This document shows, one piece after another, positions 1 through 32,000 of a stretch of 32,000 nucleotides of DNA. Position 1 is the first letter of the stretch. Each line of letters begins with the position of its first letter. Source of the stretch: Psychrobacter sp. DM4 (GTDB lineage Bacteria > Pseudomonadota > Gammaproteobacteria > Pseudomonadales > Moraxellaceae); assembly GCF_051307035.1 (NCBI RefSeq), contig NZ_CP195536.1, forward strand, positions 1,080,001 through 1,112,000, written 5' to 3'. The translations under genes and the position numbers were made by a program. Below the pieces are notes generated by a model, which did not search any database, was not told the origin of the DNA, and saw only the letters and a list, made by a program, of their open reading frames with translations.

Positions 1-138
1 ACAATACTTATCCAATGGCGCACCAAGTTTGTATGCCGCAAATTCAAAACATCGGTCAGTGGTTAAATAAAGTTCTAGCCTAGTTGTTACGATGCTTAGT
101 TTTGGCTGTAATTATATGTAATGAGCATCGAGCATAGG

Positions 139-168
139 TTGAATTACACCCACTACTTAATATATAAT
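139..168 (+). promoter_or_regulatory. Candidate sigma70 promoter for ssrA (TTGAAT-18 nt-TATAAT)
   Basis: ttgaat at 139..144 and tataat at 163..168, read directly. The -10 lies about 14 nt upstream of the mature tmRNA 5' end at 182. Confidence 0.45.
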
Positions 169-181
169 AGCCAGTCTTCTT

Positions 182-540
182 GGGGATGTTCTGGCTTCGA
201 CGCTGGTGATGAAACTCAATGATGCATGTCGAGAGTATATGTCCTCTCGTTAATCCAACATATATTGTTATAGTCGCAAACGACGAAAATTACGCTCTAG
301 CAGCATAAACCCTGCTTACTAAGTTGCTGATCACCTACAGTTGGTCAACTAAGTTGAAGCGTCCGCATGTAGGCTCGCCACAAGCGATTGTCTCAATTGC
401 TTGGGTTCAAAAGTAGAGAATCGTTCAATCCATCCTGACTGTCGGATCGGTGCGAATTAAAGCCAAAGACAGAAACTAAACATGTAGATTCATGAGCGTA
501 ATGCTGGCGGACGCGGGTTCAACTCCCGCCATCTCCACCA
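182..540 (+). ncRNA. ssrA: tmRNA (SsrA), one-piece form; tag frame 276..308 encodes ANDENYALAA-stop
   Basis: 5' GGGGATGTTCTGGCTTCGACG and 3' GGACGCGGGTTCAACTCCCGCCATCTCCACCA form the tRNA-Ala-like acceptor/T-arm. Internal frame gca aac gac gaa aat tac gct cta gca gca taa is the canonical gammaproteobacterial degradation tag. Confidence 0.95.
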
Positions 541-554
541 AATATTATTAAGAA

Positions 555-584
555 AGTCAGTCACTTAGGTGGCTGACTTTTTTA
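555..584 (+). terminator. Rho-independent terminator of ssrA
   Basis: Stem agtcagtcac / gtggctgact (one mismatch), loop ttag, followed by tttttt. Confidence 0.7.
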
Positions 585-715
585 TTGACATTGTTTTGAC
601 ACCATCAGCTTAAGGATAATTTTTGCCTCAGCACCAGAGAAGGTAACAATGTAAATAGTCGCTTGATTTGACTTTGAATTAAAGAAGGTTCAAATTAACA
701 CCATTCGTTTTAAGC

Positions 716-748
716 ACAAAAAAGCTGAGCCACTGCTCAGCTTTTTTA
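716..748. terminator. Bidirectional hairpin terminator, serving the aminotransferase gene on the minus strand
   Basis: agctgagc-cact-gctcagct flanked by an A-run on the left and a T-run on the right. Lies 27 nt beyond the stop at 775. Confidence 0.65.
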
Positions 749-774
749 TTATCTATAATTGGCAAAAAATACAA

Positions 775-1971
775 CTAGCCTTTTAATATTTCAGCCATAG
801 CATTAGCGACATAGTCAATATTATCAGTATTTAGACCAGCTACACACATACGAGAATTGGATACCATGTATATACCAAACTCGCTTTGTAGACGCTCCAC
901 TTGTTCAGGCGTGAGTCCTGTAAAGCTAAACATACCGTTTTGATCCGTCAAGTAATCAAAATTGCGGTCAGGAACGTGCGCCTCTAGTACTGATTTGAGT
1001 TTGAAACGCATGGATTTGATACGATCACGCATAGCATAAACTTCGCCAACCCACTGCTGATGTAACTCATCATCATTCATAACGATATCGACAACATGAC
1101 CACCATGTGACGGCGGGCTTGAATAGATACGACGTACGGTAAAGGCCAATTGACCAAAGACGCGCTCAGCCTCGTCAGGAGTCGGACAAACGACAGATAG
1201 ACCGCCAACACGCTCGCCATATAGCGACAAGTTCTTCGAAAATGAGTTACTGACAAATAATGGCAGCCCCATATCGACCGCTTTACGGATGGCGTAGGCA
1301 TCACTGTCCATATCTTCGCCAAAACCTTGATAAGCGATATCCATAAATGGAATTAGTTCATGCTCTTGAATCACGTTTAATACGGTATCCCACTGCTTGC
1401 GTGTCAAATCGACACCAGTAGGGTTATGACAACACGGATGCAAAAGTACGACGTCATTCTTATTCAAAGTTTTGAACAGTGCGATCATCTCATCGAATTT
1501 AATACCGCCTGTAGCCTTATCATAATAAGGATACTTGGCAACTTCAACATCACTACCTTCAAAGATAGCAATATGGTTGCCCCATGTCGGATCGCTAACG
1601 TAGCATTTAGACTGCGGGAACCACTCATTGATGAACTCAGCACCAACTTTTAGCGCACCAGAACCGCCGATAGTGGCAATGGTAGCGACCAGATTATCTT
1701 TTAATATTTGCGCGTCTTTGCCAAATAGTAGGTTCTGACAAGCCTTACGATGTCCAGGCAAGCCCTCCATCGGTAAATAGGGGCGAGGAGACACCGGATC
1801 AGCGATGCGCTTTTCTGCGATTTTGACGCATTCGAGTACCGGCAATTTGCCGTTCTCGTCGTAATAAACACCAACGCCCAAATTAACTTTGTTTGGGTTG
1901 CTATCTGCAACGAATTTATCTTTTAGCCCCAAGATAGGGTCACCAGCATAATAGTCGACACGTTCAAACAT
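775..1971 (-). CDS. tyrB: Class-I PLP aminotransferase, aromatic-amino-acid/aspartate type (TyrB/AspC family), 398 aa
   Basis: N-terminus MFERVDYYAGDPILGL resembles E. coli TyrB/AspC. SFSKNLSLYGERVG carries the PLP-lysine motif. AAGGA SD 7 nt upstream of the ATG. The TyrB versus AspC assignment is uncertain. Confidence 0.9.
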   Translation of the reverse strand: MFERVDYYAGDPILGLKDKFVADSNPNKVNLGVGVYYDENGKLPVLECVKIAEKRIADPVSPRPYLPMEGLPGHRKACQNLLFGKDAQILKDNLVATIATIGGSGALKVGAEFINEWFPQSKCYVSDPTWGNHIAIFEGSDVEVAKYPYYDKATGGIKFDEMIALFKTLNKNDVVLLHPCCHNPTGVDLTRKQWDTVLNVIQEHELIPFMDIAYQGFGEDMDSDAYAIRKAVDMGLPLFVSNSFSKNLSLYGERVGGLSVVCPTPDEAERVFGQLAFTVRRIYSSPPSHGGHVVDIVMNDDELHQQWVGEVYAMRDRIKSMRFKLKSVLEAHVPDRNFDYLTDQNGMFSFTGLTPEQVERLQSEFGIYMVSNSRMCVAGLNTDNIDYVANAMAEILKG

Positions 1972-2333
1972 ATTTTTTCCTTAAAATTAAAACCGCTAAA
2001 AAGCATAAACCAGATTGGCGATGAACTCAATACGCCTATAGAGATTTAGGTAAATTTACAGATAGACAAATTATACTATAGTGAAAAAATTTTCTAAGGG
2101 TAATATAAGTTTGCTTACAATAAGTTGCCGATTACTCAGAGTTTTGCACTGATACTACAGCGTGCATTGAAACATACAGACGAGGTAATACTATCCTTTG
2201 CTATCACCTTCAATACGCTTCTATGAAGTGAATGATGGAATTTGATCTATCTATCATAGGCATCTGACGCGAACAGGTAATAAATCATGGTTGTTTGTTC
2301 GAGCAACGAAAATAAAGCACACCCAAATGCTGT

Positions 2334-3332
2334 TTAAATCACCATACGCGAAAATTTGTTTTGATATTCTTTTGGCGTCAGCTCTGTTGCTCTTTTAAAC
2401 AAACGGGTAAAAGAGGAGATATCACTATAGCCCACTTGGTAAGCTAGCGACTTTATAGTCACTTGTCCTGATTCTAATAACCGCTTGGCCTGCTCAATTC
2501 TAACCGCCTGAATGTACTCAATAGGGCGCATCGCTACGCAAGCTTGAAAACGTCTGTTCAAGGTGCGCGGCGTGACATTGACCATTGTGGCTAGATCGCT
2601 CACTTGTAGTGGCTCATTGAAATTGCCTTCAATAAATTCTTGTACCTGCTTAACCAGCGTATCGGTATGCGACTTATGAATCGTCACATTGGTATAGCTA
2701 TTTTGACTGCCGCGCTTGCTATCGATGATCTGTGTTTTTGCAACCTGCGTTGAGACCTCGCGCCCGCAGTAACGCTCGATGAGTAATAGCGCCAAATCAT
2801 AAAAAGCACTGCCGCCTGCCGCACAAAATATATTACCCGATTGAGTGACAAATTGATCCTCTTGCAAGTTTACCTGCGGATATTCGTTTTTGAATTTATT
2901 TGCATAACCCCAATGCGTGGTCGCCGTTTTGCCATCCAACAGCCCAGCCGCCGCTAAGAAAAAAGCGCCACTACAGTTACTCGCGATATCGGCCTCAGTG
3001 CTGGCAAGACGTTTTAGATGCGCTAATAAAGCACTATTTTGCGTCAATACTTTATCGATAGAATCACCAATGGTTGGAATGAGTAGCAAGTCGCATTCGA
3101 TCACTTGGGCAATATCGCAGTGCGCTTGCATGATGAGACGGTTGCTACATTTGATGTCGTTTTTGCCAAGGCTTGCGATTTGTACCCTAAACTTTGGTTC
3201 TACTTCCAAATCTAAAAATCGCTGCCAGCTGACTCCTGTAAACGAGAACAAGTCTAACGCGCCAGCCAGTACGCTACTAAGCACGCCATCAAATCCAAGA
3301 ATGACAACTTCAAAAGGTTTTTGGCTGGGCAT
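2334..3332 (-). CDS. GlxA-family transcriptional regulator (DJ-1/PfpI-like N-domain plus AraC-type HTH), 333 aa from ATG 3332
   Basis: Class-I glutamine-amidotransferase-like N-terminal half and C-terminal AraC HTH (RTLNRRF...YQVGYSDISSFTRLFKR). I prefer the internal ATG at 3332 (MPSQKPFEVVILG) because AAGGAG sits about 10 nt upstream. The ORF-track start at 3410 adds 26 unlikely residues. Confidence 0.85.
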   Translation of the reverse strand: MPSQKPFEVVILGFDGVLSSVLAGALDLFSFTGVSWQRFLDLEVEPKFRVQIASLGKNDIKCSNRLIMQAHCDIAQVIECDLLLIPTIGDSIDKVLTQNSALLAHLKRLASTEADIASNCSGAFFLAAAGLLDGKTATTHWGYANKFKNEYPQVNLQEDQFVTQSGNIFCAAGGSAFYDLALLLIERYCGREVSTQVAKTQIIDSKRGSQNSYTNVTIHKSHTDTLVKQVQEFIEGNFNEPLQVSDLATMVNVTPRTLNRRFQACVAMRPIEYIQAVRIEQAKRLLESGQVTIKSLAYQVGYSDISSFTRLFKRATELTPKEYQNKFSRMVI

Positions 3333-3510
3333 TAGATTTGATCTCCTTGCTCTAATTACTAAATAAACAATTACTAAACGAGCGATTGCTAAATGAATGT
3401 CTTTTTTCACCTTAATTATGTCATAAATGACAATACGGTAGGGTGGTAAATTAGATTATTATTGATTAACCACTCATTTGATCTATCCGCTTCACTACAG
3501 AGAGAAGACT

Positions 3511-5331
3511 ATGGCGACCGATACCTTGATTAATGCTTATGAATTACCGTTTCAATTGTACGATGTGCTGGGCGCTGAGAGCTTAACCGAGCATCCTAAA
3601 TTCGCTGAGCACAACCGTGAGACCTTTGATGCTGTCCTTGAGACTGCGGACAAGATTGCGACCAATTTATTTTTGCCGCACAACCATGTCGCTGACAAAG
3701 ACGAGCCACAATTTGATGGCAAAACAGTCAGCATGATTGACGATGTCAAAGTTGCTTTTGATGCGTTTCGGGACTCGGGATTTATCGCTGGCCGCTATAG
3801 TTTTGAAGATGGAGGAATGCAATTGCCAGAAACGGTAATGACCGCAGTGGCGGGCTACTTTATGGCGGCCAACCCTTCAACGACGGCGTATCCGTTTTTG
3901 ACGTCAGCGGCGATAAATGTGATTACTCATTTCGCAAGCGATGAGGTCAAAGACGCGTTTATGCCGCGCATGCTCACAGGTGAGTTTACTGGCACAATGG
4001 CACTGACCGAACCACACGCAGGATCATCGCTATCAGATATTAGAACGACAGCGACTGAGCAAGAAGACGGCTCGTATCGTATTAAAGGTAGCAAAATCTA
4101 TATCTCAGGCGGCGATCATGAATTGTCTGACAATATCGTGCATTTAGTACTAGCCAAAATCCCGGGCGGACCTGGCGGAGTAAAAGGTATCTCGTTATTT
4201 GTGGTGCCTAAGTATCGCTTGTTAGTGGACGGTTCAATCGGCGAGCGCAACGACGTCCATCTAACAGGCCTGCTACATAAGCTTGGCTATCGCGGCACTA
4301 CATCTACGGCGCTGAGCTTTGGTGATAAAGGTGAATGTTATGGTTACCTAGTCGGCGAGCCGCACTTTGGTCTACGTTATATGTTTAAGATGATGAATGA
4401 GGCGCGTATCGGTGTTGGTTTTGGCGCGGCGATGATCGGCTATCGCGGTTATCAGTACTCGCTCGATTACGCCAAAGACCGTACCCAAGGCCGCATTGCT
4501 CCTAACAACAAACCTGAACATGATGCCACTGCTATCATCAATCATGGTGATGTTAAGCGTATGCTACTTGCGCAAAAAGCCTATAGTGAAGGCGGTATGG
4601 CGCTATGTCTCTATGGCTCAAATTTGATTGATCGCATCAATACTACCGATGATGAAACGCATCAAGCCGAGCTATCAGAATTGCTAGATTTGCTCACGCC
4701 AGTGATCAAAGCATGGCCTTCTGAGTATGGACCCAAAGCCAACGACTTGGGTATTCAAGTTTTGGGCGGCGCGGGCTACACCCGTGAATATCATGCTGAG
4801 CAGTTTTGGCGTGATAACCGACTCAATCCCATTCATGAAGGCACAAATGGCGTACAAGCCCTTGATTTGTCGTTTCGTAAGTTATGGCAAAACAAGGGAC
4901 TAGGTATTCAAATCTTGAAACGTGAAATCACGCAAGATTTGCAAAGTATTAGCACCCCTGAGTCTGCAAAACTTGCGGGTAAGCTTGTGCCCTATATGGA
5001 GCATTTGCATGAGGTGCTAGTGCATTTAAGCAAAATACTCCCGACCGAAAAAGCCATTACCCTTACTGGCAATGCGCAAGCCTTGATGAATATCTTTGCC
5101 TCTATTGTGGTCAGCTGGATTTGGATTCGCCAAGCGAGTAAAGCTGAGCAACTCCTTGCCAAAGAGTCAGAGGCTACTACTCAAGACCAAGACAAACAAA
5201 ACTTTTATCACGGTAAACTTCAAGCAGCGAAGTACTTTATTGATTGGGAACTACCTACGATTCAGCGCGATATCGACTTATTAAATAGCGACAATGCGGT
5301 ATGTACAGACATGCAAGCGGAGTGGTTCTAA
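3511..5331 (+). CDS. Long-form acyl-CoA dehydrogenase (about 600 aa, with extra C-terminal domain; DmdC/FadE-like subgroup)
   Basis: ACAD motifs (TEPHAGSSLSDI, YISGGDH, QVLGGAGYTREY) plus a roughly 150-aa C-terminal extension typical of 590-600-aa ACADs. ATG at 3511 is preferred over TTG at 3478. Confidence 0.85.
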   Translation: MATDTLINAYELPFQLYDVLGAESLTEHPKFAEHNRETFDAVLETADKIATNLFLPHNHVADKDEPQFDGKTVSMIDDVKVAFDAFRDSGFIAGRYSFEDGGMQLPETVMTAVAGYFMAANPSTTAYPFLTSAAINVITHFASDEVKDAFMPRMLTGEFTGTMALTEPHAGSSLSDIRTTATEQEDGSYRIKGSKIYISGGDHELSDNIVHLVLAKIPGGPGGVKGISLFVVPKYRLLVDGSIGERNDVHLTGLLHKLGYRGTTSTALSFGDKGECYGYLVGEPHFGLRYMFKMMNEARIGVGFGAAMIGYRGYQYSLDYAKDRTQGRIAPNNKPEHDATAIINHGDVKRMLLAQKAYSEGGMALCLYGSNLIDRINTTDDETHQAELSELLDLLTPVIKAWPSEYGPKANDLGIQVLGGAGYTREYHAEQFWRDNRLNPIHEGTNGVQALDLSFRKLWQNKGLGIQILKREITQDLQSISTPESAKLAGKLVPYMEHLHEVLVHLSKILPTEKAITLTGNAQALMNIFASIVVSWIWIRQASKAEQLLAKESEATTQDQDKQNFYHGKLQAAKYFIDWELPTIQRDIDLLNSDNAVCTDMQAEWF

Positions 5332-5379
5332 ATCATCATTTAAAGTGTGATAATTAACCAAAACTTAAAGGACTAAATT

Positions 5380-6183
5380 ATGACTACAAATGGACTGAAA
5401 TCAAGCAACCTAACTGAGCTACCTGCATCAAACGTCGCAGGTAAACGTATTTTAATTACAGGTGGCGCCTCTGGTATTGGCGCAGCCAGTGCGCTACTAC
5501 TTGCCAGTCGCGGTGCAAAAGTCGTCATCGGTGATATGAATGAGGCGCTTGGTGCTACTGTCGCTAAGCAAGCACAGGACGCTCATCATAGCATTACCTT
5601 TAAACAGGTAGATGTCACTAGCGGCAACGAGGTCAGAGCGCTATTTGCATTTGCTATGCAAGAGCTGGGTGGCCTCGATGTCGTTATCAATAATGCAGGC
5701 ATCGATCATAAGCCGGCGCCAATGCACGAGCTAAGCGATGATGATTTTGATCGTAATATCGCGGTAAACCTCAAAGGCGTATGGCACTGTATGCGTGCAG
5801 CGGTTGGTTGTATGGCGACTAATGGCGGTGGTCACGTGATCAATGTTGCCTCTATTGCAGGTCTGCGCTCAGCACCGCTACTAACCGCTTATAGTGCCGC
5901 CAAACATGGCGTTATGGGCCTGACTAAATCGGCCGCTCATGAGTATGCACGAGTTAATATTCGCTTCAATGCGGTGTGTCCCAGCTTTATCGATACGCCA
6001 ATGGTACAAAACACCATGGCAAAAATGGATGAGCGCGCACAACAAGCGACGATCAAGGCCAGTCCACTTCGCCGTTTAGGTAGAGTCGAGGAAGTCTCTA
6101 GTGCGATCGCTTGGCTTGCCAGTGATGAGAGCAGCTTTATGAATGGTCATGCCTTTACTTTAGATGGTGGTATGTTGGCTTAA
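5380..6183 (+). CDS. Short-chain dehydrogenase/reductase (classical SDR), 267 aa
   Basis: TGGASGIGAA cofactor motif, NNAG, catalytic YSAAK. AAAGGA SD. Confidence 0.9.
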   Translation: MTTNGLKSSNLTELPASNVAGKRILITGGASGIGAASALLLASRGAKVVIGDMNEALGATVAKQAQDAHHSITFKQVDVTSGNEVRALFAFAMQELGGLDVVINNAGIDHKPAPMHELSDDDFDRNIAVNLKGVWHCMRAAVGCMATNGGGHVINVASIAGLRSAPLLTAYSAAKHGVMGLTKSAAHEYARVNIRFNAVCPSFIDTPMVQNTMAKMDERAQQATIKASPLRRLGRVEEVSSAIAWLASDESSFMNGHAFTLDGGMLA

Positions 6184-6252
6184 GGGTGACGCATTTACAA
6201 AAATGACCACTTTATTGGTACGATTAATTTATAAAATATACAAGGGAAAATT

Positions 6253-7014
6253 ATGAAAGATTTATTTGATTTAACGGGTAAGATTGCATTAGTCACAGGT
6301 GCAAGCCGCGGTATTGGCGAGTCTATTGCACGTCTGCTGGCATCACGCGGCGCGCATGTGATTGTCTCTAGTCGCAAAATCGATGCGTGCCAAGCGGTCG
6401 CTGATAGCATTGTAGAGAACGGTGATAAGGCTAGTGCGTTTGCGTGTCATGTCGGTGAGATGGATCAAATCGAGACTATCTTTGCACATATCAAAGATGA
6501 GTTTGGACGCATTGATATTTTAGTCAACAACGCGGCGGCCAACCCTTACTATGGTCACATTTTAAATACGGATTTAGCCGCGTTTGAGAAAACCGTTGAT
6601 GTTAATATTCGTGGTTACTTCTTTATGTCAACCACGGCAGGTCAGATGATGGCCGAGCAAGGCGGCGGGGTCATCTTAAATACCGCGTCGGTCAATGGCA
6701 TCGTCGCAGGGGACAAGCAAGGTATCTATTCAATTACTAAGGCGGCCGTCATTAGTATGACCAAGTCCTTTGCCAAAGAGTGCGGCCCGCTTAATATTCG
6801 TGTTAATGCGTTACTGCCAGGTTTGACCGATACTAAGTTTGCCTCAGCGCTCACGACCAATGACAAAGTATTGAAGATGGCACTACACGCGATTCCATTA
6901 GGACGTGTCGCTGATCCCGATGAGATGGCGGGAACTGTGCTGTATTTGGTCTCTGATGCCTCAAGCTACACGACAGGCGCTTGTATTCTCGTTGATGGTG
7001 GTATGCTCGCTTGA
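6253..7014 (+). CDS. Short-chain dehydrogenase/reductase (classical SDR), 253 aa
   Basis: TGASRGIG, NNAA, catalytic YSITK, C-terminal GxxxxVDGG. AAGGGA SD. Confidence 0.9.
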   Translation: MKDLFDLTGKIALVTGASRGIGESIARLLASRGAHVIVSSRKIDACQAVADSIVENGDKASAFACHVGEMDQIETIFAHIKDEFGRIDILVNNAAANPYYGHILNTDLAAFEKTVDVNIRGYFFMSTTAGQMMAEQGGGVILNTASVNGIVAGDKQGIYSITKAAVISMTKSFAKECGPLNIRVNALLPGLTDTKFASALTTNDKVLKMALHAIPLGRVADPDEMAGTVLYLVSDASSYTTGACILVDGGMLA

Positions 7015-7015
7015 T

Positions 7016-7049
7016 AATTTATTGCTTTAAAGCTTTAAAGCAATAAATT
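7016..7049. repeat. 34-bp perfect palindrome immediately after the SDR stop codon
   Basis: aatttattgctttaaag | ctttaaagcaataaatt, read directly. AT-rich. Confidence 0.8.
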
Positions 7050-7055
7050 ATAAAT

Positions 7056-7092
7056 AAAAGGAACAGGATTATCCGTATCCTGTTCCTTTTTT
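7056..7092. terminator. Bidirectional rho-independent terminator between convergent genes
   Basis: ggaacaggat-tatccgt-atcctgttcc with aaaa upstream and tttttt downstream. Confidence 0.8.
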
Positions 7093-7198
7093 AGTGCATC
7101 GAATTTAATGTATCGAAAATTGTATCGAGCAAAGGCCACACGTCAGTGACCACTTCTCTTAAAGTTGAATAAGACCCAGCCAAACAAGCCACACTTCA

Positions 7199-9358
7199 CT
7201 AGCCTCGACGCCACGTCTGATACTTCTCGACGATGTCCAAAAGTTTTTCAGGGGCGTTATTGCGCTTCCAATTACCAGCGGCGTATTTATTGCCCTCAGC
7301 CCATGTCGGGTACATATGTATCGTACCAAGTATTTTGTTCAGTCCAAGATTATGTTTCATCGCTAAGATGAATTCACTCATAAACTCGCCCGCGTTTTCA
7401 GCGACGATAGTGACGCCAAGTATTTTGTCTTTACCTTTGGGCGTAATGACCTTTATAAAGCCATAATTAGCACTTTCAGTTACCGCGCGATCCAAATCCT
7501 TAAAATCATAATGCGTCACCTCAAAATCTATGCCTTTTTCAAGCGCTTCTTGCTCATTTAATCCCACACGCGCCACTTCTGGGTCAACAAAGGTTGTCCA
7601 AGGAATAACGCGATAATCAACTTTGAATTTTTTGAGATGACCAAATAGACCATTCACCGCTGCATACCATGCCTGATGCGAGGCCACATGAGTGAATTGA
7701 TAGGGACCAACCACATCACCTGCAGCGTAGATATTGGGATATAGGGTCTCCAAATATTCATCAGTATCTATCGTACGGTCAGTCGCAATTCCCAAGGCTT
7801 CTAGGCCATAGCCTTTAAGACGAGCACTACGACCCACCGCACAGATCAATTGATCATATTCAAAAGCGATCTCTTTTGAGTTACCCATAGCTTGAGCGAT
7901 AATAAACTTCTTATCACCGCGCCGCTCACAGCGGATAGCTTGATGTGAGGTCAAGACGTTGACCCCGCTTTGGGTGAGTACTTGCTCGGCAAGCTCTGAT
8001 ACCTCAACATCTTCTTTTTTGATCAAGCGCGCGCTACGCTCAATCTGAGTTACGTCAGAACTTAGGCGGGCAAAGGCTTGTGCGAGCTCCGAGCCGATAG
8101 GACCGCCGCCGAGTACCACAAGCTTCTTTGGCGCTTCATCGAGCTGAGTAAAGGTCTCCCACATCGTATCACTAGTCACGTAGCCTGTCTCCTCTAGCCC
8201 CGGCAAGTCTGGAATGAAGGGGCGCGCGCCAGTAGCAATGACGATTGAGCGCGCGGTTAGCCGCTGTATGCCGCCTTCGTTGAGGGCGATCTCTACCGTC
8301 CACGGATCGACAAAAGTAGCATAACCTTTTAGCACCTCAACGCCAAGCTCGGTATAGCGCTCCACACTGTCATTGGGCGCGATATCAGCGATTACCTTAT
8401 TGATGCGAGTCATAATGTTTTTAAAGTCAAATTGTGGCTCAGTATTATCAAGACCGTAGCGCTCGCCATGGCGCATCTGCTGCGCGACTTTGGCACTTTT
8501 GATGAGCGCTTTGCTCGGCACGCAACCATAATTTAGACAGTCGCCGCCCATCTCACCCGCTTCAATCAAAGTAACCTTTGCTCTTACTGTAGCCGCGATG
8601 TAGCTCGTTACTAAGCCGCCAGCCCCTGCGCCGATTACTATCATATTGCGATCGAATTTTTTGGGTTTGGTATAGTTTTTATAGACGCGACGTTTTGTGA
8701 TTAGGTTGATAATCGATTTGGCAATTAACGGAAACAGGCCCAGTAGCACAAAGGATAAAATCAAATTAAAGGAGAGTATGCCAGATAAACTCTCAATTTG
8801 TGCCAACTGCGTTCCTGCATTGACGTAGACAAAAGTGCCTGCAAGCATACCGAGCTGACTGACCCAATAAAACGTCCACGTCTTGATTGCCGTGAGACCC
8901 ATCAATAGATTAATAATAAAAAAGGGAAATATCGGTACTAAACGCAGTGTAAATAGATAGAATGCGCCTTCTTTTTTGACGCCATTATCAATCGACTCTA
9001 AGCGATCAGGGAAGCGCTGTTTGATAGTGTCACGCAGTAGGTAGCGCGAGACCAAAAACGCAAAGGTTGCACCAATACTTGAGGCAAACGAGGCGATCAA
9101 GACGCCTTGTACTAGCCCAAAGAGCGCACCTGCTGCTAAAGTCATAATAGCTGCGCCCGGCAAGGAGAGTGCCGTTACGAGTACATATAGTAAGAAAAAT
9201 CCACCGATAATCAATAGCGGCGACTGCGCCTTGTATTCATCAAACTGATCCATCGAGCCTTTTAGACCTTCAAGGGTCAATAAGTCATTAAGACCAAAAT
9301 AAAAAAAGCCAATAACCAGAATCACTACAACGAAGATAAGTGCTATTTTTTTTATCAT
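7199..9358 (-). CDS. Fusion protein: N-terminal DedA/TVP38 (SNARE-associated) membrane domain plus C-terminal FAD-dependent class-I pyridine nucleotide-disulfide oxidoreductase (Lpd/MerA-like)
   Basis: The first ~235 aa are polytopic membrane sequence of DedA type. Then GAGAGG Rossmann motif, redox-active GGDCLNYGCVPSK, a second NAD(P)H Rossmann GGGPIGSELA, and a dimerisation-domain HMYPTWAEG motif. ATG at 9358 (MIKKIALIF) is preferred over TTG at 9379. Confidence 0.85.
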   Translation of the reverse strand: MIKKIALIFVVVILVIGFFYFGLNDLLTLEGLKGSMDQFDEYKAQSPLLIIGGFFLLYVLVTALSLPGAAIMTLAAGALFGLVQGVLIASFASSIGATFAFLVSRYLLRDTIKQRFPDRLESIDNGVKKEGAFYLFTLRLVPIFPFFIINLLMGLTAIKTWTFYWVSQLGMLAGTFVYVNAGTQLAQIESLSGILSFNLILSFVLLGLFPLIAKSIINLITKRRVYKNYTKPKKFDRNMIVIGAGAGGLVTSYIAATVRAKVTLIEAGEMGGDCLNYGCVPSKALIKSAKVAQQMRHGERYGLDNTEPQFDFKNIMTRINKVIADIAPNDSVERYTELGVEVLKGYATFVDPWTVEIALNEGGIQRLTARSIVIATGARPFIPDLPGLEETGYVTSDTMWETFTQLDEAPKKLVVLGGGPIGSELAQAFARLSSDVTQIERSARLIKKEDVEVSELAEQVLTQSGVNVLTSHQAIRCERRGDKKFIIAQAMGNSKEIAFEYDQLICAVGRSARLKGYGLEALGIATDRTIDTDEYLETLYPNIYAAGDVVGPYQFTHVASHQAWYAAVNGLFGHLKKFKVDYRVIPWTTFVDPEVARVGLNEQEALEKGIDFEVTHYDFKDLDRAVTESANYGFIKVITPKGKDKILGVTIVAENAGEFMSEFILAMKHNLGLNKILGTIHMYPTWAEGNKYAAGNWKRNNAPEKLLDIVEKYQTWRRG

Positions 9359-9683
9359 GAATGATCCAGTTAAAGGCAAGAGTAGAGGTTGTCAGCACCG
9401 TTGTGCTTGATGAGATGATCATTAAAGTAGTTTTACGTTGAACGATTACTCAAATAAAATGAAAACAAGGTAATTAAAAGCATGGGCAATAGCATTGTAG
9501 TTGTTATTGAGTGTTTGTTCAAATTTATCTCAAAGGGCATTTATTTATCGCTATTGTTGGCTAGGCCTCACTAAACCATCACTCTTATAAGAATAAATAA
9601 GGTAGCATATACACATAAAAATATGAGCTTTATTCATATCGTTATTTACTATCATTTAAATATCACAAAGAAGGGTTATAAGC

Positions 9684-10106
9684 ATGATTAATACTAAAAT
9701 TTATAAAGCCATATATTCTTTAGCAGAAGACTTGTTAGAGGCGGATCGTATCGGTGATCAGCCGCAGTTTGACAAGCTATACGATACGCTTAAAGCTCTC
9801 TGTGCCGATAACGAAGCTACGCCAAAAGATCATCCTGAGCAGTGGGAGACCTTGGCCGACTTTACCGCAGATTTAGACGAAGCGCTGGTGATTTATGACA
9901 AGGCCTTGGTCAAAGCGACAGCGATAAACTCAAAAGATCATCTATCCTCCATCGCTTACTCTATGGCAGTATTGCAGATCGAAAAAGAGGACAAGGATGC
10001 GGCAATACAGAGTCTACAAAACGCCAAAATCACCGCGAACAAAATAGAAGATAAAGAGTTCAAGGTGGAGATTGATGAGTTACTTGCCTCTTTGTTAGCA
10101 GAATAG
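9684..10106 (+). CDS. Hypothetical protein, 140 aa, all-helical and TPR-like in appearance
   Basis: Clean ORF with GAAGGG SD. I recognise no family. Confidence 0.55.
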   Translation: MINTKIYKAIYSLAEDLLEADRIGDQPQFDKLYDTLKALCADNEATPKDHPEQWETLADFTADLDEALVIYDKALVKATAINSKDHLSSIAYSMAVLQIEKEDKDAAIQSLQNAKITANKIEDKEFKVEIDELLASLLAE

Positions 10107-10313
10107 GAACAAATACTTTGCGTAAATACAAAGTACCACGATATGTTTTATCAACGCTTGTGTCTTTGAATGAACCTAAATCGGCTACACTGATACCAAT
10201 ACGCTTGTGTTTTGATACAAAATTGTTCAAGATATTGTATTAACGACTTTGTTTTAGATATCCCTCCTATGATTGAGGGCTACTTTTGATATGGACATTA
10301 TTAGGATAATAGT

Positions 10314-11840
10314 ATGAGTTCAAACAACCACGAAGACCGCGTACAACACGAAGGCTTACGCGACAAAATTATGTCAGCTGAGCAAGCTGCCTCATTTGTA
10401 CAGAACGGTATGACGCTTGGTGTCGCAGGATTTACGGGTGCAGGCTATCCTAAGTTTGTACCGACGGCTATCGCTAACCGCGCCAAAGAGGCGCATGCTA
10501 AGGGTGAAGAGTTTGGTATTGGTATGCTAACCGGGGCATCTACCGCTCACGACTGTGATGGTGTGTTGGCAGAGGCCAACTGTATCAACTTTCGCGCGCC
10601 GTTCCAGTCTGATCCTGCGCTGCGCAACAATATCAATGCAGGCAAGACCCATTATGTCGATATGCACTTATCGCATTTTGAGCAGCAAGTGCGTTTTGGC
10701 TTTTATGGCGACATGGATATTGCACTGATTGAAGCTGCGGCGATCACCCCAGAAGGTAAAATCATTCCTTCAATGGGTATTGGTACCAACAATCAATGGC
10801 TTAAAACCGCCAAAAAAGTCATCATCGAAGTCAACGTGCGCCAAAGCATGAAATTAGAGGGGATGCATGACATTCCTGATGATCTAGGCGCGCCGCCGCA
10901 TCGTCAGCCTATTCCTATCGTCGATCCAGCCAACCGTATCGGTACGCCGTATTTAGAATGTGACCTTGATAAGATCATTGGTATTGTTATGACCGATGCG
11001 CCTGATCGTAATAGCAAATTTGCTGATCCCGATGAGAACTCCAAAACCATCGCTTCACAAATCATCGAATTTTTGGATCATGAAGTCAAGCAAGGTCGCC
11101 TGCCAAAGAATCTATTGCCTTTACAGTCTGGTGTTGGCAACGTCGCCAATGCGGTGTTGATGGGTTTGCAAGACAGTCCTTTTGATAATCTAATGGGCTA
11201 TACAGAAGTACTGCAAGATGGCATGCTCGATTTGGTGTTGAGTGGCAAGATGGCATCAGCGTCTGCTACCGCATTATCATTTAGCCCGGATGCGCTGCAG
11301 CGCTTTAACGATAATATTGATTTTCTACGTAATAAGCTTATCCTGCGTCCGCAAGAGTTCACTAATAATCCTGAGGTTATCCGTCGTTTGGGCATCATTG
11401 CGATGAATGCGATGATCGAAGCAGATATCTATGGCAACGTCAACTCAACCCATATTATGGGTACCAAGATGATGAATGGTATCGGCGGTTCAGGAGACTT
11501 TACTCGTAACTCGCATTTTTCATTCTTTGTGAGTCCATCGACTGCGAAAGGTGGCGCGATCTCAGCTATCGTGCCTATGGTATCGCATCATGACCATACA
11601 GAGCATGACGTCATGTTCCTAGTGACAGAACAAGGGTTTGCCGATCTACGCGGTAAGTCGCCGCGTCAACGCGCTCAGCTAATTATCGATAACTGCGCGC
11701 ATCCAGACTATCGCCCAATGCTCCAAGATTACTACGATCGCGCTCAACAGTCAGGACCGCTACATACGCCGCATCTGTTAACAGAATCTTTGTCATGGCA
11801 TCAGCGTTTTGTTGAGACCGGTGATATGCGTATTAAGTAA
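10314..11840 (+). CDS. Acetyl-CoA hydrolase/transferase family enzyme (succinyl-CoA:acetate CoA-transferase, AarC/Cat1/ScpC-like), 508 aa
   Basis: The N-terminal region (GFTGAGYPK...LTGASTA...INAGKTHYVDMHLSH) resembles Acetobacter AarC and E. coli ScpC as I recall them. Confidence 0.88.
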   Translation: MSSNNHEDRVQHEGLRDKIMSAEQAASFVQNGMTLGVAGFTGAGYPKFVPTAIANRAKEAHAKGEEFGIGMLTGASTAHDCDGVLAEANCINFRAPFQSDPALRNNINAGKTHYVDMHLSHFEQQVRFGFYGDMDIALIEAAAITPEGKIIPSMGIGTNNQWLKTAKKVIIEVNVRQSMKLEGMHDIPDDLGAPPHRQPIPIVDPANRIGTPYLECDLDKIIGIVMTDAPDRNSKFADPDENSKTIASQIIEFLDHEVKQGRLPKNLLPLQSGVGNVANAVLMGLQDSPFDNLMGYTEVLQDGMLDLVLSGKMASASATALSFSPDALQRFNDNIDFLRNKLILRPQEFTNNPEVIRRLGIIAMNAMIEADIYGNVNSTHIMGTKMMNGIGGSGDFTRNSHFSFFVSPSTAKGGAISAIVPMVSHHDHTEHDVMFLVTEQGFADLRGKSPRQRAQLIIDNCAHPDYRPMLQDYYDRAQQSGPLHTPHLLTESLSWHQRFVETGDMRIK

Positions 11841-11868
11841 GCTTTTGGCTCATAATGACACTATTAAT

Positions 11869-11904
11869 AAAAGCCCCTTGTCTTAATGATAAGGGGCTTT
11901 TATT
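11869..11904. terminator. Rho-independent terminator between convergent genes
   Basis: aaagcccctt-(11-nt loop)-aaggggcttt followed by ttatt. Confidence 0.75.
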
Positions 11905-11922
11905 GATTCAACGCTGCTTAAA

Positions 11923-12870
11923 CTAAGCGCTTTCATCAAACTCAGCGAGCATCTCATCGACGCGCTTGTCTTTTTGTCGCCATATTTGTTCAACCCAAGT
12001 GAACATTTGCGCTTTGACGCGCTCGTCATTCTCATAACCGCCACTTTGGATATCAGCGATTATATTAGCAGGAACATCAAGGTAGCGGACATCTACGCTT
12101 AGGCGTTTAATATTGCCCTGCCATAAGTCACCATAGTTTGGAATACCATCAGGATAGACGATGGTCATATCCAAGATACCGTCGATCTCATCACCCAAGG
12201 CATTGATAGCCAATGCCAAGCCGCCCGCACGAGGTTTAAGCAAATGGGTATAAGGCGAGTGCTGCTGGTCACGCTTGGCAGGGGTGAAGCGCGTGCCTTC
12301 TAGATAGTTAAGTAGGGTGAAGGGCTTGTCTTTGAGTAGCGCGCAGGCGCGTTTCGCCTCAATGATGTCTTTGCCTTGTAGTGCTGGGTTCTTGGCAATC
12401 GCTTTTTTGGAGTGGCGGCGCATCATCGGAAAGTCCAAGAAATAAAAGGTCTGACCGACGATAGGCAGGTATATCAGCTCAAATTTGGTAAAAAACCGTG
12501 TCAAAGGTAGATGATCTTGACTAATGTATTGCACGATACTGGTGTCAACCCACGACTGATGGTTGCTGACGAGCAAGTACTTGCCGCTAGTATTGGCATC
12601 ATCAGGTAGACGAATACGCCAGTCTTTTTTGGGTAATACCGTATCGATCACCGCATTATTACTTCTGATCCAGTGGTTGGCGATTTTGATCACTGCCTTA
12701 TCTGCGACATCCGCGCCCGTGATGATTTTGGTCGCACCCATAAGCCAGACAGGGATACTACCTGCGAAACTATTACCCAAAATAACGCCCGTTGCGGTCG
12801 CTAGTGATACTGCTTTGCCAATCCTAGGCGCACGGTCATGCATTTTTTGAAATAATGAGGCCAAGCGCAT
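11923..12870 (-). CDS. Lysophospholipid/glycerolipid acyltransferase, YihG-like, 315 aa
   Basis: HX4D motif (NHQSWVDT) and EGTR motif of PlsC-family acyltransferases. Overall layout is like E. coli YihG. AGAAGGA SD. Confidence 0.85.
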   Translation of the reverse strand: MRLASLFQKMHDRAPRIGKAVSLATATGVILGNSFAGSIPVWLMGATKIITGADVADKAVIKIANHWIRSNNAVIDTVLPKKDWRIRLPDDANTSGKYLLVSNHQSWVDTSIVQYISQDHLPLTRFFTKFELIYLPIVGQTFYFLDFPMMRRHSKKAIAKNPALQGKDIIEAKRACALLKDKPFTLLNYLEGTRFTPAKRDQQHSPYTHLLKPRAGGLALAINALGDEIDGILDMTIVYPDGIPNYGDLWQGNIKRLSVDVRYLDVPANIIADIQSGGYENDERVKAQMFTWVEQIWRQKDKRVDEMLAEFDESA

Positions 12871-13075
12871 GTCAAATCCTTCTCTAATGTATGTCTTGTT
12901 CGCTTTTGTAATGACATAATTTTAGCAGAAATTTATCCTAAGGTATGACAACTGGCGTGACTGGTGATAACACAAGATATTAAGCGTGAGCAGTAGGTTG
13001 TGTTCGTTGAATACAATGAATAGATAAGTCGAGTAGCGATATGAGTTGAATGTATTCTGTAAATCAAGCAAACAC

Positions 13076-13103
13076 AAAAAAGCACCTCTCAAGGTGCTTT
13101 TTG
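13076..13103 (-). terminator. Hairpin terminator downstream of the small minus-strand ORF
   Basis: aaaaa-agcacc-tctcaa-ggtgct-ttttg. The A-run gives a T-run on the minus strand. Confidence 0.6.
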
Positions 13104-13173
13104 CATCGTATCATCATAATATTGTTAATGGCTGTACAAGCAGTGACTACCAATTGGCAACTACTGACTACAA

Positions 13174-13395
13174 CTAGTTGTTATAGTTAATTCTAATTTG
13201 CTCTTCAAAGAACGCAGACGCCATACCATTGATTTGGTTGCAATAGACCTCATCTACTGTAGGATCGACGTTTTCCTTATCTTGAATGCCAGCTTGGGCA
13301 TAAAGGGCATCATAAATGTTACCGTTGTATCGTACTACAGCTTGAATATCACCGTCATCTTCAGTATATCTTGCCGCTGACAATTCGTTGTTCAT
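13174..13395 (-). CDS. Hypothetical small protein, 73 aa from ATG 13395
   Basis: ORF followed by its own terminator about 70 nt downstream. No recognised family. Weak SD, and only about 46 bp separate it from the divergent arfB. Confidence 0.4.
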   Translation of the reverse strand: MNNELSAARYTEDDGDIQAVVRYNGNIYDALYAQAGIQDKENVDPTVDEVYCNQINGMASAFFEEQIRINYNN

Positions 13396-13441
13396 CAACC
13401 ATACGCCATATAGATAAACACAAAATAATTAAAAGAGTACT

Positions 13442-13855
13442 ATGATTTTTATCAGTAATACCATTAGCCTAAGCGATAGTGACATACAAATCAGTGCCAT
13501 TCGCGCGCAAGGAGCAGGTGGGCAGAACGTCAATAAAGTTTCCTCCGCCATTCATTTGCGCTTCGATATAAATGCATCAAGTCTGAGTGACGCACAAAAG
13601 CAGCGATTACTCTCTAGCAAAGACAGTCGCATAACCAAAGACGGAATATTCGTCTTAAAGGCTCAACAATTTCGTACCCAAGAGCGCAATAAAATTGATG
13701 CCTTTGAGCGTCTAAAAGCCTTTATCTTACAAGCGACCCAAGTCGCCAAAGTGCGCAGACCCACCAGACCTAGTAGAAATGCTAAGCGCAAACGTGTCGA
13801 CCAAAAGACCCAGCGTGGCAAAACAAAAGCATTGCGCGGCAAGGTTGATTATTAA
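13442..13855 (+). CDS. arfB: Alternative ribosome-rescue factor ArfB (YaeJ), peptidyl-tRNA hydrolase, 137 aa
   Basis: RF-1 domain with GGQ motif (GAGGQNVNKV) and a Lys/Arg-rich C-terminal tail. Size is typical of ArfB. Confidence 0.92.
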   Translation: MIFISNTISLSDSDIQISAIRAQGAGGQNVNKVSSAIHLRFDINASSLSDAQKQRLLSSKDSRITKDGIFVLKAQQFRTQERNKIDAFERLKAFILQATQVAKVRRPTRPSRNAKRKRVDQKTQRGKTKALRGKVDY

Positions 13856-13891
13856 ACGAGTTTCTCTTAAATTAAATTTGGACACTATTCT

Positions 13892-14614
13892 ATGTTAATT
13901 AACGCAGATTTTTCGTGTCGTGCTGAGCTACCCGCTGAAGAGCACCAATGGGTCAAGTCTCCACAGGGCGGCGTTGAGCGCGTGATGCTCGATCGCGTAG
14001 GCGCGGAAAAGGCGCGGGCGACCAGTTTTGTGTGTTATGCCCCAAACTCGCACTTTCCGCATCATCAGCATCCGGGCGGCGAGGAAATTTTAGTACTATC
14101 AGGTACGTTTTCTGCTGACGATACGCACTATCCTGCAGGCTGGTATCTGCGCAATCCGCCTGAGTCATCTCACACGCCCTTCAGTGATGAGGGAGCCGTT
14201 ATCTTTGTAAAATTGCGCCAGATGTCATCATCTGAAGATCGTCATGTCGCGATTGATACGTACGATAGCGCTAATTGGCAACGAGTAGTTGATCGCGACG
14301 TATGTCCTTTATACTCAAGTGAGAGCTCTATCAACAACAGCGAGCAGGTGAGTCTGCAGCGCTTGCAAGTAGATGAGGTATTGTTTACCGATGATCTACT
14401 TGCGCAAACGCTTATAGGTGGCGCAGAGCTGTTAGTAGTTAAAGGCTCGCTTATAGAAGGGGATCAAACGTATCTGAAAGATAGCTGGATACGTATGCCT
14501 GTAGGTACGCTGACCACAATAAAAGCAGGCGCGACAGGTGCGACCATTTATATTAAGACAGGACATCTTGCCCAGATCATTGGTGCGGATGTTGAAGGGT
14601 TAGAAGTTCGATGA
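13892..14614 (+). CDS. Cupin-domain protein related to the C-terminal cupin of anti-sigma factor ChrR; no anti-sigma zinc domain; 240 aa
   Basis: HHQHPGGEEILVLSGTF...YLRNPPESSHTP matches the ChrR-type cupin pattern. No HxxxCxxC N-terminal anti-sigma domain is present. Confidence 0.75.
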   Translation: MLINADFSCRAELPAEEHQWVKSPQGGVERVMLDRVGAEKARATSFVCYAPNSHFPHHQHPGGEEILVLSGTFSADDTHYPAGWYLRNPPESSHTPFSDEGAVIFVKLRQMSSSEDRHVAIDTYDSANWQRVVDRDVCPLYSSESSINNSEQVSLQRLQVDEVLFTDDLLAQTLIGGAELLVVKGSLIEGDQTYLKDSWIRMPVGTLTTIKAGATGATIYIKTGHLAQIIGADVEGLEVR

Positions 14615-14679
14615 GCTAATATATATTGTCCGTTATTTGAGATGTTAAACGTTTTTAAAATACTATAAGAAATATAAAT

Positions 14680-15819
14680 ATGAAAAACACGTCTGTAGCT
14701 ATCATCGGTGGTGGTTTAAGTGGTCTGTACGCCGCTTATCTACTAGAAAAGCAAGGCTTGGATTATATCTTGATAGAAGCACGCCCTACTTTAGGGGGTC
14801 GTATTTTGAACAACATGCTTTTAAAGGGCACTAACCTTGAGCAGATGCCTGTGCAACAGCTCGATGCTGATACTGTATCAAACATAGATAGTTTTGACTT
14901 AGGACCGTCTTAGTTTTGGCCGGACTATCAGCCGCAGCTGAGTGCTCTAGTCGATGACTTACAGCTCAAGACTTTTGCACAGTTTGAAGAGGGTGATATG
15001 TTGGTCGAGCGTTCTCATCATGAGCCTGCTGTTCGCACGCTAGGGTTCAAAAGCTCGCCGCCATCTATGCGTATTGTAGGTGGTATGACAGCATTAATTG
15101 ACGCTTTATATAGCCGTCTTGATGCTAAAAGGGTAGTCACAAACCAAAGCGTAAAGAGCGTGTCTTACGCGGATAGTTCTGTAGAGATAATAAGCGAGGA
15201 CGCGTCTGGGCAAGTAACGATATGGCATACAAAGCAGGTGTTACTGGCATTGCCGCCTCGTCTAGTAGAGGCCAGCATTACATTTGAACCCAATCTCCCA
15301 ACTGATTTGAGTGAAGAATGGCGCAATACGGTAACTTGGATGGCACCTCATGCAAAATACTTTGCGGTTTACGATAGCCCTTTTTGGCGCGGGCAAGGTC
15401 TCTCAGGTGCAGCCCGTAGCTCGCAAGGTCCGATGGTTGAGATTCATGATGCGTCTATCACAGCTGGTAGTGGCGCATTATTTGGCTTTATAGGGGTACC
15501 TGCCTCTGTCCGTCAAAGTGTCTCGACAGAGGTGTTAAAAGATCATTGCCGCGCGCAACTGGTGCGCTTATTTGGTGAGCAAGCCGCTGCGCCAAAATGT
15601 GAGTACCTCAAGGACTGGTCACAGGATTTATTTACGGCGACCATAGCTGATGTTAGTAGTAATGGTCAGCATGCGTTAGCGCCTAGATCTAAATCAGCAT
15701 CTGGCGTATGGAGTGGTTGTCTGACAGGTATAGGTAGCGAGTGGTCACCGCAGTTCTCAGGATATTTAGCAGGTGCTATAGAAGCGGCAACCCTTGGTGT
15801 ACAAAGCCTGCCTAAGTAA
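14680..15819 (+). pseudogene. Flavin-containing amine oxidase / NAD(P)-FAD oxidoreductase interrupted by a single in-frame TAG at 14911..14913
   Basis: ORFs 14680..14913 and 14998..15819 are in the same frame (both start coordinates equal 1 mod 3). The interval 14914..14997 is open in that frame. N-terminal GGGLSGLYAAYLL dinucleotide-binding motif. Context is DLGPS-TAG-FWPDYQP. Confidence 0.8.
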
Positions 15820-16007
15820 GTGTCGTTTCGATATTATAGTGCTGAGCCCAAGTAGATATCAAAGTAGACTATATATCCAAAAGTCATCAAATAAGGGATA
15901 ATAGCGGTCATAACATTTGCATCGTTAATACAATCTAAACATACCGCCATCTAAACGTAGATTACAAATACTCAAAACTCTATTTTTAAATAACAAGGTC
16001 GACTTAA

Positions 16008-16712
16008 ATGTCCAATAGTAATCCTTACAACTTTACGCCGCTCAAACCTACTGGTAGAAATGAGACAGACAACGTCAACACTTACTCGCCTGAGGACATG
16101 ATAACCATCTACGAGCAGCAGTTTCTTACCCAAGTGCCTGAAGATAAGCTGACCGAATTTTTGCCTACGCTAAAACGTTTTTATGATATCGACGATAATA
16201 CTTTAGATATCAGTGCGGTTATTTTTGACGCTATAGCGGATGCGACTATCATCTATAATCACAAAGTAAAAGTAGGCGAGTATCAGATCGTAGGAGACTT
16301 AGTCAAAGAAAACATTCAAAACAACGAGAATGATGAAGGCAATGAAAATAATGAAAGTACTGATGACCAAGCCTATACGATAGACTGTGTGCGCATGTTT
16401 TTTATCAATGATGTTAAGCTGGCTTATCACTTTAACTTATTTGTGCAAGGCGATGGTTATTCCACATTGACCAAAAAAGACACGGTACTTGAAAAAATAT
16501 ATTGGCTAATCAACGCAGGATTTGAAGAGCATTTACTAGGCGACCCTAATGAGTTGACGAGTTTAGAGTCTATCAACGAGGAGCTTGACCGCTTAGATAT
16601 TAGACAGATGGATCTGGCCACTATCCACCAATTGGTGAATTACATCGACGATCATATGATTGATGACGATATGATTGACGCGCTAAATACTGTAATAGAT
16701 GCTGCCGATTAG
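16008..16712 (+). CDS. Hypothetical, strongly acidic protein, 234 aa
   Basis: Clean ORF. By hand count, 47 D/E against 15 K/R. Contains an N/E/D low-complexity segment (NIQNNENDEGNENNESTDD). No recognised family. Confidence 0.6.
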   Translation: MSNSNPYNFTPLKPTGRNETDNVNTYSPEDMITIYEQQFLTQVPEDKLTEFLPTLKRFYDIDDNTLDISAVIFDAIADATIIYNHKVKVGEYQIVGDLVKENIQNNENDEGNENNESTDDQAYTIDCVRMFFINDVKLAYHFNLFVQGDGYSTLTKKDTVLEKIYWLINAGFEEHLLGDPNELTSLESINEELDRLDIRQMDLATIHQLVNYIDDHMIDDDMIDALNTVIDAAD

Positions 16713-16896
16713 ATTTAGCATTTGTAGCGTGACTCTATATGCCCCAGACAGATATTATTACCCTATTATCCGCGTCGCCCCCTTGCACAATGTGTGATAA
16801 CTCAAATAGAAGCACTCAAGCTACGCGGACAAGATATCATCAAATAAATACGTAATGTATATAATCTACGCAGACTAAGTGTTCTAACTCAATAAA

Positions 16897-16925
16897 AGCC
16901 TTGCTACAACAGTAAGGTTTTTTTG
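16897..16925 (+). terminator. Rho-independent terminator
   Basis: gccttgct-acaac-agtaaggt (with G-U pairs) followed by ttttttt. Confidence 0.55.
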
Positions 16926-16958
16926 ACTTAATATACTGATTTCATCACGAGACCTATT

Positions 16959-17606
16959 ATGACTGCTTCATTGCCACTCTTGTACTCCTTTCGTCGTTGT
17001 CCCTATGCTATGCGGGCTAGACTTGGTATTTTATTCTCTGGGCAAAAAGTCACGCTGCGAGAAATCGTACTAAAGAATAAACCAGCGCAGATGCTAGCGA
17101 TTAGTCCTAAGGGTACAGTGCCTGTCTTGCAACTAATCGATGGTAGGGTGATTGAGGAGAGTACAGAGATCATGGAGTGGGCACTTGCGCAAAATGATCC
17201 GCAAGGCTTACTTGATACCAAGGTTTTGCCTCAGGCTAGTGCGCTAATCGATCAAAACGATAACGAGTTTAAGCACTGGCTCGATCACTATAAATATGCA
17301 GATCGTTATCTTGAGATGACCCAGATAGAATATCGACAACGTGGCGAAGTGTTTTTACAGGTTTTAGAGGAGCTACTCACGCAGAACCTCTATTTACTAG
17401 CAGATAAAGTAACGCTTGCTGACATCGCTATCATGCCTTTTGTGCGTCAGTTCGCTCATGTCGATCGTACTGTTTTTTATGACCTGCCTTATCCTAATCT
17501 ACAGCGCTGGCTGGATTGCTGGCTGGCACACCCTTTATTTTTGCAAGTGATGACCAAGTATCAGCCGTGGCAAGAAGGGGATGAGGTGGTGGTTTTTTCT
17601 GTTTAA
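16959..17606 (+). CDS. Glutathione S-transferase family protein, 215 aa
   Basis: Thioredoxin-like N-domain with SFRRCPYAMRARL and SPKGTVPVL...EES (cis-Pro/GSH-binding region), followed by a helical C-domain. Confidence 0.85.
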   Translation: MTASLPLLYSFRRCPYAMRARLGILFSGQKVTLREIVLKNKPAQMLAISPKGTVPVLQLIDGRVIEESTEIMEWALAQNDPQGLLDTKVLPQASALIDQNDNEFKHWLDHYKYADRYLEMTQIEYRQRGEVFLQVLEELLTQNLYLLADKVTLADIAIMPFVRQFAHVDRTVFYDLPYPNLQRWLDCWLAHPLFLQVMTKYQPWQEGDEVVVFSV

Positions 17607-17685
17607 CGCTAGAATTACTATATAAGAACACTCTAACCTAACTCTTGCTATAATGCCCAACGCTTTAAAATAAAGACTATAAATT

Positions 17686-18399
17686 ATGGAACCAAATCAC
17701 AATATTGTAGAACAAAGACCCGTGTTTATGCCTAAAGTCAACAGTGACAATCTGGTAAAAACAGACATGGTCAGGTTTGAGCGCCATGTCGGGTTTGCTA
17801 GTCGTCAAAAGAAAAAATCTATTAATGATTTGCACCAAGTTATCCGCAAAAAGTATGGCTTTAGCAACGTCTTAGAGATGTCTAGTAAATCGGGTAATAA
17901 GCTCAGTTTTTTGCTTAGTCCTCTTAGCTTACAGCTTACTGATGAGGATAGCGACGGCCATTACAGTGTCGAGAATATCTTTCAGGCGAGTAAGGTTTTT
18001 GAGCGCGGTGGCCCATATACCGACCTGCTAACTGCTGCGCCAAGACAAGCCAAAAAGGACGAGCGCTTACATAACTCAGGTCAGCTCGTGGGTTACAATG
18101 ATTTTGGTATGGAATGGGGTATAGAGCCACTAACCGTATTTTACGATTGGTTATACATCAATGCGCTAAAACAAAACACGCAGCTTCATGAACAAGTAAT
18201 GCAATATCAAGCCTTTACTGATATTGAGTTTAATCCCAAAAAGTCTATTCATAGTGCCGTTTATTCGCTAGCGATGTTTGTGGCGCTCAATAAGCGAGAG
18301 TTACTCGATAAAGTTGAAGACCCAGGCACGTTTTATGACTTGCATACTGAGTTTAAGGTCAGTAATACCGAGCAGTTTTTGGAGACAGGTTGGTTTTGA
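17686..18399 (+). CDS. Hypothetical protein, 237 aa, family not recognised
   Basis: Clean ORF with ordinary composition. The start is uncertain: an alternative ATG at 17728 gives MPKVNSD. Confidence 0.6.
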   Translation: MEPNHNIVEQRPVFMPKVNSDNLVKTDMVRFERHVGFASRQKKKSINDLHQVIRKKYGFSNVLEMSSKSGNKLSFLLSPLSLQLTDEDSDGHYSVENIFQASKVFERGGPYTDLLTAAPRQAKKDERLHNSGQLVGYNDFGMEWGIEPLTVFYDWLYINALKQNTQLHEQVMQYQAFTDIEFNPKKSIHSAVYSLAMFVALNKRELLDKVEDPGTFYDLHTEFKVSNTEQFLETGWF

Positions 18400-18568
18400 C
18401 AATCAATCACTCTGATTGCCTCTGTAGGGTATAGCTCATCTCTTTTAAAATGAGTGCAAATTTTCTATACCATAGTTTTCTACACCATAAAAGCTGCCTC
18501 GCTGTTGATAATTCATTCAATTTAGGCTTTTTAACCAAACTTTTTTTAATTAGGTAAAACGGTGCTTT

Positions 18569-19543
18569 ATGTTTAACGCTACCACGACTCGTCTAAATAA
18601 ATACATCAGCGAAAGCGGAATCTGCTCTAGGCGAGATGCTGACCGCTTTGTTGAACAAGGTAATGTGTACGTCAATGGCAAGCGTGCTCAAGTAGGCGCG
18701 CAAGTGAGCGCGGGAGATGCGGTAAAAGTAAACGGGCAGCTTATCGAGCCGCGAGAAGTCGATGATTTTGTTTTTATTGCCTTAAACAAGCCTGTGGGTA
18801 TCGTGAGCACGACAGAAAGCTCTGAGAAGAACAACATCGTTGATTTTGTAAGGCATAGTTTACGTATTTTCCCCATTGGCCGTTTGGATAAAGATTCCCA
18901 AGGGTTAATCTTTTTGACCAACAATGGCGATTTGGTAAATAAGGTGTTGCGTGCGGGCAACAATCATGAAAAGGAGTATTTAGTCACGGTCAATAAACCG
19001 ATAACGGATAGCTTCATTGAGGGTTTGGCAGGCGGTGTGCCTATGCTTGGCAAGATGACGAAAAAATGTCCTGTCACTAAGGTGGCGCCTACCGTGTTTA
19101 GTATTACACTAGTACAAGGATTAAACCGTCAAATTCGTCGTATGTGTGAGCATTTTGGCTACGAAGCTATCAAGCTTGAGCGTACACGGATTATGAACGT
19201 CAGCCTTAAAGGTATTGCCGTTGGCGACTGGCGCGATCTAACCGAAAAAGAGTTGTCTGTCTTACTAAAATCTATAGAGGACTCTTCTTCAGAGGACCGC
19301 CATTCGAACAAGAAATCTCGCAACGCGCCACGAAAAAAACCTCGTACTAACCCGTCGTCCAAGTCAAAATCAACAGGCGCGACTAAGGAAAATGATAGGC
19401 ACTCTAAAGATGGTGCTAGAAAACCCAAGGGATCTAAAGGTAGGGATGGGCGTCCTACTGGTCGTGGCAAGAAGTCTGGGGGCAATGGTAAACCTGCTAC
19501 AAATGGCAGGCGTCCTGCAAAGGGTCGAAGCTCTTCACGGTAA
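18569..19543 (+). CDS. rluF: 23S rRNA pseudouridine synthase RluF (RsuA family) with S4 domain and long basic C-terminal tail, 324 aa
   Basis: [20 protein letters not shown] (S4), catalytic [15 protein letters not shown], and [19 protein letters not shown]. Closely parallels E. coli RluF as I recall it. Confidence 0.92.
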
Positions 19544-19624
19544 TAAGTTTTTAAAGTATGACTGCTTTATTTATTGCTAAAATGGCAGTAAGCTAAATAA
19601 CTTTAATCTTAACGGGACAATATT

Positions 19625-20068
19625 ATGTTTAAAATAAAAGTAGAGCGCATTGTCAAAAGACCGATTGACGAAGTGTTTGAGGCACTAAGCGATCATGCCA
19701 GTTATGGGTCATTTAAAGCGGTTGGGGCTGCTAAGCTAGTGACGGAAGGTGACGAGGAGCGCAATGGCGTGGGGGCTTTACGTAGTATTCAAACGGGACC
19801 TGTTAAGTTCTGGGAGCGCATTACAGCGTTTGAGCGTCCTACTCATATGCAATACCGAATCGAAAAAACTAAACCTATAAAAATGCAACATGATAAAGGC
19901 TTCATTGATTTAAAAGACTTGGGCGATGGCACTACACACGTAACTTGGGTATCTGAGGGTCGATTGACTGTACCATTGCCATTACTCGGTCGCCTATTTG
20001 ACCGTCAAATGCAGAAACAAGGAACCATAGGGTTTAGTAGCATACTCAAATCTATAGAAAGCCGCTAA
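19625..20068 (+). CDS. SRPBCC (polyketide cyclase/START-like) family protein, 147 aa
   Basis: Size and pattern (IDEVFEALSDH...) are typical of SRPBCC ligand-binding proteins. Confidence 0.7.
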   Translation: MFKIKVERIVKRPIDEVFEALSDHASYGSFKAVGAAKLVTEGDEERNGVGALRSIQTGPVKFWERITAFERPTHMQYRIEKTKPIKMQHDKGFIDLKDLGDGTTHVTWVSEGRLTVPLPLLGRLFDRQMQKQGTIGFSSILKSIESR

Positions 20069-20144
20069 TCTAGCGGCAATATTGGCCTTTTTGATGTGAC
20101 TGTTTAGTAGTGGCTTATTTTATTAGAGCCACTACCAGTTAGTT

Positions 20145-20456
20145 TTAATCCGTTTTGTTTTTGACCGCCTCAATCTCGTTAAAACGCGCTAATTGCTCTG
20201 GTGTGGCTGGTTGCTGATACTTCTCTTTCCACTCAGAGTAGGGCATACCATAGACAAGCTCACGCGCATCCTCGTATTCAATTTCAATACCACGCTCTTC
20301 ACCAGCAGCTTTATACCATTTGGATAAACAGTTACGACAAAAGTCGGCAAGGTTCATTAGATCAATATTCTGTACGTCTTTACGCTCGTCTAAATGGGCT
20401 AATAAATGCCGAAATGCCGCTGCTTCTAATTCAATGTTGGATTCTAGTTTTGCCAT
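20145..20456 (-). CDS. DUF1244 domain protein, 103 aa
   Basis: Characteristic LADFCRNCLSKWY segment. AGGAAA SD. Confidence 0.8.
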   Translation of the reverse strand: MAKLESNIELEAAAFRHLLAHLDERKDVQNIDLMNLADFCRNCLSKWYKAAGEERGIEIEYEDARELVYGMPYSEWKEKYQQPATPEQLARFNEIEAVKNKTD

Positions 20457-20643
20457 AATATTTTCCTAATCGTCAATGCGTATTTGTTCGTTATTATACA
20501 TGACACATTAAAAGTGTTGATGATCTATTGTTTTTTATTTAATAGATATCTGTCTGCCCGTTATCTATCTACCAAAGCTCCTTACCTTTTAATAATAATA
20601 TTAAACCATTTCTCACTTCTATTGGGTCTTTGATCACTAGTAT

Positions 20644-21340
20644 AGGGTCTGTTGAACCTTGGGAGTAAATTGATAGCAAAGAAATAGCAAAGCAGTAATT
20701 TTTGAGTTCTCATACAAAAAATATACCGTTCGCTATGCCTCGCAAAATGCTCACGAATGAGAACTGGGCAAGACTAAGATTTGTATTGCTAGAACTCAAC
20801 ACCTAGGACAAAAGAAATCTTAGACTAATGGTCGAAGATCTACTTTGTCGTATGCGTGTTGGTTGTCCTTGGCGCAAGCTATCAGCAAAAGTGTGGCAGG
20901 TCGTGCGACCAATATTCACTTAGCAGTTGATGCTCACGGTAACCCAATCAGCTTTATCGTATCAGATGATACGACTCACGATGTTAAGGTAGCACCAGAT
21001 TTAGTTAATAAGATCAATTTAGGGGGTACAGATATTCTATATGCTGATAAATGTGATGACTCTGATGCGCTGTGAGAACATATTAAACAAGCAGGAAGCT
21101 TCGATTGTATTCCAAAAAAGCAGAATGCAAAATCAGATAATGACCATATAGATTGGGACTTGTACAAAGTCCGCCACTTGGTTGAAAATGCATTCGCTCA
21201 CCTAAAACGATTCTGAGCAATAGCCACTAGATATGACAAGCTTAAACAAAGCTATGACAAGCTTAAACAAAGCTATGAGAATACAATAGCGCTAGCTTGT
21301 GCCTTTAACTAGCTTAAATTATGAACGTTAAACAGACCCT
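20644..21340 (+). mobile_element. Decayed, internally deleted IS5-family insertion sequence (IS427/IS1031-like), about 697 bp
   Basis: Terminal inverted repeats agggtctgttgaac (20644..20657) and gttaaacagaccct (21327..21340) match at 13 of 14 positions. Transposase fragments carry stops: MPRKMLTNENWARL...LLCRMRVGCPWRKL (OrfA-like), then NIHLAVDAHGNP...ADKCDDSDAL*...IPKKQN...YKVRHLVENAFAHLKRF*AIATRYDKL (DDE region). The segment between OrfA and the first Asp region is missing. Confidence 0.85.
21233..21274 (+). repeat. Perfect 21-bp tandem duplication inside the IS remnant
   Basis: atgacaagcttaaacaaagct occurs twice (21233..21253 and 21254..21274). This duplicates YDKLKQS in the transposase C-terminus. 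Confidence 0.95.
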
Positions 21341-21501
21341 AATAATTAATAAGTTAAGAACCCTATTTTGATTGTCTAAGATTGACTAACAGCTCAAAGT
21401 AGGCGTTGGATGAGCTATACATATCAGAGTTCTAATTAGTTCTCCGATTTTTAAGATGGTAGCTGACTCAAACATTTACTTTGGTTGAATTTTTATGTGA
21501 A

Positions 21502-22095
21502 TCAAATAGCTTTTAGTCCTAGCAACATATCTTTGATCATACTGTCTAAATCTTTCATGGTTTGCTTAACGTTTGGTTGCGTGCTCAGTGTCATAACCGC
21601 TCCTACTAGTAATCCATAAATTAAACTAACTGCAACGTTAGGAGCATAAGGCTTCATCTGACCACTGTTTTGTAGTTGTGAGACGATACCTTCAATGTGT
21701 CTAATGGTATGGCTACTATCGATTTTTTGCCATTGCTCCCATCCTAATACTGTAATAACCTCTTGTAGAGGAATCGTATTTGATCCGTGAGTAAGGATGA
21801 AATTTAAAAAAGCATGACACTGATTGAACGCAGTCTGCCAGTCATTATCACCATCAGGAGCTGCTGCTATCGCCTCAGAAACCTGACGCGCCTGTTGCTC
21901 GAAGCAAGCCTCAAACACTGCCTGCTTATCTTTAAAATGATGATAAATCGCTCCTTTTGTCACCTGTGCTTGTGCCGCTATAGTATCGATTGATGTTCCA
22001 GCAAAGCTATCACGGCAAAATAACGCTTGTGCTGAATTAAGAATAGCTTCGCGAGTTTCCTCTGCATAAAGCTGTCGTCGAGAAATACCTTTCAT
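21502..22095 (-). CDS. TetR/AcrR family transcriptional regulator, 197 aa
   Basis: N-terminal HTH (FAGTSIDTIAAQAQVTKGAIYHHFKDKQAVF). Confidence 0.9.
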   Translation of the reverse strand: MKGISRRQLYAEETREAILNSAQALFCRDSFAGTSIDTIAAQAQVTKGAIYHHFKDKQAVFEACFEQQARQVSEAIAAAPDGDNDWQTAFNQCHAFLNFILTHGSNTIPLQEVITVLGWEQWQKIDSSHTIRHIEGIVSQLQNSGQMKPYAPNVAVSLIYGLLVGAVMTLSTQPNVKQTMKDLDSMIKDMLLGLKAI

Positions 22096-22131
22096 AGCGC
22101 ATCCAATTGGTTAATAAATTTGCTATTATAC

Positions 22132-22152
22132 TAACATACTAATAGTATGTTA
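22132..22152. promoter_or_regulatory. 21-bp perfect palindrome, candidate TetR operator in the divergent promoter region
   Basis: taacatacta-a-tagtatgtta, read directly. Sits between the divergent TetR and hydrolase genes. Confidence 0.5.
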
Positions 22153-22221
22153 AATACCATAGGTATCTATTAGAAAATATAAGGCAAAGGGTTAGAATTT
22201 GAATAACTAAGGATGATCGTA

Positions 22222-23049
22222 ATGAATACTTTTACAGATATACAAGCAAAAACTCAGCATCTTGAGACTCAAGACGGTTATCCACTTTTGGCAACCTTAT
22301 ACCAATCATCTACTCCCAGTAGCGTGATTATCATTGCGCCTGCTGTCGCTGTGCCACAAGCATATTATCAATCTTTCGCAGAATACTTTGCAGGTCGCGG
22401 AATCGACTGTATTACCTTCGACTATCGGGGTACTGGACAGTCTTTAGCTAAGGATTCACCTTATCAGATTCGCTTGGAGAATTGGGGCACACAAGATATT
22501 GAAGCGGTTATTCAATTTACTCAGAACAATTATAGCGATAACTTTCCCATTCAATTTTTAGGACATAGCATAGGTGGACAACTCATGGGGTTAGCGCCAT
22601 CATCGAAAGTTCTCAATCGTATTGTTCATATTGCTGTATCCGCACCTTATTGGCGACGCTGGCCGCTGAAAACAGGACTAAATATACATGCTTTTACTAA
22701 GCTAGTGATTCCCCTATTTTCAGCGAGGCGAGAGCAATTTTCTTCGAAAAAAGTAGGACTTGGCAAAATGAGTGTGCCCTCAAGTGCTATTAGACAGTGG
22801 GGCGCTTGGATGAGTAAAAAGAAATATTTATTTGACCCAGTTTTCGAGCTTGAACTTAGCGGTTATAAAAATCTTAGTCAGCCATTATTGGCACTTGGGT
22901 TTAGCGATGACGAGCTAGCGCCAGAGGTGAATATCAATGTATTACTAGGCTATTTTTGCAATGCTTACATTACTTACGAATTTATCAATGTTTCTGAGCT
23001 TGGACTTGGAACAGTAGGTCATGCTGGCTTCTTCAAACCTCGATTTTAA
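22222..23049 (+). CDS. Alpha/beta-fold hydrolase, 275 aa from ATG 22222
   Basis: Nucleophile elbow GHSIGG. Late VGHAGFF may contain the catalytic His. TAAGGA SD 8 nt before the ATG at 22222; the ORF-track start at 22213 overlaps that SD. Confidence 0.8.
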   Translation: MNTFTDIQAKTQHLETQDGYPLLATLYQSSTPSSVIIIAPAVAVPQAYYQSFAEYFAGRGIDCITFDYRGTGQSLAKDSPYQIRLENWGTQDIEAVIQFTQNNYSDNFPIQFLGHSIGGQLMGLAPSSKVLNRIVHIAVSAPYWRRWPLKTGLNIHAFTKLVIPLFSARREQFSSKKVGLGKMSVPSSAIRQWGAWMSKKKYLFDPVFELELSGYKNLSQPLLALGFSDDELAPEVNINVLLGYFCNAYITYEFINVSELGLGTVGHAGFFKPRF

Positions 23050-23154
23050 GATACGCTGTGGTCTAAGGTAGCTGATTGGCTGAATAAATAAATAGTGTCC
23101 AATCAGAGCTTGTAAGAACAAGCATGATATACAAATAACTGATAGGGGAAGTAA

Positions 23155-23379
23155 ATGTTAAAAATGAAATCGAACTGCGAGAAATGCAATTTAGATACAG
23201 GGCTTACTGCTGTAGCGTATATATGTTCATATGAGTGTACCTTCTGCGAAGCATGCAGCAAAAATATGGACTGCATCTGTCCAAACTGTCAAGGTAATTT
23301 AGTTCTTAGACCTATTAGAACCAAGAGTCCTAGGCAAGCTCTTGTGTCTAGGGTTAAGAAAAAAGTATTTGGTTTATAA
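23155..23379 (+). CDS. DUF1272 domain protein (Cys-rich, zinc-ribbon-like), 74 aa
   Basis: NCEKCN...CSYECTFCEAC...CPNCQGNLVLRPIR pattern. GGGGAAG SD. Confidence 0.8.
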   Translation: MLKMKSNCEKCNLDTGLTAVAYICSYECTFCEACSKNMDCICPNCQGNLVLRPIRTKSPRQALVSRVKKKVFGL

Positions 23380-23625
23380 GTTCTTCCAAATTCAGAGAGT
23401 GTTTTTGGGAGTAGAACGTTTTACTAAAACAAGTCCGACTTTCTTTTTTTAAAAACCTTATCACTATGAACACCAGATTCAATAGCCACATTCACAAGTA
23501 CCCTCAGCACAGTTTAAGTACCACATGAGCACCGCACCGAAAATGGGGTTTTTGTTTGAGTAGCTAAACTCAACTATATTCAAAAATATATTTCGAGAAT
23601 TCCTCTGTAACCCCTGAAAAATAGA

Positions 23626-23664
23626 CAAAAAAAAGCCTCACCGCTCGTGTATGAGTCGTGAGGC
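23626..23664 (-). terminator. Rho-independent terminator of tRNA-Gly
   Basis: gcctcac...gtgaggc stem. The A8 run at 23627..23634 gives a T-run on the minus strand. Confidence 0.7.
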
Positions 23665-23688
23665 TTTTGCGCTTTTTCAAGCCATATT

Positions 23689-23763
23689 TGGAGCGGGAAA
23701 AGAGATTCGAACTCTCGACCCCAACCTTGGCAAGGTTATGCTCTACCACTGAGCTATTCCCGC
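23689..23763 (-). tRNA. tRNA-Gly (anticodon GCC), 75 nt with encoded CCA
   Basis: The reverse complement gcgggaatagctcagtggtagagcataaccttgccaaggttggggtcgagagttcgaatctcttttcccgctcca folds as a cloverleaf. Anticodon loop is ttGCCaa. Near-identical to E. coli tRNA-Gly(GCC). Confidence 0.97.
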
Positions 23764-23812
23764 TGAATCATCGTATCAGCCATACCTAAGCATCGCTAGA
23801 TGATGACAGCAT

Positions 23813-23840
23813 ATTATACGTATATTTCTAAGCCTGTCAA
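23813..23840 (-). promoter_or_regulatory. Candidate consensus sigma70 promoter for tRNA-Gly (TTGACA-16 nt-TATAAT on the minus strand)
   Basis: tgtcaa at 23835..23840 and attata at 23813..23818 on the plus strand are the reverse complements of the consensus hexamers. About 45 nt upstream of the tRNA 5' end. Confidence 0.55.
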
Positions 23841-24001
23841 TAATTTTCCTATAAATTGTCATTATGGATAAACAGCGGTATGACATTGTCATAATCTTGT
23901 GGTATAACATATTTTTATAACTAGTATTCCAAAATATTTTCTAAATACTAATACGTCGAATTACCATAGTCTTGAGACTATAAGATACAAGGATGATTAA
24001 T

Positions 24002-25660
24002 ATGAATCAAGCTTACACCATCGCAGATTATTTATTTGACCGAGTAGCAGAAGCAGGTGCCACAGAAGTATTCGGCGTGCCGGGCGATTATAATTTATCG
24101 TTTTTGGATAATATTATAGATTCAGATAAGCTGCGCTGGGTGGGCAACACCAACGAGTTCAACGCAGGATACGCCGCTGACGGCTATGCGCGCGAGCGTG
24201 GGTTTGCGGCGATGGTGACTACTTTTGGTGTTGGCGAGCTGTCTGCGATTAACGCAACGGCTGGCTCCTTTGCAGAGTATGCACCTGTATTACATATCGT
24301 TGGTGCGCCTGCAACGAAATTACAAAATGAAAAAAGCCGTATTCATCACTCTTTGGGTGATGGCGTATTCAATCACTTCATAAAAATGGTCGAGCCTGTG
24401 ACAGTCGCGCGGGCTCAGATCACATCAGAAAACGCCGCATCAGAGATTGATCGAGTGATACGAATGACTCTCAAAAAGCATCGCCCAGGATACCTAATGT
24501 TATCACCCGATGTCGCAAAGTTACCGATTTATCCGCCAACGACTAAGCTAGATGATAGCCAAGAGGATATTACTAGCGCTGCTGCATTGAGCGCTTTTAA
24601 GCAAGCACTGACTGAGTTTTTGCCCAACAAGACGACCACACTAATGGCAGATCTCATGGTGCATCGTATGGGACTACAAGATGAGCTCAGAGCATTAATT
24701 GCTGATACCGAGGTGCCTTATACCACGTTATCTTGGGGCAAAAGTTTACTCGATGAGCAAGGCGCGCGCTGGGTGGGCACTTATTCAGGTGTGGCCTCAA
24801 GACCTGTAGCCAAAGATGCGGTTGAAAACTGCCAATGTTTGATTAAGATTGGAGTCAGTTATACAGATACGACGACCGCAGGATTTAGCCAAAATATCGA
24901 TGAGAGAGCAGTCGTCGATGTCCACTATGAGCGTGCCAGCATCGGCGGACAGAATTTCGCTCCTATAGCGCTAAAAGACAGCTTGCAAGCCTTGCACGAA
25001 GTGATGACCTCAGGTATCGATATTATACCTATGCCTCTATGTGAAGCTATGATTCCTCACGAGCAGATTGGCGCAGATAATGAGGCGATACGTCAAGATG
25101 ACTTATGGCATATCATCGCAAAGAGTCTCACTCATAACAATCTAGTGTTCGCTGATCAAGGAACAGCGTATTTTGGTATCAGTGATACGCGCCTACCAGC
25201 TGGAGTGACTTGCTATGGACAGCCGATGTGGGGCTCGATTGGGTATACTTTGCCCGCTAGCCTTGGCGCAGGAATTGCCTCCACGCACAAGCGTAGCGTA
25301 CTACTGATAGGAGATGGCTCAGCGCTGCTCACGATCCAAGATATTGCGGTCATGCTCAAAGAAGGCATCAACCCCTTTATCGTACTGGTCAATAATGATG
25401 GTTATACGGTTGAGCGGGCGATACACGGCGAGAATCAACTTTACAATGATATCCCGCATTGCGACTGGCAAACTATGGTAAAAGCGTTTGGCGGTAATGA
25501 TACCAACAGTTTAACGCTTAGAGCTAAAACAGCAGGCGAGCTAAAAGCTGCGCTCAAGACTGCGGCAGCAACGACGGACAAACTAGTGATGCTTGAGGTG
25601 ATAGCGGATAAGCACGATATCCCGCCGCTGCTTGCTGATATTACTAAGGCGCTGCAATAG
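24002..25660 (+). CDS. ipdC: Thiamine-diphosphate-dependent 2-keto-acid decarboxylase (indolepyruvate/phenylpyruvate decarboxylase family), 552 aa
   Basis: Collinear with Enterobacter IpdC as recalled (ADYLFDRV...FGVPGDYNL...GVGELSA...; TPP motif GDGSALLTIQD...NNDGYTVERAIHG). AAGGA SD favours the ATG at 24002. Substrate is not determinable from sequence. Confidence 0.88.
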   Translation: MNQAYTIADYLFDRVAEAGATEVFGVPGDYNLSFLDNIIDSDKLRWVGNTNEFNAGYAADGYARERGFAAMVTTFGVGELSAINATAGSFAEYAPVLHIVGAPATKLQNEKSRIHHSLGDGVFNHFIKMVEPVTVARAQITSENAASEIDRVIRMTLKKHRPGYLMLSPDVAKLPIYPPTTKLDDSQEDITSAAALSAFKQALTEFLPNKTTTLMADLMVHRMGLQDELRALIADTEVPYTTLSWGKSLLDEQGARWVGTYSGVASRPVAKDAVENCQCLIKIGVSYTDTTTAGFSQNIDERAVVDVHYERASIGGQNFAPIALKDSLQALHEVMTSGIDIIPMPLCEAMIPHEQIGADNEAIRQDDLWHIIAKSLTHNNLVFADQGTAYFGISDTRLPAGVTCYGQPMWGSIGYTLPASLGAGIASTHKRSVLLIGDGSALLTIQDIAVMLKEGINPFIVLVNNDGYTVERAIHGENQLYNDIPHCDWQTMVKAFGGNDTNSLTLRAKTAGELKAALKTAAATTDKLVMLEVIADKHDIPPLLADITKALQ

Positions 25661-25701
25661 TTATTTGCTGTTAAACGCGTTGTATAACTGGTTTTTTTAA
25701 A

Positions 25702-25737
25702 GACCCCATTTAGTTTTGAGCTAAATGGGGTTTATTG
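25702..25737 (+). terminator. Rho-independent terminator of the decarboxylase gene
   Basis: accccatttag-ttttgag-ctaaatggggt followed by ttatt. Confidence 0.7.
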
Positions 25738-25894
25738 CGGATAAGGTGAATTAAACTAGGACTAATTCAATAAGGACTATAAAGGTTATACTCCCTTTTA
25801 TCTGCCAAATTTTGCTTAGGAACTATCGTATAGTCAAAAACTGAGCTATGCTTTTACAATTGACATATCAGATGATAATAGGAGACGCCATAAC

Positions 25895-26215
25895 ATGATT
25901 TGGGCAAAGATGCTTATCGGTGCGCTCATGGTGTTATTAATACAACTTCTCGCACAAACTCGCTTTTTTTATTTAGCTGCTTTTGCTCATCTTTTTCCAA
26001 CCTTTACGCTCATTAGTCACTTTATTGTTAGCACTGAGCGTAGCGGTGCAGATCTAAAAGTCGCTTTGATATTTAGTATGCTGGGCGTCATACCGCACTT
26101 GATCTATACGCTCGTAGTCTTCTTCGGTATTAATTATATGAGCTTATACAAGGCGTTGCTATTAGGCGTGGTGGCATGGTCTATCGCCGCCGCTATATTA
26201 GTCCTCGCATGGTAG
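25895..26215 (+). CDS. glpM: GlpM-family small membrane protein, 106 aa
   Basis: Four predicted TM segments. LAQTRFFYLAAFAHLFPTFTLISHFIV parallels Pseudomonas GlpM (KTRNYYIAGLVPLFPTFALIAHYIV) as recalled. AGGAG SD. Confidence 0.75.
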   Translation: MIWAKMLIGALMVLLIQLLAQTRFFYLAAFAHLFPTFTLISHFIVSTERSGADLKVALIFSMLGVIPHLIYTLVVFFGINYMSLYKALLLGVVAWSIAAAILVLAW

Positions 26216-26290
26216 TATATACAATCTTGAGTTTGTACCAAAGGATACCGTTTCAAATCATCTTTAAATATAAAATCACTAAATAACAAA

Positions 26291-26320
26291 GCCAGCATCC
26301 TATATATCTAGAATGCTGGC
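26291..26320. terminator. Hairpin between convergent glpM and the Cys-rich ORF (likely bidirectional terminator)
   Basis: gccagcat-(14-nt loop)-atgctggc with ttt downstream on the plus strand and tttgttattt on the minus strand. Confidence 0.55.
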
Positions 26321-26370
26321 TTTATCACTAAATAATCGATTGCTGCCTTCACACTTGTTTTTGTTTAGGT

Positions 26371-26508
26371 CTAATCACACTGGCAGCAGTTACTACAGCA
26401 GTTACAGTTTTTGCAAGTAGCCTTACTACTACAATTACACTTGGTACAGTGACAAGTGTCGTCATCCATTGTCACGATGCTAGGTTTGGTCTTCGATAGA
26501 AAAGTCAT
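26371..26508 (-). CDS. Unlisted small ORF: 45-aa cysteine-rich (11 Cys) metallothionein-like peptide MTFLSKTKPSIVTMDDDTCHCTKCNCSSKATCKNCNCCSNCCQCD
   Basis: Hand translation of the minus strand. ATG at 26508 is preceded by AAAGGTG 5 nt upstream. TAG stop at 26371..26373, and the hairpin at 26291..26320 lies downstream. It is below the 60-aa cutoff of the ORF track. CxC and CC clusters are typical of metal-thiolate proteins. Confidence 0.5.
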   Translation of the reverse strand: MTFLSKTKPSIVTMDDDTCHCTKCNCSSKATCKNCNCCSNCCQCD

Positions 26509-26613
26509 AATCACACCTTTTTTAATGAAAGTCTCATTACTTCAGCAATAATGGCTTTTATATTGTGCTGTAGTGTTGTTAATTTAGTTTAAGAATACGA
26601 TGTTTTAGAGAAG

Positions 26614-27393
26614 TTAAAACAAAATATTAATATTTGAAACAATCATGACTATTCCACTCACAACCATCAGCGCTATGAGCATGATTCTAAACTGACGAAC
26701 ACTCATGCCTGCTAAGAAGTGCTTGCCTATGACATTGCCAAGTGCAGCGCCAAGTCCAAGCGCTAGACCATAGATCCAAAGTTGCGCAGTTAGTACGCCA
26801 AAAAAGGTATAACTGCCAATCTGTGCCAGCCCGACAAAGAATGAGTTGGCCGTTTTGGTAGCGATTAAGCGCTCTTTTTGTAAGCCTGTATTCATATAAA
26901 AAGGGTTGAGAATAGGGCCAAGACCACCCACTAGCGTACTGATAAAAGCGGTGACAAATCCTAATGGAACAAAGCCTGACTTTGGCATATCAAAGCTTTT
27001 ATCAATCTTGCCAAAGCGATATTGAAACACGGTAGAGACCAAAAACACACCGATCAAGAGCTGAATCCAGCTTCCCTCAAGTTGACTAAATAACAATGCA
27101 GCTAGCCACGCACCAACGATCGCACTGGGCACATAGTATTTGATGAGTGACCAGTCAATATCATGCCAAAATAGATACAAGCGCACAGGACGACTGATAA
27201 AAGTACCTAAGTTGATAATGGGCGGTGCGGCTGATGCTCCTACCATCCAAGAGGTAATAGGTATCAGCAGCAGAGCGCCGCCACCACCCGATAGTGTCGA
27301 GAGAATAAAAGCAAACATACCCATGACAAAGAGACCTGCTAGATGCCAAGCAGGTATGGTCTGCACAATATCAAAAACCGTATCTAAAATCAT
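26614..27393 (-). CDS. TauE/SafE (DUF81) family sulfite/organosulfonate-type anion exporter, 259 aa
   Basis: Polytopic membrane protein with the Gly-rich repeats characteristic of TauE/SafE (LSGGGGALLLIP; VGGLGPILNPF). Confidence 0.85.
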   Translation of the reverse strand: MILDTVFDIVQTIPAWHLAGLFVMGMFAFILSTLSGGGGALLLIPITSWMVGASAAPPIINLGTFISRPVRLYLFWHDIDWSLIKYYVPSAIVGAWLAALLFSQLEGSWIQLLIGVFLVSTVFQYRFGKIDKSFDMPKSGFVPLGFVTAFISTLVGGLGPILNPFYMNTGLQKERLIATKTANSFFVGLAQIGSYTFFGVLTAQLWIYGLALGLGAALGNVIGKHFLAGMSVRQFRIMLIALMVVSGIVMIVSNINILF

Positions 27394-27424
27394 AGTTGTC
27401 TACTCGAAGACTCAAACCGTCTCA

Positions 27425-28342
27425 CTACAGCAAGTAATGGTCCTGAATATGCTGAATGCATAGCTCATAAAAGGCAGCGGCGGCAGGAGAGATACTTTTG
27501 TCTCTTAACCTAAAGATACCAATTTGTCGCGTCAAGGTAGGCGCGAGCAAAGGTATCCATACCAGCTCTGGCTCATTGGCGGGAAAGGCGAGTTTAGGTA
27601 ATGTTGTAATGCCTAGGTCGTGACGAAGCAAGGAGAATAGAGAGGTAATATTTTCAACGGTATAGCGAGCTTGTCTATTGAGCGTTTCAGCAGGAGTGTT
27701 CTCAAGCAGGCGGCAAGTACCATTATAAATGAATGGCTGTCCGACCAATTGCTGCCATTTAAGACCATGCCGTAGTGACTTTGAGGATGCTTGTTTAGGC
27801 GTTATTAATTGCTGATACAAGGCATTACTCTTCAAACACACTACGCCGATAGGGTCTGATATGAGCGCGGTAAAGTCAATATCCGCCTGATCCATTCGAG
27901 CATCATTGCCCAATGCCAAGTCCACTTCGCCTGCCAATAACCGATTTGCGACGCCGATGGAATTATCATCGATAAGAACAATTTCAATATCAGGATATTT
28001 TTGTGAGTAGGCGGCCAGTACGCTTGGTAGCAGCTTTGTGACTAATGATGGCACACTTGCAATCCTAATCTTACCTTTGTTACCAGCCGCGAGTGATTTT
28101 AGATCTTCCTCTAACGTTTGAGCAGTATCTATAAATTGCCCAATCTTTGGTAGGCAAGATTCACCAAAAGCGCTAAGAATTGCGGTATTACCACTCTCAA
28201 ACAGTCTTTGACCGAGTGATTTTTCTAACTCTTTAATAGAAGCGGATAACGCAGCCTGCGTACGATTGGCGCGATCTGCTGCTGCGCGAAAGCCGCCTGC
28301 CTCTACCACCAATAAAAAGTGCCTTAACTGCTGTAACTTCAT
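27425..28342 (-). CDS. LysR-family transcriptional regulator, 305 aa
   Basis: N-terminal wHTH (MKLQQLRHFLLVVEAGGFRAAADRANRTQAALSASIKELE) plus a periplasmic-binding-fold effector domain. Confidence 0.92.
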   Translation of the reverse strand: MKLQQLRHFLLVVEAGGFRAAADRANRTQAALSASIKELEKSLGQRLFESGNTAILSAFGESCLPKIGQFIDTAQTLEEDLKSLAAGNKGKIRIASVPSLVTKLLPSVLAAYSQKYPDIEIVLIDDNSIGVANRLLAGEVDLALGNDARMDQADIDFTALISDPIGVVCLKSNALYQQLITPKQASSKSLRHGLKWQQLVGQPFIYNGTCRLLENTPAETLNRQARYTVENITSLFSLLRHDLGITTLPKLAFPANEPELVWIPLLAPTLTRQIGIFRLRDKSISPAAAAFYELCIQHIQDHYLL

Positions 28343-28418
28343 ATCTTATTTTCCGATAAATTCATATGTATTGAAGCAAATTCAAGCCGAGCTAATCATG
28401 CATAAGAACTATAACACG

Positions 28419-28437
28419 TGATAGATTAAATTTATCA
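28419..28437. promoter_or_regulatory. Candidate LysR-type binding site (TGATA-N9-TATCA dyad) in the divergent intergenic region
   Basis: tgatagattaaatttatca, read directly. It contains T-N11-A-type dyad symmetry between the LysR gene and the RidA operon. Confidence 0.35.
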
Positions 28438-28557
28438 TTATTAATATTTAATGAGTTAGATTTGTTAAGGTCAAAAGAGTAGCATAGATGCTAACCCAAG
28501 GAACGTCTAAGTATCCGCTGTGGCAAAGATACTCATCACTCAAAGGACTATTGTTAT

Positions 28558-28947
28558 ATGACCACTCACTCACCTAAGCAAGCTGTCAAAACCTCATTAT
28601 ACGCCTCAAAAGCACCCCTTGAGTGGGCCGTCACTAGCAACGGCACGTTGTACACCGCACAGATTCCTATCGATAATAAAGGTGAAGTCGTTAGCGGCGG
28701 TATCGAGGCGCAAACGCGTCAGACATTGGACAACCTAAAGCATACGCTAGAGAGCGCAGGCGTTGGTATGGATGCGGTACTCCAAGTGCTCATCTATGTG
28801 ACTGACCGCGAGTATCTAAAGACGGTCAATCAAGTCTATGCTGAATACTTTGAAGCGCCTTATCCAAACCGCGCCGCCCTAGTGATAGCAGGACTGGCAA
28901 GAGAAGAGATGCTTGTTGAGCTAGTCGTTTATGCTAGCGTCCCTTAA
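28558..28947 (+). CDS. RidA/YjgF/Endoribonuclease L-PSP family (reactive enamine/imine deaminase) protein, 129 aa
   Basis: Size and motifs (GIEAQTRQTLDNL...PNRAALVIAGLAREEMLVEL) are typical of the YjgF/RidA family. Confidence 0.85.
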   Translation: MTTHSPKQAVKTSLYASKAPLEWAVTSNGTLYTAQIPIDNKGEVVSGGIEAQTRQTLDNLKHTLESAGVGMDAVLQVLIYVTDREYLKTVNQVYAEYFEAPYPNRAALVIAGLAREEMLVELVVYASVP

Positions 28948-29011
28948 ATTTATAATTATAAAAATGTAATTTCATTACTCATTAGTTTCTCATCGTTTAT
29001 TAAGGATTTTT

Positions 29012-30487
29012 ATGTCAACTCAAACTGCCAAACCAGTATTACAACAAGACCCAAGCCAATCGATCTATATCAATGGTGAATGGCAAGCGGGCACCGATAC
29101 TATCAATAACATCAACCCCTCAGACATCAGCGAAAGCTTAGGTGCGTTTGCACAGGCAAGTACGGATCAAGTCAAAGATGCTATTGCTGCCGCCCGTCAT
29201 GCTCAGCCAAAGTGGGAGGCGACGCCACTTGAGAAAAAACAATCTATCTTACAAGCGATTGGCGATGAGATGATCGCTCGCTGTGATGAGCTGAGCACAT
29301 TATTGTCTCTTGAGGAAGGCAAACCCTTTGCCGAGGGTCGCGGTGAGATTTATCGCGCAGGACAGTTCTTTCATTACTACGCGGCTGAAGTACTGCGTCA
29401 AATCGGTGATACCGCAGATTCAGTCCGTCCTGGGGTCAAAGTTGAAGTGACTCGTGAGGCCGTCGGTGTAGTCGCAATTATCTCGCCTTGGAACTTTCCA
29501 ACGGCAACAGCGGTTTGGAAGATTGCGCCTGCCTTAGCCTTTGGTAATAGTGTCATCTGGAAGCCAGCCAATCTGACGCCAGCGAGCGCGGTCGCTATGG
29601 CTGAGATTATTCATCGTCAAGGTCTGCCAGAGGGCACGTTTAACTTGCTATTAGGTGGCGGCTCATCGGTAGGTGACGCGCTTATTCATTCAAAAGACAT
29701 CGACGCGGTGAGCTTCACAGGATCAGTATCGACAGGTCGCAAAGTCGCTGCCGCCACCGCGCCAAACTTTGTGCGTTGTCAGCTAGAGATGGGCAGCAAA
29801 AACGCCTTGGTTATCGCTGATGATGCTGATATGCAAGTCGCTGTAGACGCCGCAATCGCAGGCGCTTTTGGTGGTTCTGGACAAAAATGTACCGCCTCTT
29901 CACGCTTGATCGTCATGGACGGCGTACACGACGCTTTTGTTGATGCCATGATCGCGCGTATGAAAACGCTAAAAGTCGGTCATGCATTAGATGATGGTAT
30001 CTTTATGGGACCTGTCGTGGATGACAAGCAGCTCGCCTCAAATATGGACTGGGTCGAAAAGGGCAAGCAGGAAGGCGGTAATTTAGCCTTTGGCGGTGAG
30101 CGCCTAGAGATGGCCAATGATGGCTATTATATGTCGCCAACTTTGTTCACAGAAACTGATAACAGCTGGGATATTAACCAAGAAGAAGTGTTTGCGCCGC
30201 TGGCTTGCGTTATGCGCGCCAAAGATTTGGAAGAAGCAATTGCCATGACTAACGATACGCGCTTTGGTTTGACAGGTAGCATCATTACCCAGAGTCTGCG
30301 TAATAGCGCGATGTTTAAAGAGCAAGTGCAAGCGGGCTGCGTCATGGTTAATCTGGCGACGGCGGGTACGGATTATCATGTGCCTTTTGGTGGCCGTAAA
30401 GAGTCAAGCTTTGGTCCGCGTGAGCAAGGTCAGTATGCCAAAGAGTTTTATACCATCGTCAAGACCGCTTATCAAAAAGCGTATTAA
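29012..30487 (+). CDS. NAD(P)+-dependent aldehyde dehydrogenase, 491 aa
   Basis: ALDH superfamily: SPWNFP, FTGS, glutamate motif LEMGSKNA, catalytic cysteine GQKCTASSR. AAGGA SD. Confidence 0.92.
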   Translation: MSTQTAKPVLQQDPSQSIYINGEWQAGTDTINNINPSDISESLGAFAQASTDQVKDAIAAARHAQPKWEATPLEKKQSILQAIGDEMIARCDELSTLLSLEEGKPFAEGRGEIYRAGQFFHYYAAEVLRQIGDTADSVRPGVKVEVTREAVGVVAIISPWNFPTATAVWKIAPALAFGNSVIWKPANLTPASAVAMAEIIHRQGLPEGTFNLLLGGGSSVGDALIHSKDIDAVSFTGSVSTGRKVAAATAPNFVRCQLEMGSKNALVIADDADMQVAVDAAIAGAFGGSGQKCTASSRLIVMDGVHDAFVDAMIARMKTLKVGHALDDGIFMGPVVDDKQLASNMDWVEKGKQEGGNLAFGGERLEMANDGYYMSPTLFTETDNSWDINQEEVFAPLACVMRAKDLEEAIAMTNDTRFGLTGSIITQSLRNSAMFKEQVQAGCVMVNLATAGTDYHVPFGGRKESSFGPREQGQYAKEFYTIVKTAYQKAY

Positions 30488-30504
30488 TAAGATAAGGCGT
30501 AGAT

Positions 30505-30619
30505 GTAGGGTGGGTTAGTTTTTCAAGCTCTTGTAAAGAGTGCTGACAAAACGTAACCCGCCACTTTAAATGTAAATTGCTAAATGTCGGCGGGTTACGC
30601 TGTCGCTAACCCACCCTAC
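30505..30619. repeat. Nested REP-like palindromic element: four GGYGGGTTA units in alternating orientation
   Basis: Outer pair gtagggtgggttag (30505..30518) / ctaacccaccctac (30606..30619). Inner pair cgtaacccgcc (30552..30562) / ggcgggttacg (30589..30599). All read directly. Confidence 0.8.
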
Positions 30620-30662
30620 GTCAGAATTAAGTTTAAGAATGAGTCATAAGAGGGATATCAAT

Positions 30663-31652
30663 ATGTACCAAGATCATATCGTCATCGACGGTTTGCAGTA
30701 TAGCCACTGGGATCGCGACTACTTCAAGATGCTAAAAAATAGCGGTATCAATGCGATGCACGCCACCTTGGTCTATCACGAAGATGCGCGTCAGACCATA
30801 ACCCGTTTCGCTGAGTGGCACACTCGCTTTGAGCAAAATTCTGATTTGATTATGCCTGTATATTCGGTCAACGATATCCAAACGGCAAAAGAGCAGGGCA
30901 GGGTCGGTATCTTCTTTGGCGCGCAAAATTGCTCGTCTATCGATGATGAGATTGGTCTGATTAGCGTTATGCGCCGTTTAGGTTTACTCATCATGCAGCT
31001 GACGTATAACAATCAAAGCCTGCTAGCGACAGGTTGTTATGAGTCAAAGGATAGTGGGGTCACGCGTTTTGGTGAACAAGCGATAGCGGAGATGAATCGC
31101 GTCGGTATGATTGTCGATATGTCACACAGCGCTGAGCAGTCCACGCTTGAGGCGATAGAAGTATCGTCGCGTCCGATTTGTATCAGCCATGCCAATCCAA
31201 CTACCGCTCACGATGCGCTGCGTAATAAATCAGATACCGTTATTAGTGCTTTAACCAAAGCGGGCGGATTGCTTGGTTTTAGCTTATATCCCTTTCATTT
31301 GCCAAACGGTAGCGATTGTACGCTTGATGATTTTTGTACCATGATTGCCAACTGTGCGGATAAATACGGCGTAGAGCATTTAGCGATTGGTAGTGATCTA
31401 TGCCTAAATCAGCCCAAATCTGTACTTGAATGGATGCGTAACGGGCGCTGGTCCAAAGCGATGGATTATGGTGAAGGTAGTTCAAATAATTCAGGATGGC
31501 CGGATAATCTGCCTTGGTTTGCAGGTAAAAAAGGCATGGAAAATATCTATAACGGTCTGCTCAAGCATGGTTTTAACGAGTCTGACGCGGGCAAGATCAT
31601 CGGTCAAAACTGGTTTGACTTTTTGGAGCAAGGGCTTAAGCCTGCGCCTTAG
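30663..31652 (+). CDS. Peptidase M19 (renal/membrane dipeptidase) family protein, 329 aa from ATG 30663
   Basis: M19 amidohydrolase-fold pattern (VIDGLQ..., DMSHSAEQS, ISHANP, GSDL). AGAGGGA SD 7 nt before the ATG at 30663. The ORF-track start at 30639 has no SD and abuts the REP element. Confidence 0.85.
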   Translation: MYQDHIVIDGLQYSHWDRDYFKMLKNSGINAMHATLVYHEDARQTITRFAEWHTRFEQNSDLIMPVYSVNDIQTAKEQGRVGIFFGAQNCSSIDDEIGLISVMRRLGLLIMQLTYNNQSLLATGCYESKDSGVTRFGEQAIAEMNRVGMIVDMSHSAEQSTLEAIEVSSRPICISHANPTTAHDALRNKSDTVISALTKAGGLLGFSLYPFHLPNGSDCTLDDFCTMIANCADKYGVEHLAIGSDLCLNQPKSVLEWMRNGRWSKAMDYGEGSSNNSGWPDNLPWFAGKKGMENIYNGLLKHGFNESDAGKIIGQNWFDFLEQGLKPAP

Positions 31653-31837
31653 CATTAAGAACCTTGCAAGCATAGCTATTTACTACCGTTAAAAGTCACT
31701 TCGCTATAAAGCACCTGCTGCTTCATAGCGCTCATTGTCATTTAGAGATACAGATTTTAGAGGATAATTATCCTATTTAGACTCTCATTTGATTTGTACC
31801 TTAGTTAATTTTGATGCAACAGGACTGGAGCCATACC

Positions 31838-32000
31838 ATGGCCGATTTAAAAGGATTTAACGATAAAGAGCAGGGACGCTCACACAATCCAAGCTCAACT
31901 TCGGGCAACTTAACTCGCACGGAAGTCTCAACAGATACTTTAGGTCTCAAAAACCCAGCCTTTTGGTACAGCGGCGGTTTTATTACCCTCTTTGTATTGA
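31838..32000 (+). CDS. BCCT-family (betaine/carnitine/choline) transporter, N-terminal fragment truncated by the window end
   Basis: ATG at 31838 with GGAG SD 7 nt upstream. MADLKGFNDKEQ...LKNPAFWYSGGFITLFVL has the N-terminal NPxFW-first-TM pattern of BCCT carriers. Only about 54 codons are visible. Confidence 0.6.
   Translation, partial: MADLKGFNDKEQGRSHNPSSTSGNLTRTEVSTDTLGLKNPAFWYSGGFITLFVL

Follow-up and report, generated by a model that had tools for sequence, protein, structure and literature searches.

Does the short, cysteine-dense open reading frame (ORF) behind a TauE/SafE permease gene of Psychrobacter sp. DM4 encode a protein, and what kind of protein would that be? An earlier note on the window (the whole stretch of DNA that was analysed, 32,000 nucleotides long) had proposed an unannotated 45-codon ORF with all 11 cysteines in its last 27 residues and a TAG stop, and translation of the minus strand returned precisely this: MTFLSKTKPSIVTMDDDTCHCTKCNCSSKATCKNCNCCSNCCQCD, then TAG (Table 1). 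All 11 cysteines lie within residues 19-44, in CxC, CxxC and CC motifs with a single histidine, and make up 24% of the peptide overall (11/45) and 41% of the Cys domain (11/27). The peptide has a mass of 4.92 kDa and a GRAVY value of -0.35, and neither a signal peptide nor a hydrophobic segment was found in its sequence. Phe3, in the N-terminal segment, is the sole aromatic residue of the DM4 peptide; the Cys domain is free of aromatics in five of the six alleles described below, the sixth (DM8) having Tyr32 in place of a cysteine. The Cys density of the ORF is beyond chance: across 300 Markov-simulated 32-kb sequences with the dinucleotide statistics of the window, the maximum number of cysteines in a stop-free 27-residue stretch was 5-8, compared with 11 in the real sequence. 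An AlphaFold (AF2) model of the peptide, made with no alignment, reached a pLDDT of 65, a low confidence that does not suffice for a fold search.

Table 1 Features of the peptide locus, in window coordinates except for the two peptide segments, which are given in residues.
Feature	Position	Strand	Details
glpM	25895..26215	+	Convergent with the peptide gene, past the terminator
Intrinsic terminator hairpin and T-rich tail	26282..26329	.	20 pairs; core 26291..26320
Cys-rich peptide ORF	26371..26508	-	45 codons, ATG to TAG
Peptide N-terminal segment	Residues 1-18		Free of Cys
Peptide Cys domain	Residues 19-45		C-x-C-x2-C-x-C-x5-C-x2-C-x-C-C-x2-C-C-x-C
Shine-Dalgarno AAAGGTG	26514..26520	-	5 nt ahead of the ATG at 26508
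Conserved non-coding region 5' of the ORF	26523..26593	-	Allele alignment
Upstream block 2	26553..26523	-	Includes candidate -10 hexamer CATTAT/CATAAT, 26553..26548
Upstream block 1	26593..26565	-	CTTAAACTnAnTTAACAACAyTACnGCAC
TauE/SafE (TSUP) family permease gene	26614..27393	-	PF01925, E = 2e-30
LysR-family regulator gene	27425..28342	-	31 nt upstream of TauE

The ORF list also offers an alternative GTG start two codons upstream of the ATG, which would give a 47-aa form. We prefer the ATG because it is kept in all alleles and its Shine-Dalgarno (SD) spacing fits; the GTG is missing in one allele (L081). Within the ORF, a 20-nt repeat of 80% identity recurs at a spacing of 33 nt, and an exact 10-nt repeat at one of 12 nt. 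Each spacing is divisible by three, which suggests enlargement of the Cys domain by in-frame duplication, and from these repeats the domain seems to have grown through in-frame internal duplication in one Psychrobacter sub-clade.

Alleles were sought in TauE-relative loci (one genome per species) and in the members of the two closest TauE clusters. Besides DM4, an allele lies directly downstream of TauE in Psychrobacter sp. DM8 (L001), GCA_052258425 (L082, identical to L083), GCA_947495055 (L084), run ERR13858334 (L081) and run SRR30674298 (L085), giving six distinct alleles, a small sample from one sub-clade in which some are nearly identical. Neither a frameshift nor a stop, the signs of a spurious frame that the earlier note had named, occurs in any of them: the frame is intact in 6/6 with the same ATG, each behind an SD, and L081 carries a 3-nt insertion that is in frame. 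Stops interrupt each of the other frames in at least one allele, so that the proposed frame alone is open in all six. DM4 and DM8 differ at 22 of 135 coding positions, distributed 2/7/13 over codon positions 1/2/3, a synonymous excess with a binomial P of approximately 1e-5 under neutrality. The ORF has a corresponding dN/dS (Nei-Gojobori) of 0.087, with 0.033 in the Cys domain and 0.091 in TauE, and ORF values across allele pairs range from 0.09 to 0.34. The six alleles together need at least 17 synonymous and at least 25 non-synonymous events, at about 23 synonymous and about 112 non-synonymous sites, and their variable columns number 9/13/19 by codon position.

Cysteine is kept without change in ten of the 11 Cys columns across the six alleles, while its codons drift between TGT and TGC; the exception is C32Y in DM8. 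The single histidine, which had been counted as a feature of the Cys cluster, did not hold up as a fixed ligand, since position 20 varies between H, N and R in the alleles. Several non-Cys residues of the domain are strongly conserved (N25, S27, S28, A30, T31, K33, S39 and Q43). To judge from the alignment, this conservation exceeds the needs of a simple thiolate sponge and could point to a specific partner or modification. On the allele comparison we hold the ORF to be, very probably, a protein-coding gene under purifying selection.

Allele L081 is a mosaic, 100% identical to DM4 save for five patches of 15-20% divergence in 5 kb, one of which spans the upstream block and codons 1-35. Diversifying selection was considered for the divergence over the ORF and rejected: the patch is one of five similar ones, which points to recombination or assembly chimerism and not to anything gene-specific.

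The signals around the ORF are conserved with it. The AAAGGTG SD sequence read 5 nt before the ATG is indeed there, and the remaining alleles have AAGGAG or AAGGA in the same place. Upstream, in the locus alignment, conservation resumes about 20 nt past the TauE stop codon and extends over two blocks that are 79-81% identical between DM4 and the rest of the alleles. In the DM8-type alleles (L084, DM8 and L082) the spacer just 5' of the blocks is 47-51% identical to DM4 and the stretch from the stop codon to the terminator 36-62%; in L081 both of these flanks are 98-100% identical to DM4. Block 1 is confined to ORF-carrying loci. No promoter turned up in a sigma-70 scan of the stretch from TauE to the ORF; by eye, the candidate -10 in block 2 is plausible and comes with no -35. 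A -10 without a -35 is also the arrangement at activator-dependent promoters. A search for consensus RNA structure in the upstream region gave nothing convincing (-5.4 kcal/mol). The upstream conserved region is probably a promoter/operator or 5'-UTR element, and we list it as a candidate for either. We discarded a TTAACAAnnCTA motif that the ORF upstream block has in common with the LysR-RidA intergenic region, as approximately 8 chance matches were estimated.

Downstream, the hairpin that had been placed at 26291..26320 proved to be the core of a longer, 20-pair terminator stem, with a fold of -39.1 kcal/mol (z = -7.6 against dinucleotide shuffles), and the stem is retained in other alleles despite base changes. 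Lying between convergent genes, the terminator may also end glpM. It is the only RNA pairing predicted, with no conserved 5' alternative, in a search that was non-systematic for pairing between the ORF and the terminator. With the upstream element, SD, ORF and terminator all kept, a unit of about 310 nt is conserved in its entirety.

What the gene's neighbours are was read correctly from the start: a TauE gene, identified by its PF01925 match, ends 105 nt ahead of the ORF ATG on the same strand, preceded by a LysR gene in the same orientation. The LysR gene is divergent from an operon of RidA, aldehyde dehydrogenase and M19 dipeptidase genes. The ORF adjoins TauE, co-oriented, in all six loci. 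Past the terminator, DM4, L082 and L085 have glpM and an indolepyruvate-decarboxylase-like TPP enzyme gene, the genes in DM8 and L084 are unrelated to those of DM4, and the linkage of ORF and TauE survives this change. TSUP permeases have uncertain substrates and are grouped with the NiCoT (Ni/Co) and ArsP (organoarsenical) transporters in the TOG superfamily (PMC7176098). A TauE label does not by itself say what the neighbouring permease carries. A close TauE paralogue (80% identity) adjoins a persulfide-dioxygenase/rhodanese-type gene (Lactamase_B and Rhodanese), which makes a link of this TauE family to sulfur plausible.

The gene is also far narrower in occurrence than the Psychrobacter and Moraxellaceae genomes in which the earlier note had proposed to look for it, being limited to loci with a TauE at least 86% identical to the DM4 protein. 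A relaxed scan by tblastn and blastn together with Cys density took in 84 loci (L001-L084) and brought up the orthologues alone. By all three measures the remaining 79 genome-scan loci, about 45 of them from Psychrobacter and with TauE at 81% identity or less, are without the ORF; it was not found in loci L002-L046, nor in L087. In L088 the synteny of RidA, aldehyde dehydrogenase, LysR and TauE (79% identity) is kept, there is no ORF, and a convergent gene starts 27 nt past TauE. Further stop-free stretches dense in Cys, such as those of L002 and L071, were set aside as off-frame artefacts unrelated to TauE.

The suggestion that automated annotation had missed the ORF is borne out. Neither the peptide, in its 45- or 47-residue form, nor any of its alleles is present among approximately 15 billion predicted proteins. 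The same collection does contain the neighbouring DM4 TauE (WP_435980395.1, 100% identical to the TauE protein of the window), so the ORF is unannotated in its own genome, and no gene is called at its position in any related locus. No relative of the peptide was recovered by a word-indexed search of 5.8 billion clustered proteins, by an exhaustive phmmer (HMMER) search of 1.84 billion protein representatives, in metagenomes scanned with two different degenerate patterns, in viral contigs or in plasmids (tblastn). The peptide has no match in Pfam at E up to 1 or in NCBIfam, SCIFF included, at E up to 10, and neither its profile nor the Cys domain alone matches PDB sequences at E up to 10. Hairpins of mir-9424 and Thr_leader came up in Rfam, both below threshold, and no family matched. 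A literature search on Psychrobacter metallothioneins, a link between TauE and metallothioneins (MTs), and strains DM4 and DM8 found nothing relevant. By these searches the gene is an orphan small gene of one Psychrobacter sub-clade.

What, then, does the peptide do? It has the small size, the Cys content and motifs, and the near absence of aromatics by which MTs are recognized at the sequence level, and its composition agrees with the earlier description of the motif types as metallothionein-like. We see an even chance, by analogy, that it is a metallothionein-type metal and redox buffer. The assignment is one of composition alone, because there is no homology to MT families or solved structures. 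Under the metallothionein reading, the peptide by itself would be mostly unfolded and would close around several soft metal ions in a metal-thiolate cluster; by analogy its 11 cysteines could hold approximately 3-4 Zn(II)/Cd(II) or approximately 6-8 Cu(I). Metals would be buffered or detoxified in this way, and scavenging of oxidants could be a further role of the thiols. The gene would be expressed from the end of the LysR-TauE unit, ending at the strong terminator, and may be transcribed with TauE, from its own conserved upstream element, or both. We infer metal binding, cytosolic location, stoichiometry, regulation and any cooperation with the permease.

Some observations sit against the metallothionein reading. 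The neighbouring regulator is of LysR type, and no metal-resistance genes lie in the window; more specifically, no metal-sensing regulator of the MerR, ArsR/SmtB or CsoR types, metal efflux pump or chaperone was found in its 32 kb. The histidine varies, DM8 has lost one cysteine (C32Y), and residues other than cysteine are strongly conserved.

The numbers of metal ions are borrowed from known proteins. Cys-dense domains of MT type gather several soft metal ions into a thiolate cluster: 11 cysteines serve four M(II) in the mammalian MT alpha-domain, and fungal and mycobacterial Cu-MTs (Neurospora MT and yeast Cup1 being fungal examples) use 7-10 cysteines for 6-8 Cu(I). The earlier note had seen a resemblance to eukaryotic MT domains, and this stands as regards composition: those domains have about 25-31 residues, a mix of CxC, CxxC and CC, Ser/Thr/Lys/Asn fillers and internal repetition, and the mammalian alpha-domain has the same cysteine count of 11. 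It does not extend to sequence similarity, as HMMER, run at E up to 10, matched no solved MT, and no Pfam MT family matched, and the peptide has an 18-residue non-Cys N-terminal extension.

Among bacterial proteins, the copper-induced MymT comes closest in presumed function. This copper MT of M. tuberculosis was itself a non-annotated ORF; its product, Cys-rich and of 4.9 kDa, takes up as many as six Cu(I) in a thiolate core (PMC7558416). Both proteins are very small (4.9 kDa), Cys-rich, lineage-restricted and missed by annotation, and MymT is cytosolic, as the DM4 peptide presumably is; by this analogy MymT is the best functional analogue that we can offer. However, MymT belongs to another phylum and shows no sequence similarity to the peptide (NCBIfam and the searches of 5.8 billion and 1.84 billion proteins), which has more cysteines (11) and a different Cys spacing.

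Bacterial MTs are few. SmtA/BmtA proteins bind Zn or Cd in a single cluster, of the composition Zn4Cys9His2 in SmtA and Zn3/Cd4 Cys9His in PflQ2 MT, and with MymT they are the only bacterial MT sequence families with a studied biological role (PMC7387436). They resemble the peptide in being small, bacterial and Cys-rich, but the peptide is without zinc-finger-like fold residues and without a conserved His ligand (His20 being H, N or R), and no SmtB-type repressor adjoins its gene. Nor does it match the structures 1JJD and PflQ2 MT or the PF02069 profile, which we take to represent the SmtA/BmtA bacterial metallothioneins, including PmtA and the Pseudomonas MTs. The view that the peptide falls outside the known bacterial MT families is thus supported by the lack of any Pfam, NCBIfam or PDB match. 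As far as sequence comparison reaches, the peptide is a candidate third, unrelated bacterial lineage of MT type, with the constant association with a TSUP permease as its novel trait.

A more far-reaching form of the metallothionein reading would make the peptide the founding member of an unseen bacterial MT-type family, born recently by in-frame duplication in one Psychrobacter sub-clade and forming a three-gene module with the TSUP permease and LysR, in which, within the cytosol, the peptide captures a soft metal, metalloid or reactive sulfur species for the permease to move. We regard this as speculative and rather unlikely.

Next in rank is a reading in which the peptide stores no metal and instead serves the TauE permease as a sulfur- or redox-linked partner, acting either as a buffer of thiol/persulfide or sulfite (S-sulfonate) type or as a docking accessory subunit or cargo-delivery factor. 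It is placed second because the context of the TauE paralogue points to sulfur, that paralogue (80% identity) lying beside the gene with Lactamase_B and Rhodanese domains. The strict, co-oriented adjacency to TauE in six loci, even with differing downstream genes, agrees with it, as does the conservation of the non-Cys residues and the N-terminal segment, which is expected of a specific protein partner. However, most Psychrobacter have a working syntenic LysR-TauE pair with no such peptide (L088 and L002-L046), and the literature shows no TauE/TSUP system with such a partner. We consider a role of this kind possible, with the chances clearly against it.

Less likely still is a RiPP precursor, of SCIFF/ranthipeptide, thiopeptide/LAP, lanthipeptide or bufferin type, in which an 18-residue leader would precede a Cys/Ser/Thr/Asn-rich core matured by enzymes encoded elsewhere, an idea close to the leader-plus-Cys-core precursor that the earlier note had offered as an alternative. 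The SCIFF ranthipeptide precursor, of a clostridial family, has six cysteines in forty-five residues, and the peptide is like it in its length of about 45 residues, typical of such precursors, and in its Cys-rich C-terminal half. A two-part layout of a Cys-free N-terminus and a Cys/Ser/Thr-rich core, with strongly conserved core residues, also fits. But a SCIFF-like assignment lacks both a match to the NCBIfam model, as to any other precursor family there, and an adjacent radical-SAM maturase. Among window ORFs of at least 100 aa we found no radical-SAM, YcaO, lanthipeptide synthetase, MNIO/DUF692, peptidase or ABC exporter gene, and the flanks of L001 and L081-L085 were equally free of RiPP maturation enzymes, peptidases and exporters. 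Given also that the peptide shows no recognisable leader motif or cleavage site, we judge this reading improbable.

That the region is non-coding, with an ORF arisen by chance or a conserved RNA or DNA element open in frame by accident, is very improbable. No gene finder calls the ORF, which is short and of low complexity, some stretches such as AAGTGTAATTGTAGTAGTA are invariant at the nucleotide level, and conservation of the non-coding block beside the ORF is about equal to that of the ORF itself. These points are outweighed by the synonymous excess (P of about 1e-5), the third-position drift, the in-frame indel, the conserved SD and start, the single frame open in six alleles and a Cys density far above chance, and no Rfam family matches a region in which the terminator is the sole stable predicted structure.

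The least probable reading is a cysteine-sensing leader or attenuator, in which ribosome stalling at Cys codons under Cys-tRNA scarcity would alter the expression of a neighbour, as in the polycysteine short ORFs of mycobacteria, which are cysteine-responsive attenuators (bioRxiv 10.1101/834739). The ORF shares with these its unannotated state, its shortness and its dense Cys codons, is followed by a terminator and has a weak, sub-threshold Rfam Thr_leader match (23 bits compared with a gathering score of 55), but in mycobacteria such ORFs are leaderless, stand at the head of the operon and control downstream genes, whereas the DM4 ORF has an SD and is last in its unit, where the terminator and a convergent gene (glpM in DM4, another in DM8) leave nothing downstream to control and so exclude a leader of this type by position; its protein sequence is under purifying selection outside the Cys codons, needless for a pure codon sensor, and no alternative anti-terminator pairing was found, in a search non-systematic for pairing between ORF and terminator.

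Only a handful of Psychrobacter strains have the gene, whose function is read from composition alone. Even so, the case shows how such a gene escapes annotation, with six intact alleles in public assemblies and none among approximately 15 billion predicted proteins, and its internal repeats and narrow distribution make it a tidy example of recent small-gene birth. The constant adjacency to TauE/TSUP offers a handle on the cargo of the permease. A third unrelated bacterial MT lineage, if true, would widen the view of how bacteria buffer soft metals and oxidants, and should the three-gene module also be real, it would add to the new MT lineage the first small-protein partner of a TSUP transporter.

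Within the Cys-rich ORF that encodes the metallothionein-like peptide, the DNA carries in-frame repeats of 20 nt (80% identity, spacing 33 nt) together with an exact in-frame 10-mer repeat at a spacing of 12 nt, a pattern that fits a Cys domain enlarged through duplication. Another small Cys-rich protein, from the DUF1272 family (74 aa, 10 Cys, E = 5e-21), is encoded 3 kb from the peptide in a gene that adjoins tRNA-Gly(GCC), and the two proteins are unrelated in sequence.

One of the six ORF alleles is carried by a Logan contig (L081, run ERR13858334) that, compared with DM4 over positions 26000..31700 of the window, is 100% identical outside five divergent patches of 150–250 nt each, in which divergence reaches 15–20%. 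This patchwork indicates either mosaic recombination between lineages or a chimera arising from mixed-strain assembly.

The divergent intergenic region between the LysR regulator gene and RidA is near-invariant across the Psychrobacter sub-clade in its middle ~110 nt, and contains a perfect palindrome, ATTAAATATTAAT, which is plausible as a putative LysR operator of the T-N11-A type. The top NCBIfam match of the regulator itself is the ‘selenium metabolism-associated LysR’ model, at 119 bits far under the cut-off of 250, which makes it only a lead and does not allow a call of membership.

Elsewhere in the window, a 234-aa ORF without a Pfam match is followed downstream by a gene for a DarT1-associated NADAR antitoxin (PF22397, E = 4e-84). 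The 234-aa ORF may encode a DarT1-type ADP-ribosyltransferase toxin, in which case the two genes could form a DarT1-NADAR toxin-antitoxin or defence pair. A flavin amine-oxidase gene, adjoined by a ChrR-cupin anti-sigma-like gene, matches its profile only from position 196 of 443, and may be truncated, mis-started or a pseudogene. The window also encodes a tmRNA and a 726-aa fusion protein in which a VTT/DedA-type membrane domain is combined with a mercuric-reductase / dihydrolipoamide-dehydrogenase-type pyridine-nucleotide-disulfide oxidoreductase.

Coordinates (window) of the features described
Feature	Position	Strand	Detail
tmRNA gene	182..540	+	tag peptide ANDENYALAA
VTT/DedA-oxidoreductase fusion	7199..9379	-	
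ChrR-cupin anti-sigma-like gene	13892..14614		
Flavin amine-oxidase gene	14998..15819	+	
234-aa ORF	16008..16712	+	
NADAR antitoxin gene	17686..18399	+	
DUF1272 gene	23155..23379	+	
tRNA-Gly(GCC)	23689..23763		
ORF-internal repeats	26384..26450		
LysR gene	27425..28342	-	
LysR / RidA intergenic region	28343..28557		
Palindrome	28452..28440		
L081 divergent patches	31150-31101, 29400-29251, 28250-28151, 27300-27051, 26600-26404		

A paralogue of the window’s TauE/SafE permease, 80% identical to it, is found at a locus that lacks the Cys-rich ORF (L087, 815..1588). This paralogue adjoins a persulfide dioxygenase-type gene that fuses Lactamase_B and Rhodanese domains (L087, 1665..3053, minus strand), an arrangement suggesting that sulfite or some other sulfur oxyanion is handled by this TauE family, at least in some contexts.
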